Source: Caecitellus pseudoparvulus (lineage: Eukaryota; Protista; Bigyra: Bicosoecida). From it: a stretch of DNA of 64,000 bases. Location: the NCBI GenBank assembly GCA_965644315.1, contig CBFFRQ010000030.1, positions 496,001-560,000 on the forward strand. Reading direction: 5' to 3'. Both the position numbers and the translations under genes were made by a program. This document shows, in pieces, positions 1 through 64,000 of this stretch. Under the pieces are notes generated by a model that was not told where the DNA came from, made no database searches, and was given only the letters and a program-made list of their open reading frames with translations. Numbering within the stretch: position 1 is the stretch's first letter; each line of letters begins with the position of its first letter.

Positions 1-2
1 TG

Positions 3-3000
3 CCGGAGTGCGTGGACCAGTACGAGAATGTGGAGTTCAACTGGAGCCGCGCCATGTCCGGCATCGTGGAGCGCCCGACACTCATCGCGCTGGCGGACAA
101 CCCCGTCATCAAGGATGAGCTGGAGAAGGTGACGGCCCTGCTGGAGGACTTGCGGCACGCCGGCAGTGCTCTGCTGCAGCGCCTGCGGGAGGCCGTGCCG
201 CGGTTCTACGGTTTGTCTGACGCCCAGCTCGTGGCCCTGCTGACGACAGAGGCATGGTTCACGCATCCCCCGGCAGGTGCCCTCACCGCCATGTTTCCCG
301 GGGTGACTGCCTTCTTGACTTCCTCAGTGCCCACGCCGGCGGTGACGGAGGAGGCGCTGGTGGCCGAGTCCCTGGACCCTGCCACCATGACCGTCGCCCG
401 CCTGGGTGCTGGGCGCAAGAAGGCAGTCCCTGGCATGGACTCTGACTCTGGGTCAGATGTGGAGGGCGGCGCCCAGACTGCGGGGGACCCCTCTGGCCTG
501 GGCGCCATCGGGCACCACCGCTTCATCGTCGCAGTAGAGGCGGCGGATGGCCGAGTCGTGCCCCTGGTTCGAGCTGTGGACTTGCTGCCGCACGGAGGCG
601 AGGCGTGCAGCAGCGAGCTGTGGGCCGAGCTGGAGGCGACGCTGCAAGACTCAGTCCTGGCCTTCATCGCAGGCGCTGGGCACCACCACGCCACGGAGGT
701 GTCCATGCCTCTGGCTGCTTTGGCTGCCACGCCGCAACTCCCCTCACCCAGCGGCGTCCCCGACACTGACACCGCACAGCACACCTTGTGGGACTCGGTG
801 CGTCCCCGCCTGGCGCAGTGGGTGTCAGCGTGGCCACTGCAGGCGCAGCTTGTGGCTGTGTCTGCCGAGTGGACCGCCACGGTAGAGGCAGCCATGCTGG
901 AGACAGCCTTGGCAGCGGCACAGGCTGCTGTGCTGCCCGGCTCCGCAGCGGGCAAGCGCCAGGCGGGCAGCGGCTTTCAGGGCCGCTACCGGGGTGGGCG
1001 CTCGCTTCGCCCTGTGGGAGCCGAGTCAGCCACGGACACGGCGGTGCTGTCTGCCATGTCCGGCTGCACTGCCCCGCTGACCGCCCTTGTCGGCCTGCTG
1101 AACAAGCGCATTTCCTTGCTGAGCTCCATCGCACGGCAGGGGCAGGCCTGGGGCGGGCGGTGCCTCGCCCCTGCCGCCAACTTCACCGAATCGCCCCATG
1201 CACCAGGGCACACGGTCAGTGGCCCTGGCTCGGCACTTGCTACGCGCCTGTCAGTGCTCATTGGCTGGCACGTGCATGCACGTGACGTGACGGCCAGCCT
1301 CGCCGCCGCGTTCAAGACCACTGACTCCACCCTTGCCGTGGCCCTGATGCAGTTCGCGGCAACACAGCAGTTGGAGCTGCCCCTGTCTGCAATGCCGCCT
1401 CAGCTTGCCGCGGCGGCGGCTGCTGCGGCGGAGGAGGGTCGAGACTTGACGCCAGAGGAGGAGGAAGCCATCATCGTGGCGTGGGAGGAGCACGTAGACT
1501 CGGTGGTCACGCAGGTCGCGGCTGCCGGCGCCCAGCACCTGCTGGCGAGCAGTGCCTGGGGGCGCTGCATCAAGATGCACTGGCAGCTGGGGCGCCTGGG
1601 GCAGGACTGCCCCCATGTGCCCCTGCCTGAGGGTCACGAGGAGCAGGAGCAGCAAGGCGCGCCTCAGTACCCGTGGGCGTACTTGGAAGGGGGCTCACAC
1701 CCTCTGCACAGCCTGCTGGCCGAGGGCAGCGGCCACACGGGTCACTCCCGCACTGAGACGTACTTGACTCTCCTGCGCGCGCTGTCCACGGGGGATGCCG
1801 CTGCCATGAGTGTGCTGCAGTCTCGCCTGCACGCTGGGCGCTTCGGCGTGCTGACACAGCGGGCTGGGTCCGACGATGCCCCCGTCTTTTCCGGTGGCGA
1901 CTCAGCGTACAGGCGCACGACCACGGGGTGGTTCTGCAGTGTGGGCGTGGACAAGGCGCTTGACGCCATGGGCGGCCGAGCCACGTCAGGCACGCCCAAG
2001 GCGGCTGGGTACCACTCCCCCACTGCCCGGGAGTCCCGCTCGCGTATGGGGAGCCGGAGCGGCGGCCTGGCTGGGCGTCGTGGAGTGCCTCCTCGCAGTG
2101 GCGCCAAGCACTCCAAGTCCACTGCGCTGGCCGGCATCCGTGAGTTGGCGCTGCGTGTGTCTGTGGGGCACGTGCTGGCTCCCTATGGGTACGAGCTGCA
2201 GGGCGGCTCAGTGCCGGGTGCCGATGCGTGTGTCGTGACGCCCCTGTCAGACCGCGTCTGGCACGCCATGACAGCAGCCATGCGTTCCCACGCTGCCTAC
2301 GTCGCCGTGTCAGGGGCCACGCCGGAGGCAGGTGCCGCTGGCGAGGTGGCTGTGCGAGACCTGGCTGCGCTGTGTGGGCGCCGGCTGAACATGGTGGATG
2401 GCGCCGCCGTCGGCATTACTGGGCGCCCCCACGCGCTGCTGCGTAGCATGGCCGCAGAGGTGGGCTCTGGCGGCTGGTTCATGGTGGCCAACGCCCACAC
2501 CCTGCCGCTGAGCGTGCTGTCTGCCTTTGCACTGGCCGCCTCTGAAGTGCAGAAGGCCATCCTCGCACGCAAGGCCGGCGCCAACATCGGCGGCATGCCG
2601 GTGGTCGTGTCACCCTGGACAGCTTCCTTTGTGTCCCTGTCGCCCATCGCAGCGGGGAACGACCGCACCGCGTTGCCCCCTGCCCTGGCTTCCGCCTTCA
2701 GGCCTGTGGCTGTGCTGCCGCCGTCCCCCGAAGTGGAGGTGGCGGTGCGCCTTGCAGCGCGGGGGTTTGTCTTTGCTGCGCCCCTTGCGCAGCGCCTGCT
2801 GTCTACCCTGCGCAGTCTGCTGGTGTCCCTGCACATGCCCACCGCGCTGGCCTCGGCCCTGGCCGCGACGGGGCTCCTGTCCCTCTGCCTGCGTGTGGTG
2901 GATGGAGCAGCCCATGCGGCCACGGAGCTGGCTGAGAGCGAGGCGTGGTGCGACACCATGACCAAGGCCCTGGCGCCCCCCGTCCCCCGCAAGTCCAAGA

Positions 3001-6000
3001 AGGGCGCCCGACGCGCCAGGGCGGCGGCACGGGCGTCCCCAGCTGAGCAGCGCAGCCACGTCGCTGCCACTCGTCTGGCCATGCCCGTCGTGCTTCCACG
3101 CAGCTTCACGGCAGCTGAGGCACAGGCCGCTGGCGGTGACGGCAGCCTGGACCAGGACACCACCACCCAGCGGGACATGTTGGCCAGGGAGGTGGGTGGG
3201 GCGACCATGCCTGTGCGCGCACTCGCTGCGTTGGGCGAGACGCCCCTCGCCATGACGCAAGGCTTCTCTACTGCCGTGGCCCTGTCGGAAGTGCTGGCCC
3301 TGCACACCGCCATCACGCGCCTGCTGACGCCCGCCTTGCCTCTGACCGCCATCTCCGCACTGGACTCTGCTGTGCGGGACTCCCTGTCACACACGGACGC
3401 CCTGGACCTGGCCGCGGCGGTGGATGTGCCAGCCGACCCATCCGTCCCAGCCACCGCCGTGGAGTCTCTCCCCGCCGCGACGCTGCTGCACATGTGGACT
3501 GCGGGCCGGGAAGCCCTGCGCCGGGCGCGGGAGGGCAAGGTGTTCCAGGCGGCGGCCCTAGCAGCAACGGAAGCGTTGGGCCTGACGCCCACAGCCGCCT
3601 TGCTGTCTGCCGTCACTGCAGCCCGCGAGGCCATGGGGGCCAGCCGCACAGTCGCGCTGGTGGGCGGACCAGCCTCCGGCAAGACCACCGTCCTGCGTGT
3701 GCTGCAGCTGGCCCTCACGCTGCTGGCTGATGTCGGGGAGGGCGGCCCCGTCCATGACCTCAGCCTGCCCCTGCTGTCCCCAGGCCACGGCGTGTACGCT
3801 CGTGGCGCCCGCGGTGCGGCCTCTGGCCTCTCTGGCGTGCAGAGCTCCCACGCAGGCGTGACCCTCGCCGCCAACAGCGCATGGTGGACGTATGCCCAGA
3901 CGGCCCTGCACCGTGGCACTGCTCTGGGCGCCTGGGAGGATGTGCGGGAGCTGAAGCATGTTCTTGCCATGCGCGCTCAGGCGGGGGAGGACGACTCAGA
4001 CAGCCTGGACTCGGTGGATTCGGGCGCTGGGCGCGCGGAGGAGGCGCTGGCTGCGTCCCAGCAGAGCCATGCCCTCGCCTTGGAGCAGACGCTGCAGGCA
4101 CAGGCGCGCGTGGTGGAGGAGGAGCTGCTGGTGCCAGCGCCCCATGAGCTGCCCGTGGCGGTGGCGACGGTTTTCCCCCAGAGCGTGTCTTTGGAGGCAC
4201 TGGTGGGCAACAACGATGCCGCATCTGGGCAGTGGCGGGACGGCATTGTTACGTCCCTTCTGCGCGCAGCTTCGGACGGCACCGCTCGCGCCGTGCAGGC
4301 CATTCGCGACGACCACAAGCTCGGCTCTGAGCTGCGCAAGCTGGTCTCGTCAGCGCTGCTCGCACCCTCTGCGACGCATGCCCGGGGGCGCTGGCTGCAC
4401 GTGAACGGCTCAGCCGCTTCTGAGGCCGCACTGCAGGCTGCCCGTGGCCGAGTGGAGGACAGCGAGGGTGTGGCCCCCTTCAGCGGCTTGCCGGGGTACC
4501 TGCAGCGGCAGTGGCTGGTGTTGGATGGGCACGTCGCGGGCGCTATGGGGGACGCCCTGGCTCCCCTGCTGTCGTCTGCCACGGCACCAGGGCAAGTGCC
4601 GGTGCTGGGAGACGGCTCGCGCCTGCTGCCGCCCCCCACCATGACGGTGTGGTGTGAGACGCCCACCTTGGCGCACGCCTCCCCCACGGCCCTCACCTCC
4701 ACTGCCATTGTCGCCTGCGAGGCCGCTCGCACTCCTTGGCAGGCCCTCGTGCACTCCTGGCTCAAGCACAGACTGCCCTTGGTGGCTGCAGCAGCGCTGG
4801 CAGGGGCGGAGGCGGGGGAGGGCCCTGGGCCCGGTGGCGTTGGCATCGGCTCCTCTCACCTGGATGACGTCGCCCGACATGTAGGTGTTTTTGCAGAGAT
4901 GCTGGAGTGGCTGGTTGGCCCCGCGCTGAATGTGCTGGCTGTGCTGGGGGCGGCAGCCACCACCTCTGCTGCAGCCTCTGCGGCGGGGAGCTTTAAACAG
5001 ACCAGGGCAGCTGCAGCCGCCCACCTGGACGGGGCAGGTACGCGGAGCACAGGCACCAGCGGCCGTTCCGCCGCACAGCAGAGCCAGCCGCCAGGGGCCT
5101 ACCTGCCCGGCTCCCACTTGAACGCGCTGGCCATCGTTGGGCAGTTGCTCAACGTGGTGGAGGGCCTGATTGTGGACCACATCGGGGCTTGTGCCATGGC
5201 GCGCCGCAACGTTGGGGCAGCGGCAGAGGCTGCCGCAGCGGCCGTCTTTGGCAGCGACGGTGACAAGCCCACACATGACGGGCCGCCTCTGGTGACCATG
5301 CCCAACGCCGCGCGCACAGCGGCGTCCCTGACGTGTGTGGGCGCCAACCCCGCAGCTGCTGTGCGCTCCACAGCGACAGTTCTGGGCGCTGTGGCCACTG
5401 CGCCGCCCCTGGCGTCCCATGCAGCGCTGCAAGCGGCTGGGGACCGCTTTGCAGTGTTGCTGCACGCCCATGACTCAGCAGAGGCGAACGCCGATGCTCA
5501 AGCAGCTGCCCTGGCCGCGGGCAAGGCGGGGGAGGACCCTGCGGCGCAGGCTGCTGCACGTGCACAGAGTGGCAGCAAGTACACACCAGGAGTGTCGCCA
5601 CGCCATCGCCTGGCACCTGGCGTGTCCCGCTCCCACGCGGTGCGATCCGACCTGGTCCAGCGCCACCTCGTGGATGCGTCCACTGTCCTGCAGAACGTGG
5701 CTGAGGACTCCAAGGCGGCAGTGCGGCACCTTGCTGAGAATGCCCACTCAGGAGCCTCCGCCACGCCCCTGCCCAGCAAGGCTCAGGAGGCAGAGCTGGA
5801 AGGGTGGGTGGAGGCGGCTGTCGTGTACGCGTTGATCTGGACGGTGGGAGGGTTGCTGAACGCGGAAGGACGCAGCCGCTTCGATGCGTGGTTGCGCGGC
5901 GTGCTGGCAGGCACAGACAGCCACACCTTTGCCCACCGACGGTTCCCGGGCGGCTCCAAACCGGGTGTCAGTCTGGGCGCCCAGGCTCCTGGAGTCATTG

Positions 6001-9000
6001 CTGACGCAGACTTGCTGGATGGGTCCTTCCTGGTGGGGCGGGACTCACACGGCGTGGGAGCGGACACCACCGCCCTCGCCGCCGTTCTTGAGAAGGGGGC
6101 GTACGAGGATGAGGATGGGGCGGCTCCGACGCCAGGAGCATCTCCTCGTGCATCCACCATGCACACGGCAGTCTCCTTCATTCACAGGAGCAATGCCTCA
6201 GGCTCTGTTCGGGCAGCCGCCACCAGCCACCGCCGCAAAGTCAAAATCCCACTGCCTGCCGAGGGCAGCGTCTTCGACTACTGCTTGGATTCCTTCCTGA
6301 CTGCTGAGAACGGGCGACGCCTGACGTTGTCTGGGCAGCTGGCGGATGCACGTGGCCTGGAGACGCTGTTCGGGGGCACCCTCACCTTGGGCGCTGCTCT
6401 GGAGCGCAAGAGCGTGTGGGTGCCGTGGGCAGAGCAGGTCCCCCATGTGCCGCTGGCGCCCCACGCTGGAGCCTCCATCACCCAGTGCCTCGTGCCCACT
6501 GTGGAGACGGTGCGAGTCAGCCACTGGGTGCGATCCGGCATCGCTCACGGCCGCAACGTCTTCCTGGTGGGCCCCATGGACGCCGGCAAGCGCTCGCTGC
6601 TGGCCAGTCTCATCGCCCGCGAGACGGCGGATGTGAGGCAGCTGGGCGCCGCGCTGTACGTGCCGCGCAACCCCGAGGCACGGCACGACGCAGACGACAC
6701 CATGCCGCTTCCCGAAGCCGTGGAGAACGTGGGTCGGGGCTCGGATGGCCCCCGCAACACCATCGGCGACACGTCCCAGGCCGTCGTCGGCAACGTGCGC
6801 ATGGGGGACGGCATCTTCTCCCTCGCCATCACGGCCACGCCCACCACCACCGCTTCCTCCTTGCTGGACACCCTGCAGGCGCTTCTGCCGGCGCAGATGC
6901 AGCGGCAGGCTGGCCTGGGCGGCGGCACAGCGCCCGAACCAGCCAGCGGCCTGCGCTCCGCCAGGGGCGGGCAGGGGGGCCCCGGGGCGGTGACTGCGGC
7001 CGACGGCGACGGCGAGTCGCACATGTGCCCAGCTGACCTGCTCGATGACGTCACACTGGGCGCGCGCAGCGTCGTGGTCCCAGGGGGATACGCAGGGCAG
7101 CACCGTGCGTCACTGGGCCCTGCGCCTCCCTCTCATGCCGTCAGGCGCCTGGTGGTGACCGTGGATGACATGAACTTGGTGGCCGACACCACCGGCATGT
7201 CCAGCGCCATGGGCATCACCTGGACAGCCAAGGGAGGCTGGTTGCCCTCCTCCACCGTGGCCAAGGAAGCGGACGCCCCTCCCCACATCGCCGCGCGTGT
7301 GCTGCGCCGCCACGTCGCGCGCAAGGGCGCAGCGCGGGACACTGTCGTGGACAGTGGCACCTTTGGGGGGGCACTCACCGCTGCTGCTGGGCACGTACTG
7401 AGCTCTGCCCCTGAAGCAGCGGCACCACCCCACGCCTTGGCCGGCAACAGCGTCCTGGAGCTGCTGCGCTGCATCATGTCCACACAGGGATACACGTCCT
7501 TCCGCAAGCACGACCTGGGAGCGGCTACGGCGGCGGGGCAGGCTGGTCTCTGGCACGGCACTGCCACGCAGCCCTGGCTGCACGGCGAAGGCTCCCCCTT
7601 TGCTGCGCCAGCGCACTTGACAGCGGTTCCTGGAGCTTCCTCTGGGCCCGCGACGCCTCCTGGCATGGCGATCGCTCCCCACCCGGTGTTCAATCCCCTG
7701 CCACGCCCTGTGGTGGTGGGCACGGTGCAAGTGGGCGGCAGCCGGGAGGCGGGTTGGGCCACTGGTGCCATCCTGCCGACACGCCTGCTCCCGCATGCAC
7801 ACCTTATTGGTGTGCCTTCCCCTGACGCTACCACAGTTGCATCCATCATGGGCGCCAAACTGCACACGCACTTCCACTCGCACCTCTCAGCTGTTGCTGA
7901 GTTGCCTGCAGTGGCCAGCGCAGTGCTGCGGCGATACAAACACATCGTCACAGGGACAGTGGGTCTGTGGAGCGACCTGCAGGCGTCCCTACCTGCCTCC
8001 CCTGCACGGCCGCAGTACACCTGGTTCCTACAGGACGCCCTGCGAGTGATCGAAGGTGTCATGCTGCTGCCGCCGCCAACGCGGCACACCCTGGGCCTTC
8101 CGCCTCCACTGGCGGAGTCCAGGCCGGCTGCCGCAACGCCTGGTGCCTCCTCTGAGGGGGGCGGCGACGAAGCCAAACAGAGCGCCGAGGCTGCCCAGCG
8201 GGCGGCGCAGTTGGCTGCCGACTTGGCCGTGGAGGTGAGTACAGCAGAGTACGAAGACACCCTTCTGCGACTGTGGGTGCATGACGTGTGGCGGTACTTT
8301 GGCGGGCGCCTGGTTTCAGAGGGCGACAAGGGCGTGCTGTTGTCCCTGCTGCGTCGCGCGGTGTCCTCCCACATGGGCCTGTCCATGGACCGCCTCTTGC
8401 AGCCGTTGGTGATGGTGGACGAGACGCCTGCTGGCTTGGCTCTGCTCGGCCACCTGGACAGCACAGACGTCGACGGCGTGCGACAGGAAGACCTGCTGAA
8501 CCCGTGGGAGTTGCTGGAAGTGCTGCGGGAGGATGGCAGCGAGGACAGTGCCAAAGCTGCTCACACTGCGTCCTTTGCGAAGCTCGCGGTGCTGAGCGCC
8601 TTGCGACGGGACGACGGCGAGTCAGGTGACGTCGCGGACGTTGAACTCAGCGTGTCTCCCGTGCTGTCCACCACCATGGCCGATGCGGAAGCCGCTGGTG
8701 TCTTGGCTGTGGCGCCACCCGGAGTTTCCGAGGAGGGCGACCTGGGCCGGGCCCCCATGTCCATGTCCCACGCCAACCTCGCGCACGGCTCGTCCTTCCG
8801 CTCACGCCGGCGCCAGACCACCGGCACCCGCAAAGTCACCCCCCTCGTCATGGACCAGCTGCTCTTCGGCGGCTACGAGCCCGCCCTGGTCTCTGCACTG
8901 CGCCTGGAGGACATCGCGGCGGTGGTGGCCAGTCGTGCTAGGGTGCAGGCAGCCCTCAGGCGCCGCGGCAGTGGTGGCGGGGCTGGCACGGATACGGAGA

Positions 9001-12000
9001 CTGCGTCCCTGGCGTCGGATGCCACAGGCCCAGGGAGCGCGCCTGCGGCTGCGAACGTCGCCAAGGGCCGCTCCATGGGCTTGGCAGGCGTAGTCCTCGC
9101 ACCTGGCGGCGCTGACCGGGACGCTGACGAGGAAGAGGAGCCGGCGGAGCTGCTGGCTTCCTTCGCTCCCACTGGTCCCTTGCCTGTGCCGCTGGATGTG
9201 CTGCAGACTTTCGCCACGACGTTCAAGGACCAGGCGACCTTCACCCTGGCCATGAAGCGCATCATGGAGAGCCGGTCAGGTGCTGACGTGGAAGATGCAC
9301 GGGAGGATGCCATCAGTGCCTTGCTGCCGCCCCACCGCCACCTGCTGCTGTCGCCGCGCCAAGTTGCCGCGCTGGCGACAGAAGTGGCCCTGGCGGAGCA
9401 CAACCGCCTGGCATCCCACCCCATGTCCATGGTCATCACGTCGCACACCGTGGACCACGTGTCCGCCATCGCTCACGCGCTGCGGCGGCCGCAGGGTCAC
9501 GTGCTGCTGGTGGGCCCACAGGGCTCTGGGCGCCGCAGTATGGCCAGGCTGGCTGCACACATGGTCGGTTTCGACGTCGCCAACATGGACGTGGACGTTC
9601 TGCGGTACACTTACGACGACTGGCTCAGTGACCTGAAGGACATCCTCCGCAAGACCGGCGTGGATGGCCGGCCACTGGCTCTGCTGGTCAGTGCTGACCA
9701 GGTGTCGCCCCTGCAGAGTATCTTGGCCGACATCCACGTGCTCATGACGACGGGGGCAGCCCAGCACTTGTTCTCCCAGGGTGAGATCGCTGCCATTTGT
9801 GAGCAGCTCAGGTACGCTGCCACGCTTGAGTTGCACGAGGCGAGTGAGACGCCCGAGCTGCCACGACAGGCTCTCTCTGGGCACGCTGCAGACAAGGCTT
9901 CTGCAGCGCAGGCTTCAGCAGCAGGTCTCGTTGGCCTCACGCCTGTGGCTGAGGAGGCGGGCGAGGGCAGCGCAGGTGGGGTCCCCTCCGCCCTGCCGCA
10001 CCGCATGGATGTCCCCGCGCCACAGGGCAACGGGGAAATCAGCACGACACAAGTGTTGCATTTCTTCCAGTCCCGCGTGTTGGCCAACCTGCGCATCATC
10101 ATCACCGCTTCCGACGATCCCTCCTCTGCACACGGGGCCGGCGAGAGTGACTCTGCTCAGATCGCAGACTTGGATGTGCGGGCATCCACTTCGCCTGAAG
10201 CAGCGAACGCCGCGGCCCTGCTGGCTTCCAACACAGCTGCCTCATCCCTCGCACAGATGTTCAGACTGTACCCAGCCATGTCCACGCGGTCCACTTGCAT
10301 CGTCTGCACACCCTGGTCCGACGCGTCCCTGCGGGTGGTGGCGCGAACGCACCTGAACTCCACCATCACTGACTGCACACCCAGCAGAGCTGTGGACGTG
10401 CTCGCCCGGGTGTACGAACACACCGACCTGCCCCGCTTGTTGGGGCGGCCAGTCGTTGAGGGTGACTTGGACGCTGACGCTGCAGAGATGCTGGCGCCTG
10501 CTATCACTGGCTTGCCAACTTTGGACGCTGGGCTGTGTGCGCGGGAGGCGCTGAAGGGCCGCATGGTGGCCCCATCTGGTGACACACTGGCGCCCGTGTC
10601 CAGCGCTGCCGACGTGCTGAAGGCCACGCCCCGCATTACATCCAAGTCACTGTCGGCAGCCCTTGCTGCCAGCCTGGCAGTGTCACCCCAGCCAAGCAGC
10701 GTGGTGGAGATGCAGCGCCGTGTGGTGGCCAGAGTGGCCGGCCTGTGTGCCTTCATGCACCGTGTCGCTGAGGTGGAGGCGGCCACGACGCTGCTTCCAG
10801 AGGCGGCCGAGGCTGGCATCATGCCCGTGTCAGTGCTCCCTGCCACTTTCATCCACTTCGTCACGACCTTCCGCCGGCTGCTGAGCAGCAAGGGCGAGGA
10901 GGCCCGTGCCAAGCGGGAGCGGTACTTGAAGGGCATCGCCCAGTTGGAGGCCACGGCCGCCAGTGTGACGGCCATGTCCCAGCAGCTGCAGCAGATGAAG
11001 CCCATGCTGGCGCAGAACGCAAAGGACACGGAGGCCATGATGGCTCAAGTGGACGTGGAGACGAAGGATGTCGAGCGCATGCGGGCGGCGCTGGCCAAGG
11101 AGGAGGCTGAGGCGGAGGCCAAGGCTGCCGCGGCCCAGGCTCTGAAGGAGGAGTGCGAGGCGGATCTGGCCACCGCCATGCCTGCCATGGAGCGCGCCCT
11201 GGCCGCCGTGCGGGGGCTGCGCAAGGCTGACATCACGGAGGTGAAGGCCATGAACAACCCGCCAGATGGCGTGAAGGTGGTCATGCAGGTGGTGTGCATC
11301 ATGATGGCGGTGGAGCCGCGCAAGGTCCCCGACCCGACGCCCACGAACCCGGGCAACACCAAGGCAGACTACTGGCAGCCTGCTCAGCGGTACTTGTTGG
11401 GGGACGTGAACTTCATCCAGCGCATCATCGACTACAAGACGGACGCCATCCCCCAGCGCATCATCGACACCATCGAGCCCATCACGCGGTCAGACCGCTT
11501 CTCCAAAACTGCCCTGTCCAACGCCTCTGTGGCTGCTGACGGCATCGGCGAGTGGGTCAAGGCGGTGATTGAGTACCACTACGCCCTGAAGGTCGTGCTG
11601 CCCAAGCGGGAGCGCTTGCGGCAGGCGGAAGAGGAGTACCAGCGCCTCATGCGCTCCTTGCGAGCAAAGCAGGAGGAGCTGCGGGCGCTGGAGGCTCGCC
11701 TGGACGCCCTGGCGGCCCGCCTGCGTGAGATGCAGGCCCGCAAGGCCCAGCTGGAGGCCAGCGTCGCGACGGCCAACGCCAAGCTGCAGCGAGCCAAGGC
11801 TGTCATGGCGGGCCTGGGCGGCGAGGCGAAGCGCTGGGCGTTCGAGGCTGCCCGCATCGAGGCAGCACGCCAGTGCATCCTGGGCAACATGTTGCTGGCG
11901 GCAGGCTACGTGGTGTACCTGGGCGCCTTCAGCCCAGCGTCACGCAGCCGCATCTTGGCTGCGTGGACGGCGGCGGTGGACAAGGTGGGCATCGGGCGCT

Positions 12001-15000
12001 CCGGTGCGACGCCGCCGGGTGGAGAGCTCATGCTCACGGCGGCCTTCCGCCCTCTGCAGCTGAACCCTGCCGATGCGGCCGAGGCGGTGGCCAGCATCAA
12101 CTCCAGCATGGCAGAAGCAGAGGCGGCAGTGGGCGGCGAGGAAGGCGGCGAAGGGGGTGCCCAGCGCACCGTGTCCGCCTCCACGCCCAAGTTGTCCATG
12201 GAGGTGGACGTCTTTGGGCTTGCGGATGGCGGCGTGATGGAGGCATTCGCCATAGGCATGACGGGCGCTACTGTTCCTGAGCGTGTGGTGGCGGCCATGC
12301 CTGGCTCTTTCGCCGTGTCCCCCACGTCAGATAGTGACAGCATCGACAGCGGCAGCGAGCGGGGCGGCAGCAAGGAGTATGCGCCGTTCACCCTTGCAGG
12401 GGCGCTGGGCGACTCTGTGCAGCTGCGGGCTTGGCAGCTGGCAGGTCTGCCGCCAGACTCGCTGTCCATCGACAACGGCCTCATCATCATCAACACCAAG
12501 CGCTGGCCGCTGATCATCGACCCAGGCAAGCAGGCCGTCGCGTGGATCCGCGCTGTGGAGCGAGAGACGGGCTTGGTCACCTCCCACATTAACGCCCCCG
12601 ACATCACCACCCGCATCCACGACTGCATCCGCGACGGCAAGCCTCTGCTGCTGGTGTTGGGCGCCTCGTCGGGCCACGTGTCTGGGGGCGGTAAGTCGGG
12701 GCTCACCCTTCCGCCTTGGCTAGACAGCATCCTGCTCATGCAGAAGTACGTCAAGGACGGCAAGCGCTACGTGAAGTTCAGGGACCAGCTCGTCCCGTAC
12801 AACCCCGGCTTCAGGCTGTATCTGGTTACGTCCGAGACACGCCCCAACATCCCCTCCAGCGTGCAGACCAAGACCAGCATCGTCACCTTCTCCCCCACGT
12901 GGAAGGGCGTCTCGCAACAGCTGCTGAACACAGCCATGGCGCGGCTGCACCCGTCTTTGGAGGATGAGCGCATCCGGCTCGTCGTCGCGGCTGCCGCCAA
13001 CCGTGCCCAGCTGCGCAGCATCGAAGATAAAATCCTGCGCCTGCTGGCTACTGCCAGTGCCGAGGACGCCAAGGCTGCCGCCCGGGGAGATAGCGGCCAG
13101 TCCCTCGCGTCTGACTTGAAGATGAGCACGCTGCTGGAGGATGGCACGGCCGTGGAGACGCTGACCAAGAGCCAGGAGTTGGCGGCCAGCCTGCAGGCGA
13201 AGCAGACTGGCACCATCCGCCTGGCAGCCACCATCGGAGCAGTGAGGCGAGTGTACGGGCTGCTGGCTGCCGTGGGCAGCGTGTGCTACTTCTCCGCTGC
13301 CCAGCTGCGTGCCCTCAGCCGCATGTACGCATACGGCTTGGGTTGGTTCCGGGACATGTTCGAGGCAGCCATCGGAAGCATGCAGCCAGTTGTGCATGTT
13401 ACGCAGCTGTTGGAGGAGTATGACGCGTTGTTTGGGGAGGATGAGGAGGAAGCAGAGGCGGAGAGCACGCTGGATGCAGGTGCCCCTCCCGCCGCACGGG
13501 GCGCGGGGGACCAGTTCGATGCCGGCAGCAGCCGGTCTGCCAGCGACGTCCGTGTGACTGCCGTGAAGGACGGGCATGCGCTGTTTGCACGGCACATCCT
13601 CGCCGACGCGACCGGCGTGTCCCAGCGCCTGTCCGACATCTGCGAAAGCGTCATCACAGCCACGCTGCGCCAGGTGAGCCTGGGGTCACACGCGCCTCAC
13701 CACCACGTCTTCGCGTGGACACTTATGTCCCAGGTGCTGCAGTTGTCGTCCCAGGCCTCCACCATGCTGCCCGGTATGCCTCGCGAAGTGCGACCTGCCT
13801 TGGGCACGTTGCAGTCGGCGTCAGGCTTGGCCACGGCGGAGGCGGAGGAGGTGGGAGGCTTCTCATCCGCCTCGCAAGTGCAGCTGCCTAAGGTGCGCAC
13901 GCAGGCTCCATCGAGCATTCTCCAGGGAGACAGTGTGCAGGCACTGTCCCTGCTGCACCAGATGATGACACGCGTGTGGCGTGCCGTCATCACGGGCAAG
14001 AGCCGATCAGCCAGCAGCTCCCTGGGCCCCACGCGGGCAAGCAGCATGCAGAACATGGCTGACCAGCTGTCGGGCAAGGGCGGTGGCCCGGCTCGCTTTT
14101 CTTCATTCAGGTCAGTCTCTGGGCTGACGGGCGACACGCGCGTGTCCCAGACGCCGTTGGACGCCGACGTCTTGGCCCTGTTGCAGACATACCAGCCTGT
14201 CCTGCGCATTTCCAGGCCCGCTTGGATTCCCACCGGCGCCTGGAGGACGCTGACTGCCTTGGCCCGAGTGGGCATGACGACACTTGTGCGGGTGGCGCGT
14301 CTGTTCTGCGGCATTCGGCAGCGACACCTGCTTCAGCAGCAGGACGCCCCCATGCCGCCGTCTTCTATCCCGCCCGTGCTGGTGACTGTGGCCACAGCTG
14401 CCCGCGCCTTGGCCACGCTGCCTGTGACGGCTCAAGAGGAGGGGGTGCAGCTGCCTTTCCGGTGCCAGGCGGCACCCGGCAACGTGCCATCATCAGCCAC
14501 CGCTGAGCCGCACCTGGCGAGCCTGGCAGAGGCGCTGCTTCTGCCCATGGTGTCGTCTGTCACGCGGGAGCAGGCCGAGCAGGACTTTGCGGAGCAGGCC
14601 TCCCCCGCCGGCCGCGCGGCGGCGGCCAGGGGCGAAGCTCGCAGCGGCCTGGGCACCACCCTCGCCTTCCCCGGCATGTTGAGCGGGCAGCGCGCCACTT
14701 GGTCGGCCTTTGCGCACGACCCAGATTGTGCAGAGGACTGCATGTCTGTGCCTCAGGGCGACTGGTTGCACCTGTTCCTGGCAGGCATGGCTGTGGGTGC
14801 CACGGGCGGCGTCTTGCATGGGCCGGCTGTCACGGTGCTGGACCATGTGCTGGGCGCCGCTGTGGTGCCCATGCTGCCCAAGGAGGACAACGTCGGGGAG
14901 ACGGGTGTTGTGGGAGCGTCCTTCACCTGCCCCGTCAACGCCCACGACCCGGTGAGCGTGGAGATGAAGCGGGCTGCCAGCCACGCCACCATGTCGCACG

Positions 15001-18000
15001 TGCCGTCAGCTGCCACCTTGGAGGGCTCTGTGGCCTCGCAGGCCCACGTGGCAGCAGCACACAGCCAGCCAGCTACGCCCGCTGAAGAGGCAGCTGCGCC
15101 ACCTTCCATGACTGCAGACCATGGCACGTACATCGCCACGCTGCCTGTCATGAGCATGCTCCTGCGCCTCTCCCTCGTGCGGTGCCTGGCGCCCCACGCC
15201 CTCATGCGGGGCCTGAACACGTTCGTCGTGAACTCGGCCCTCATGACGCAGGGCGATGCGGAGCTGCAGCCTGCGCCCGAGGGCGCCGACGGGGACATGG
15301 CACCCGACGCATCGGCGGTGTCCTTGTACTCAAAACCAGCCACCCGCAGTGTGCCGTGGCGTAGGGCGGACATTGGCGGCAAGCACAGCCGGAGCAGCAC
15401 CCGCCGAGACGCATGGGGCATGGTGGTGGACGAGTCTGTGGCATGGGACCCCACTGAAGCGCTCACGGCGTTGCTCACCCGCGTGGAGCGACAAGAGGAC
15501 CTCATGGACATGGCGGGGCAGGGGGTGCTGCGCACGCCCATGGCATCTGCGCTGCGAGCCTCCTTCGCGCCTCACGTGCCTGTGGTGGTGCTGCAGCCCC
15601 CAGCGTACGCTGCGGCTGCCGTGGAGGATGACGGGGCCCTGCTGGGCATCACCCTGCCACACCCTCTGCAGCGCTGCGTGACCACTGGCAGCCACACCAG
15701 CACGCTGGCATCCACGGCATCTTCGGGCCTGCTGCAGGCCACCACTGCCGCGGCCCTGCTCCCAGTGGAGCCTTCTGAGGTGCGGGACCCAGTGCCCCAC
15801 ATCACGGCACTCGGACAGGCGCTGGGCATCAAGGTATTCGTGACGGGCGGCGCCCACATCTCTGCAGCGAGCCTGGCGTCCACCCTGTCCCACGCGCTGC
15901 GTGCCGGCGCGTGGGTGGTGGTGCACTCTCTGAACGTCATGCCCAAGGCCTCCAACATCCTCGCCCACGTCGTGGAAGAGCTGCACCAGCGGGCACAGGA
16001 GATGGATGAGGAGGATGAGGAGGAGGGCGCCGGGCAGGCAGGTGGCGCCAGTCCGCGCCGTCCCTCACCTCGTGCTGATGCACGGGACCGTGGCATCGTG
16101 CCCGGCCGTCCTGACGCGCGCTTCCGCATCTGGCTGCTGGTGCAGGAGGAGCGTGACGAGCTGAGTGTGGCTCCAAGTGTCCTGGCTTCGGGAGTCACCG
16201 TGGCGGCTGATTGCGACCTGGACGCCTACCGGGCCCCCAACCTGTCACGCCAGCTGCATGCAGCTGCGACTGGGTCTGTGGCTGCGCCGCTGGCAGGGGT
16301 CGGAGGCGGCACCTCTGAGGCACACCTGTCCTCTGCAGACCGCATGTCATCCAAGGCTTCCCTCAGTGGGACAGGGGCATCTGGCACTCTGCCCAGCCCC
16401 GCTCGCCGTAGCCACCGGCGCCTGCTGTCCTCAGGCGCGCCAGTGGACGTGGAGCCGGAGATGGGTCCAGCCCGGCAGCCAGACCCGTTGGAGCAGGCGA
16501 CGCTGAACTCGCCCCTGCAGTACGTGCAGCGCCGGGGCAAGGGGTGGTTCCACGGCAAGGGTCTGTCGTGGGCCGTGTGGCGCCGCATCATCGACGCGTT
16601 CACCCACGCTGGCAGCCCCCTGCACGACACATCTGGCAGTGGCGCCATGACGCCCCCTGCACTGGCACGCGCCTCCCAAAGCCTGCTGTCTGCAACAGAG
16701 GACTTCAACGCCTGGGTTTCCAGCCAGTACGTGTCCCCCACTGCCGAGGCGCTGAACACTGTCGTGGCTGCGGGGGGAGTGGTGACCATGACGGACTCGC
16801 CCCCCGAGGCGCCGCCCTTGGGACAGCCCGAGGGGGACTCGGACACGGAGGGGGCTGTGCTCGTGCCCCGCACGCGTCGCGCCCGCAAGCGTGCAGGCGG
16901 CATGTCGTCTGCCGACATGGGCGCCTTCTTGTCCCCTCGCGCTGGCGCCAGCACACCGTCTGCCGCCACTGCCGCGGCGCCATGGGGCGAACCCACTACG
17001 CGCAGTCCGCGCCCGGGCCGTGGCGCAGAGAAGGATGCCACCCCACTGCCTCCCTCGCGCACACCCCCGGTGGAGCTGCTCCTTGCAGCGGTCGAGGACA
17101 CGACGCCCCTTGGAGGGTACCGCCGAGCGCTGTTCGGGCTGGGCCTGTTCCACGCCTTGGCAGTCACGCGCTGGAGCGCCAGCCAGGCATCCGCCGTGCC
17201 AGCCTCAGCCCAGCACACCAGCGGCGGCGACTGTGCCGTGGCAGACATGCCTCGTGCGACGGCGTCGGACGACGACGCCCACGCCTGCCCCTTCACCCTG
17301 CCCCGTCTTTTTGCCGCTGTGCGGCAGCTGCACGACGCGGCCGAGGAAGCAGCGACGCTCTGTGCCGCTGTGCGAGAGATCGGCATCGCACCCCGTGACC
17401 CCATTGAGCAGACGCGGCCACACACAGCGCCGCTAGTGGCAGAGATGCGAGACGCGTCAGTGGGCAAGGAGGAGGAGGAGCTGGAGGCCGAAAGCAAGGC
17501 GACGGGCCTGGCCGGGAAGCCGCTGCCACCCCCGCCACCCCCTGACACGGTCACGCTGTTGGCAGGCAGGTCCAACGGCCTCTTTGCGCTGCCGGGCTTC
17601 GACTTGCTGGGCGTGGCTCGCGGCATCGTCGCCAGTGTGTACCGGGGCGGAGTGCAGGGGCAGGAAGGGGAGGCCCTCGTGGCCTTGCTGCTGCGCTGCA
17701 TGGAGGTGGCCTGCGATCCCACGGGGGAGGAGGGCGCCGTGGTGAAGGAGGACTTCGTGAAGGCCAGTGAGATGAATGCCCGTGTGCCTGTGCCGCTCGC
17801 CACGCTGGCCCTGGGCTGGCATGGCCTGCGGGTGTACATCGACTCCAACGTGGACGCGGAGCCCCCGGATGCTGTGGCGGCGCACCGCCTGTCCCTGCAC
17901 CACCGTGCGGTGCTGGCTGGCGCCTGGCCCCAGCCCCTGCCTCACCTCGTCACGTACATGGCCACTCACGCCAGCCTGAACGACCGAGCCGTGCCGGACA

Positions 18001-20834
18001 TCCTGGCCCTGCCCTCTCTGGAACAGCGAGAGGAAGGGAGTGCGCCGTTGCCCAGCCTCGGTTCCCTGCCGCTCAGCGCAGTGTGCGAGCTGGACCAGGT
18101 GCCGCTCGTGGCGCCGCCTGCCATCTTGGGCAGCGGCACGGGGTCGGCGCGCATCGTGGCGGCGGTGGCGGCCTTTGTCACTGCCCGCGATGCGGGGCAG
18201 TTGACCGTGGATGCAGAAGAGGATGTGGGCATCAACTGGGAAGGTGTGCGGCGGGCCTTTGACCGGCAGCTGGTGCGTTTCATCGCGCAACGCATGAAGC
18301 CGGCGCTGCCCCCTGGGCGTGCTGGCGCAGTGCTTGCCAGTGTGCAGGGCGCAGGTGTGTCCGAGGCCACCGTCATCGCGGCAGCGAGGTTCACTGCCAG
18401 CACCATGATTACTGCAGTGCAGGCGCTGGCTCCTGGTGACGCCCTGCTGTCCCAGTCAGGCGCCCGGCCTGGGCAAGGCTTGGCGACCGGCGTCGCGACA
18501 GCTGCCGCCCTGCGCCGCGTCATGACGGGTATCTCTGTGGCTGCGTCTGAGGATGCCGCGGGTGGCGCGGGGGACATGGAGGAAGAAGACGTGGCTGACC
18601 TGCAGGAGATCGACGCAGACGCCGGTGCTGGCGGTGCGGAGCTGGCGCTGGACGTGGAGGGCGAGGGCTCCTCGCTGGGTCTGCCGCCGACCGGCTTGCC
18701 CACGCCCCTCCCAACGCTGCACACCAAGCCACTGTTGGCACTGGCCAAGGCGCTCACCGCCATTGGATGCCTGCTGCCAGCCCCCTTTGACCTCATGGGT
18801 CTTGCGCGCTCACACCCTGTCGCACTGGATGCGTCAGCCCGCCGGGCGCCGGGTGGTGCCCTGCGCTCCAAGCGTCGACACCCCGTGCCTGGGTCGGGAG
18901 AGGGAGGGAGCAAGGGGCCCAGCGAGCGCGGCGGGCGCGGGCGCGGCAAGGGCGGTGCCTTCAACCCAGCCACCTCCCTGGATGCCAGCACCCTGCACAG
19001 CACCCTGCACAGGGAGCTGGCTGCGTACAACGCCCTCATCGGCACCGTGGCTCGGGACCTCATGGTGCTGCTGGCGGCACTGGCGGGCGACATGCCGGTG
19101 ACGGGGGAAACCGCACGCAGCCTGCACGCCATCGCCACCAACCACATCCCAGCCGAGTGGCGTGCCCTGGCACCGCCCGCCTTCACCCACGCAGCAGCTG
19201 GCGTGGCTGCTGGTGGCTCAGGCGGCGTGGCAGGCGCTGCCGCTGACCTGTCCTGGGAAGTGTCCGCCTTGGAAACGGACAGCGCATGGCGCAGTGTGCT
19301 GGGATCGGGTGGGAGTGTCAGCTCTCCCCAGCGCGCCGCCTGGCTCGCAGTGGGCGGCGAGCTGCGGCTCTTCCTGCAGCACCTGGCTTCCAGCACGGCC
19401 TTCTTCAGGGCGTGGACCAAGAGTGGCACACCCAAGGTGCTCTGGTTGCCTGCTTTCTACGACCCTGCCGCACTGGTGGCCGTTGTGGTGGCTGAGGCGG
19501 CTCGGTTCTACGGTGCACCTGCCGCGTCTGTGGCTGTGAGGGGTGTTTTGCGTGACGACATCCAACCTGCTCACGCACCGGCGCACGTCGCAGCAGCCGA
19601 CCTCTTGGCCGCCCAAGCGCGCAGGGGCAGCGCTGCGCCTGGCGCCAGCACGCCAGCCAGGCCTGTGAAGTACATGGTCGCGTGGGATGGCGTGCCGGCC
19701 TTGTCGCAGGGGTACATCGACGCCCACGCCCAACCCGCAGCCACCTCAGGGCAAGATGAGGCGAGTGGGGAAGGCGGCATTGCTGGTGGAGCGCGCGGCT
19801 CGGCCCGCTCGGCCGCTGCCGCCGAGGCAGACCCCCGACTGCTGGCGCTGGCTGCAGCCAGTGGCAGCGGAGTCAGCACTGTGTCCGCTTCGCGGGGACA
19901 GGCGCCGCCCCGGCTGCCCAGTGCGCCGGCGTTGCCAGTGGACAGCGCCAGTGGGACACTGTCTGAGGAAGATGCAGTGGGGCAGGAGAGCGTCGTGCTG
20001 CGTTACGCGTGGCCAGGGCAGGAGCTGGCTCATGTGGAGCCTCCAGCGGCGTTCTCCGAGGGGGAGGATACATCGTACTACGCTGTGGCTCCCGGTGCCC
20101 ACGGCCTCTTCGTCACGGGCCTGCACGTGACCGGCTTCGCCCACTGGGACAGCCGGCTGAAGGCTCTCGTCGCGCAGGGGTGGACCTCTGACCCCACCCC
20201 AGCCTCTGGGCGATCCCCAGGCGCCAGTGCACCGTGCCCTGTCTTGCACTTGCAGCCCGTCGTTGGCGCGGGTGGGGACACCGCAGGCGGACCGGGGGCG
20301 GCAGTGCACGTGCCCCCCCTGCCATACACCCTGCCCACCCCCACTCACCCCGCTATGCCAGAAGGGCACATGCCAGCCTGGCTCCGCACGCCAGTCCTCG
20401 TGCACGCCAATGCCCCCGCAGCCACGGCAGTGTCCACGCAAACCCTGCTGGGCGCGACGGCCCCGAGGCAAAACCCTGGCGGGGCACAGACGGGCATGCC
20501 GGGCCTGCACCGCTCCGTGCGCCTGCTGACGCTGCATGCGCCAGCCATCGTCCCCAAGCCGAACGCCGAAGGTGCTGTGGTGGCAGTGCCACGTCCGCCC
20601 ACTGTGCCAGAACACCTGGCTGGGGAAGTGGACCACGAGGCAGCTGGTGATGTCGGTACTGGCAACCTGCCCACCTCGCACGGCGACCTGCCGCTGCGGC
20701 AGGAGGGCGACGAAGTGCCTGGGCAGCAGCAGGCCCAGCTCGTGCGGGCAGTGCAGTCTGTGCGCCGTGTGCGGGGTGTGCCGGTGCTGCTGCCAGCTGG
20801 CCCCATTTTCATCTCCACACTGCCGCCTGTGTAA
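3..20834 (+). CDS. Axonemal-type dynein heavy chain, divergent and greatly expanded; 5' end lies outside the window
   Basis: Frame is open from base 3. Dynein landmarks in order: end of linker/DHC_N2 (LREAVPRFYGLSDAQLVALL), YGYE..CVVTPLSDR before AAA1, AAA2 P-loop GGPASGKTT, AAA3 GPMDAGKRS, AAA4 GHVLLVGPQGSGRRSMARLAAH, stalk/MTBD (LATAMPAMERALAAV..ITEVKAMNNPP..VKVVMQVVCIM..DYWQPA), AAA5 (LRAWQLAGLPPDSLSIDNG..RWPLIIDP), C-terminal WLPAFYDP. Confidence 0.93.
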   Translation, partial: PECVDQYENVEFNWSRAMSGIVERPTLIALADNPVIKDELEKVTALLEDLRHAGSALLQRLREAVPRFYGLSDAQLVALLTTEAWFTHPPAGALTAMFPGVTAFLTSSVPTPAVTEEALVAESLDPATMTVARLGAGRKKAVPGMDSDSGSDVEGGAQTAGDPSGLGAIGHHRFIVAVEAADGRVVPLVRAVDLLPHGGEACSSELWAELEATLQDSVLAFIAGAGHHHATEVSMPLAALAATPQLPSPSGVPDTDTAQHTLWDSVRPRLAQWVSAWPLQAQLVAVSAEWTATVEAAMLETALAAAQAAVLPGSAAGKRQAGSGFQGRYRGGRSLRPVGAESATDTAVLSAMSGCTAPLTALVGLLNKRISLLSSIARQGQAWGGRCLAPAANFTESPHAPGHTVSGPGSALATRLSVLIGWHVHARDVTASLAAAFKTTDSTLAVALMQFAATQQLELPLSAMPPQLAAAAAAAAEEGRDLTPEEEEAIIVAWEEHVDSVVTQVAAAGAQHLLASSAWGRCIKMHWQLGRLGQDCPHVPLPEGHEEQEQQGAPQYPWAYLEGGSHPLHSLLAEGSGHTGHSRTETYLTLLRALSTGDAAAMSVLQSRLHAGRFGVLTQRAGSDDAPVFSGGDSAYRRTTTGWFCSVGVDKALDAMGGRATSGTPKAAGYHSPTARESRSRMGSRSGGLAGRRGVPPRSGAKHSKSTALAGIRELALRVSVGHVLAPYGYELQGGSVPGADACVVTPLSDRVWHAMTAAMRSHAAYVAVSGATPEAGAAGEVAVRDLAALCGRRLNMVDGAAVGITGRPHALLRSMAAEVGSGGWFMVANAHTLPLSVLSAFALAASEVQKAILARKAGANIGGMPVVVSPWTASFVSLSPIAAGNDRTALPPALASAFRPVAVLPPSPEVEVAVRLAARGFVFAAPLAQRLLSTLRSLLVSLHMPTALASALAATGLLSLCLRVVDGAAHAATELAESEAWCDTMTKALAPPVPRKSKKGARRARAAARASPAEQRSHVAATRLAMPVVLPRSFTAAEAQAAGGDGSLDQDTTTQRDMLAREVGGATMPVRALAALGETPLAMTQGFSTAVALSEVLALHTAITRLLTPALPLTAISALDSAVRDSLSHTDALDLAAAVDVPADPSVPATAVESLPAATLLHMWTAGREALRRAREGKVFQAAALAATEALGLTPTAALLSAVTAAREAMGASRTVALVGGPASGKTTVLRVLQLALTLLADVGEGGPVHDLSLPLLSPGHGVYARGARGAASGLSGVQSSHAGVTLAANSAWWTYAQTALHRGTALGAWEDVRELKHVLAMRAQAGEDDSDSLDSVDSGAGRAEEALAASQQSHALALEQTLQAQARVVEEELLVPAPHELPVAVATVFPQSVSLEALVGNNDAASGQWRDGIVTSLLRAASDGTARAVQAIRDDHKLGSELRKLVSSALLAPSATHARGRWLHVNGSAASEAALQAARGRVEDSEGVAPFSGLPGYLQRQWLVLDGHVAGAMGDALAPLLSSATAPGQVPVLGDGSRLLPPPTMTVWCETPTLAHASPTALTSTAIVACEAARTPWQALVHSWLKHRLPLVAAAALAGAEAGEGPGPGGVGIGSSHLDDVARHVGVFAEMLEWLVGPALNVLAVLGAAATTSAAASAAGSFKQTRAAAAAHLDGAGTRSTGTSGRSAAQQSQPPGAYLPGSHLNALAIVGQLLNVVEGLIVDHIGACAMARRNVGAAAEAAAAAVFGSDGDKPTHDGPPLVTMPNAARTAASLTCVGANPAAAVRSTATVLGAVATAPPLASHAALQAAGDRFAVLLHAHDSAEANADAQAAALAAGKAGEDPAAQAAARAQSGSKYTPGVSPRHRLAPGVSRSHAVRSDLVQRHLVDASTVLQNVAEDSKAAVRHLAENAHSGASATPLPSKAQEAELEGWVEAAVVYALIWTVGGLLNAEGRSRFDAWLRGVLAGTDSHTFAHRRFPGGSKPGVSLGAQAPGVIADADLLDGSFLVGRDSHGVGADTTALAAVLEKGAYEDEDGAAPTPGASPRASTMHTAVSFIHRSNASGSVRAAATSHRRKVKIPLPAEGSVFDYCLDSFLTAENGRRLTLSGQLADARGLETLFGGTLTLGAALERKSVWVPWAEQVPHVPLAPHAGASITQCLVPTVETVRVSHWVRSGIAHGRNVFLVGPMDAGKRSLLASLIARETADVRQLGAALYVPRNPEARHDADDTMPLPEAVENVGRGSDGPRNTIGDTSQAVVGNVRMGDGIFSLAITATPTTTASSLLDTLQALLPAQMQRQAGLGGGTAPEPASGLRSARGGQGGPGAVTAADGDGESHMCPADLLDDVTLGARSVVVPGGYAGQHRASLGPAPPSHAVRRLVVTVDDMNLVADTTGMSSAMGITWTAKGGWLPSSTVAKEADAPPHIAARVLRRHVARKGAARDTVVDSGTFGGALTAAAGHVLSSAPEAAAPPHALAGNSVLELLRCIMSTQGYTSFRKHDLGAATAAGQAGLWHGTATQPWLHGEGSPFAAPAHLTAVPGASSGPATPPGMAIAPHPVFNPLPRPVVVGTVQVGGSREAGWATGAILPTRLLPHAHLIGVPSPDATTVASIMGAKLHTHFHSHLSAVAELPAVASAVLRRYKHIVTGTVGLWSDLQASLPASPARPQYTWFLQDALRVIEGVMLLPPPTRHTLGLPPPLAESRPAAATPGASSEGGGDEAKQSAEAAQRAAQLAADLAVEVSTAEYEDTLLRLWVHDVWRYFGGRLVSEGDKGVLLSLLRRAVSSHMGLSMDRLLQPLVMVDETPAGLALLGHLDSTDVDGVRQEDLLNPWELLEVLREDGSEDSAKAAHTASFAKLAVLSALRRDDGESGDVADVELSVSPVLSTTMADAEAAGVLAVAPPGVSEEGDLGRAPMSMSHANLAHGSSFRSRRRQTTGTRKVTPLVMDQLLFGGYEPALVSALRLEDIAAVVASRARVQAALRRRGSGGGAGTDTETASLASDATGPGSAPAAANVAKGRSMGLAGVVLAPGGADRDADEEEEPAELLASFAPTGPLPVPLDVLQTFATTFKDQATFTLAMKRIMESRSGADVEDAREDAISALLPPHRHLLLSPRQVAALATEVALAEHNRLASHPMSMVITSHTVDHVSAIAHALRRPQGHVLLVGPQGSGRRSMARLAAHMVGFDVANMDVDVLRYTYDDWLSDLKDILRKTGVDGRPLALLVSADQVSPLQSILADIHVLMTTGAAQHLFSQGEIAAICEQLRYAATLELHEASETPELPRQALSGHAADKASAAQASAAGLVGLTPVAEEAGEGSAGGVPSALPHRMDVPAPQGNGEISTTQVLHFFQSRVLANLRIIITASDDPSSAHGAGESDSAQIADLDVRASTSPEAANAAALLASNTAASSLAQMFRLYPAMSTRSTCIVCTPWSDASLRVVARTHLNSTITDCTPSRAVDVLARVYEHTDLPRLLGRPVVEGDLDADAAEMLAPAITGLPTLDAGLCAREALKGRMVAPSGDTLAPVSSAADVLKATPRITSKSLSAALAASLAVSPQPSSVVEMQRRVVARVAGLCAFMHRVAEVEAATTLLPEAAEAGIMPVSVLPATFIHFVTTFRRLLSSKGEEARAKRERYLKGIAQLEATAASVTAMSQQLQQMKPMLAQNAKDTEAMMAQVDVETKDVERMRAALAKEEAEAEAKAAAAQALKEECEADLATAMPAMERALAAVRGLRKADITEVKAMNNPPDGVKVVMQVVCIMMAVEPRKVPDPTPTNPGNTKADYWQPAQRYLLGDVNFIQRIIDYKTDAIPQRIIDTIEPITRSDRFSKTALSNASVAADGIGEWVKAVIEYHYALKVVLPKRERLRQAEEEYQRLMRSLRAKQEELRALEARLDALAARLREMQARKAQLEASVATANAKLQRAKAVMAGLGGEAKRWAFEAARIEAARQCILGNMLLAAGYVVYLGAFSPASRSRILAAWTAAVDKVGIGRSGATPPGGELMLTAAFRPLQLNPADAAEAVASINSSMAEAEAAVGGEEGGEGGAQRTVSASTPKLSMEVDVFGLADGGVMEAFAIGMTGATVPERVVAAMPGSFAVSPTSDSDSIDSGSERGGSKEYAPFTLAGALGDSVQLRAWQLAGLPPDSLSIDNGLIIINTKRWPLIIDPGKQAVAWIRAVERETGLVTSHINAPDITTRIHDCIRDGKPLLLVLGASSGHVSGGGKSGLTLPPWLDSILLMQKYVKDGKRYVKFRDQLVPYNPGFRLYLVTSETRPNIPSSVQTKTSIVTFSPTWKGVSQQLLNTAMARLHPSLEDERIRLVVAAAANRAQLRSIEDKILRLLATASAEDAKAAARGDSGQSLASDLKMSTLLEDGTAVETLTKSQELAASLQAKQTGTIRLAATIGAVRRVYGLLAAVGSVCYFSAAQLRALSRMYAYGLGWFRDMFEAAIGSMQPVVHVTQLLEEYDALFGEDEEEAEAESTLDAGAPPAARGAGDQFDAGSSRSASDVRVTAVKDGHALFARHILADATGVSQRLSDICESVITATLRQVSLGSHAPHHHVFAWTLMSQVLQLSSQASTMLPGMPREVRPALGTLQSASGLATAEAEEVGGFSSASQVQLPKVRTQAPSSILQGDSVQALSLLHQMMTRVWRAVITGKSRSASSSLGPTRASSMQNMADQLSGKGGGPARFSSFRSVSGLTGDTRVSQTPLDADVLALLQTYQPVLRISRPAWIPTGAWRTLTALARVGMTTLVRVARLFCGIRQRHLLQQQDAPMPPSSIPPVLVTVATAARALATLPVTAQEEGVQLPFRCQAAPGNVPSSATAEPHLASLAEALLLPMVSSVTREQAEQDFAEQASPAGRAAAARGEARSGLGTTLAFPGMLSGQRATWSAFAHDPDCAEDCMSVPQGDWLHLFLAGMAVGATGGVLHGPAVTVLDHVLGAAVVPMLPKEDNVGETGVVGASFTCPVNAHDPVSVEMKRAASHATMSHVPSAATLEGSVASQAHVAAAHSQPATPAEEAAAPPSMTADHGTYIATLPVMSMLLRLSLVRCLAPHALMRGLNTFVVNSALMTQGDAELQPAPEGADGDMAPDASAVSLYSKPATRSVPWRRADIGGKHSRSSTRRDAWGMVVDESVAWDPTEALTALLTRVERQEDLMDMAGQGVLRTPMASALRASFAPHVPVVVLQPPAYAAAAVEDDGALLGITLPHPLQRCVTTGSHTSTLASTASSGLLQATTAAALLPVEPSEVRDPVPHITALGQALGIKVFVTGGAHISAASLASTLSHALRAGAWVVVHSLNVMPKASNILAHVVEELHQRAQEMDEEDEEEGAGQAGGASPRRPSPRADARDRGIVPGRPDARFRIWLLVQEERDELSVAPSVLASGVTVAADCDLDAYRAPNLSRQLHAAATGSVAAPLAGVGGGTSEAHLSSADRMSSKASLSGTGASGTLPSPARRSHRRLLSSGAPVDVEPEMGPARQPDPLEQATLNSPLQYVQRRGKGWFHGKGLSWAVWRRIIDAFTHAGSPLHDTSGSGAMTPPALARASQSLLSATEDFNAWVSSQYVSPTAEALNTVVAAGGVVTMTDSPPEAPPLGQPEGDSDTEGAVLVPRTRRARKRAGGMSSADMGAFLSPRAGASTPSAATAAAPWGEPTTRSPRPGRGAEKDATPLPPSRTPPVELLLAAVEDTTPLGGYRRALFGLGLFHALAVTRWSASQASAVPASAQHTSGGDCAVADMPRATASDDDAHACPFTLPRLFAAVRQLHDAAEEAATLCAAVREIGIAPRDPIEQTRPHTAPLVAEMRDASVGKEEEELEAESKATGLAGKPLPPPPPPDTVTLLAGRSNGLFALPGFDLLGVARGIVASVYRGGVQGQEGEALVALLLRCMEVACDPTGEEGAVVKEDFVKASEMNARVPVPLATLALGWHGLRVYIDSNVDAEPPDAVAAHRLSLHHRAVLAGAWPQPLPHLVTYMATHASLNDRAVPDILALPSLEQREEGSAPLPSLGSLPLSAVCELDQVPLVAPPAILGSGTGSARIVAAVAAFVTARDAGQLTVDAEEDVGINWEGVRRAFDRQLVRFIAQRMKPALPPGRAGAVLASVQGAGVSEATVIAAARFTASTMITAVQALAPGDALLSQSGARPGQGLATGVATAAALRRVMTGISVAASEDAAGGAGDMEEEDVADLQEIDADAGAGGAELALDVEGEGSSLGLPPTGLPTPLPTLHTKPLLALAKALTAIGCLLPAPFDLMGLARSHPVALDASARRAPGGALRSKRRHPVPGSGEGGSKGPSERGGRGRGKGGAFNPATSLDASTLHSTLHRELAAYNALIGTVARDLMVLLAALAGDMPVTGETARSLHAIATNHIPAEWRALAPPAFTHAAAGVAAGGSGGVAGAAADLSWEVSALETDSAWRSVLGSGGSVSSPQRAAWLAVGGELRLFLQHLASSTAFFRAWTKSGTPKVLWLPAFYDPAALVAVVVAEAARFYGAPAASVAVRGVLRDDIQPAHAPAHVAAADLLAAQARRGSAAPGASTPARPVKYMVAWDGVPALSQGYIDAHAQPAATSGQDEASGEGGIAGGARGSARSAAAAEADPRLLALAAASGSGVSTVSASRGQAPPRLPSAPALPVDSASGTLSEEDAVGQESVVLRYAWPGQELAHVEPPAAFSEGEDTSYYAVAPGAHGLFVTGLHVTGFAHWDSRLKALVAQGWTSDPTPASGRSPGASAPCPVLHLQPVVGAGGDTAGGPGAAVHVPPLPYTLPTPTHPAMPEGHMPAWLRTPVLVHANAPAATAVSTQTLLGATAPRQNPGGAQTGMPGLHRSVRLLTLHAPAIVPKPNAEGAVVAVPRPPTVPEHLAGEVDHEAAGDVGTGNLPTSHGDLPLRQEGDEVPGQQQAQLVRAVQSVRRVRGVPVLLPAGPIFISTLPPV

Positions 20835-20906
20835 AGCACACAGCACGCACGCGGTGTGAGAATGCATTTCCATCATCGTCCACCCTGCTTTAAGTACAGG
20901 CCATGG

Positions 20907-23900
20907 TCACAACAAGTCTTCCAGGCGCACGAGGCGCCGCACTGCGTTCGTGAAGCCCTCTTGGTGTTGGTAGTAAATGCCGCTTTTCTGCAGGCGGCGC
21001 TTGCGCCCCGCTGCTGCCTTGGCCGCTTTCACCTCGTCGGCGGCAGGGCCCTCTGCAAGGGCGCCACCCGCCAGCCACGAAGAAATGCGCACCGCATTGG
21101 CGCTGGGGGATGTGAAGGGCGCTGCCGGCCGCTCAGTTTGCGATTTCGAGGGCGTCTTGCCAGCCTGTGAGCCCAGGACCGGCGCCTCAGGCGCGACTTG
21201 GCTCATGGACAGGGGGGCAGTCGTGGCATCGCCTGAGGCGCCAGCACCACCCATGGCAGCAGCTCGCCCCTTAGCGATGATGCGCTTGACGTGGTCGGGC
21301 ATGGCCACTTCTGCCGCTGCCTCGCGGGCTTGGGCTGTGGTGGGTTCATGCTCCGGCGCAGCCTCGTGTCCCGCTCGCAGCAGAGCCAGGCGCACTTCGT
21401 GAGCGAGCAGCTGCCGCATGGGATCGGGCAAGGGCGGCCTGTGCAGCGGGTGAAAGGGCCCATCCTCCCCAAATGCGCACAGAAAGTGCACCTCTGGCGT
21501 CAGCTGCCACCGCTGGCGCATGGCGGGGGAATCCCCGCCAGGCCCGCCGCTCTCCGCCGCTGCCCCTGCCACTCGGCTCTGCGCGTAGGTGCACCTGCAG
21601 GCCAAGAGGGCAGCCACCGCGTCACGGGCATCTGCCTTTTCCTTGGGTGTCAACAGGGACGCCGTGACGGGTCGCAGGGGTGGGTTCACGATGGTCAAGA
21701 ACGGAGACACAACGTCCAGCACCGTCGCCCGGCGGTCTGACGAGCCGGTTCCAGGCAAACCCTTGATGCCCACCGCCCGACCCTGACAAAATGTGGCCAG
21801 GATGTTGGATCGCTGTTCCTTGAGGCGCCGAGCTTCCGCGTCTGCGCGGGGAAAGGCCGTTCGCAGGCGGTTGTGTGACGAAACTGTGGCATGCAAGCCG
21901 ACGGCGACAGTGGGCAGGAATCGCCGGGCGCTGAAGTCAGACCTGCGGGCGGCATGGGAATTGATGGCGTCACCAAACAGCAGCCATGACGACGCGTCCA
22001 CTGTGCGATGCAGGCCTGGATCGTGGCACCGTGTGCGGGTGTAGTTTTCGTGCAACCCCGCCAGTAGCAGGCGGCTCTCGCTGGCCAGTGCGCGGAAGGA
22101 ATCGAAGAGTAGCCGAGAGTACGCCTCTTCCCACCGTTTCCCTGACACTGCAGGCGTTGGCTGAGCGCCTGGCAGGCGGGAGGCGCCGGCGGCCCCAGCG
22201 GAAGCCATGGCTCGCGCGACACGCGGCAGGCGGCGTGCGGCTGTGGGGGACAGGAACGCCATGGCCCACGCGTCGAAAAGGCCCGCCTTGGAATCCTTCT
22301 GGCCCAAAGAAGCCGATGCGACGACGTCTGGGGAAATGCGCGACGCGTCTGACGCCATGCGCTGCGACAGGAACTGCAGCGTGTGCAGGCATGAGCGAAC
22401 ATCACAGTCACTGTGGCTGGCGAGCGCGTACAGTGCATCGCGGTTGGCCATGAGGCCCTCTGCCCTGCAAATGGTTGCGAGGCGATCCACCAGCTTCTCC
22501 ACGGCAGGCTTCTTCAGCTGCACCACCTGTGCCAGAGCCCGCAGTTCTCGCAGCGCGGGGGCATACATGTCATTGCAAATGCAAATGACTGGGCGGGTCA
22601 ATTTGGGAGCCGAGCCCTTCTTCTTGCCACCCTTGCCTGCCGCATCCGGGCCAGGGGCGGCTTCCCCGCCTCTGCCACGCTTCTTGCCGCCCGTGGCGTT
22701 GCCCTCACTGGGCCCGCCAGTCTGTCCATCCGGGCGAGGAAGGATCGGCGGAGTGTTGCGCACCATGCGCACCAGCTCAGTCACCGCCTTGCTGTCCATG
22801 CCGTCGCACTCGTCCATGATGACGAGGCTGGGCTTGCCCCCTCCCGTCAGCGTGCGCATTTGCTGTGCCGCTGTCACACGCTCCCGCACCGACGCAGCGC
22901 TGCGCTCATCACTGGCGTTGATTTCACAAGGTGTGTACCCTGCAGCCTGCGCGATGACATGTGCCAGGGTGGTCTTGCCAGTGCCTGGGGCCCCAGCCAG
23001 CAAGATAATGCGGGAGTCTGCCCTCCAGCCGTACCCGAATCCCAGGTACGCGCCATCGCCAGGGCGGGATTCCCACGGCCGCTTGTTGCCGCCCGCCGCG
23101 CTGTCGGCCGCCTTCCCCTCCCCGGACTTCTTGCTTGCCGACACATCTTGGCGCCGCCCCGCACCCAGGGCCCGCTCCAAGCTGCGGGCAGGGCCTTTCG
23201 TGTCCGTGGCGGCTGAAGAAGGGGCGGGTGCGTGCTTCACGGGCCGCCCGAACACGCGCGCATCCCACAGCTTGACCCATCGAAGCACGTTGCGGTTCAC
23301 ATCATCAGGGGACAGCAAGTGCAAGAAGTTCTTGGGTGCATACGTGTCCACCCACATGGCTTGGCCAGAGGGGCTCTTCTTCTTGCGCCTTTGTGCTGGA
23401 GCGTCAGCAAGTGGCGGGCCGTCACCTGCCACCCGCGAAACAGCAGCTTCCAGCGTCGCTTCCTGGTCCAACTCCTTGCGCATGGATGCGACATGTGCAC
23501 CAGGGATGGAGCCGCTCAGAGCACTCCCGGAGCCGGCGCTGGATGTTGGGGCTCCGTCTGAAATTGCGTGTGGCAGCTCGAGAATGAACTTGCGCCCGCC
23601 TCGCGGCAGTGTCACTTCCAGGGCAGCCCTGCCATCTGTAGGCGGCAAGGAGTGCAAGTAGGCAGGCTGGACCTCCGAGGGTGGCCAGGCGGCTGCCCAG
23701 GGGGCTCGTGGGCGACGGGCAGGGGACATGCCGGCGAGCCCGCCCAACGCTCGCCCGACGACGGCCCCGGCGTCGTCCTCCTCGTCGGCCGCCATATCGG
23801 CCCGACTCAGGCCAGCACCCTGCGGGATAGGTAAATCTAACTCCCGTTCTCCGTCCAGCCCCTGCTCTTCCGTCATGGGGCCCAGGTCAACGTAAGCCTG

Positions 23901-24369
23901 CTGTGCCACCGGCGACTCTCTCCCGCCCATGGCGCGGCGCTTTGGGGACGCCTGCGAGTCATGCTGGCTGCCGAACGACGGAGAGGCAAAGATGCCAGGA
24001 GATGGGAGTGCCCCTGGAGGAGTTCCTCGACCAGGCTCTGGACTCAAGGCTGCAAAGGGCAGCAAGGCGGGGTGGGAATTGGCGCTCGTGCGCAGCGGTA
24101 TTTGAACGAACCTGCAGTGTCCAGAGCAGCCTGACTGGCGACGACTGCATCCAGAGTCATGTACGAGCGGGCTGAAGCAGGCAAGTTCGGGCAAGTATTA
24201 AGTGCAATGGCGGCAAGGTCGCTGCACTGGTCGAGGAACGTGTCTCACCTGTCGTTGCAGCGTTTTCCGCACCCCCAACGTCGTCGCCTGCTTCTTGCAG
24301 CTCGTCCAGCTCGTCCAGCTCATCAAGTGCATCCAACTCCGCGCCGATATCGTCATCCCAGTCGTCCAT
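20907..24369 (-). CDS. CTF18: Chromosome transmission fidelity protein 18 (RFC-like clamp loader subunit)
   Basis: WVDTYAPKNFLHLL, Walker A GAPGTGKTTLAH, EINASDERS, DECDG, RPVICICND and C-terminal EGFTNAVRR. Proposed start MDDWDDD at 24369; GT-AG introns 24248-24172 and 24111-24050 join in frame to the long ORF. Confidence 0.92.
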
Positions 24370-24692
24370 GTTGTTGGATCCAGCGTCTGTGCACTGTGTG
24401 CGTGTCAAGCAGGCAGCGCAAGGCCCACAGTGGCGTGTGCATTCAGTGCCTCGTTTGGTTTGAGAGAAGTCCCCACGGGAAGGGGGTGCAAAGGGGGGTG
24501 GCATGCTGGGGCGGAGCCTCGGCGTGGGGAAAGTACACTGCTCAAAAGCTTGCAGCACCCCGGGGTGGAGGGTGCTTCAGCCCCCCCTCCCCACCGGGAA
24601 GCCACCACCCTCGCTGACAAGACAGACTTGCCCTCTGCCGCCCCACTGCACAGGAGCGGAGGAAGGCCAGAGCATGTCCAGTGACAGCTTTG

Positions 24693-27600
24693 TCAAGCAG
24701 TGGGGGCCCACTTCCACGTCACCTGCAGACGTGAGCCCTTCTCCTCGTTGATGTCGTACCAGGCCGTGCCAGTGAAGGCGTCGTGCGTCGCATCTGCACC
24801 AGTGCCGCCATACAGCGCAAAGACATCAGTCAGGCGGACTTGCGTGACGCCCAGCTCGTCGTCGCCTGCTGCGTCGTCGTCGAACACCTGCAGCTTGAGC
24901 ACCTCGCCGCCACCCGCTGTGGCCGCCGCGGCGTCTGACGCGCTGATGGTCAGCTGGAGCTCTTCGTCCCACACCGGGTTCAAATTGTTGTTCACGGTCT
25001 TGGTCTTCAGTGTGGCGCCCTTGAAGGTCACGCTGGCATACGGGTCGCTCTTGTCGAACGTGTCGGCGTTGCGCAGGCTCTTGGCGCTCTGCATGACCAC
25101 GGACAGGGTGCCGCCCTTGGCCACGTGCGCCGCGGGCTTTGCCGGGGCAGCCGGCTTGACGGCGGCTGGAGCGGGAGCAGGCGCAGGGGCAGGCTTTGGG
25201 GCCGGGGCGGCGCTGCCGCCACTGCCTGCAGCTGCCGCGGCGGGGGCGGGGTCAGGCATGCTCTTGAGTGCGGCCTGCTTGGCCGCCTCCGTGTCAGCGC
25301 TCGTGGCGGTGCCATGCTTGATCCAGGTCAGCACGAGGGCGATGCTGCCAGGCTGCTTGGCCCCTGTGAAGGAGTAGTGCCCCGAGATGGTGTGGTCCTC
25401 CAGGCCGTTGGCAGGCCCGAAGACGTCGCAGAGCGGGATGGACAGTTCGCCCAGCGTGTCGTCGCCACCCGTGTCCTCATCCATCACCTTAATGTTCACG
25501 GCCCGGGTGACGTCCCCCACCGCAGCCACAGCAGCGGTCTCCCGGGACACGGTGAAGGCGAACACTTCGCCCCACACAGGGTTGCTGGTGTTCTCAATGG
25601 TCTTGGTCTTACCCTCCATGCCGTCGATCTCCAGCGTGACGTAGCCGTCAGAACCCCCCCCAAACGTGTCTGCATCCTTCAAGTTGCTGGCAGAGCCCAC
25701 CGCCACGACCAGCGCGCCGTGCACTTCGTCGTCCTTGCTTTCCTGGTGATCCGCCGTGGCGTCAGCGGGGCTGGGGGCGGCAGGCGCCGCAGCATCCGCG
25801 GGCTCCGCTGACGCTTCCGGCACCAGTGGCCGTGCCTCTGCAGGGGTCTTGTAAGGGAACCACCACACGTGCAGCTCCAGGCGCCCCGGGAAGTCCTTGC
25901 CCAGCTCGAAGACGTCCTCCAGCAGTGCGTCAGCATGCCCGACATCCACGTCGCCGCCGGCGTGGGCTGCGCGGAACACGTCCACGATGGGCAGCGACAC
26001 CGCGCCCAAGTCGCCGTCTGTGCCGGTGTCGTTGTCTTTCAGCGTCACGCTCACAACGGCAGTGGGGGCGGCCACAGACGCCGACGCAGCCAGCTCCTTG
26101 GACACATCGAAGAAGTACGTCGCGTTCCACAGCGGGTCGGTTGTGTCGTACTTGGTGTGGGTGGTGTGGCTGTCCTTGCCCACAGTCACGATGGCGTAGG
26201 GGTCGCTCTTCCCCGCCCAGTCCGCGTCCTTCAACCCTGTCGCGCGCACCACTCGCACTGCCAGCGTGCCGGACAGCGGCACCGGCGTGGGCGCCGGCTT
26301 GGGCGCTGGGGCCGGGGCACTGGCTGTGCCGGCCGTGGGGCCGCCGGCCTGGGCTGCGCCTGACGCAGGGGTGGCAGTGCTGCCTGCGCCGTCCGCACGG
26401 GATGAGCCGTGCTCCGAGGAGCCCGCTGTCTTGGGCGACAGCAGCTCTGTCATGCGGCCATATGGCTTCCACTGCAGGGACATCTCCAGCTGGCCCTGGC
26501 CGTCCTGCAGCTGCCACGTGTCGGCCAGGCTCGTGCTGGACTTCCCGCGGTCGCCAGACCGCTCCAGCAGGTCGCACAGCGGCACGGAGACTGAGCCCAG
26601 CTTGTCGTCACCGTCGGCGTCGGAGTCAAGTAGTTCGACGAGGATGACCGCGTCGCGGCCGCCGACGGCCGCCACGGCCGCGACGTCCTGCGTCACCACG
26701 AACTCGAAGCTCTCGTGGAAGTCGGGGGCCACGTTGTCAGCGACTGTGGCCGTGGTGTGGCTGACTCCGTCAAAGGTCACCCTGGCGTAGGCGTCCGTGC
26801 TGCCCACCCAGTCGGTGTCCTTCAGGCCAGAGGCAGACTCCACGTGCACCACGACAATGCCATGCAGCGGCTGGTCCTCTTGGTTGCCGATGTCACCCAG
26901 AGGCTGCACAGCCGGACGCGCTGGCTTGGGTGCCGGCGCAGGTGCCGGCGCAGGGGCCGGCACAGGCGCTGCAGGGGCGGGCACGGGCTCAGATGGAGGC
27001 GGCACGGGGCTGCGTGCCTCCTCCTTGTGCTCTGGCACGCCGTACCCGCCGCCCAGGTCGCCATAGCCGTCGTCTTCGCCCTCCCCAGTGGAGGCCGGGA
27101 AGGGGCCGCCGCCGGCTGGGCCGCCGACGCCCTGCTCTGTGCCAGTGACGCCCCCGGCGCCGATGCCGGGCAGGCGCGTGCTGTCCCCTCCACCGTCTGA
27201 CTCGCCGTCAGCCTCGCCCCGCAGCATCTTGCGAGAGATGCCGAGGGGGCCGTAGAAGTGCTTGGCGCCGAATGTGGGCTCACGGGGGTGCCCGCCTGAG
27301 CCCAGGCCAGAGCCAGGCTCGCCCAGTGCACGGGTGGACAGACGAGCCAGGTGGTACCGGCTCATGCGGTGTTCGGCCTCCAGCTTGTCCACAGACATGA
27401 TGCTCTTGGTGTCCACGATGCGCCGCAACATGCGGATGTTGTCGTGCTGCACTCGCTCTGCTTCCCGTTTGCGCACGCGGTAGTTCAGGGACGGCTTGGG
27501 CACTGCAGCCCCCCGCGACAGGTTGGATGCACCCATTGGGGACAGGTAGCAGTCCAGCACTGGCTGCTGGCGCCGGTTCAAGCGCACGCCGTGGCCCATC

Positions 27601-28082
27601 TGCATCGCATTGGGGTCGAAGCGACGGCTGCCGATTTCCGCCATGCGCTGCAGGAGGATCTTGTTCTCCCGTTCGATCTTCAAAATGCGCTCTGAGTAGG
27701 AGGCGCGTTTGGTGGTGGAGTGTGTGCTGGAGGCGGGTGGCACGGCAGAGGCAGCGCAAAACGCTGGCGGTGGGCATGAAGAAATGTCGTGGCAGCCGGC
27801 AAGCAACTCACCTCGTTCCTGCATGCGCTTCTTGGCGCGCGTCACCAGGTGACTGTGCACCCGCGGGGGCTTGTTGTCTACGCCCACATTCTTCGGGGCC
27901 TGCGCAGCAGTCGCAGGGCGCGGCCAGTGCAGGGTGCTGCCAGCTCGACGCCGAGCGTGGGCGGCGTCGCAGCGCGACCAGGCAACGTCACGTACATCTC
28001 GCTTTCGCCGGTGAATGGCCTTCTTCCGGGCGATTTCAGCCTCCTCGATGATTCGGTTGCCATAGGTGGATCGACGGTTCAT
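24693..28082 (-). CDS. CFAP97/KIAA1430(Hemingway)-domain protein fused to four C2 domains
   Basis: N-terminus VDNKPP..HL..KK....ERILKIERENKILLQRMAEI..SLNYRVRKREAERVQHDNIRMLRRI fits the CFAP97-type pattern. Four C2 repeats follow with Asp ligand loops (LKDTDWVGSTDAY, LKDADWAGKSDPY, LKDADTFGGGSDGY, LRNADTFDKSDPY, each followed by D-x-D..DD.LG). Short introns are likely near the 5' end (e.g. ~27810-27692). Confidence 0.8.
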   Translation of the reverse strand: MNRRSTYGNRIIEEAEIARKKAIHRRKRDVRDVAWSRCDAAHARRRAGSTLHWPRPATAAQAPKNVGVDNKPPRVHSHLVTRAKKRMQERGELLAGCHDISSCPPPAFCAASAVPPASSTHSTTKRASYSERILKIERENKILLQRMAEIGSRRFDPNAMQMGHGVRLNRRQQPVLDCYLSPMGASNLSRGAAVPKPSLNYRVRKREAERVQHDNIRMLRRIVDTKSIMSVDKLEAEHRMSRYHLARLSTRALGEPGSGLGSGGHPREPTFGAKHFYGPLGISRKMLRGEADGESDGGGDSTRLPGIGAGGVTGTEQGVGGPAGGGPFPASTGEGEDDGYGDLGGGYGVPEHKEEARSPVPPPSEPVPAPAAPVPAPAPAPAPAPKPARPAVQPLGDIGNQEDQPLHGIVVVHVESASGLKDTDWVGSTDAYARVTFDGVSHTTATVADNVAPDFHESFEFVVTQDVAAVAAVGGRDAVILVELLDSDADGDDKLGSVSVPLCDLLERSGDRGKSSTSLADTWQLQDGQGQLEMSLQWKPYGRMTELLSPKTAGSSEHGSSRADGAGSTATPASGAAQAGGPTAGTASAPAPAPKPAPTPVPLSGTLAVRVVRATGLKDADWAGKSDPYAIVTVGKDSHTTHTKYDTTDPLWNATYFFDVSKELAASASVAAPTAVVSVTLKDNDTGTDGDLGAVSLPIVDVFRAAHAGGDVDVGHADALLEDVFELGKDFPGRLELHVWWFPYKTPAEARPLVPEASAEPADAAAPAAPSPADATADHQESKDDEVHGALVVAVGSASNLKDADTFGGGSDGYVTLEIDGMEGKTKTIENTSNPVWGEVFAFTVSRETAAVAAVGDVTRAVNIKVMDEDTGGDDTLGELSIPLCDVFGPANGLEDHTISGHYSFTGAKQPGSIALVLTWIKHGTATSADTEAAKQAALKSMPDPAPAAAAAGSGGSAAPAPKPAPAPAPAPAAVKPAAPAKPAAHVAKGGTLSVVMQSAKSLRNADTFDKSDPYASVTFKGATLKTKTVNNNLNPVWDEELQLTISASDAAAATAGGGEVLKLQVFDDDAAGDDELGVTQVRLTDVFALYGGTGADATHDAFTGTAWYDINEEKGSRLQVTWKWAPTA

Positions 28083-28592
28083 GGTGTGGCTTGCCTGCCG
28101 CGCTGGGGCGCTGGCTTTCTCCGCTGCACTGCCTCAGCCTCCCGCGCTGCTCTGGCTCCTGGGCAGCTGGACAAGGCAGCCTTGGTGCGGTGTGCAATGC
28201 AGGGCTGGCATGCACGCATGTAACCTGCATGGTGAGGACATTGGGGGTTGAGATTTGATCGCCGCTGCGTGCGTGGTGGGAAGTGGGGGGGGGCTGCGAG
28301 CGAGTCAGACTCGCACGCCACGCAATTCCCGCAACCCTTGCAACAGGCGAGAGCTGCTCATTGTGATCCTTTCCGCACGTATGCTAGCTGTTGGCGATAA
28401 CGCCTTAGTGCTGACTTGCTGCGAGGAGCGCCTCTTGACGCGGCCCATGAGCTCGCCAAAGCTCGACCTGTGCCAGCGTCCCTCACGTGGGACGGCGTTT
28501 CAGTGCTGGGAGGGGCGAGGGTACGACGGCCCGCAGCGTCATGGACAGGCCCCAAGCGCGGTGGACAGTGGCAGCCACTGCTGAATCAGACG

Positions 28593-29657
28593 ATGGAGTC
28601 GGCGACGAGGAGTTTGGCGTGGCTGGGTTGCACCAAGGCATTGTTATCACGTGCGTGGAGCCTGCGACAAGGCTCAAAATCCGCACAGCGTGCAAGGGAC
28701 TGGGGCCGCCCTTGCTCTGCACAGCACGGACATGGATCAAATTAACGAGCTGACGAGGCGAGTGTACATCTTGTCCATCGTCCAGCAGGTTCTGAGCTTG
28801 ATCACCATCGTGACTGCTGCGGTGCTGGCAGTGTCGAACGTGAATGCCTTGTTTTCAGGTGCGGCGTCCAGCGTGCGCGGCTCTTGCACCCGCACCGCTG
28901 CACCCCCTTGCGCTTTCCTCTCCCAGTTGGGCTATTGACGTGGCTGCTGTGCTGTTCGGCGCCGCTCATGGCCGGCATGACCTGCGCTGGCATGCAGGGG
29001 TGGGTGAGCATCCTGGCCAAAGATCGTCTCGCCTTCGGCCGCTTCGTTGCGTGGAATCAAACCTGCTCCACCTGCTGGGCAGTGGAGGTGGTGCTTGCCG
29101 TGGGCATGCAGGTAGCAGCCCTCATCACGGGTGGCGACAACACCACAGCGACACAGGTCACCATCGTCGTCGCGCTCAACGCAGCAGTGGCGGCGTTGCA
29201 GGTGTACACCGTGTTGCGGGGACGGCAGCTCATGCGCATGCCGATGGAGAGCGTGTGGCACATTGAAGCGCACTTTGCCGTGCCGGTCGCGCAGCCGGTG
29301 GTGGACCTGGTGCAGGTGCCTGGCCAGCCAGAGGCCCCGCCCCCCACCCCCACCTCAGGTGCTTCTGCAGACTCCCTGCCCTTGGACGCGGTGGACGTGG
29401 AGGGTGGTGCCGCTCAGGCGCACCCTGCACACAGGCTTGCTTCCATCGCGCCCACGTCCTCCAGCGAGAGCGACTGGGATGCCGACATCCCCGCCATGCG
29501 GCAGGGGCCGCCGGGGGGGGAGCCAGGTGTAGCTGCGAACAGCAGTCCCCGGCAGGTGCAGCTGGAGCTGCCCCGCAGCAGCGCCACGTACTGGGACCCA
29601 GTGGAGTCAGTGCACGACCGGCGCTCCTCGTCTGACTCTGTCGAGGACTGGGGCTAG
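28593..29657 (+). CDS. Hypothetical membrane protein with ~4 TM helices and a disordered acidic C-tail
   Basis: Exons joined across GT-AG introns ~28651-28723 and ~28859-28927 give four hydrophobic segments (VYILSIVQQVLSLITIVTAAVLAV; GLLTWLLCCSAPLMAGM; WAVEVVLAVGMQVAALI; VTIVVALNAAVAALQVY). Start codon uncertain. Confidence 0.55.
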
Positions 29658-29748
29658 GTGGCAGGTTTTTGAGCGGAGACAGCGGAAGCATTGGAAGGGC
29701 TGTGGCGTGAAGTGTGATCTGCGCACAAGTGGGTCGATTGGTTGGAGT

Positions 29749-31884
29749 TCAAGCGCTCACCCTGACTCGTGGCCACAGGAGGAAGATGCTAAGGTCTGAA
29801 CCAGCCCTCGCGACGTCCTCGGCCCAGGTGGGCGGGTGCCACGGGGATTCAGCCGACGCCACACCCAAGACTGAGGGGCAGTCCAGGACATTGTCATGCG
29901 GCAGGGGCGGCATGGTGCCTTGCGCCACCCACACCCTGGCACAGTGCAGGTGCGCCAGCGTCGCGGCCCACCAATCCGCCGCAGACGCATGACGTGGCCT
30001 GTAGCCGAGCACGGCGAACGGCAGCGCCACGCCAGGCGGTGAAGTGGAAGCAAATGCACGCAAACTCAGAATAGCTGCCTCAGCCTCCGGGCTCATGCTC
30101 CCTCCTTGCAAGGACTGGGCGACCAGGTGCAGGAGGGGGGGGAGGCAGGGGGGGGGGTCCTCCCCCCAAGACTCGGTCGACTGCACCTCTGCAATCGGTG
30201 GGCGGGGTGCTTCCACTCCGAGGACGTCGAGCAAGGAAGCTGTCAGCCCCTCGTACACATCCTCATCGTACACGACGTCTGCCATCAAGCACAGCGTGCC
30301 GGCGCGGAGGCCGGACCATGGCCCGTCCGCCTTCACTCTGGGCGGCGCACCTGGCAAAGCGTCGACTGGGTCTTTTCCCCACCACAGCGGCGCTGACGAG
30401 GCGCAGGATTGGAGATGACAGTGACGAATGTTGTCTGCAAGCCTGGGGATCGCGTCTGGTATGTCTGTGAGCACGACTGAGGCGGGCACCTCCGCGCGCT
30501 CCAGCACACCCGCGAGCACGATTCCAGACACGCCCGTGCCAGCCCCCAACTCAACGACACACAGGCCGCCTATGGTATCACACGCGGGGGCATGCAGAGC
30601 ATGGCAAGCACCTGCGTGGCCCACGTGGACTGCGACCGCAATGCCTGCATCCCACACACGCCCAGCAATGCTGACAGCCCCCGGCGATTCGAGCAGGGCG
30701 AGAGACATGCCCTCTCCAGCAGCCCCCCACGTGCAGTCTAGAGGTCGTAGCATGTTGGGCCTCAATATCGGCGCTGCACGGGGGCTGCCCCCCGACACAG
30801 GTAGCAGGAGGGGTGGGGAGAGGCACGGTGCAAGGCACTCGCTGCCGGTTCCTTCTGCGGCCAGGCGAATGGCCAGCGGACCAATCCACCGCGCCGCCTC
30901 GGGCAGTGCAACATCTGTCATGGCAGTGCATGTGCAACGGAGCACGGCGCGGGCATGGGCGTCCAGCTGAAGTGGTTGGGAGGCACGCTCGGACCCTGGC
31001 GTGGCTGACGTGTTGCCTTTCACCAAGGCGTACGTACAGTCCACGGCCAAGTTCAACTGCAATGTGGACAGCAGGTCGGTATCCACTGTCCCAATGTCAG
31101 CTCCCTCTGGGCATTCCCACGCCTTCACTGGCTCTGCGCCATACGGCACTAGGCGCCCTGTGATGGCCACAGGGGCAAGGGTTTCTCTATCGTCTGGCAT
31201 GCCGCTGTGCAGTGCAGCCTGGCGGCGCTGCCGCAGTAGCTCCTGTGAAAACAGCCCGAACTCGTTCACGACAGTCACACAAAGACTGGATGTTTCGAGC
31301 TTCCCGGGCGCGATGCTGAGAGTGGGCACCATGTGCGCTTGCAGCCGCAGGGAGTGGGCAGAAGTCAGCAACTCGCTGCAGTGCTCGCCCCCTGGGCTGG
31401 CTGGAGGGCAGCCATGTAGCACAGAGCGAGCGACGGAGCACAGGGCCGGACCAGCGACTTGAGACATGTGCAGCACTTGCTCGGCGTCTGCTTGAGCGGC
31501 AGCGCGGCAGTCTGCGCTGGCGTCCGCGAGGCCTTGGAACGCCAGCGCCCGCCGTAGGAAGCACTTGGCTTGCAGGACAGGCGCTGGGCCGTGCACACCC
31601 AAGGAAGCACTCAACACGGCACGTTGAAACTCTTGCTGTTGCAGGTAGCAAGCTGCGAGGTTTGCTGCCGCTTTCTGTCGAGTGTCTGGCGGGGCCCCTT
31701 CCACCTTGAGCAGCACAGAGCTCCAGCCCGCCGCGGCCGAGTCAAAGTCGCCGCCTCGGAAAGCAGAGGCAGCGCTGAGCATGGCATCGTCCAATGGCAG
31801 GCCTTGCCTTGCTCCTGCTACCACTGTGCGTGGCCCGGAGCCCCGCCCCTCTGCACTAGCTGCTGGGCTGCCGGCTGTCGCCAT
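29749..31884 (-). CDS. METTL21/Methyltransf_16-family protein lysine methyltransferase with N-terminal TPR-like helices
   Basis: IAGRVWDAG, motif I VVELGAGTGVSGI, VVLTDIP and ADVVYD (DxxY). N-terminal TPR-like AANLAACYLQQQEFQRAV..KCFLRRALAF. Confidence 0.8.
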   Translation of the reverse strand: MATAGSPAASAEGRGSGPRTVVAGARQGLPLDDAMLSAASAFRGGDFDSAAAGWSSVLLKVEGAPPDTRQKAAANLAACYLQQQEFQRAVLSASLGVHGPAPVLQAKCFLRRALAFQGLADASADCRAAAQADAEQVLHMSQVAGPALCSVARSVLHGCPPASPGGEHCSELLTSAHSLRLQAHMVPTLSIAPGKLETSSLCVTVVNEFGLFSQELLRQRRQAALHSGMPDDRETLAPVAITGRLVPYGAEPVKAWECPEGADIGTVDTDLLSTLQLNLAVDCTYALVKGNTSATPGSERASQPLQLDAHARAVLRCTCTAMTDVALPEAARWIGPLAIRLAAEGTGSECLAPCLSPPLLLPVSGGSPRAAPILRPNMLRPLDCTWGAAGEGMSLALLESPGAVSIAGRVWDAGIAVAVHVGHAGACHALHAPACDTIGGLCVVELGAGTGVSGIVLAGVLERAEVPASVVLTDIPDAIPRLADNIRHCHLQSCASSAPLWWGKDPVDALPGAPPRVKADGPWSGLRAGTLCLMADVVYDEDVYEGLTASLLDVLGVEAPRPPIAEVQSTESWGEDPPPCLPPLLHLVAQSLQGGSMSPEAEAAILSLRAFASTSPPGVALPFAVLGYRPRHASAADWWAATLAHLHCARVWVAQGTMPPLPHDNVLDCPSVLGVASAESPWHPPTWAEDVARAGSDLSIFLLWPRVRVSA

Positions 31885-32055
31885 GCCCTTGTGGCGTGGA
31901 GGATGCTGCACTTGAGGAGGCAGTTCAAACACCACACGATGGAAAGATTCTGACAGCGTTTATGATCAAGGTGCATTGTTTTTACGCGCGTGATCGTTCT
32001 GTGCACACGGAGGTACGGCGGTCAATTCATCCAGCGTCAATATCCGCACCACGCC

Positions 32056-33218
32056 ATGCGGGGCTTCACGTTCGCCATTGCCTTGGCGGGTCTGGTGGCA
32101 GCCAGTGCGTTCAATATTTCACATGAACAGCTTCTCCAGATGCAGTCTGCGTCACGAAAGGCTCCAGTCTTGAAATCCTCCAAACGGTGCGGTGGGAGGC
32201 AGCAACGCCTGGCGCACGATCTGCAAGTTTCGAGCAGCACGTGACACGCCCGTGCCAACGCAGGCCTGGCCTGCAGCAGCCCACCACAGCATCTTACCGA
32301 CCTGTCGTGCTCATGCATGGGCTGGGTGACGCCGGCAGCAACCCAGGCATGCAGAGCCTGGCGCAGAGTGTGCGGGATGCGTATCCCGGCATCCACGCTG
32401 TGAGCGTGGACGTGGCGGATGGCCTGGCGTCCTTCTTGACGCCCATGTGGGAACAGGTGGAGCAGTTCGCAGCAGTGGTGCGGGCCGATCCACAGCTGGC
32501 TGGCGGCTTCAACGTCGTGGGCCTGAGCCAGGGTGGCCCCGTGGTGCGGGGGTACGTCGAGGCATACAATGACCCTCCTGTGCACCGCTTCGTGAGCATT
32601 TGTGGCGTGCAGGGCGGCGAATTCAACTGCCCGCTGGAGATGCAGATCATCCCCTTTGTCTGTGACATCTTCCAGGACAACCCATACCACTTCCTGTTCA
32701 ATGGCAGCATCCCCCTCTCCTTCAGCGACTACTGGGTGGATGTCAACTTCACGCGGTACTTGACTGGTGAGAGCGAGCGCAGCAGCTGCAACGGCAGCCA
32801 CCGCAACACAGCCCAACTCGCCGCACTGTGCGCAGAGAATACCTTCCTTGTGCCTCTGAACAACCAGCAAGACGACGCCTCCCTGCACAACGCCACGTAC
32901 AAGGCGAACTGGCAGTCCCTGGACCACCTTGTTCTGATTGAAGCGACAGAAGACACTGTCGTATACCCCTACCAGAGCGAACAGTTTGGAGGGTATCTGC
33001 CGGGCAGCACCAAGGCTGTGTACAACTACACCACCTGGCAGCCATACCTGCAGGATTCCTTCGGCTTGAAGTCACTGTTCGACGCTGGCAAAGTCACCCT
33101 GGGCTCGTACAAGGGTGACCACCTGCGGTTCTCGACGCAGTACTGGGAAGACACCGTGTTGCCGTGGTTCAACGACACCATGCCGTCCACGAACCACGGC
33201 GGTTTTCTGCGGGGTTAG
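32056..33218 (+). CDS. PPT1: Palmitoyl-protein thioesterase (lysosomal, signal peptide)
   Basis: Signal peptide MRGFTFAIALAGLVAASA, intron 32187-32263, PVVLMHGLGD, nucleophile GLSQGG, EDTVVYP..SEQFG and GDHLRF. Confidence 0.9.
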
Positions 33219-33456
33219 GGTTTCTGGTCCGACCCTGTGCGACTCGCTGTGTTGTGTGCGTCACTGTTGCAATGCATGTACGGTGATGGGAGCTTGCCCC
33301 GCTGCGGCAGCCCCGCACATTGGCCGCCTCTGCTCACTTTATGTCCAAGGACTGTGCACGCTGGGCCACGGGCGTGTCTGGCCCACGTGCAGCTTGCAGA
33401 CTGCCCCACCTCCACCTGCGGGTGACTTCATTGGCTGACCCCGCCCGACTGCAGAC

Positions 33457-36400
33457 ATGGCAGCCGCTGCAGCCTCCACGCCGCCCCCGAGCTCGGGCTC
33501 CAGCCGCAGCAATGTTAAAGTTCTCTGCCGCTTCCGCCCCATGAACTCCAAAGAGAAGGAGATGGGCACCACGTCTGTGATCGAAGTGCCTGGCGGCGGC
33601 AAGCATGGAGTCGTGAAGCTGCTGGTGCGTGGCTGCAGGTGCAGTGCAGGAGGACCGTTTGCTGTCCAGCACTCCGCGCCCAGCGCACCTGCGCTGCAAG
33701 CACCCACACAAACGTACACATACGTATACGTTTTCACTGCAGACGACCGAGAAGAGCTCGTACTCGTTTAACTTTGGTGCGTGCGGTCGCGCGTGTGTGA
33801 GCCGTGCAATTTCCGCACGCCCCGCTGTGGCGTTTGTCCGCTGCAGACAGCGTCTTTGACTCGGGCTCCTCCCAGCAGGAAGTGTACGAAGCTGCGGCAA
33901 TGCCAGTGGTTAATGATGTCATCGACGGGTACAACGGCTGCTTGCTGGCCTACGGACAGGTGGGTGTCAGAGCGTGACATGCTGGCTTGACAGTTTGAAC
34001 GCTGCCACTTGCTCTGCACAGACTGGGGCGGGCAAGACCCACACCATGATGGGCCCCTCGGCCACAGACCGCGACCTGGCAGGCATCATCCCCCGCGTGG
34101 TGAATCAGATTTTCGAATTCGCCAGTGCCGCAGACGAGACCGTGGAGTTCACGGTGCAGGTGTCCTTCGTGGAGATCTACCTGGAGCGCATCCGGGACCT
34201 GCTGGACCCGTCCAAAGACAACCTGCAGGTGGGGGAGGACCCCGCCCAGGGCGGCGTGTACATCAAGCACGTGACGGAGGTGTACGTGACGTCAGTGGAG
34301 GAGATGTTGGAGGTCATGGAGCGTGGCAATGCCAACCGGGCAGTGGCAGCCACAGGCATGAACGCAGGGTCCTCCCGCTCCCACTCCATCTTCGTCGTGG
34401 CGCTGACCCAGAAGGACAGCGCTGCAGGGGAGACCAAGACAGGGCGGCTGTACCTGTGTGACTTGGCGGGCAGCGAGACGGTGAACAAGACGGGCGTGCA
34501 GGGGCAGCAGCTGAAGGAGGCTCAGAACATCAACAAGTCCTTGTCAGCCCTGGGCAACGTCATCAACGCCTTGACTGACGGGCGCACCAAGCACGTGCCT
34601 TACCGCGACTCCAAGCTCACCCGTGTGCTACAGGAGAGCCTGGGCGGCAATTCCCGCACCAGCCTCATCATCAACGCGTCACCCGCCGCGTACAACCAGA
34701 TGGAGACGCTCAGCACCCTGCGCTTCGGCAAGCGAGCCAAGAGCATCAAAAACAAGGCCACCATCAACAAGCGCCGCACGCCGGAGGAGATGGAGCGCTA
34801 CATCGCAGTGCTGGAGGCCCGCCTTGCTGAGAGCGCGGACCGGGAGGCGCTGTGGGTGGCTGCCGTTAACGGCGGGGATCTGGACCCCGCCCTCGTGCCC
34901 ATACTGCAGGCAGCAGGGGGGTCAGGGGAGGTGTCCCTCGCGGAGGGCGCGGCCGCCGCTGTGGCTGCCGCTGGCACCGCCAGCAGTGAGGGCGATTCCA
35001 GTGCCGCGCTGGATGCGTTGCAGGCTCGGTATGACGACCTGGAGTCGCGCACCGGCACCCTCAGTTCCTTGCTGGCTGAGGCAGGTGCCGAGGTGAAGAA
35101 GCAGCGTTCCTCAGCCAGTAGTGCCAAGCGCAAGCTGGAGGCTGCCCGGAAGTCTCTCCTGGAGAGCAAGGAGCACGCCTCTGGTCTGCAGGCAGAAGTG
35201 ACGGCCCAGGAGGAAGCCCTGCAAGCGGCCAAGGCGGCAGCTGCCGAGGCTGAGGGGCAGGCAGCCAAGGCGCATGAGGAGGCCACCCGGCTCAAGTCTG
35301 AAGTGGCGGCGCTGACCAGCCGTGTGGCCAGCCTCACATCGGCAGCGGATGAGCTGCGGCAGAGCAAGGCGGACTTGGTGCAGGAGAAGGCGAGCTTGGA
35401 GGCGGAGCACAAGAGCCTGGTGTCGCAGCAGGTGGCTGCCATTGAGCAGCGTGTCAAGGCGCGCAAGGCGGGAGGTGCCCGCCCCGGGCCAGCCTCCCCC
35501 AAGGCGGCAGGTGCCGCGGGCAAGTCCGCCTCCGGGTGGGTGGATGACGACGGCGCGGGCAGCAGCACCAGCGCAGCGGAGGAGCCCTCCACGCCATCCT
35601 CCCTCAAGGCGGCCCTGTCTGAGGCGCGGGCAGAGGCCTCCAGCATGGCCGCCACTGCCAAGGCAGAGGCGGCACGCGCCGACGAGCTAGGGCAGCGCCT
35701 GTCTGATCTGGACGACGCGCTGGCTGCCAGCAAGGAGTCTGTGGCGCAGCTGCAGGAGGCCAAGGCGGCGGCGACGGCGCGCCTGGAGGCGCTGGAGGAA
35801 GAGGCAGCTGAGGCCACCCAGGCGGCAGCCAAGGCCAAGGCTGAGGCGTCTGAGCTGCGTGACACGGTGCTGGACCTGCGTAAGGCACAGGCACACCTGC
35901 AGGAGAGCGTGCACGTGGAGGAGCAGCTGCGTAAGCTGGGAGATGCGGCCCTGGCCGTGGCAGAGGGGCGAACGGCGGAGCTGCCTGCTGCCGACGGCGT
36001 CGTTGGCGTGGCCGGGGAGCCAGTGCTTGAGGAGGTGTGGGAGAACCAGCGCTTCTACCCGTTGGGCGGCTGGTCGGATGAAATGCTGCCCTCAGATCCG
36101 CCGGCCGAGTGCAGACTGGCCGCCACAGGCGCCTCGTCTGCCTCCCCCACCGACCCCGTGGCGACGTTTTGGGGCGCTCCAGCCCCCCACGAGGACGTTG
36201 CACTCCCAGATGCTGGGCAGTGGCACTGGCTGGGCCCGTGGCGGGTGGACTTGGGCGGAGCAGTTGACGAGCACGGGTGGCAGTACGCTGTGGACTTTGA
36301 CGACCTGTACCGCGACGAAGGACTCACGGGGCGCAGACCAGGAGCCCCCGCCAAGGCAGAGTCCCCCACTTCCAAAAGCGGCCCCTCCACTCTCGCCGAG

Positions 36401-37753
36401 TTTAGGGGGGCGCGCAGCCCGGAAGACACTGTGCGCCGGCGCCGATGGGTGCGCCACCGGGTGTCCCTGGAAGGCCCACCCGCCATGCAGGAAGTCTCCA
36501 CATTCCTCCTGCAGGCCACAGCGGCGCCGGAGGATGTGGTAGCTGGTGCTGCGGGTGCTGCCTCTGCCCGGCGAGCAGTGGAGGTGTTTTCTGCACAGGC
36601 TCAGGAGGAGGTGCTGCGCCTGCGTGGGGAGGTGGAGGCGAGGGCAGCAGCCACGGCAGCCCTTCGAGGTGAGCTGTCGCGCAAGGCGGTGCTGGTGCGG
36701 CAGTACGAGCGCCGCATCGGGGAGATCCTGCAGAAGATGGCCGACGCCGCCTCCACAGGGAACCTCTCCCACATCAGCGGCTCCGGCTCCAGCCCGGCCC
36801 AGGTACGCTCCATCCGGGGGGGTGGCGGCAAGGGTGCCCCCCAGCAGGTGCGGTCCATCCGGGGGGGACACCGCACGAGTGGTGGTGGGGTGAGTGGCTT
36901 CCTCGCCTCCCTCTTCTCCAGCCCCAGCAAGGCTGGCACGGGGTCAGTGCCCATCACGTCAGCGTCGTCCAGGCCGCCGCCTGGCAGCGCACCCGTGACC
37001 CCAGCAGGCCGGGAGCCACCCTTGCCAGGCAGCAGCATGGGGGGCACCCCCAACGCAGGGGGGCCGGCGTCCTCTGGGTGGTTCTCGTGGTCTGGCATTG
37101 GGTCTGGTGGACGGGGCCGAAGCACGCCCGGCTCCAGCACCGACTCCGCTCTCCTCGTCGCCGCAGCGTCCGGCGACCCCACTGCTGTGCAGACGGTGCT
37201 TGCGGATGACACCAGCGCCCTGCACCAAGTGGATGGCCACAGCCGCACGGGCGTCATCGTCGCTGCGCGTGCTGGGCACTTGGACGTGCTACGCGCCCTG
37301 GATGGGGCCGGCGCCGACCTGCATGCACTGGACAACGACCGAAGGTCGGCGCTGCACTACGCAGCTCGCAAGGGGCACGTGGAGGTGGTCAAGTGGCTAC
37401 TGCACAAGGGCCTAAGTGTGGCGGCGACGGATTCCCACGACCTCAGCCCCCTGCACCAGGCGGTGCTGGGGCGTGCCGCAGGCGTGTGTGACGTCCTGCT
37501 GGGCCGGGGCGCCGACCCCGCGGCCAGAGACACGAAAGGCTGCACTCCGCTGGCACTGGCCACCAAGTTTAGCCAAGACGCGGGGAACGCCACGGAAACT
37601 GCGGAATGGGAGCAGGTCATTGCTGTGCTGCGGCGCTGGGCACCCCCTTCAGTTCGAAGAGATGCCCCCCCAGCCCCCGAAGTGCTTGCTGGCGGGTCAG
37701 CTGAGATGTCAGCCACCACTGTCAGCTCGCCGACACATGCCCCACGGGAGTAA
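33457..37753 (+). CDS. Kinesin-1-like motor with coiled coil, DysF domain and C-terminal ankyrin repeats
   Basis: NVKVLCRFRP, YGQ|TGAGKTHTM (split by an intron), SSRSH, DLAGSE, HVPYRDSKLTRVLQESLGGNSRT. Three short 5' introns. DysF Trp pattern at 36029-36460; ankyrin repeats (SALHYAARKGH, SPLHQA, TPLALA). Confidence 0.92.
33806..33816 (-). promoter_or_regulatory. GCGGAAATTGC motif copy (kinesin 5' intron)
   Basis: Exact reverse-complement copy of the recurrent 11-mer. Confidence 0.35.
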
Positions 37754-37791
37754 TGCAACAAACAGGCTTTGCATTGCGCACTGCGGTCTGA

Positions 37792-39640
37792 CTACTCTCC
37801 CTCTGCCGCAGGGGCATTCCCAGGCTGAGGCATGTCGTCCACACCTCCGACAAGTCCCTCATACAGCCAAGAATAGATAGATCCAGACGCTGCTGGTGCT
37901 GGGGCAGGTGCTGGGGCAGGTGCTGGGACTGGAGCTGGGGATGGCGTTGGGGCTGGTCCAGGAGCTGGAGCTGGTGCTGGCTCAAGTGCTGTTGTTGGCT
38001 CTGGGACCGGTGCAGGAGCTTGGATGACCGGAGGCTGGTGAGCAGCGGCGCCACTTGGTTGCTCTCCAACCATGCTGGGCTCTGCTGCTGCGGGGGAGGG
38101 TGCTGGAGCGGCAGGGGACTGTGGGGCAGACTTTCCTTCGCTCTCTTGGGCAGCTGACTGCTGTGCGGGAGGTAACGCCGGCGGGGCGTCAAAGGGTGAC
38201 TGACCCAGTCCACTCGGAGCTGCCGACGCGAACATGGACGCGGCTGATACAGTGGGTGGGGCGCTGCCGCTTGGGAGCAGCGGCTGACTCGGTGGCGTAT
38301 GTGCTTGCTCTGGCCCAGTCTGCGCCCCACCAGCGGCGGGTGCGTGGGAGGCGGGCTCTGCCTGCCCCACAAAAGCATCCTCTTCAGCATCCACGGGGGA
38401 TCCGGCCGGTGGCGTGGTGAGCGGGGCTTCTCCCACACGTGTGCTGGGTGGTGGGCCTGCAGCAGCAGGTGCTGTGGGGTGCGCGGGCGCGCCCTCAGCC
38501 AATTGGCTGCCCTGTACAGACGCAGGCGGCTCAGAGGTGCTCTCCGTTGCTGTGGACTCCTCACTCTGCATCAGCGGCGGTGTGGCATCCATTGGCAGGA
38601 TGTAGGGTTGCTTTGGTGGGTGCGAGAGCTCTGTGGGCTGTTGCACTGGCTGAGGCGCTGGAGGGCCACCTGCAGCAGCAACATACTCATTCTCACCCAG
38701 GGTTGTCCGGTTGGGCAGGGCGTGCAGTTGGCCTGTCGCGACTGACAGCCCCACGCCGGTCCTGCCGGGCTCCCACTCCCCCGCAGGCACGGTTAGTTTC
38801 ACCAGCCGGACAGAGTCACGGGCGGCGTTGAAGACGTAGAACGTGACCTCCACGCCGGCCTTGTATGCGATGTACCCTGCGAAGTCCTGTGGGGTCTCAA
38901 ACAGCGCGTCGGCAGCCCCGAGAATAAAGTCCCCGTCCTCGTCCAAGCCTGCCAGCGCGGCAGGAGACCGCGGCAGCACCTTCACGACGTGCAGGACATT
39001 GTCGTGTGTTCCTGCGTAGCTCCCGAACTGAATGAAGATCCCCAGCAATCCTGACCCACCCCACGCACGAGGGACAACCTCCACGACTGTGCGGGGAGCG
39101 GGGGCGCAGCGTGATGGTGGCTCAACTACACACGGAGCACCAGGGCCGGCGTACCTCGCAGAGCTCCGCACTTCGCGTTGAAAACATCAAGCGTGATGGG
39201 GCGTTCCTGGTTTCGAACAAGCTCGTGGATGAAAGTGTCATCTTGCTCGTCCTGCAAGGCAGCGCAGCTCGCGGGGGATGCGGTGTGAGCTCTCCACCTG
39301 CACGTGGCGTTTCACCTCACCAGCCGCTGCCCGTTCACAGCCACAATAAAGTCGAACCAAGCGACCAGACTGGAAGTCGGTGGCGTTGACATGAAAGGTG
39401 GCGCAACATACTCCTGTCCCTCCTCCGCTTCAGGCCGGCAGTCGAAAACCTGGCGCGCACAGGCGTAGCGTATCAGGGCGTGGTTGGGTGGAGTTTCGCT
39501 TTGCTCTCAACCCAACGCACCTTCAAGACCCGGACGTTCGATGCTGGACCCCCAGGTTGCACGGTTGACACCCGATACCCAACGGGCTCACATTCCTCGC
39601 TGTGCCTGTACACAGGCGTGCCACTCGGTGTGTTTCCCAT
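37792..39640 (-). CDS. GORASP: Golgi reassembly stacking protein GRASP55/65 homolog
   Basis: Myristoylatable MGNTPSG start, GYRVSTVQPGGPA, FDFIVAVNGQRL, VVPRAWGGSGLLG, VLHVVKVLPRSPAALAGL..DFILG, G.LHALP and a Pro/Ser-rich tail. Three introns. Confidence 0.88.
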
Positions 39641-39838
39641 GACTGCTGCACCTGCCACGGGGAGGACTGATGGTGCTCAGCACCCAGTACTTGCGTTCCA
39701 AATCAGCAGGAATGCCCACACCGCGCTGAATGGGGCACGCTACTGGTTCACATCGGTGTTGAAGGAAGGTTTTAGATGAAGGAATTTGTGGCAGACGCAT
39801 GAGTGCGTGGCAGCTGGCTGACCCTCGGCAGTTTTCAA

Positions 39839-40093
39839 ATGTCCCAGAATGTGAGGAAGCTCTGCGTCAACTCCGGTCGCTACGATGTGTGGGGCAGCAT
39901 TGACTTCCAGTGGTACGACATCCTTGACTGGCCTTGGGGCTGGGATTACCGGACCACCTTCACGATCAGATTGTTTGATATTTCTCTTGTTGGCGACAGG
40001 AAGCGGGTGGAGTGGGGAAACATGGGCAAGATCAACGAGCACGTGCGCAACCCCGTCGATAATTCTTGGGGACCCAAGTTCTCCAGGTGGTAA
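39839..40093 (+). CDS. Small Trp-rich hypothetical protein (84 aa) in a lower-GC island
   Basis: Complex, non-Ala-rich sequence (8 Trp), preceded by a branchpoint/acceptor-like gctgaccctcggcag. It lies in an otherwise unassigned gap between GRASP and TRAPPC13. Confidence 0.4.
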   Translation: MSQNVRKLCVNSGRYDVWGSIDFQWYDILDWPWGWDYRTTFTIRLFDISLVGDRKRVEWGNMGKINEHVRNPVDNSWGPKFSRW

Positions 40094-40411
40094 ATTGGCA
40101 AGCAACGCTTTATACCGCCATGTGCAATGCATCTGGACTATTCAGTGCTTTTCAGTCCAAGTGTTGCGCTTTGTGACTGAGCGGGAGGATTCTTGAGGCT
40201 CTGCTTCAAGTATGGGCCTCAGGCTATGATGGAATTTGCCCGAGCACCCTGAGGGGCGATGCCAACACAATGAATTCGCCCACCAGTAACAGCTGTTGAG
40301 ACCTCTTTTCTGCGCGAGCCTCAATCGTCTTCACTGCACTTGTAGCTGCGTGCTTGGGCAACTGAGCGCGCACCTCTGGTCCAACTTCCGCACCACGCCA
40401 AGCCACGCGCC

Positions 40412-41966
40412 ATGTCGTCGGGCCCAGAGCGCGTGAGGCAGGCAGGCTCCAAGCCACCAAGCCATCCAATATCCCTCCGTGGTGCGTATTTGCACATTGA
40501 TCTTCTCGGCCCGTCCCCGCATCACTCGAGGACGCGCTGCCTTCACAGTCATGCGGGTGTGCCAGCCAAGCCTGCACAGCTCACTTGGAGGGCGCATGCA
40601 AGCCCTGAGTAGCGCGCCTGAGAGTGTGTTGGCGGGCGTGCCATTTGACAGCCCCATGTTGCCGAGTGGTTTCGGCGTCTTGTACAGCGGGCAAAGCTTC
40701 ACCGCCCACGTTGTGTGCCTGAACCACACACGGCTGCCAGTGGGAGACGTGAGCATGGCGGTGAGCATGCTCACAGGCCCAGGCGGTGCCACAGTGACCC
40801 CCCTGCCTGATGTGCGGCTGCTGGACACACCCAGCGATGGACAAGGGGACGACTCGGGCCCCTCCAGCCCCACCAACGACTTCGTGCAGATTGCCGCTGG
40901 GGGTCACGGGGACATGATGGTGCGCCTGTCCGCGCTGCAGGGGGGCCTGCACAGTCTGCGGGTGACTGTGCGGTACCGGGACTTTCACGGGCAGCAGCGG
41001 CAGCTGCAGCGCAACTACCGCTTCCAGGTCAAGGACGCCTTCGCGTCCAGCCTCGCTTGTGTGCCCAGCCTGTCTCACCAGAGCCCACTTTCCACGGGCA
41101 CGGTCGTCACAGCCACGCTGCGGAACGTCACAAGCACTGCAGCATCCCTCGGTTCATGCGCCTTTCTCCCTGCGCCAGGCTGTACGGCCCGCCTGCTGCA
41201 AGTGCGGATCGGTGGGGAGAGCCCAGCGGCTGGCATGGGCAGTGGCAGTCTGCCGCAGTGGGCGGGTCCAGCTTGCGGAGAAGTGGACGGCGAAGAGTGG
41301 AGCACTAGCGCTGCATTCGCGAAGGAGCCCCTGCTGTACCCTGGCCAAGAGGTTGAGGTGAGCTTCTTGGTGCTGCGCCACCTCGTGCAGCCTCGAGGTG
41401 GGGCGCTGGCAGCCGCTCTGCCACAGGGCACATTTGAGCTGGGGGAGTATGACGCGCATGCCATGCGCGTCAGCACTGCTGCAGACGCCGAACTGGGTCG
41501 TGTCATCGTGCCCTGGACAGTGGGGGTGGGGGAGGAGGGCACGTGGCGGTCCAAGGCCATCGCCTCCACCGCATCCAGTCCCTCCCTGTGCCACGTCGTG
41601 GCGCCGAGCGCCGTGGAGGTAGGACCAGGAGAAATGGTGGAGGTACCCGTGTTCCTGACCAGCCTCTCCACGAACGAGGAACACTCTGCATTCACGCTGC
41701 AGCTGTCCCCACCCGAGGGGTGTGGCTGCGCTGTGCTGGGGTGCGAGGTGGTCAGCTCTGGGAAGCTGCCCCCATGCGGCGTGGTGGCACATACCTTCCA
41801 GCTCGCAGGCCTCGCACCGGGCAGTCATCGGTTGGAGCTGGTGGTGTCTCGTGCCGGTGCAGACGCCCCTGACTGCCGAGCGGATGGCCAGGCGATGCTT
41901 GAGGCGCCGCTGGGCGAGGGGCAGCGCCTCGCCTGGCACACTCTGTACGTGCGCGTGGGGTCGTGA
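40412..41966 (+). CDS. TRAPPC13: Trafficking protein particle complex subunit 13 (DUF974)
   Basis: HPISLR|VMRVCQP across intron ~40482-40548, LPSGFGVLYSGQSF..VCLN, G.HSL.V.V.Y..RNYRFQV and LGRVIVPW..GEEG. Confidence 0.82.
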
Positions 41967-41971
41967 GTGCC

Positions 41972-44263
41972 TCAGAACCAGAGCAGGGTGCTGACACAAG
42001 CGACTCCCAGCTCGCCCATGCGTGCCTGCGCGGCAGGGCCGACCACGCGCTGCCCACTTGCCTGCCACTTGCTCATGATGGTCTGAGCCTTGATGGCTGT
42101 GAGGGCGCGCTGCTCCTTCAAGTACAGCTGCACGGCTGCTTCATCAGTCCCGACAGACTCCACTGCAGCTTGTAAGTATGCTAGTGCAGTCTGTGCGTGG
42201 CCGTGAATGGCGTGAAACACCGCCATGTTGTGCAGGGCCACGTGGCGATTCGGGTACTGGCTGCCCACTGCCTCCTGCAGGAGCTGCCGGGCCAGGTCAT
42301 GGTGCCCCCACCTTTCCGTGGGTGATGTGAGTCGCACGCATGCCGCATTGTGCGCGAGTGCCCCGAGAAGCGGAGATCGGGGAGGGAGAGCATGGGCAGC
42401 ATGTGCTGCGAGCACGAAGTACTCTGACTCGTTCGCTGGCATTGCTTGAGGGTGGGTCGCCTGCAAGCCCTTTCCGAGAAGGCCCAGGTTTCCCAGGAAT
42501 TCCCGTTTGCGACCCGTAGCCGCCACCTTGCGCAGCTCCTTCATGGCTCGTGGGATGGCGTTGGGGCCAGCAAAGTCCTTGTGGCGCCAGTACAGCTGCG
42601 AGAGCAACACGTGGGGCTCCGCGATGCCGGGTGTCTTGCCAGCCTCCAGCAGCAGCTTCTCTGCTTCCTGCAAGCGCCCTTTGTACAAGTAGTCAGCTCC
42701 CAGGCCGTATGTAGACATGAAGTTGTCCTTTGGGTAGTGCCGCAGGCAGGAGAGGAGCAAAGCCTCCTCGGTGCCCCACTCCGTGTTCCTGTGCTGCACC
42801 AGAGCGAATCTGTGTGTGAGCAGTACTGAAAGTGCAGCAAGCAGCCAGTATACAGCTGGCCTGCCAGGCCTCGCAGGCGGTTGCTTTGACCCCGTGCGAC
42901 CAAGTGCGCAGCAGTGGCTGCATGCGAGCAAGAGAAATTCAGCAGCAATGATGGACGAGCCCAGTGAAGGCAGAAATAAGGTTCTCTCTGCCAGCACAAA
43001 CCCAACCTTGATGAAAAGGTGGGAAGAGGGGAGGTACGCAATGAACAAGATGGCCAGTCCGGTGGCGAGGCGGAGTGCAGTGTGTTGATCCATGTGCTTC
43101 TGCACCAGTTGCTGCTGTCCTTGGTGGAGCATGCCTGCCACTTCTGTCTCCAGGCTTTGCAGCAGGTGCTTCGCAGTGGACTTAGGTGGCTTGCCATCGG
43201 CGCCATCTTCAGCGTGCTGCAAATCGCTTAGCGCAGCGGTCGCTGTCCAGAGTCCCAGCCAGCACACACAAACCCACGCAGCGAGCGTGACGAGGTTGCG
43301 CCAGTCCAGGAGGGACGACACGGGCTGCATGGCGTTATGCTCGTGAGACAGAAAGGTGGGGAAGACGGTCATGCTGAGGCCCAGCGCTTGGACGAAAGCC
43401 AGGGACAGAAACTTCGGCCACGCCTCCAGCTCAACCAGCGGGTTGTGCACAGGCGGTGCTCGGAGGACGTACCCCCCACTCAGGACCCGAATGCGAAGGA
43501 TGTAGATGGCAATGCCTGCGGCCGTGGCTGCCGCTGCATACGCCCACCGGGCTGAGGCAAGGACCGCCTTGGCCAGGGGCACGTGGGCACGACCACGTTG
43601 TTTCGCGGGCGCTGAGATGCCATCTGGTCCATTGGGGAGCAAGACGAAGAGCACAGCTCCAATGAGGGGGAGCACAAGTGCCGTTTCCTTGCACAAGACT
43701 GCCAAGAGTGTGCAGGAAATCAGCCAGGCCAGTGCCTTGAGCGGGGCGGAATGGGCGAGCCAGTGGACCTGCCCCAGCAGTCCCGCCAGGAAGAACACAC
43801 CGCAAGCCGTTTCAGCACGGGATGTTATGTTCGCTACCACTTCGCTGTGGACTGGGCAGGTCGCAAAGAGCAAGGAGGCCAGGGTTGGCAGGAGAGTGCT
43901 CCCCGGCATGAAGCGAAAGATGAGCAAAGCAGCGATGGCACAGCAGGCCGCATGCAGGAGCATGTTGGTCACATGGAACGGTTCCACGGCGCCCTGTCCC
44001 ATCCACCAATTCACCTGAAAAGACAGCACCACCAGGGGCCTGTAGGAGTGGTGTGTCCACGAGTGATTGCGCTGAGGCACAATGTCATTGCCCCAGAAGT
44101 CATGTGCGAAGACATCCCGCAGCGGGCGCTGCTGCACGACGTCCTGGTTCCCAACCACAGCGACCTTGTCATCGTAGGTGAATGCACCGTGCAGTGTGCT
44201 GGCATACATTGCAATGCTCACGCATGCTGCGAGGGCAGCAGCCTCCCACGCTGCAGCGCGCAT
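41972..44263 (-). CDS. TMTC: TMTC-family protein O-mannosyltransferase (DUF1736 plus TPR-like C-terminus)
   Basis: FTYDDKVAVVGNQDV, DFWG, HHSYRPL, FHVTNMLLH, PVHSEVVANITSRAE, CKET, VGFVLAERTLFLPSLG and RNTEW. Confidence 0.9.
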   Translation of the reverse strand: MRAAAWEAAALAACVSIAMYASTLHGAFTYDDKVAVVGNQDVVQQRPLRDVFAHDFWGNDIVPQRNHSWTHHSYRPLVVLSFQVNWWMGQGAVEPFHVTNMLLHAACCAIAALLIFRFMPGSTLLPTLASLLFATCPVHSEVVANITSRAETACGVFFLAGLLGQVHWLAHSAPLKALAWLISCTLLAVLCKETALVLPLIGAVLFVLLPNGPDGISAPAKQRGRAHVPLAKAVLASARWAYAAAATAAGIAIYILRIRVLSGGYVLRAPPVHNPLVELEAWPKFLSLAFVQALGLSMTVFPTFLSHEHNAMQPVSSLLDWRNLVTLAAWVCVCWLGLWTATAALSDLQHAEDGADGKPPKSTAKHLLQSLETEVAGMLHQGQQQLVQKHMDQHTALRLATGLAILFIAYLPSSHLFIKVGFVLAERTLFLPSLGSSIIAAEFLLLACSHCCALGRTGSKQPPARPGRPAVYWLLAALSVLLTHRFALVQHRNTEWGTEEALLLSCLRHYPKDNFMSTYGLGADYLYKGRLQEAEKLLLEAGKTPGIAEPHVLLSQLYWRHKDFAGPNAIPRAMKELRKVAATGRKREFLGNLGLLGKGLQATHPQAMPANESEYFVLAAHAAHALPPRSPLLGALAHNAACVRLTSPTERWGHHDLARQLLQEAVGSQYPNRHVALHNMAVFHAIHGHAQTALAYLQAAVESVGTDEAAVQLYLKEQRALTAIKAQTIMSKWQASGQRVVGPAAQARMGELGVACVSTLLWF

Positions 44264-44416
44264 GGCGTTTCAAATGGAAACGCAGGGAGCCCTTGCACGC
44301 CCAAGCGCATGCTCCTGGGCAGAGCAAAGCGTACAGCTACGAATGTGCAAGGTGAAGACTAAGTGCGTTGCTGTGTGCGGTGTGCTGGCTTGCCAGCACG
44401 TTTTAAATTGCTGCCA

Positions 44417-45623
44417 TCACAACTTGGTGGCAAAGTCGTCCGTGGCATCCATGAGCTCGGCTGAGATACCAGGCTCGAAGCAAGAGTGACCAGCGTCCTG
44501 CACCATTGTTAGCTTGGCCTCTGGCCACGCCCGGTGCAGGTCCCACGCAGAGCGAGCGGGGCAGACAATGTCGTAGCGGCCCTGCACGATGACGGTGGGC
44601 ACGTCGCGGATGGCGTCCACATTCTCCAGGATCCACTCGTCTGTCTCGAAGAAGCCGCCGTTCGTGAAGTAGTGGCACTCGATGCGCGCAAACGCGTCGG
44701 CGAACTCGTCCCCACCGTACTTCTTCACAGCCTCGGTGTCCACCCACAGCTTGCTCGTGCTGCCCTCCCAGATGGACCACGCGGCAGCTGCAGCCTTGCG
44801 CACTTCACGGTCGTCGCTGGTCAGGCGCTTGTAGTAAGCAGTCATGAGGTCCCCCCGCTCCTCCTCGGGGATGGCGTCCAGGTACGATTCCCACGCGTCA
44901 GGGTAGATGAAGGAGCCGCCCTCTTGGTAGAACCACAGCAGCTCCTTGCGGCGCAGCATGAAGATGCCACGCAGCACCAGGGCCTTCACCTGGGCGCGGT
45001 GCTTGATGGCGTACGTGAGGGAGAGCGTGCTGCCCCACGACCCGCCGAACACCACCCAGGTGTCCACGCCCAAGTGCTGCCGCAGTTGCTCCATATCGCC
45101 CACCAAGTGCCACGTCGTGTTGTCCTCCAGGCTAGCATGCGGCGTGGACTTGCCGCATCCGCGCTGGTCAAATTGGATGATGCGGTACTTCTCAGCGTCG
45201 AAGAACTGCCGGTACTTGGCCACTGTGCAAGGCAGCGCGCCAGTGCGCCTGGGCGCTGATGCTCAAGCATGCTGAGCAAGCACTCACACGAGCCGCCACC
45301 AGGGCCACCATGCACAACAACGACAGGAATGCCCTCGGGGTTTCCTGCCTCCTGCTCAAGAGAAAGCAGCAAGGTTGTTAGACGTACTGTGTTGTTGCGG
45401 CGTGGTGCTGAGGAAACCGCACCTCGTAGTAAATCGTGTGGATGTCCGAGACCTTGAGCATTCCAGTGTTGTACGTGTCCACTGGAGGGTACAGCTCGCG
45501 GCGTTTGCTGGTGAGTTCGGCGGCTGCTGCAGCCATGGTTCGACGCAGTGAGGTGGGAGGTAGGAAGCGTGGTAGGGACCAAGTCAATTTCCGCGCAAGT
45601 CGAGCTGCAGGGCGCAGGAGCAT
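44417..45623 (-). CDS. pip: Proline iminopeptidase (peptidase S33); possible mitochondrial presequence
   Basis: LYPP..GMLKVSDIHTIYYE, HGGPGGG, FDQRGCGKS, nucleophile GGSWGS, QGRYD and AGHS. Two introns. In-frame ATGs at 45623 and 45536. Confidence 0.93.
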
Positions 45624-45942
45624 GGCAGCGCAGGCGCGAGAGGGGTGGCGAGTTGTGGGGCGCGAGGTGGAGTCTGGAATGAAAGTGTTTACGGCACACA
45701 GTGGCCTGGGGCAGAGCTCTGCACCGAGTGTCAATCGGCTGGGACAGCCTGGACATGCCTGAGCACACAGCAACCAAGTTAGCCGTGGGCAAAATTCAAC
45801 AGGCCTGAACGTGTTACAGTTGACTTGCACCTGGCCTGCCTGCGGGCGAGTCTGTTAGTGTGGACCTGCGCTGTCTGCGCACAGCCGAGCTTGCGCGGAA
45901 TTTGCTCACGCTCTGCCGCACTTCTTGGCATGCCCTTGCAGC

Positions 45943-48895
45943 ATGGCAGAGCCCGGGTCTGAGCAGTCGGGGCAGGGTGCTTTTACACAATCGGTAGGTT
46001 CAGTGCAGCTTCGCGCCAGCAGCCCTCCCTCGCTGCACGATGCCCAAGGCCCACCTACCACAGCCAAGGTTTGGACTGGCTGCAATGGGAGGCTTGTGGC
46101 CGCAGCAGCCCTCCCGTGGCCGCAAACGCCACAGGGAAGCAGCTCAGCACGCCCGCGAAGCATCTCGTGGCTCTGCCTTGCATTTGGGTCGACCCCTCTC
46201 TGCGACCCCGCCTGGCCTGGCGCAGCTGCTATCCCAGCGAGTTCGCGGCAGCCAGGGCAGCATTGTTATGCCAGTCAGCGAGCCGCCACGCCATGCAAGC
46301 AGCTCAGACCCGAGCGGGGACTGCAAGAAGGCTGAGTGTCAAGCAGTGATAACTTCTAGTGGGAAGCAGCTCTTCAACGCGACCTTACAGGTGCGAGCCC
46401 GCCTGCGTTGACGAGTCACCTCCTCGCAACGCCACGCGCACACGCCTGCCCTGCTGTCTCAGACCTGCGCCGGCAAGGAGTTCACCTTACGACTAGATTT
46501 GGAGTTCAAGAAGTATACCGACCCACCCTTTAGAAACCTCGTGCTGCCCCCTGACTGTGGCCGAATTGTACGAGCCTGTGCAACGCAGCGCCACTCAAGC
46601 CCAGGCCACACGTCAACTGCGCCACCTTCACAGGACGTCACACCTCTGGAGTTGAAAAACAAGGAGACCAGCTCGCATGCTGTCTTGTTGAGTCTGTCCC
46701 CTACCGCCCGCCAGAGAATGGAGCAGCTGTGGCGCACGCAGGGTGTGACGTGGACAGGCACGCTGCTGTACAGTACGGCACAAGCCCCAGCCAACACAGA
46801 GCATGCAGTCCTGCTAGTTTATATGTCCCACTTCGACACACACGTTGATGCTGTGCTGGAACAAGCGGGCTTGCCCTCACGCCAGCCCGTGACCGAGACC
46901 CTCCTGAAGGCAGCCTTGGACGGCGCCCATGACGCGTTTCCAGGGCTTTCTCACGCATGGAGCTACCTAGCGGCGCAAAGCCGCACACCCCAGCCTGCCC
47001 CTGTGAGAACAGACACCGTGTACGTGAGCTCTCGCTTCACCAGGCCCGTGCAGGTGCCTTCAGCGTCGCCCAACCGCACGGCTTCCTCAGCTGGCTCCAC
47101 GAGCGACGCTGCCTCGACGGCACGCTCTCGGTACCAGAGTCAGAAGTCAGCTCTGTGTGCAATAGCTGCAGAACACAGGCTCCGAGAAACCAGGAGGGTG
47201 GGGGTGCCGAGTCGCTCCGAGAAGCCCTCCGCTGCCCGCTCCGCTGCTGTGCCTGCAACTGCTGCCAGCCTGGCGGCCCTGTCCACCCCGGCGACAGGGC
47301 AGTGGGACAGCTCACCGTCGCCTCCCAGGACGCGCCGGCGGTCGAGGCGCAGCCGGACCGCGGAGCTATCCCACGAAGCTCTGTACACCTACCCCGCTCG
47401 CGCTTCGGCAGTGCTGCAGTACATGCAGCAGCGCGGGTTGCTGCCGCAAGACTGTGCCCAGAACAGTCAAGACAGCTCAGCGGCGGTGTCCATGTCGCAG
47501 TCCACAGAAAGCACGGAAGCAGAGTCGTTGAGTGACAGCGACAGTGCGGGCAGCGCTATCGTGCTGTCTGATTCGGGGGATGAGACCCCGGCAGCCACTG
47601 CAGCAGGGGCGGGGCCCCACTTCGGACAGGAAGCGAGCCCCACCGGCCCACTGCCGTCGGTCGTCTCACCGGCAGAGCTGGCGAAGTTTGGGAGTCGGTA
47701 TCGCCCCCCCCCTCGCGAGGCGGGGGTGCCGCTGTCTGAGCTGGACTTGGCGTCGCTGCAGGGCAAGGCGTACCTGAACGATGCGGTGATTGACGCGGTG
47801 CTGAAGTTGCGTTTGCGGCGCGGCGTGAACCATGACACTCGATCAGGTGTGCATATTATGAGCAGCTTGTTTTACAAGCAGCTGTGCAGCATCGAGCAGC
47901 CCAAGTCGGGTGGGGATGTGCTGCACCGCATGCTGCCCGCTGCGACGGCTGTGCGTGGCTGGACGAAGCGCGTGGACTTGTTCTCCAAGCGCCTCATCAT
48001 CGTGCCTGTGAACCACGCCATGCACTGGTCGTTGGCGGTGATCGTGCAGCCCGCTTCTTGGGCTGCCCACATGCGCGCGTGGGCTGCGAGCGACCCCGAA
48101 GGCACCGTGGCAGAGCGCCTGCTGTCCGTGAACAAGCACTCCAAGGCGGTCGCGGAGCCGTGCATTTTCCTCTTGGATAGCCTGGGCATTCACCGCCCAA
48201 AGGACATCTGCAGGGCCCTGCGTGCGTGGCTGGTGTGGGAGTTTATTTGGGTTGAGGGGCTGGAGGAGCTCCCGGCCAACCTGCCACCACAGTGCCTGCT
48301 GCCGTACATGTCACTTCAGGTGCGCCAGCAAGACAATAGTTATGACTGCGGCATATATCTGCTGTGCAACGCTGAGCTGGTGCTGTCTGCTGCAGCGAAC
48401 GACAGTCTCAGGGTTCCGTTTGAGAGGAAGCAAGGGCTGCATGTGTGGCACACGGCGCAGAAACGCCTCCTGGCACGGGTGCTGTTGAGCTTCAAGGAGA
48501 GCACTCTGAACCCAAAGCTGGCACGGGACGTGCGTAAGCGACTGCACCGGCTGTTAGTTGCCATGAAGTCGCCGACGCTGTGCCTGCACTACTCCATCCC
48601 ATGGCAAGACGGCATGTCCCGCGCCAAGGCAGTGGACGACCTGCACCCTGCCCTCAGCCTGCAAGGCGCGCCCACCGCCCGGCAGCTCGAGACCTGCATG
48701 CAGGGATTGAACCCGTCTAGGACACCGCTGGGCGCAGTGCTGCTGCAGGCGGCAGACGCTGAACAGGAACGGGCAGCTGCCCCGGCAGCGGGCGGCTCGT
48801 CGGAACCCGAGACGCAGCAAGGGGTGGACGCCGCGACCATACTCGGGGGACTCAGCCGGCGCCGCAAGACACGGGGGCGGGCGTGGCTGGGCTGA
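45943..48895 (+). CDS. SUMO-specific cysteine protease (Ulp/SENP, peptidase C48)
   Basis: YLNDAVID, SSLFYKQL, VRGWTKRVDLFSKRLIIVPVNHAMHWSL (His), LLDSL (Asp), QQDNSYDCG (Gln/Cys). The 5' exons are uncertain; intron ~46391-46462. Confidence 0.88.
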
Positions 48896-49041
48896 GGGAG
48901 CTAATGTGTGCATTCGCCGAGGCACTGCGGGCCTGGGTGCTGGCGCAAGGTGCCGCCTGCCCCGACACGCTGCCCGCGTGACGCCCAGGCCCAGTCATAA
49001 GACGTACAGGCCCTTCCCTTGCCAGGACAAAACCCTGCACC

Positions 49042-50049
49042 TTACGTGAGCATGTCGATGAGGGAGTCGCGCATCTCGGCAGAGAGGCCGCCACCAGAGG
49101 CGGCAGCAGCTGCTGCGGTCCCTGTAGTTGCGCCAGTGGCACCCGCGGCACCCGCCTTGCCGGGGGCGACGGCATCCTGCAGCTTGAAGATGTGCTCGAT
49201 GACGCTGAGTTCTGTGGAGGTGGTGTCGGTGCCGCAGAATGCAGTCCAGTCGTTGGCCACCATGCCGGTTCCCAGCACGTCACTGCCTCGGTTGACAGTG
49301 CCAGCGACAAGGGGCACCTGCAAGAGGGAGGAGAGCTCCTCTTGGTCCTCCAGGCTGGTGCGGGGGTGCACCAGGCCGCCCTGGTTCGTGATGACGGAGT
49401 ATGACCCGACGAGGGCGTTGCCTGCCACGGTGGCGCGGAAGACCTCCACGCCCAGGGTGTCAGCGATGATTTCCTCCGTCTCCTTGTCCAGGTCAGTGTG
49501 GATGATGGCGACGTGGTCGTTCACGGAGATGCAGTTGCCCAGGGAGTTCAGGCGCTCGTCCACGCGCTGCACGACAACCTTGTCCGGGAGCAGGTTGCGG
49601 ATGTGCTGCAGCTCTGTGTCTGTGGTGGTGCTGGGCACCAGGAGGCCCTTGCTGTTACCTGTAATCGCAACACAGGCGTGTCTTGTGCGCAAGGGAGTCG
49701 CTGCGCCCGCCCTACAAGGCGTTCGGGGCCAGGGCCGGCGGCGTGGTGCTGGGCGTTTCCATGTTCCGCAGTTCCTCACCTGCCGTAGCCCGCCCGACGA
49801 ACTTGCAGTCGGCGATGGTGGTCCTGACGATGGGGATGACACCGCCAAGCTCTGCTTCAAAGACGCTGTAAAAGCTCTGGGAGCCGCCGTCGCACACGAG
49901 GCAGTAGCCATTTGTGAGCTTGGCAAAGACACCGATTTCGCTGCTGCCTTCGTACTGGCAGCCTGAGCAAAGCGGGTGGGGCAGGGTTTCAGTGCACAGT
50001 GCGCCCAGGGTGTGGTGTGTGCCAGTGACAGCCACCTACGGTTTGCCAT
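49042..50049 (-). CDS. EIF6: Eukaryotic translation initiation factor 6
   Basis: MANR|[74 protein letters not shown] and MRDSLID. Two introns. Confidence 0.96.
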
Positions 50050-50286
50050 GGTTGCTGTCGGCTGTCGAGGCTGTGATCGGGACGAGTGGCTTTGCACGAG
50101 GTGAAACGCCGAGCCAGGTGAAGCGCCGAAGTGGCTGCAGGTCAGTGCATTGGCACGGCGGAGCACTGAAACGTGTGCAGGGTTTTGTGAGTAGATATTT
50201 GTCATGGCCAGGGCGATGCTGAGAGTACCCTGTGTTTGGTGTGCCATGCGAGGGGGGGCAGGTTCTGGGAACTGTGTGAGGCAAGC

Positions 50287-51445
50287 TCAGTCTGCCTTCA
50301 CAGTGGTGGGCACGGCAGACGTGACTGCCTGCGCGACCAGCCCCAAGAGCGGGAAGAACACCAGTGCTAGGACGATGTTGTACAGTGTGTGTGCCGTGGC
50401 CACGACGCCGCCCACCGGCACCTCCTCGCCCGGCAGTGAGACAAAGCTCGCCACCAGCGGCGTGAGCATGCCGAGCAGCGGCAGCAGAGCCAGGGATATG
50501 GCGGTCTTCATGAGGGTGTACGCGAGGGAGAAACGCAGGGGTGCCACCTTGCCCTCGCTCCAGGCAGGGAAGGCGGCAAACAGCGGTGCTGCCGTTGTGC
50601 CGATGTTGCTGCCCAGCACGAAGGCCATGCCCACATGCAGGGGCAGCAAGCCTTGCTGCGCCAGAGCAATGGCGATGCCCAGCATGGCAGAGCTGCGGGG
50701 AGGGAGGGGAGCGGGCATGCCGTGCGGTGTGAGCGGCGCACTGCCACAAGCACCCTCCACGCACCTGGAATTCAGCACCATTGTCGCGACAGCAGAGACA
50801 AGCAGGCCCAAGAGGGGGTTGGACAGGGAGCTCTGCGCGAGGTTGGGTACCAAAGGCGGGCAATGCAGCGGCTGCACGGCAGTGGGGTCATGCGGGTGAG
50901 CGGCAACGCACGATGAAGTCGAGGAATGGCTGGTGCGTTTTGAGCGGCCCGATGGCGCTGCTCATGTGCCCCATGCCGAGGAACATGAGGCCCATGCCGG
51001 TGATGGCGCTGCCTGCCAGCTTGCCAGTGTTGTTGCGCCACAGGTTGGGCAGGATGAAGCGCCCGAAGGCGGCGAGGGGCAGCGCGTACTGGGTGAGCTT
51101 GAACGCGACAAGGTGTGGCGTGAGCGTGGAGCCGACGCAGATGCCCAGGCAGAAGCCCAGGCTGTCAGGCAGGCTCATCATGTCAGCTTCCAGCAAGTCC
51201 ACCACCAGCACCGACGTGGCGGTGGCGCTGTTCAAGGCTGCCGTCGCAACAGTTCCCGTGAGCACTGCGCTCCACCTGGCAGAGCAAGCCGCTTCGATTC
51301 CACTTTGCAAGGAAGACCCCAGGGCCTTCTGCAGGTTGCTGCTCAGCACCTTCATGCCGAACATGAACACTGCCACGGCCCCAAACAAGTTCAGGGCCAG
51401 CATGGGCCAGTTAATGCCGCCATCGTCGTCGCCGGCTTGCCCCAT
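50287..51445 (-). CDS. Na+/phosphate cotransporter, NptA/YjbB (SLC34/PF02690) type
   Basis: LFGAVAVFMFGMKVLSSNL, GTVATAALNSATATSVLVV, G.GLMFLGM.HMS.AI.PL, NPLLGLLVSAVATMVLNSS|SAMLGI, LGSNIGTT and AHTLYNI: two internal repeats. Two introns. Confidence 0.87.
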
Positions 51446-51629
51446 ATTCCGCAAACTGCACGTGGAATGGAAGGTGCGCACGCCACGAGTGACGGGGCGG
51501 CCACAGGCGGCGCAGAACGCCCTGCTGTGTGCCCTACAGTTGCAATCAGCAGGCGGCTCGTTGCCGGGTGCGGTGCATTGCCCTGCCGTGTCGCGGAATG
51601 TGCCACGAGCACATGTTTGCGCAGCTGCC

Positions 51630-53645
51630 TCAAGCGCGGCCGTACACGCGGGAGTAGTCCTCCTTCACCTCCTGCAGGTACCACTGGCCGGCCTCCACGG
51701 CGCTTGCCGCAGACTGGGGCGTGTACGAGTTAGCCCCATACACAGCCTTGCGGGCATCCAGCGCCTGGGTGAAGGCGGCAGGGTCCACGGCAGCACGGCT
51801 TGCCAGGCGTGCTGGCACATCGGCAGCATCGGCGATGCCCTGCAGGGTGAAGGGCTTGTCTCCGCGAGCTCCCAGAGGGTGCTCGTACCCGTTCAGCTGG
51901 GCCAGGGTGGGGGTGCCAGTGACACTGCTGGCGTGGGTGAGAGTGTCAAGGTATTGGTCGGCGGCGGTGTCTACGCCCTGCACACCGTACATGGAGGCGA
52001 TGGCGCCAGAGCCGTAGGAGAAGACGCACGCCTTCTTGTCGACCAGGCCAGCGCCCTGGGCAGACACCAGGGACAGCAGGTTGAAGAAGACAGCGGCGGT
52101 GTAGGTGTTGCCGATCTGCTGGCTGACAGCGGCACCTGGGCCCACCATGGCCTCGTAGAAACGCCCTGCCACCTGCATGGACGCCTTCATCAGGTCACGG
52201 TCCGTGATGCTGGCCGTGTAGTCCATGTCCACGAAGTCGGCGAGCGGCGCCAGGTGCTCAGGCAGCTCCATGCCCGCTGCCGCATAGCGCCGGGCGTCGT
52301 TCACGAACAGCCGCGCGAAGCTCTGCTGCACGAGCTTGTTGTAGGGGGAGTGGAAGATGGAGAAGTCGTACGCCTTCAGCAGGTCGGGCACGGCGGCGGC
52401 GTCACCCGCCTGGCGGCCCACCTTGGCCATGTGCCGGTTGTAGCAGTCGTCCACCGCCTCGATGTAGCAGCTCTGGGACAGCTTGCCGTCCACGACGGGG
52501 TACTCCGAAGACAGCACGGGCTTGTAGAAGTCGTACACGTCCACGGCATGCGTGACGCGGGTCTGGGGCACGAGGCGCAGCGGGGCGCCTGGGCCCACCA
52601 GTACCGCCACCGCGCCAGCGCCACCCGTGGGACGGGCCGCGCCCTCCTCGTACACGGCGATGTCTGCCGCTACGGCCAGGGCATACCGGCCGTCCCAGGC
52701 AGAGGACTCGACCCAGGCGGCGGAGTTGAAGAGGGCCGCGGAGCCGCCGTAGCAGGCGTTCATGGTGGTGGCGCCTTCGACGTCGCGGTTGCCGTGGGAC
52801 TCGAAGAAGTGCATGAGGGACGTCTTGGTGCTCTTGCTCTTGTCAGTGAGGCTCTCCGTGCCGACTGTGCGGGGGGGGGGGACAGCGGGGTGGAGGGGCG
52901 CGTAGGCCTCACGCGCCAGGGCGCCAGCGGCTGCGCTGAAGCGGAAATTGCAGCCACCACACCTCACGACAGCCGTCAAACAGGCCACTCACCCTCCAGA
53001 CGCCCCACATCCTTGGGGTCGATGTTGTACTTGTCCAGGAGGTTCTGAACCGCCGTCATGCAGATGGAGGAGGTGTCCTGGTTGTCGCGCACGAACGCCA
53101 TGCCCTTCTGTGCAAGGAGAGCCACTCAACGTGCGAGCCCATTGCAACAGCGACATGTCGCCGACCCAAGGCGCCCCAGGATGGCTAACCAGCATAGGGT
53201 AACAAAGCTACACGGTTCATCCAGCTGTCAGCCCGTGGAGCACCCGGTTCATGAGGGCTCTAGCCGCGGGGGCGGCAAGATGCGCTTGGCAGGAGCAACG
53301 GGGTGTGGCAGGAAACGTACCTGGCCAAGTCCGATGGTGTACTTGCCCTCGCCGACGCCGTAGTACTCTGCAGCGCACACAAGCGGTGAGCATCCATGTA
53401 GGGGTGGTGCGTGTGTGCATGGAGGGGCGGGCCTGGCACGCACGCTCGAGATCTGACTGTGCCACGAACTCGGGCGGAATGTAGGCGTCCATGGCCAGAA
53501 CGCCCACGTTGTGGGACTCGATGGCAGAGGGGCTCAGAGTGGTGAAGGCACGGGCTGAGGCGACGGCAGCAGCAGCCGTGTGGGGGCGGGCGCCCAGCAA
53601 AGCTGCAACGCGGCCGCTGACAGCTGGCGCCTTGGTGGCGGCCAT
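51630..53645 (-). CDS. HMGCS: Hydroxymethylglutaryl-CoA synthase with N-terminal presequence-like extension
   Basis: NVGVLAMDAY.P..V.QSDLE, GKYTIGLGQ, GRLEVGTESLTDKSKS.KT.LM, NACYGGSAALFN, ARPTGGAGAVA, FHSPY.KLVQ, GNTYTAA and FSYGSG. Three introns. Confidence 0.96.
52941..52951 (+). promoter_or_regulatory. GCGGAAATTGC motif copy (HMGCS intron)
   Basis: Exact copy inside intron 52865-52992. Confidence 0.35.
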
Positions 53646-53977
53646 GGTGGTGAGAGGTGGCGTTGGGAGGCTCAGGCAAACACTTGCCAGGAGGCTAAGG
53701 GTCGCAAGAAAGAGCGTGTGGAAGGTGGCAGGGTAGAATGGGAGTTGGAGTTGTGTTTGGTGCGGCACACGTGTGCTGGCCGGGGCTTCGCGCCGGCGAG
53801 GGCCCCTCCCTGGCAACACCACGGGCCCTTCCGTGCGTGCAGATTCCGCAGGGCGCCAGACCGACGGTTGCGCTCAATTTTGAGCACTCTAGTGAATGAA
53901 TCGAGCAATCGAAGCAAGCACTCGCGTGACGACGTAAACACACAAACAAGCACACCTCTGTCAACACACTGCCAGCA

Positions 53978-55576
53978 ATGGCTTTGTTCACACAGAAGGA
54001 GCAGTTGCAGCTGGAGGAGCAGACCAGCATGAGCACCGCCCTGAACATGGACGGCAAGCACATGCCCCGGTGGCAGCGCAAGGCGCTGGCCGCTAAGAAG
54101 GCAGGGGAAGCCAACACTACCCCTGTCAAGGGCGCCAAGACGCCATCCCGCACTCCCCGTGCCAAGACGCCTGGCGTAAGTGGCTGGCGCGCTTTGGCCA
54201 CCACGCCAACGGCGGTGACACAAGTGACACAAACGCCCTTTGCGCAGGCTGCTGACCGCTTCATCTCCGCCCGCACCAGCACTGACCTGGATGTGGCTCA
54301 GATGAAGTTGACCATGACCGAGGACAGCGCTGTCGGTGCCGCTGCCGGCACTTTCGGCGCTGCCCTGGGCGGGGAGCTGCTGGCGGGCGGCGAGCGCTGT
54401 GGCGCTGCGGGTGGCGAGGACGCCCGCGTCCTGGCCCTGCGCAGCAAGGCGCCCGCGCCCAAGGAGGGCTACACCAACCACCTGAAGGTGTTGTACTCCC
54501 AGAACCGCGCCGCTGGCGCCGGCAAGCGCAAGGTGACCCGGCACATCCCCTCCGCCCCCGAGCGCATCCTGGACGCCCCAGACATGGTGGACAACTACTA
54601 CCTCAACCTCCTGGACTGGTCCTGCAACAATGTGCTGGCGGTGGCGCTGAACCAGACCGTGTACCTGTGGAACGCTGTGTCTGGCGGCATTGAGGAGCTG
54701 ACCACCGTGGAGGGCGAGGAGGACTATGTCACATCCCTGTCCTGGGTGAAGGAGGGCGGTGGCTACCTGGCCGTTGGCACCAACGGCGCCGAGGTGCAGC
54801 TGTGGGACTGCGAGAAGATGAAGCAGGTGCGGTGCATGAAGGGGCACACTGGCCGTGTGGGGGCTCTGGACTGGAACGGACACACCCTGTCCTCCGGCTC
54901 CAGGGACTCCACTATCCACCACCACGATGTGCGTGTGCGTGACCACCACACTGCCACTCTGGTGGGGCACACCCAGGAGGTGTGTGGCCTCAAGTGGTCC
55001 CCCGACGGCACCCAGCTCGCCTCAGGCGGGAACGACAACCTGCTCTGCATCTGGGACAACACCACCAGCACCAGCCTGCGCACGGTGAAGCCCCGACACA
55101 CGCTGTCAGCGCACCAGGCCGCCGTCAAGGCTCTGGCTTGGTGCCCCTGGCAGCGTGGAACCCTCGCCTCTGGCGGCGGCACCGCTGACCGCACGATGAA
55201 GTTCTGGGACACCCAGTCGGGCTCCCTGCTCAACTCCATCGACACGGGCAGCCAGGTGACGTCCCTGGCGTGGGCACCCCATGACCGGGAGATCCTGTCT
55301 TCCCACGGCTTCAGCCAGAACCAGCTGTCGGTGTGGAAGTACCCCTCCCTGGCCCGTGTCAAGGACTTGACGGGACACACCTCCCGCGTCCTGCACATGG
55401 CCACCTCCCCCGACGGCCAGACGGTCTGCTCCGCTGGCGCTGACGAGACCCTGCGCTTCTGGAAGGTGTTCAGCGCACCCTCCAAGGCCAAGAAGGCTCC
55501 CAGCGCCAGCGCCAGCCAGATCTCGGCCGGCGGCGCACGCACCAGCCGTATGCTGAGCAGCCGAAGCATCCGCTAG
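53978..55576 (+). CDS. CDC20: APC/C activator Cdc20/fizzy
   Basis: C-box DRFI..R, RHIPSAPERILDAP..DNYYLNLLDW, WD40 repeats (HTQEVCGLKWS, AVKALAWCPWQ, GGGTADR) and C-terminal IR tail. In-frame 72-nt intron 54176-54247. Confidence 0.96.
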   Translation: MALFTQKEQLQLEEQTSMSTALNMDGKHMPRWQRKALAAKKAGEANTTPVKGAKTPSRTPRAKTPGVSGWRALATTPTAVTQVTQTPFAQAADRFISARTSTDLDVAQMKLTMTEDSAVGAAAGTFGAALGGELLAGGERCGAAGGEDARVLALRSKAPAPKEGYTNHLKVLYSQNRAAGAGKRKVTRHIPSAPERILDAPDMVDNYYLNLLDWSCNNVLAVALNQTVYLWNAVSGGIEELTTVEGEEDYVTSLSWVKEGGGYLAVGTNGAEVQLWDCEKMKQVRCMKGHTGRVGALDWNGHTLSSGSRDSTIHHHDVRVRDHHTATLVGHTQEVCGLKWSPDGTQLASGGNDNLLCIWDNTTSTSLRTVKPRHTLSAHQAAVKALAWCPWQRGTLASGGGTADRTMKFWDTQSGSLLNSIDTGSQVTSLAWAPHDREILSSHGFSQNQLSVWKYPSLARVKDLTGHTSRVLHMATSPDGQTVCSAGADETLRFWKVFSAPSKAKKAPSASASQISAGGARTSRMLSSRSIR

Positions 55577-56011
55577 GCCCTTGAGCTTGCACGCCCCCTA
55601 ACTCCTCTCTTGTGACCTCGTACTCGCCCGCTTCACCGCTTTGTTGTTTGTGTTTGTCCCTGCGTTTGCTTGCTTCGCCCGCACCTATGTTAGGCTCTCC
55701 TCTGTTTAGCCGTCTCGCTCACCCTGCCACTCCGCAAGAGCTGCACGCCACTCAAGCCCGTGGGTTTCGTGGCGGGGTCATCCCCTGTGGCTGCAGCCAC
55801 ATTTTACTCCCCCACTTCATCCTTGCTTCGCTCTGCCTCGCACCGACCGCGTCACCACCCCCCTCCACAGAGGCCTGCTGCCGCCCGGCAGTGGGCTTTG
55901 CTTCAAAACAATGCAAATGTAACCACAAATACTTTCAGTAGGGCGTGTGAAGCTGTCTGCACTGCCTAGGCGCCCTGGGGCACTCGCCACATCAGGAGCA
56001 CTTCATCGCGT

Positions 56012-56022
56012 GCGGAAATTGC
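56012..56022 (+). promoter_or_regulatory. GCGGAAATTGC motif copy just upstream of the JMJD6 ATG
   Basis: Exact copy 15 bp before the start codon. Confidence 0.45.
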
Positions 56023-56037
56023 ACACGCACAGGCGAC

Positions 56038-57662
56038 ATGGCTGCACAAGGTGCCGCGCTGGAGAGCAAGAGCTCGAGGGGCAGCAGCCTGCTGTTTGGG
56101 GAGATGAAGAAGCACGATCGCAACATCATTGAAAAAGCCAAGGTGCGTGCCTACTCTGCCCCATGCCCGGCCCTGCCGTGTGCTCCGCACTGCACGCTGC
56201 GTACCTGGTCCGCCTTTGCAGGAGCGGTGTCGAACAGGTGGGGAGAGCGGCATTGCAGCCTGGCACGGCAGTGGCGGTCCATGTGTGTCAAGGTGCTTGT
56301 GTGGCACTGCCTGATCCGCCCCTGTCTGTGCAGATCTGGACCTGGAGGAGTGGTGGCGCCAGGGGCACGCAGCTCACCCGGAGCGTGTAGCAGAGGTGCC
56401 AGGTGCAGGGCACCTGCCCCGCGTGCACGTGGACTCCTGCTCGCGTGAGGACTTCATTGCGCACTTTGAGGCGCCGAACGTGCCGTGTGTCATTGACGGC
56501 ATCGTGGACAAGTGGCCCGCAGCGACGGAGTGGACGCTGCCCAAGCTGTTCGAGAAGTATCGACACCGGCGCTTCAAGTGCGGCGAGGACGACGACGGGA
56601 ACCAGGTCAAGGTCAAGCTCAAGTACTTTCTCAGGTACTTGGAGCACCAGAAGGGTGGGTGGCGCCCAGGCCCACTGCTGAGCACTCGCTCATCGTCGCA
56701 CCCCTGTCCTTCCGTCGCGCGTTGCAGATGACTCGCCCATGTACATCTTCGACAGCAACTTCCCGGACGACGAGAAGGCCAAGGATCTCATGGAGGACTT
56801 CACCGTCCCCGAGTACTTCTCCGATGACCTGTTTAAGCTGGTGGGGGAGGGGTTGCGCCCGCCGTACCGCTGGTTCCTCATCGGCCCGAAACGCTCCGGC
56901 ACCAGCACACACGTAGACCCACTGAACACCAGCGCCTGGAACGCACTCATTTCAGGGCGCAAGCGGTGGATCCTCTTCCCTCCGCACACCCCCAAGCGCT
57001 TCGCCAAGGCCAAGGCCTGGCAGGACCGCAAGGCCGGGGAGGATGACGAAGCCATTGACTTTTTCAATTTCCACCTGCCGCGTGCGCTGGCGGCTGCCGA
57101 GGCGGAGGGCGTCCCCCTGCAGTACATCGACTACGTGCAGCAGCCAGGGGAGACCATGTTCGTGCCTGGTGGCTGGTGGCATGCGGTGCTGAACCTAGAC
57201 GACACGGTGGCTGTGACGCAGAACTTCTGCTCGCGCACCAACTTTCCGCGCGTCTGGCTCTCAACGCGAGTGGGGCGCAAGCGCATGGCACGCAGGTGGC
57301 TGCCCCTGCTGGAGAAGGACTGGCCTGCACAAGCTGAGGTGGCCCACGCACTGAACCGGCGAGACGGCTTCAGTATGCAGCCACGCCCAGAAGAGGTGGC
57401 GAGGGCACACGCGCGCAAGCAACGCGCCGCTGCCCGAGCAGCCCGGCGCGCAGCGGCTGGCACTGGCGCGGGCAGTGCCAGTGACAGCACGTCTTCCGAC
57501 AGCAGCGACACTTCGGACAGCGACTCAGACATTGACATTGGCACGCCAGGGGCCTTGGCAGGGGGCCCCCCCTCGCCTTGGGGGGGGCACATCCTGCCAG
57601 GTGTGGTGCAGGCCACTGGCGACATGGTCATGCGCCTGGCTACTCCAGGGCAGCAGCAGTGA
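56038..57662 (+). CDS. JMJD6: JmjC-domain hydroxylase JMJD6/PSR
   Basis: FKCGEDDDG..VK.KLKYF..Y, DDSPMYIFDS, RPPYRWF.IGP.RSGT.THVDPL.TSAWN, PGETMFVPGGWWHAVLNLD.T.AVTQNF and a poly-Ser C-region. Two introns. Confidence 0.94.
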
Positions 57663-57752
57663 CCGAGGCCGCCGGTGAACAATACACTTCCCACCTAGGA
57701 CACCCAGCTCACTGGTTTGATGGCAGGCAGCTGATCCCGCACCGCGCTCGTC

Positions 57753-58682
57753 ATGGCTGCAGGGGAGGGCGGGTACAAGGCCCGCATGTCGGGCAAGACT
57801 GTGGAGGAGCTGCAGCTCATCGACTTTGAGGAGTCCGCAGAGCTGGTACGGCGCCGGGTGCGCTGCCCCATGCGAACCACCTGTGGCCTTACTGTTCACG
57901 TTGCTTCCTGCAGGCTGGAGGGGGCGAGCGCGACGTTGTTGGACTGGTGTCCCTCCTCGCCATGTGCGTCGGGCAGTGTGCGGCTTTTGACGGCGCTCCG
58001 CTGGCTGCGTGCTCCCTCGCCGACACACACCGGCACCCTGCCTCCCCGGCGTGAACACGCAGCTGCTTTGGAGAGATCCAGGACCAGTGCAGGTGCATCT
58101 TGCAAGGCGCCCTCGCGCACGTGAAGGAGGGAGCCACGACCCGCGCTCTCGTGGAAGAACCAGACAAGCCACGGAGCATAGCATACGTGCGAACAGCAGC
58201 AGGCTGAGCATGCGCGCTGCACGACGCCACCAGGACACGACCCGCCTGCACAGTTTGTCCGGTTCTACGCCCACAAGCTGAAGAGCACGGCCGGTGCCAC
58301 ACTGCTGTGGCGCCTGGCCAAAGCTGCGGAGCAAGTGGAGCTGCCCCTCAAAGCAGCCACCATCGACGAAGACAGCACGAACACCCCCGACACGCCTACG
58401 TCAGTTGCGGCTTGTGATGCACAGTTTCGGGGGGGCGCACCGCTGCTGGTGACCATGGTGGAGGAGGCAGTGGCTGCGCTGCGTTTCATCTCCGGGCCCA
58501 TGTGGGAGCACTTGGACGAAGATGAAACGGCGGACGCAAAGGAGGAGCTGGAGGATGACGACGAAGCCGGTGACATTGGACCCGAGGCTGCCAAGGCTGC
58601 TGAGGAGGAGCTGCGTGGCTTGCTGGCTGCTGTGTTAGAGGAAGGCGGAGATGGTGCCGCCGAGGCAGGCGGCTCAGAGTGA
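57753..58682 (+). CDS. Stand-alone histidine phosphotransfer (HPt) protein, YPD1/AHP-like, 4 exons (~231 aa)
   Basis: Exons 57753-57845, 57914-57963, 58063-58186 and 58254-58682 join in frame through GT-AG introns. Product has LIDFEESAELAGG..LVSLLAICFGEIQDQ (HPt N-helices) and VRFYAHKLKSTAGATLLWRLAKAAEQVE (HPt H-box; His codon 58272-58274). Confidence 0.75.
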
Positions 58683-59256
58683 GCCGGGAGCTGGGCGGAT
58701 GCGCTCTGCCGCGAGGAGTGGGGGGGTGCAAAGCTCGCAAGTGGTGTCCACTTCGTGTTCAGTGAGAAGCGCTGCGATGCCGTGGCATGAGGCGGCGTTG
58801 TTCGCCGGCCTGTCGGAGCTAGGTGCCAGCGACCGGGGTAACGGCAGCTTCAAGTCACGGCGAAGGAGGCACGTGATCCCGCCCCTGGCACATGTGAGGG
58901 AGGGCAGGCAATGTGAGAGGAAGCAGTGCCCTGCGGGTCTCGCGCCCGCCTCACAGGGTTTGGGTGGGGGCGTGTTACGCAGGTGGAGGCACGAGAACCA
59001 CCCAGGCAGCCGTACCCTGCCGGCAGCCTTGCCTGTTCGAGGGCGTTCAGGAACACCACTCTTCGTGCTCGGAAATATTTAATCCATCCACCGTCCGCTG
59101 CACGCCACTGCGCGCCCACTTTCCCCGCCCCACCCCCATTTCGAGCCTGCCTAAGCAGCAGCTGCCGCACTGACGCTGCGCCGGAAATTGGGCGGAAGGT
59201 GCGGTATTTGACGCCTTCCACCTCCGTTTCCAAGCGCCCCCAGCCCACAGTCGAAG

Positions 59257-60898
59257 ATGAAGTTCGGAAAACTGATTCTTGATGTCCAAGCCCTGAGCTT
59301 GGAGGCTTGGCGGCCGGGTTTCATGGATTACAAGGCCTTGAAGAAGGTCCTCAAGGCAGCTCGCCCGAAGCCAGCGGATGTTGCGCCGTCACAGCTCGCC
59401 AGCCAGCTCGGTGAGTGCCTGCATCACGAAGCAGGGGGCGTTACGGGGTGCTTCGAGGGTGCTACTTGCCGCCTACCGCGTGAGCGGGGGTCCCCGGCCC
59501 CTCCAGCAGCCCCTGACCAAGCCGAGATTCGCACTGGCAAGCCCTCCTCTTTGCCACACGCAGCCACCTGCCCTGAAGAGGTGCAGTTCTTCACCATGCT
59601 TAAGGCAGAGCTGCAGAAGGTGTCTGACTTCTACTTGGTGTGCGAGAACGAGATGCTGGCGCGGTACAAGGAGCTGGTGGGCTCCTTGACCATGTACAAG
59701 GTGCGGCGGCGGCGTGGCGTTTCGGCGTGCTTCTGCCCGGCTGACCCACCAGCGAACCACGCCTTGCACGCAGGAAGGGCTCAAGGCTGCCAGCAGCAGC
59801 GATGGCATCCCCCTCCTGCAGTCTGTCGTGCAGTTTTACATGGACTTGCTGCTGCTTGAGAACTTCGCGGTCATTAACTACTGCGGCTTCGGCAAGATCC
59901 TCAAGAAGCACGACAAGGTCACAGGCTACGTCACGAAGGAGCCGTACATGCAGCGCATGGTGAACCCGCAGGAGTTCACGACGTACCCCCGCCTCATGAA
60001 GATGCTGCGCCACACAGAGCAGAGCTACCAGCTCCTCCTGCATTCCTTCCCCTCCTCCTCCCGGGCAGGGCTGCTCAGCTCGGAGAGCCAAGCACGCCTG
60101 CGGAAACTGGAGGAAGCCAAGGCCCACAGCGCCGCACAGAAGGCGTCGGAGACGGCCAGTCTGTCAGCGTCAGAAGGCAGGGCCAGCCCCGCACAGCCTG
60201 CCATGCAGCCCATGGCGCCCTCGCCCACTGGCAGCGCGGGCAGTGGCGCGCCCACGCCCAGCCACACAGCTGGCGCCGCAGGGGCAGGGGGCGCCCATGA
60301 GCGCATGGAGCTGGGGGCACACCCCCACAGCGTCCTGCATGGGGGGGGCAGCTCCGCTGGGCACTCCATGCCCAGCGCCCTCAAGACCAACCGCCACGCC
60401 GCTGCACCTCTGCAGGAGGTGGAGCTGTCTGCGGCACAGGCCCTCGTCGCCGTCGCGGCCGACGCGCAGAGCAGCAAGGGCGGCAGCATCGCCTCTGCCA
60501 CCCTACACCCGCAGCCCCTCGCCGTGTCCACGGGCATGACGGCAGGCATGCCTGGCGGCTTCCACGCCATGCCCGCCCCCGCCCCCTACGCCGCATCCCC
60601 CTACACCCATGCCAGCATGGGGTACGGCCCCCCACATGGGTACCCCCAGGCGCCGCCGCACCCGGGCTACGCCGCGCCCCAAACCTTCAACCCCAGCCCT
60701 CGATCCTACCAGCCCCCGCCCATGCTGCCCCCTGGCCAGGGCGGCGGTTACTACCCACAGTCAAGCTACGCCATGCCCGCCATGGCGCAGCCTCAGGCGG
60801 GTGTGTACGGGGCTACGCCCCCTCATGCCCACCGCATGCACCCCATGGGGGGTTATGCCCCCCCTCAGCCTTCCATGCAGGGCTGGCATGTGCAATGA
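59257..60898 (+). CDS. SPX: Stand-alone SPX-domain protein with long disordered P/Y/Q/M-rich tail (~471 aa)
   Basis: MKFGK, FMDYKALKKVLK, FF.MLKAELQKVSDFY and LLLLENFAVINYCGFGKILKKHDK. Introns 59411-59563 and 59701-59773. Confidence 0.94.
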
Positions 60899-61046
60899 GA
60901 AGCCTCGAGCTGCTCACGCACCGCTGCCAGCCGCCCCCAACTCAACCGTGATGAGTGTGTGTTCCAGTGTTCCACCCACCCCCAAGCCCACGCGTGCCCA
61001 AGTGCCGTGACAGTGCAGTCTTCAGTGATTCATCAATGCAATTTGG

Positions 61047-63368
61047 TTATGTGAAGTCGCTGCAGGGCTGCAGCGAGTGCAGCAGGCGCCCCCACAGCCA
61101 CGCCGCCTGCTGGGACGGGTCAGCGCCGAAGCCCAGCAGCCCAGCAGGCCGCCACATGCCCGCTTGGGGCCCGGGCGGAGGCGACTCGGCCATGCGGCTG
61201 CGCACACTCAGCTGGTACAGCTGAGCCATGGCACGTGGGTGCTCCATGGCGAAGTCGGGGCCGAAGCACTTTCGGGAGGTGCCGCCGTCCCCCCGTGACA
61301 CGCCCAGCACCAGCACCGCATCCATGACGAGGTCTGGGGCCACGGGTGGCGCCAGCGTGCGCTGCACGGCGTTCGCCACGGCCTGGCGCACAAACTCCCC
61401 GCAGGGGTTCCACGCGGGGCCTGCCAGGTGCCGCAGGACACACTGTGCTTGGCCCAGGGTTGTCAGGGTGGTGATGGCGGTTTGCACCTTGTGCAGGAGG
61501 CGGGTGATGGGCCCAGCCTCCCCCGTCGCCGACCCGCGCAGTGACACGTGCTCCTCCGACCCAGCTGCCGCCGCGATGTGGTGCACGACGACCACTCGCA
61601 ACACGTCCATGACGGCGCCAGTCAGGGAGGGGTGCCAGGAAGCCAGTGTGGGAAGCCCTTCCACCATTTGCTGTGCCTGGCGCTGTCTGGACTCCTCGTA
61701 CCGCCCGCTGCGCGCCGTGCATGCCTGCTGCAGGGCCTCCAGCAGCATGCAGCTGGCGATGGGGCAGGAGCGAGCAGCACGCAACACGTCCAGCGCCGAC
61801 TGCGGTGCCAGCCAGCCCAAGCAGGGCTGAGGTGGGTCGACTTTGGATGCCTTGACGAGGGGCGTGTCCGCCGCCACGCCAGGCGCCAGCAGCACGGCCG
61901 ACTCCGCCGCCGTGCCCAGGGCAATGGCACTGTGCATGGCCATCACGGCCTGCACGTGCACGTCCACAGCTGGGCCCTGCGTGTGTGTCAGCGCCGCGAC
62001 GCCAGCTCGCAGGGCTGGGGCGGCATCGGGCCCGCCCGCCACTGCCCAAGTGTCAGCCCAGCCGGTGGGCATGGTGGCGTGCCCGGCGCCCGTGCTGGCC
62101 GCTTGGCTGTCTGCACTGACGCCCGCCATGGAAGAGGGCGAGGCAGAGGGCAGGCCGTGCGTTTCAGCGTACCGTAACGCTTCCTCGGCATGGCGCAGGG
62201 CCCAGTCGCCCACCTCCCGCCACGAGGGCAGAGGGGGCAGGGCGCTGGGGGGAGGTGCCTCTGGCACTCGAGTGCTCACCCGGTCCAGCCACCGCAGCAT
62301 GAGGTGTGTGGGGGTGGTGGCGTCGTCGTCGCCGCCACGCCACACGCCCCACGGCACAGCCTGCACCGCTGCGAGGGGGGGTGCCTGCGAACTGCGTGTC
62401 CCCGGCAGGGCTGACTCCTGCAGACTCAGGCTGTGGGCCACTCGCAGCAGGGCGCCATGCGTCGCCTGCAGTGCCGAGTGGGGGCGGCACAGTGCGAAGG
62501 GGGCTGGCACGCTGGCCTCTCCCAACACACTGCCTCGCAGGCCACGCGCGACACTGTGCAGGCGGTGCGTCAACATCACGCACAGCGCCGAGGTGATGGT
62601 GGGCAGGTGCAGGCGCAGGTGTGGCGCTGTGAGCACTGGCGGCACATTGGCCGCCGGGGGCGCCAAGCGACGGTTCAGCGCCGCACTGCCCACCACGTGC
62701 AGCAGCACGGCAGTATGGTCGTGTACCCCCCGCTCCCGCACCAGGTGCTGAGGCAGGGAGAAGGGCACGTGCGCCCTGAAGCCACGCGCACCCACCAACC
62801 AGTCCAGCAGGGTCACGCGCTTGCCCCCTGAGGCCTTGCGTGCCAGGCTAAAGATGAGCGTGCCCACAGCTGAGTGGGCTGGGCGCAGCAGCTCGGCTTG
62901 CAGGGCCGGGTCCTGGGACACGACGGACGCCACACGCTCGCCCTCGCCGTCTGCGTCCAGGGCCCGGTCCAGCGCCGCCATGAGCCGCATGAGCAGGTGT
63001 TCCCGTGCCTCGGCATCGCTGCCGTGGGAGGCGGCACTCCAGGCGCTGGCCAGTCCCATGACGGCACGTAGCTTGCTGCCGATGCCGGAGTAGCCGTCAC
63101 GCACTGAGATGGCGACCTCCCGCTGCCGGCCCTTGGCCTCACGCATGAGCTTGGGGATGGTCCGCTTGGCGTCTGCTTCCAGCACCAGCTCCTCTGGCAC
63201 GGCGCTGGTGGTGCGGGCAGCGCTGCCTCGGCTCAGAACTGCGCAGGGACGAAACGGCGTGCACAACCTGCGCCAGTGCCCTGGGCACAAGAAACGTAAC
63301 GCACTCTGAGCCACAGCTTCATGGTGTGTGGAAACGGGGGCCTGCAGAGCCGCTGCCCAGGACTCCAT
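61047..63368 (-). CDS. Negative elongation factor C/D (TH1)-like helical protein, divergent
   Basis: Recalled TH1-like patterns: AISVRDGYSG, TLIFSLA..LLDWL, CPIASCMLL, LASWHPSL..V.DVL, LTTLGQAQCVL and FVRQAV..TLAPPVAPDLV. Start is either 63368 or 63497. Confidence 0.5.
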   Translation of the reverse strand: MESWAAALQAPVSTHHEAVAQSALRFLCPGHWRRLCTPFRPCAVLSRGSAARTTSAVPEELVLEADAKRTIPKLMREAKGRQREVAISVRDGYSGIGSKLRAVMGLASAWSAASHGSDAEAREHLLMRLMAALDRALDADGEGERVASVVSQDPALQAELLRPAHSAVGTLIFSLARKASGGKRVTLLDWLVGARGFRAHVPFSLPQHLVRERGVHDHTAVLLHVVGSAALNRRLAPPAANVPPVLTAPHLRLHLPTITSALCVMLTHRLHSVARGLRGSVLGEASVPAPFALCRPHSALQATHGALLRVAHSLSLQESALPGTRSSQAPPLAAVQAVPWGVWRGGDDDATTPTHLMLRWLDRVSTRVPEAPPPSALPPLPSWREVGDWALRHAEEALRYAETHGLPSASPSSMAGVSADSQAASTGAGHATMPTGWADTWAVAGGPDAAPALRAGVAALTHTQGPAVDVHVQAVMAMHSAIALGTAAESAVLLAPGVAADTPLVKASKVDPPQPCLGWLAPQSALDVLRAARSCPIASCMLLEALQQACTARSGRYEESRQRQAQQMVEGLPTLASWHPSLTGAVMDVLRVVVVHHIAAAAGSEEHVSLRGSATGEAGPITRLLHKVQTAITTLTTLGQAQCVLRHLAGPAWNPCGEFVRQAVANAVQRTLAPPVAPDLVMDAVLVLGVSRGDGGTSRKCFGPDFAMEHPRAMAQLYQLSVRSRMAESPPPGPQAGMWRPAGLLGFGADPSQQAAWLWGRLLHSLQPCSDFT

Positions 63369-63380
63369 GCCCGGCACCCT

Positions 63381-63391
63381 GCGGAAATTGC
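63381..63391 (+). promoter_or_regulatory. GCGGAAATTGC motif copy in the divergent NELF-like/GARP promoter
   Basis: Exact copy 12 bp from the ATG at 63368. Confidence 0.45.
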
Positions 63392-63858
63392 CTGCCTGTC
63401 CACAAGGCTTCACCTGCTCCGCCCCCCTGCGCCTACCAGCACACGCCCCAGCATACAGGGTGGTTCCATCCAGGCCTGCAGGTAGTCCCTCTTGCATGTC
63501 CGGATTTTTTCATTGCGCCCGACTGCAGTGGAAAATCAGCAGCCAGCCTGGCCACTGGCTCACTCACGGCAGACAGCCCCAATCGCCAGCCAGACGGTGC
63601 AGGGCCGAGCGAAAGTCGTCGCCGCCACAATGCCACCGCGCACAAATCCTCGCACCCCCCATCGCCATGCGTGCGGCAGCCACCTGTCCGTGTGCCAGCT
63701 GCCCACCACGAGTGCCGGAGGCAGCTTTGAAGCCTCGCGCTCTCCAGCTTCGTGACTGGCAGCGAGGCAGCTCTGTGAAAGGCGCAAAGGAGCACGGCTG
63801 GGCTTCACCGGCTGCTGTGCAGCCCAAGCCCTGTCCCCCTCTTCACACTGGCCTCACC

Positions 63859-64000
63859 ATGGCAGACAACAGTGAGGGCCGGAAGCGCCGGCGGGTCAGA
63901 GGGGATGGCGCCGGTGGTGGATTTGGAGGGCAGCCAGCTTCCAGCGCGCCCAAGCGCCGCAAGCGCTTTCTGTGGACAGATGACCTGCATCGCATGTTTG
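63859..64000 (+). CDS. GARP/SHAQKYF-class Myb-like transcription factor, N-terminal fragment (runs off the window)
   Basis: Translation MADNSEGRKRRRVRGDGAGGGFGGQPASSAPKRRKRFLWTDDLHRMF: NLS-like basic patches, then the R-x-x-W-T-x-x-L-H-x-x-F start of the GARP domain. Not in the ORF track. Confidence 0.8.
   Translation, partial: MADNSEGRKRRRVRGDGAGGGFGGQPASSAPKRRKRFLWTDDLHRMF

Follow-up and report, generated by a model that had tools for sequence, protein, structure and literature searches.

Stand-alone SPX, GARP-type Myb, Na/Pi cotransporter and divergent HPt-like genes within 14 kb of a compact protist genome

Type-B response regulators (ARR-B) are GARP factors that are fed by HPt proteins, and the part of a GARP-type phosphate factor that is bound by plant SPX proteins is the LHEQLE coiled coil. 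In microbial eukaryotes, genes of nutrient assimilation can be clustered, as in the nitrate clusters of green algae and fungi, which are contiguous and co-induced. In a diatom, a single-Myb PSR factor and phosphate transporters are placed below a stand-alone SPX protein, so that the SPX-PtPSR1 cascade of Phaeodactylum is a case from another stramenopile (PMC8233357, PMC12396336).

The window of 64 kb, by which we denote the whole stretch of DNA that was analysed, is from the genome of a marine, non-photosynthetic protist in which no light-harvesting genes were detected and whose lineage is probably stramenopile. This genome of 30.6 Mb is compact and intron-poor. Within 14 kb it contains a stand-alone SPX gene, a GARP-type Myb gene, an NptA-type transporter and a divergent HPt-like gene. 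A previous sequence-only reading had named these four genes, whose identities and coordinates are confirmed by matches in Pfam, NCBIfam and the PDB, and had proposed that they make up a possibly undescribed module in which a His-Asp phosphorelay is coupled to the control of phosphate by SPX and GARP. In nothing that we tested does such a linked signalling module find support over an ordinary conserved neighbourhood, and we assign a probability slightly above one half (about 0.55) to the view that these genes share an ordinary neighbourhood whose linkage is ancient. Of the names given to the interspersed genes, HMGCS, CDC20 and JmjC are upheld by Pfam, whereas the label 'NELF-like' is not, as the respective 816-aa open reading frame (ORF) finds no match in this database. 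Copy numbers stated below are lower bounds from six-frame searches carried out exon by exon, in which spliced models were searched as single exons. The genes are arranged as follows:

50287-51481, minus strand: Na/Pi cotransporter of the NptA/SLC34 type, with its two Na_Pi_cotrans repeats in separate frames and a short intron near 50877-50888
51630-53822, minus strand: HMG-CoA synthase (HMGCS), Pfam HMG_CoA_synt_N and HMG_CoA_synt_C, the upstream ORF being the N-terminal part
53978-55576, plus strand: CDC20/Fizzy, single exon, Pfam WD40_CDC20-Fz 437 bits
56396-57662, plus strand: JmjC/Cupin_8 hydroxylase (JMJD6-like), Pfam JmjC and Cupin_8
57753-57845, plus strand: HPt-like gene, exon 1, ATG start, GT at 57846, 55-68% in L005, L017 and L020
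57914-57963, plus strand: HPt-like gene, exon 2, AG acceptor at 57912-57913, 71-74% in relatives
58063-58186, plus strand: HPt-like gene, exon 3, 35-57% in relatives, joints on both sides in the X19 contig
58254-58682, plus strand: HPt-like gene, exon 4, with His helix (FYAHKLKSTAGA), second conserved helix and acidic tail
59257-59409, plus strand: SPX gene, exon 1, Pfam SPX, joint 59409/59563 in X17 and X19
59563-59698, plus strand: SPX gene, exon 2, joints 59409/59563 and 59698/59772, both GT..AG
59772-60898, plus strand: SPX gene, exon 3, last part of the SPX domain (KILKKHDK) followed by a tail of about 280 aa, Pfam SPX 48.5 bits
61047-63497, minus strand: 816-aa ORF without a Pfam match, intron 63239-63304, oriented divergently to the GARP gene
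63859-64000, plus strand: GARP-type Myb gene, exon 1, continuing to window-equivalent 64029, with further exons at L002:607-1754, past the window

The SPX gene (59257-60898, plus strand) is composed of three exons separated by two GT..AG introns, the splicing of one of which is seen in X17, a marine metatranscriptome, and also in X19. It is separated from the stop codon of the HPt-like gene by the 574 bp (58683-59256) that had been noted before. Its product, starting with MKFGK, matches the Pfam SPX family (PF03105) on two pieces with 50.0 and 48.5 bits (cut-off 27.8), and the basic cluster on the ligand surface, consisting of K19, K22, K23 and K26, is invariant in alignment A4. Pfam searches found no further domains in the protein, which is thus of the stand-alone type, and its tail is of low complexity with a single short conserved motif (VELSAA.ALVAVAADA). 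The only other SPX locus detected in the genome is fused to an AstE_AspA hydrolase. As a member of the class that includes plant SPX1-4 and the diatom SPX, the protein would sense inositol polyphosphate or pyrophosphate.

The GARP-type Myb gene, which had been placed about 3 kb past SPX, starts at 63859, 2.96 kb beyond the SPX stop. The family model TIGR01557 scores 19.5 and 25 bits on two of its exons and 36.8-43.1 bits on the orthologue P0026 (cut-off 29.3), which assigns the factor to the GARP/SHAQKYF class. Of the features that had been suggested for a check beyond the end of the window, the SHLQKY motif is found as SHLQKFR in exon 2, located in the next contig stretch, but a PHR-type coiled coil and a receiver domain are both missing: the LHEQLE coiled coil (PF14379) gave no match at E-values up to 5-10, either in the protein or in its full-length orthologue, and the protein, which begins 35 residues ahead of the Myb domain, contains no receiver. 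A loosely similar C-terminal motif (QMR..M.MHR.M...KYSG) is located about 250 residues downstream of the Myb domain. All matches in the PDB are plant GARP domains, the best of which, OsPHR2 (29.4 bits), ARR10 (28.5 bits) and LUX (27.4 bits), are effectively tied within 2 bits. Helix 3 (HIKSHLQKF/YR) aligns best with OsPHR2, and helix 1 (LWT..LH..F.AA) is similar to ARR10, so that the factor shares with ARR-B proteins the GARP DNA-binding domain and the character of this helix while differing from them in the lack of a receiver. A homologue search with the GARP region retrieved three close relatives only, one of them on a 52-kb contig, the one that carries P0026. Within the genome, the exact HLQK[YF] pattern occurs at 9 DNA sites compared to 8 in the control, and with C96 and C136 left out, none of the 7 other translated sites encodes a Myb domain, which leaves the factor as the only detected Myb of the SHLQK[YF] type. 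The protein would be a nuclear DNA-binding factor and, being the sole one of its type detected, would constitute the best candidate for a phosphate-starvation factor restrained by SPX.

In the transporter, Pfam Na_Pi_cotrans (PF02690) matches two ORFs in different frames with 113.5 and 32.9 bits (cut-off 29.1), thus accounting for both repeats of a Na/Pi cotransporter, and the identical frame split is present in the sister-lineage orthologue that adjoins HMGCS. It is the single Na_Pi_cotrans locus detected genome-wide. Phosphate transporters are generally few, with two members of the PiT family encoded elsewhere in the genome, and VTC was not detected in genome searches. The protein would import phosphate, and its gene could plausibly be among the targets of the GARP factor.

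The SPX-PSR cascade known from diatoms and plants may be the setting in which SPX, GARP and perhaps also the transporter act. The likeness to the described cascades of plant SPX1-4 with PHR1/PHR2 and of Phaeodactylum concerns the stand-alone SPX protein, the single-Myb factor carrying SHLQK(Y/F)R and phosphate transporters as likely targets. Conversely, the genes are physically close in the present genome, the factor lacks the Pfam LHEQLE coiled coil and no P1BS site is found nearby. Any regulation among SPX, GARP, NptA and HPt would act in trans.

The fourth gene of the set (57753-58682, plus strand) consists of four exons, which are all kept in relatives. Introns 2 and 3 are absent from the X19 contig, obtained from a run guessed to be RNA, where the joint between exons 2 and 3 connects 57963 to about 58063. 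A first multi-exon alignment (A1), in which MAFFT had misplaced half of exon 3, was left out. The designation of this gene as a stand-alone HPt can be sustained with respect to its homology, which is detectable via a paralogue in the same genome and a database protein, but not by its score, since exon 4 reaches 19.2 bits with Pfam Hpt (PF01627) at a cut-off of 24.6, the genome scan giving 19.7 bits, and the reading-frame pieces of exons 2 and 3 show no match. The product could be a pseudo-HPt, in view of the serine that replaces the glycine of the HxxKG motif (HKLKSTAGA), or an unrelated helical acidic protein, in either case with no working phosphotransfer. We regard this possibility as doubtful, yet of some weight. 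In its favour, besides the low score, a PDB sequence search with the exon-4 profile returned acid-rich chance matches and no HPt, and a search of the ESM Atlas with the protein of a relative provided no usable match. An AF2 model of the read-through from exon 3 across the intron into exon 4 of a relative is all helical and of intermediate confidence (pLDDT 65, pTM 0.64), and found only generic helical bundles in Foldseek and VIA-align. Moreover, the family profile matches only 7 among 1.84 billion proteins, of which P0025 is the only one above the Pfam Hpt cut-off. It is, however, the same P0025 (AHRIKGAAANL...ELPHK) that bridges the family profile (E = 6e-4) and Pfam Hpt (28.5 bits), and the paralogue on contig C19 contains a canonical HALKGTASNL followed by the shared ELP.K signature. 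The Pfam match on exon 4 covers model positions 27-65, which is exactly the His-helix hairpin, and across five lineages His, Leu and Lys are invariant and the His helix is nearly so. With Ypd1/AHP proteins the product shares its predicted nature as a small stand-alone helical protein and the conserved His in H-x-L-K at the position of the Pfam Hpt His helix, in a genome that also encodes hybrid kinases and many receivers. It differs from them in the serine after HxxK with a score below the Pfam cut-off, in its long acidic tail and in belonging to a tiny family of 7 proteins in 1.84 billion representatives.

In the genome at large, profile searches identified no fewer than 25 receiver domains, together with 3 or more HisKA loci and two HPt-like loci. 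A phosphorelay is thus present in the genome independently of the SPX/GARP locus, and the HPt-like protein, as one of two divergent paralogues, would most likely shuttle phosphoryl groups on behalf of the hybrid histidine kinases in general.

For genes taken a priori, their co-location is unlikely. The chance of finding one GARP gene within 5 kb of the single stand-alone SPX gene is about 3e-4. For any of the three Pi transporters to lie within 10 kb the value is about 2e-3, and for either of the two HPt-like genes to lie within 1.5 kb it is about 2e-4. In Monte Carlo simulations, any 3 of 15-40 'phosphate-theme' genes fall within 14 kb with a probability of 2.5e-4 to 6e-3. Once the post-hoc choice of the theme is counted the co-location becomes only marginal, and it is this choice alone that brings it near expectation. 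A scan for the P1BS site (GNATATNC) found none in the 64-kb window.

The order of genes is largely retained in a sister group, where GARP, the 816-aa ORF, SPX, HPt, JmjC and CDC20 are followed by HMGCS-NptA. In this group, whose JmjC proteins are 93-98% identical to each other and about 80% identical to that of the host genome, SPX, HPt and CDC20 are each inverted in place with the SPX-HPt adjacency retained, and three extra genes are found between CDC20 and HMGCS. Altogether, 8 of 11 adjacencies are kept, including those of unrelated genes. HMGCS and the transporter are neighbours in L021, and the gene found most constantly next to HPt is JmjC, which adjoins it in all five lineages seen. The linkage, for which a test in related genomes had been suggested, thus recurs in the sister group, but it is absent at more distant SPX loci: neither a GARP motif nor HPt, NptA or JmjC was found at 80 metagenome SPX loci (382 kb, with 28 loci of at least 5 kb), and such neighbours are likewise missing on two longer contigs with more distant SPX homologues (82 distant loci in all). 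Kept in one sister group and absent from these 82 loci, the linkage does not extend beyond background synteny.

SPX, GARP and the Na/Pi transporter could still form a functional neighbourhood employing the known SPX-PSR-transporter cascade, whose closeness would be selected, for example in a shared chromatin domain, with HPt as a bystander. The only detected stand-alone SPX and GARP genes located 3 kb apart, the only NptA gene 8 kb away, the small chance estimates, the retention in the sister group and the alignment of helix 3 with OsPHR2 all point in this direction, as does the precedent in a diatom, where SPX is placed above the PSR factor and phosphate transporters (PMC8233357, PMC12396336). 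We nevertheless consider it unlikely, as four unrelated genes are interspersed, with three more in the sister group, unrelated adjacencies are equally conserved and the linkage is absent at the 82 distant loci. There is also neither a P1BS site nor an LHEQLE coiled coil, and the scores of the GARP factor with PHR2, ARR10 and LUX are no more than 2 bits apart. The bringing together of a transporter and regulators in a compact genome resembles nutrient-assimilation clusters, which differ from the present locus with its interspersed unrelated housekeeping genes. If SPX and GARP were to cooperate, they would provide a minimal system for an SPX-PSR circuit outside plants and algae and a way to ask how SPX controls a Myb factor devoid of the coiled coil that is employed in plants.

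The module as originally conceived, in which HPt would feed a His-Asp phosphorelay signal into SPX/GARP control of phosphate, appears very improbable. What spoke for this coupling was adjacency and nothing else, and although HPt and SPX adjoin each other in both lineages despite local inversions, and hybrid kinases and many receivers are found in the genome, unrelated neighbours are kept equally well and distant SPX loci occur without these neighbours, in no case with an HPt nearby. The factor contains neither a receiver nor a PHR-type coiled coil, there is no Response_reg match on contig C30, which harbours the locus, and P1BS is missing from the window. Both the HPt-like gene and its paralogue fit into a general phosphorelay, and the former has JmjC, not SPX, as its most constant neighbour. 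We found no published link between SPX and HPt, and papers naming both concern plant hormone and nutrient signalling. It is similarly far-fetched that the sole stand-alone SPX, the sole GARP factor and the divergent HPt constitute a lineage-specific unit that integrates a hybrid-kinase phosphorelay with the sensing of inositol pyrophosphates and whose adjacency was kept for that purpose. An HPt input, if real, would newly connect two signalling systems, but it is not favoured by the present evidence.

In L017, a SNARE-like gene is located upstream of HPt, with no SPX, 816-aa ORF or GARP gene within 16 kb. A loss of linkage initially assigned to this locus was withdrawn for three reasons. L018, with the same HPt-like protein as L017 and 99.4% identity to it downstream, contains the 3' end of SPX upstream, the upstream block of L017 corresponds to contig C13 of the host, and no repeat is found at the junction, which is either a chimera or a real rearrangement of the strain. 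With respect to the 816-aa ORF, its spliced joint is present in X17 and the orthologue in L009 is 30-34% identical.

The four genes that the sequence-only reading had singled out as a possible phosphate module are genuine. Two of them, the phosphate transporter and the HPt-like gene, are laid out as follows:

50287-51481, minus strand: Na/Pi cotransporter, two Na_Pi_cotrans repeats (113.5 and 32.9 bits) in two reading frames
57753-57845: HPt-like gene, exon 1
57914-57963: HPt-like gene, exon 2
58063-58186: HPt-like gene, exon 3
58254-58682: HPt-like gene, exon 4

The NptA-type transporter is borne out by its two repeats, and the same split between frames in a relative identifies the break as an intron rather than an error. 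The assignment of a stand-alone HPt held in part. In exon-by-exon searches without a joined model, all four exons are conserved in relatives, and a contig from a run guessed to be RNA lacks introns 2 and 3, yet exon 4 reaches 19.2 bits on Pfam Hpt (model positions 27-65), below the cut-off of 24.6. A helix of the form FYAH(K/Q)LKSTAGA.LLWRLAKAAE.VELPLK is near-invariant across five lineages, with serine at the position of the canonical HPt glycine. Homology is conveyed by one of the seven proteins found with the HPt-like profile among 1.84 billion representatives, the bridging protein P0025 (AHRIKGAAANL...AAENLELPHK), which passes Pfam Hpt at 28.5 bits. The second HPt-like locus of the genome, on contig C19, reads AHALKGTASNL...ALELPCK. 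Nothing specific emerged from the PDB sequence search, from Atlas or from fold searches with a mid-confidence model. Taken together, the gene probably encodes a divergent HPt homologue. The C19 paralogue (G000:C19:271885-273147, corresponding to 5885-7147 of stretch L015), whose motif HALKGTASNL is canonical, lies in an open frame of 421 aa, and the next gene downstream encodes an H+-pyrophosphatase.

The SPX gene starts at 59257 with MKFGK, 574 bp beyond the HPt stop as had been claimed, and passes Pfam SPX. Two segments, 59410-59562 and 59699-59771, each bounded by GT..AG, are missing from contigs of a marine metatranscriptome and of a near relative, which defines a three-exon, expressed gene. 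Its first intron, 153 nt, in frame and stop-free, appears as continuous ORF in the ORF list; its retention would insert 51 residues into the SPX domain. The long, low-complexity tail (60130-60898; protein alignment A4) contains a short motif, VELSAA.ALVAVAADA, that is conserved between this genome and the sister group and recurs more weakly in SPX proteins further afield.

The Myb factor begins 2.96 kb beyond the SPX stop, in agreement with the 3 kb noted before. Its first exon ends in ...FDHGLK and the second, ACTPKLLFELM...SDHIKSHLQKFR, lies in the next contig stretch; their TIGR01557 scores are 19.5 and 25 bits, while P0026, a full-length orthologue from a relative read in frame through the intron, obtains 36.8-43.1 bits (cut-off 29.3). 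In PDB, matches are confined to plant GARP domains (OsPHR2 29.4, ARR10 28.5 and LUX 27.4 bits), and by sequence the factor is of the GARP type. As already noticed, it has no N-terminal receiver: only 35 residues precede the Myb domain, and contig C30 contains no receiver-domain match. The Pfam LHEQLE coiled coil, for which the next stretch had been suggested as a place to look, was not found in the factor. Two C-terminal motifs are conserved (L002:1300-1754, a further stretch of this genome; P0026 and the GARP relatives P0027 and P0028), namely QMR..M.MHR.M..AS.V.I.KYSG, which loosely resembles the PHR LHEQLE region, and a terminal DPFAFLP. The exact HLQK[YF] DNA pattern occurs at 9 sites in the genome versus 8 in a control; six of the eight other sites translate into junk reading frames, the remaining two being on C96 and C136. 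A locus on C81 was rejected as second GARP, being a SHAQKYF-type Myb. The PHR1-type site GNATATNC is found 0 times in the 64-kb window against 1.4 expected, which weighs neither for nor against a GARP factor of unspecified binding preference.

Six-frame, exon-by-exon searches of the genome, whose counts are thus lower bounds, detected one Na_Pi_cotrans, two SPX, two HPt-like and, outside this neighbourhood, two PiT/PHO4 loci, but no VTC. The phosphate toolkit thereby seems small beside that of Phaeodactylum, for which six SPX genes are reportedly present. The other SPX match (G000:C44:259043-261091; L013:5044-7092) is fused to an AstE_AspA (succinylglutamate desuccinylase/aspartoacylase) catalytic domain.

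Phaeodactylum has a stand-alone SPX protein that negatively regulates phosphate transporters and phosphatases via a PSR/PHR factor of the single-Myb type, and in plants PHR factors are bound by SPX (PMC8233357; PMC12396336). The SPX, GARP and transporter genes described here fit as further members of this cascade, although the GARP factor differs from plant PHR proteins in lacking the coiled coil. As the sole gene of its type detected in the genome, it is a reasonable PSR candidate, at bit scores that are similar for PHR2, ARR10 and LUX (29.4, 28.5 and 27.4). A cascade in which SPX would act on GARP and GARP on the transporter is plausible and of an already known kind. Conversely, the proposed coupling of a His-Asp phosphorelay to SPX/GARP control is unsupported: the GARP protein carries no receiver, and our search of the published literature found no link between SPX and HPt proteins. 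Large ORFs of the genome encode at least 25 receiver domains, and HisKA was detected at no fewer than three loci, so an HPt is required regardless of phosphate.

Gene order is kept within one sister group (contigs L009, L011, L017-L019 and L020), whose JmjC proteins are 93-98% identical to each other and about 80% to this genome. L009 carries GARP(-), an unknown ORF(+), SPX(+), HPt(+), JmjC(-) and CDC20(+) in the order of the window. Relative to 53978-60898, SPX, HPt and CDC20 are individually inverted without change of position, which makes three single-gene inversions among six genes. SPX, HPt and JmjC occur together on L011 and L018, and on L020 a short match to the SPX C-terminus precedes HPt and JmjC. 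On L021, a relative's contig that continues the block, CDC20 is followed by three extra genes and then by HMGCS, NptA, a C2 protein, a 327-aa protein and a palmitoyl thioesterase; the last three have orthologues at 24.7-33.2 kb of the window. Of the 11 adjacencies between the C2 gene and GARP, 8 are conserved, including those of unrelated genes, so retention of HPt-SPX-ORF-GARP is what background synteny would predict (about 0.35 for three steps). Beyond the clade, neither GARP motif, HPt, NptA nor JmjC was found near SPX homologues on two long contigs and at 80 metagenome loci (382 kb). L017 has a different upstream neighbour, a SNARE-like block that in this genome is found on contig C13: L017 is 99.4% identical to L018 downstream, and the two diverge abruptly (L017:9397, L018:841) 385 bp upstream of an identical HPt-like protein, where L018 has SPX. 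This may reflect either a metagenome chimera or a strain-level rearrangement, and the junction was left out of the linkage argument.

For genes taken a priori, co-location is improbable: GARP would fall within 5 kb of SPX with a probability of about 3e-4, a phosphate transporter within 10 kb with one of about 2e-3 and an HPt within 1.5 kb with one of about 2e-4. By Monte Carlo, the probability that any three of 15-40 'phosphate-theme' genes share a 14-kb stretch is 2.5e-4 to 6e-3. The theme was picked after the fact out of many possible ones, so these values are suggestive, not decisive, and do not show that the physical clustering matters.

The 816-aa 'NELF-like' ORF (61047-63497), which has no Pfam match, and the GARP gene stand head to head, 361 bp apart; the 66-nt intron of the ORF (63239-63304) is seen in a metatranscriptome, and its identity to the sister-group orthologue is only 30-34%. 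The genome comprises 30.6 Mb in 215 contigs, and no light-harvesting protein genes were found in it; its owner is presumably a heterotrophic protist of the sea and probably belongs to the stramenopiles. The window, positions 496001-560000 of contig C30 with a G+C content of about 65% and few introns, is represented in marine and seawater metagenomes, and the nearest Atlas cluster of its CDC20 is mostly diatom.
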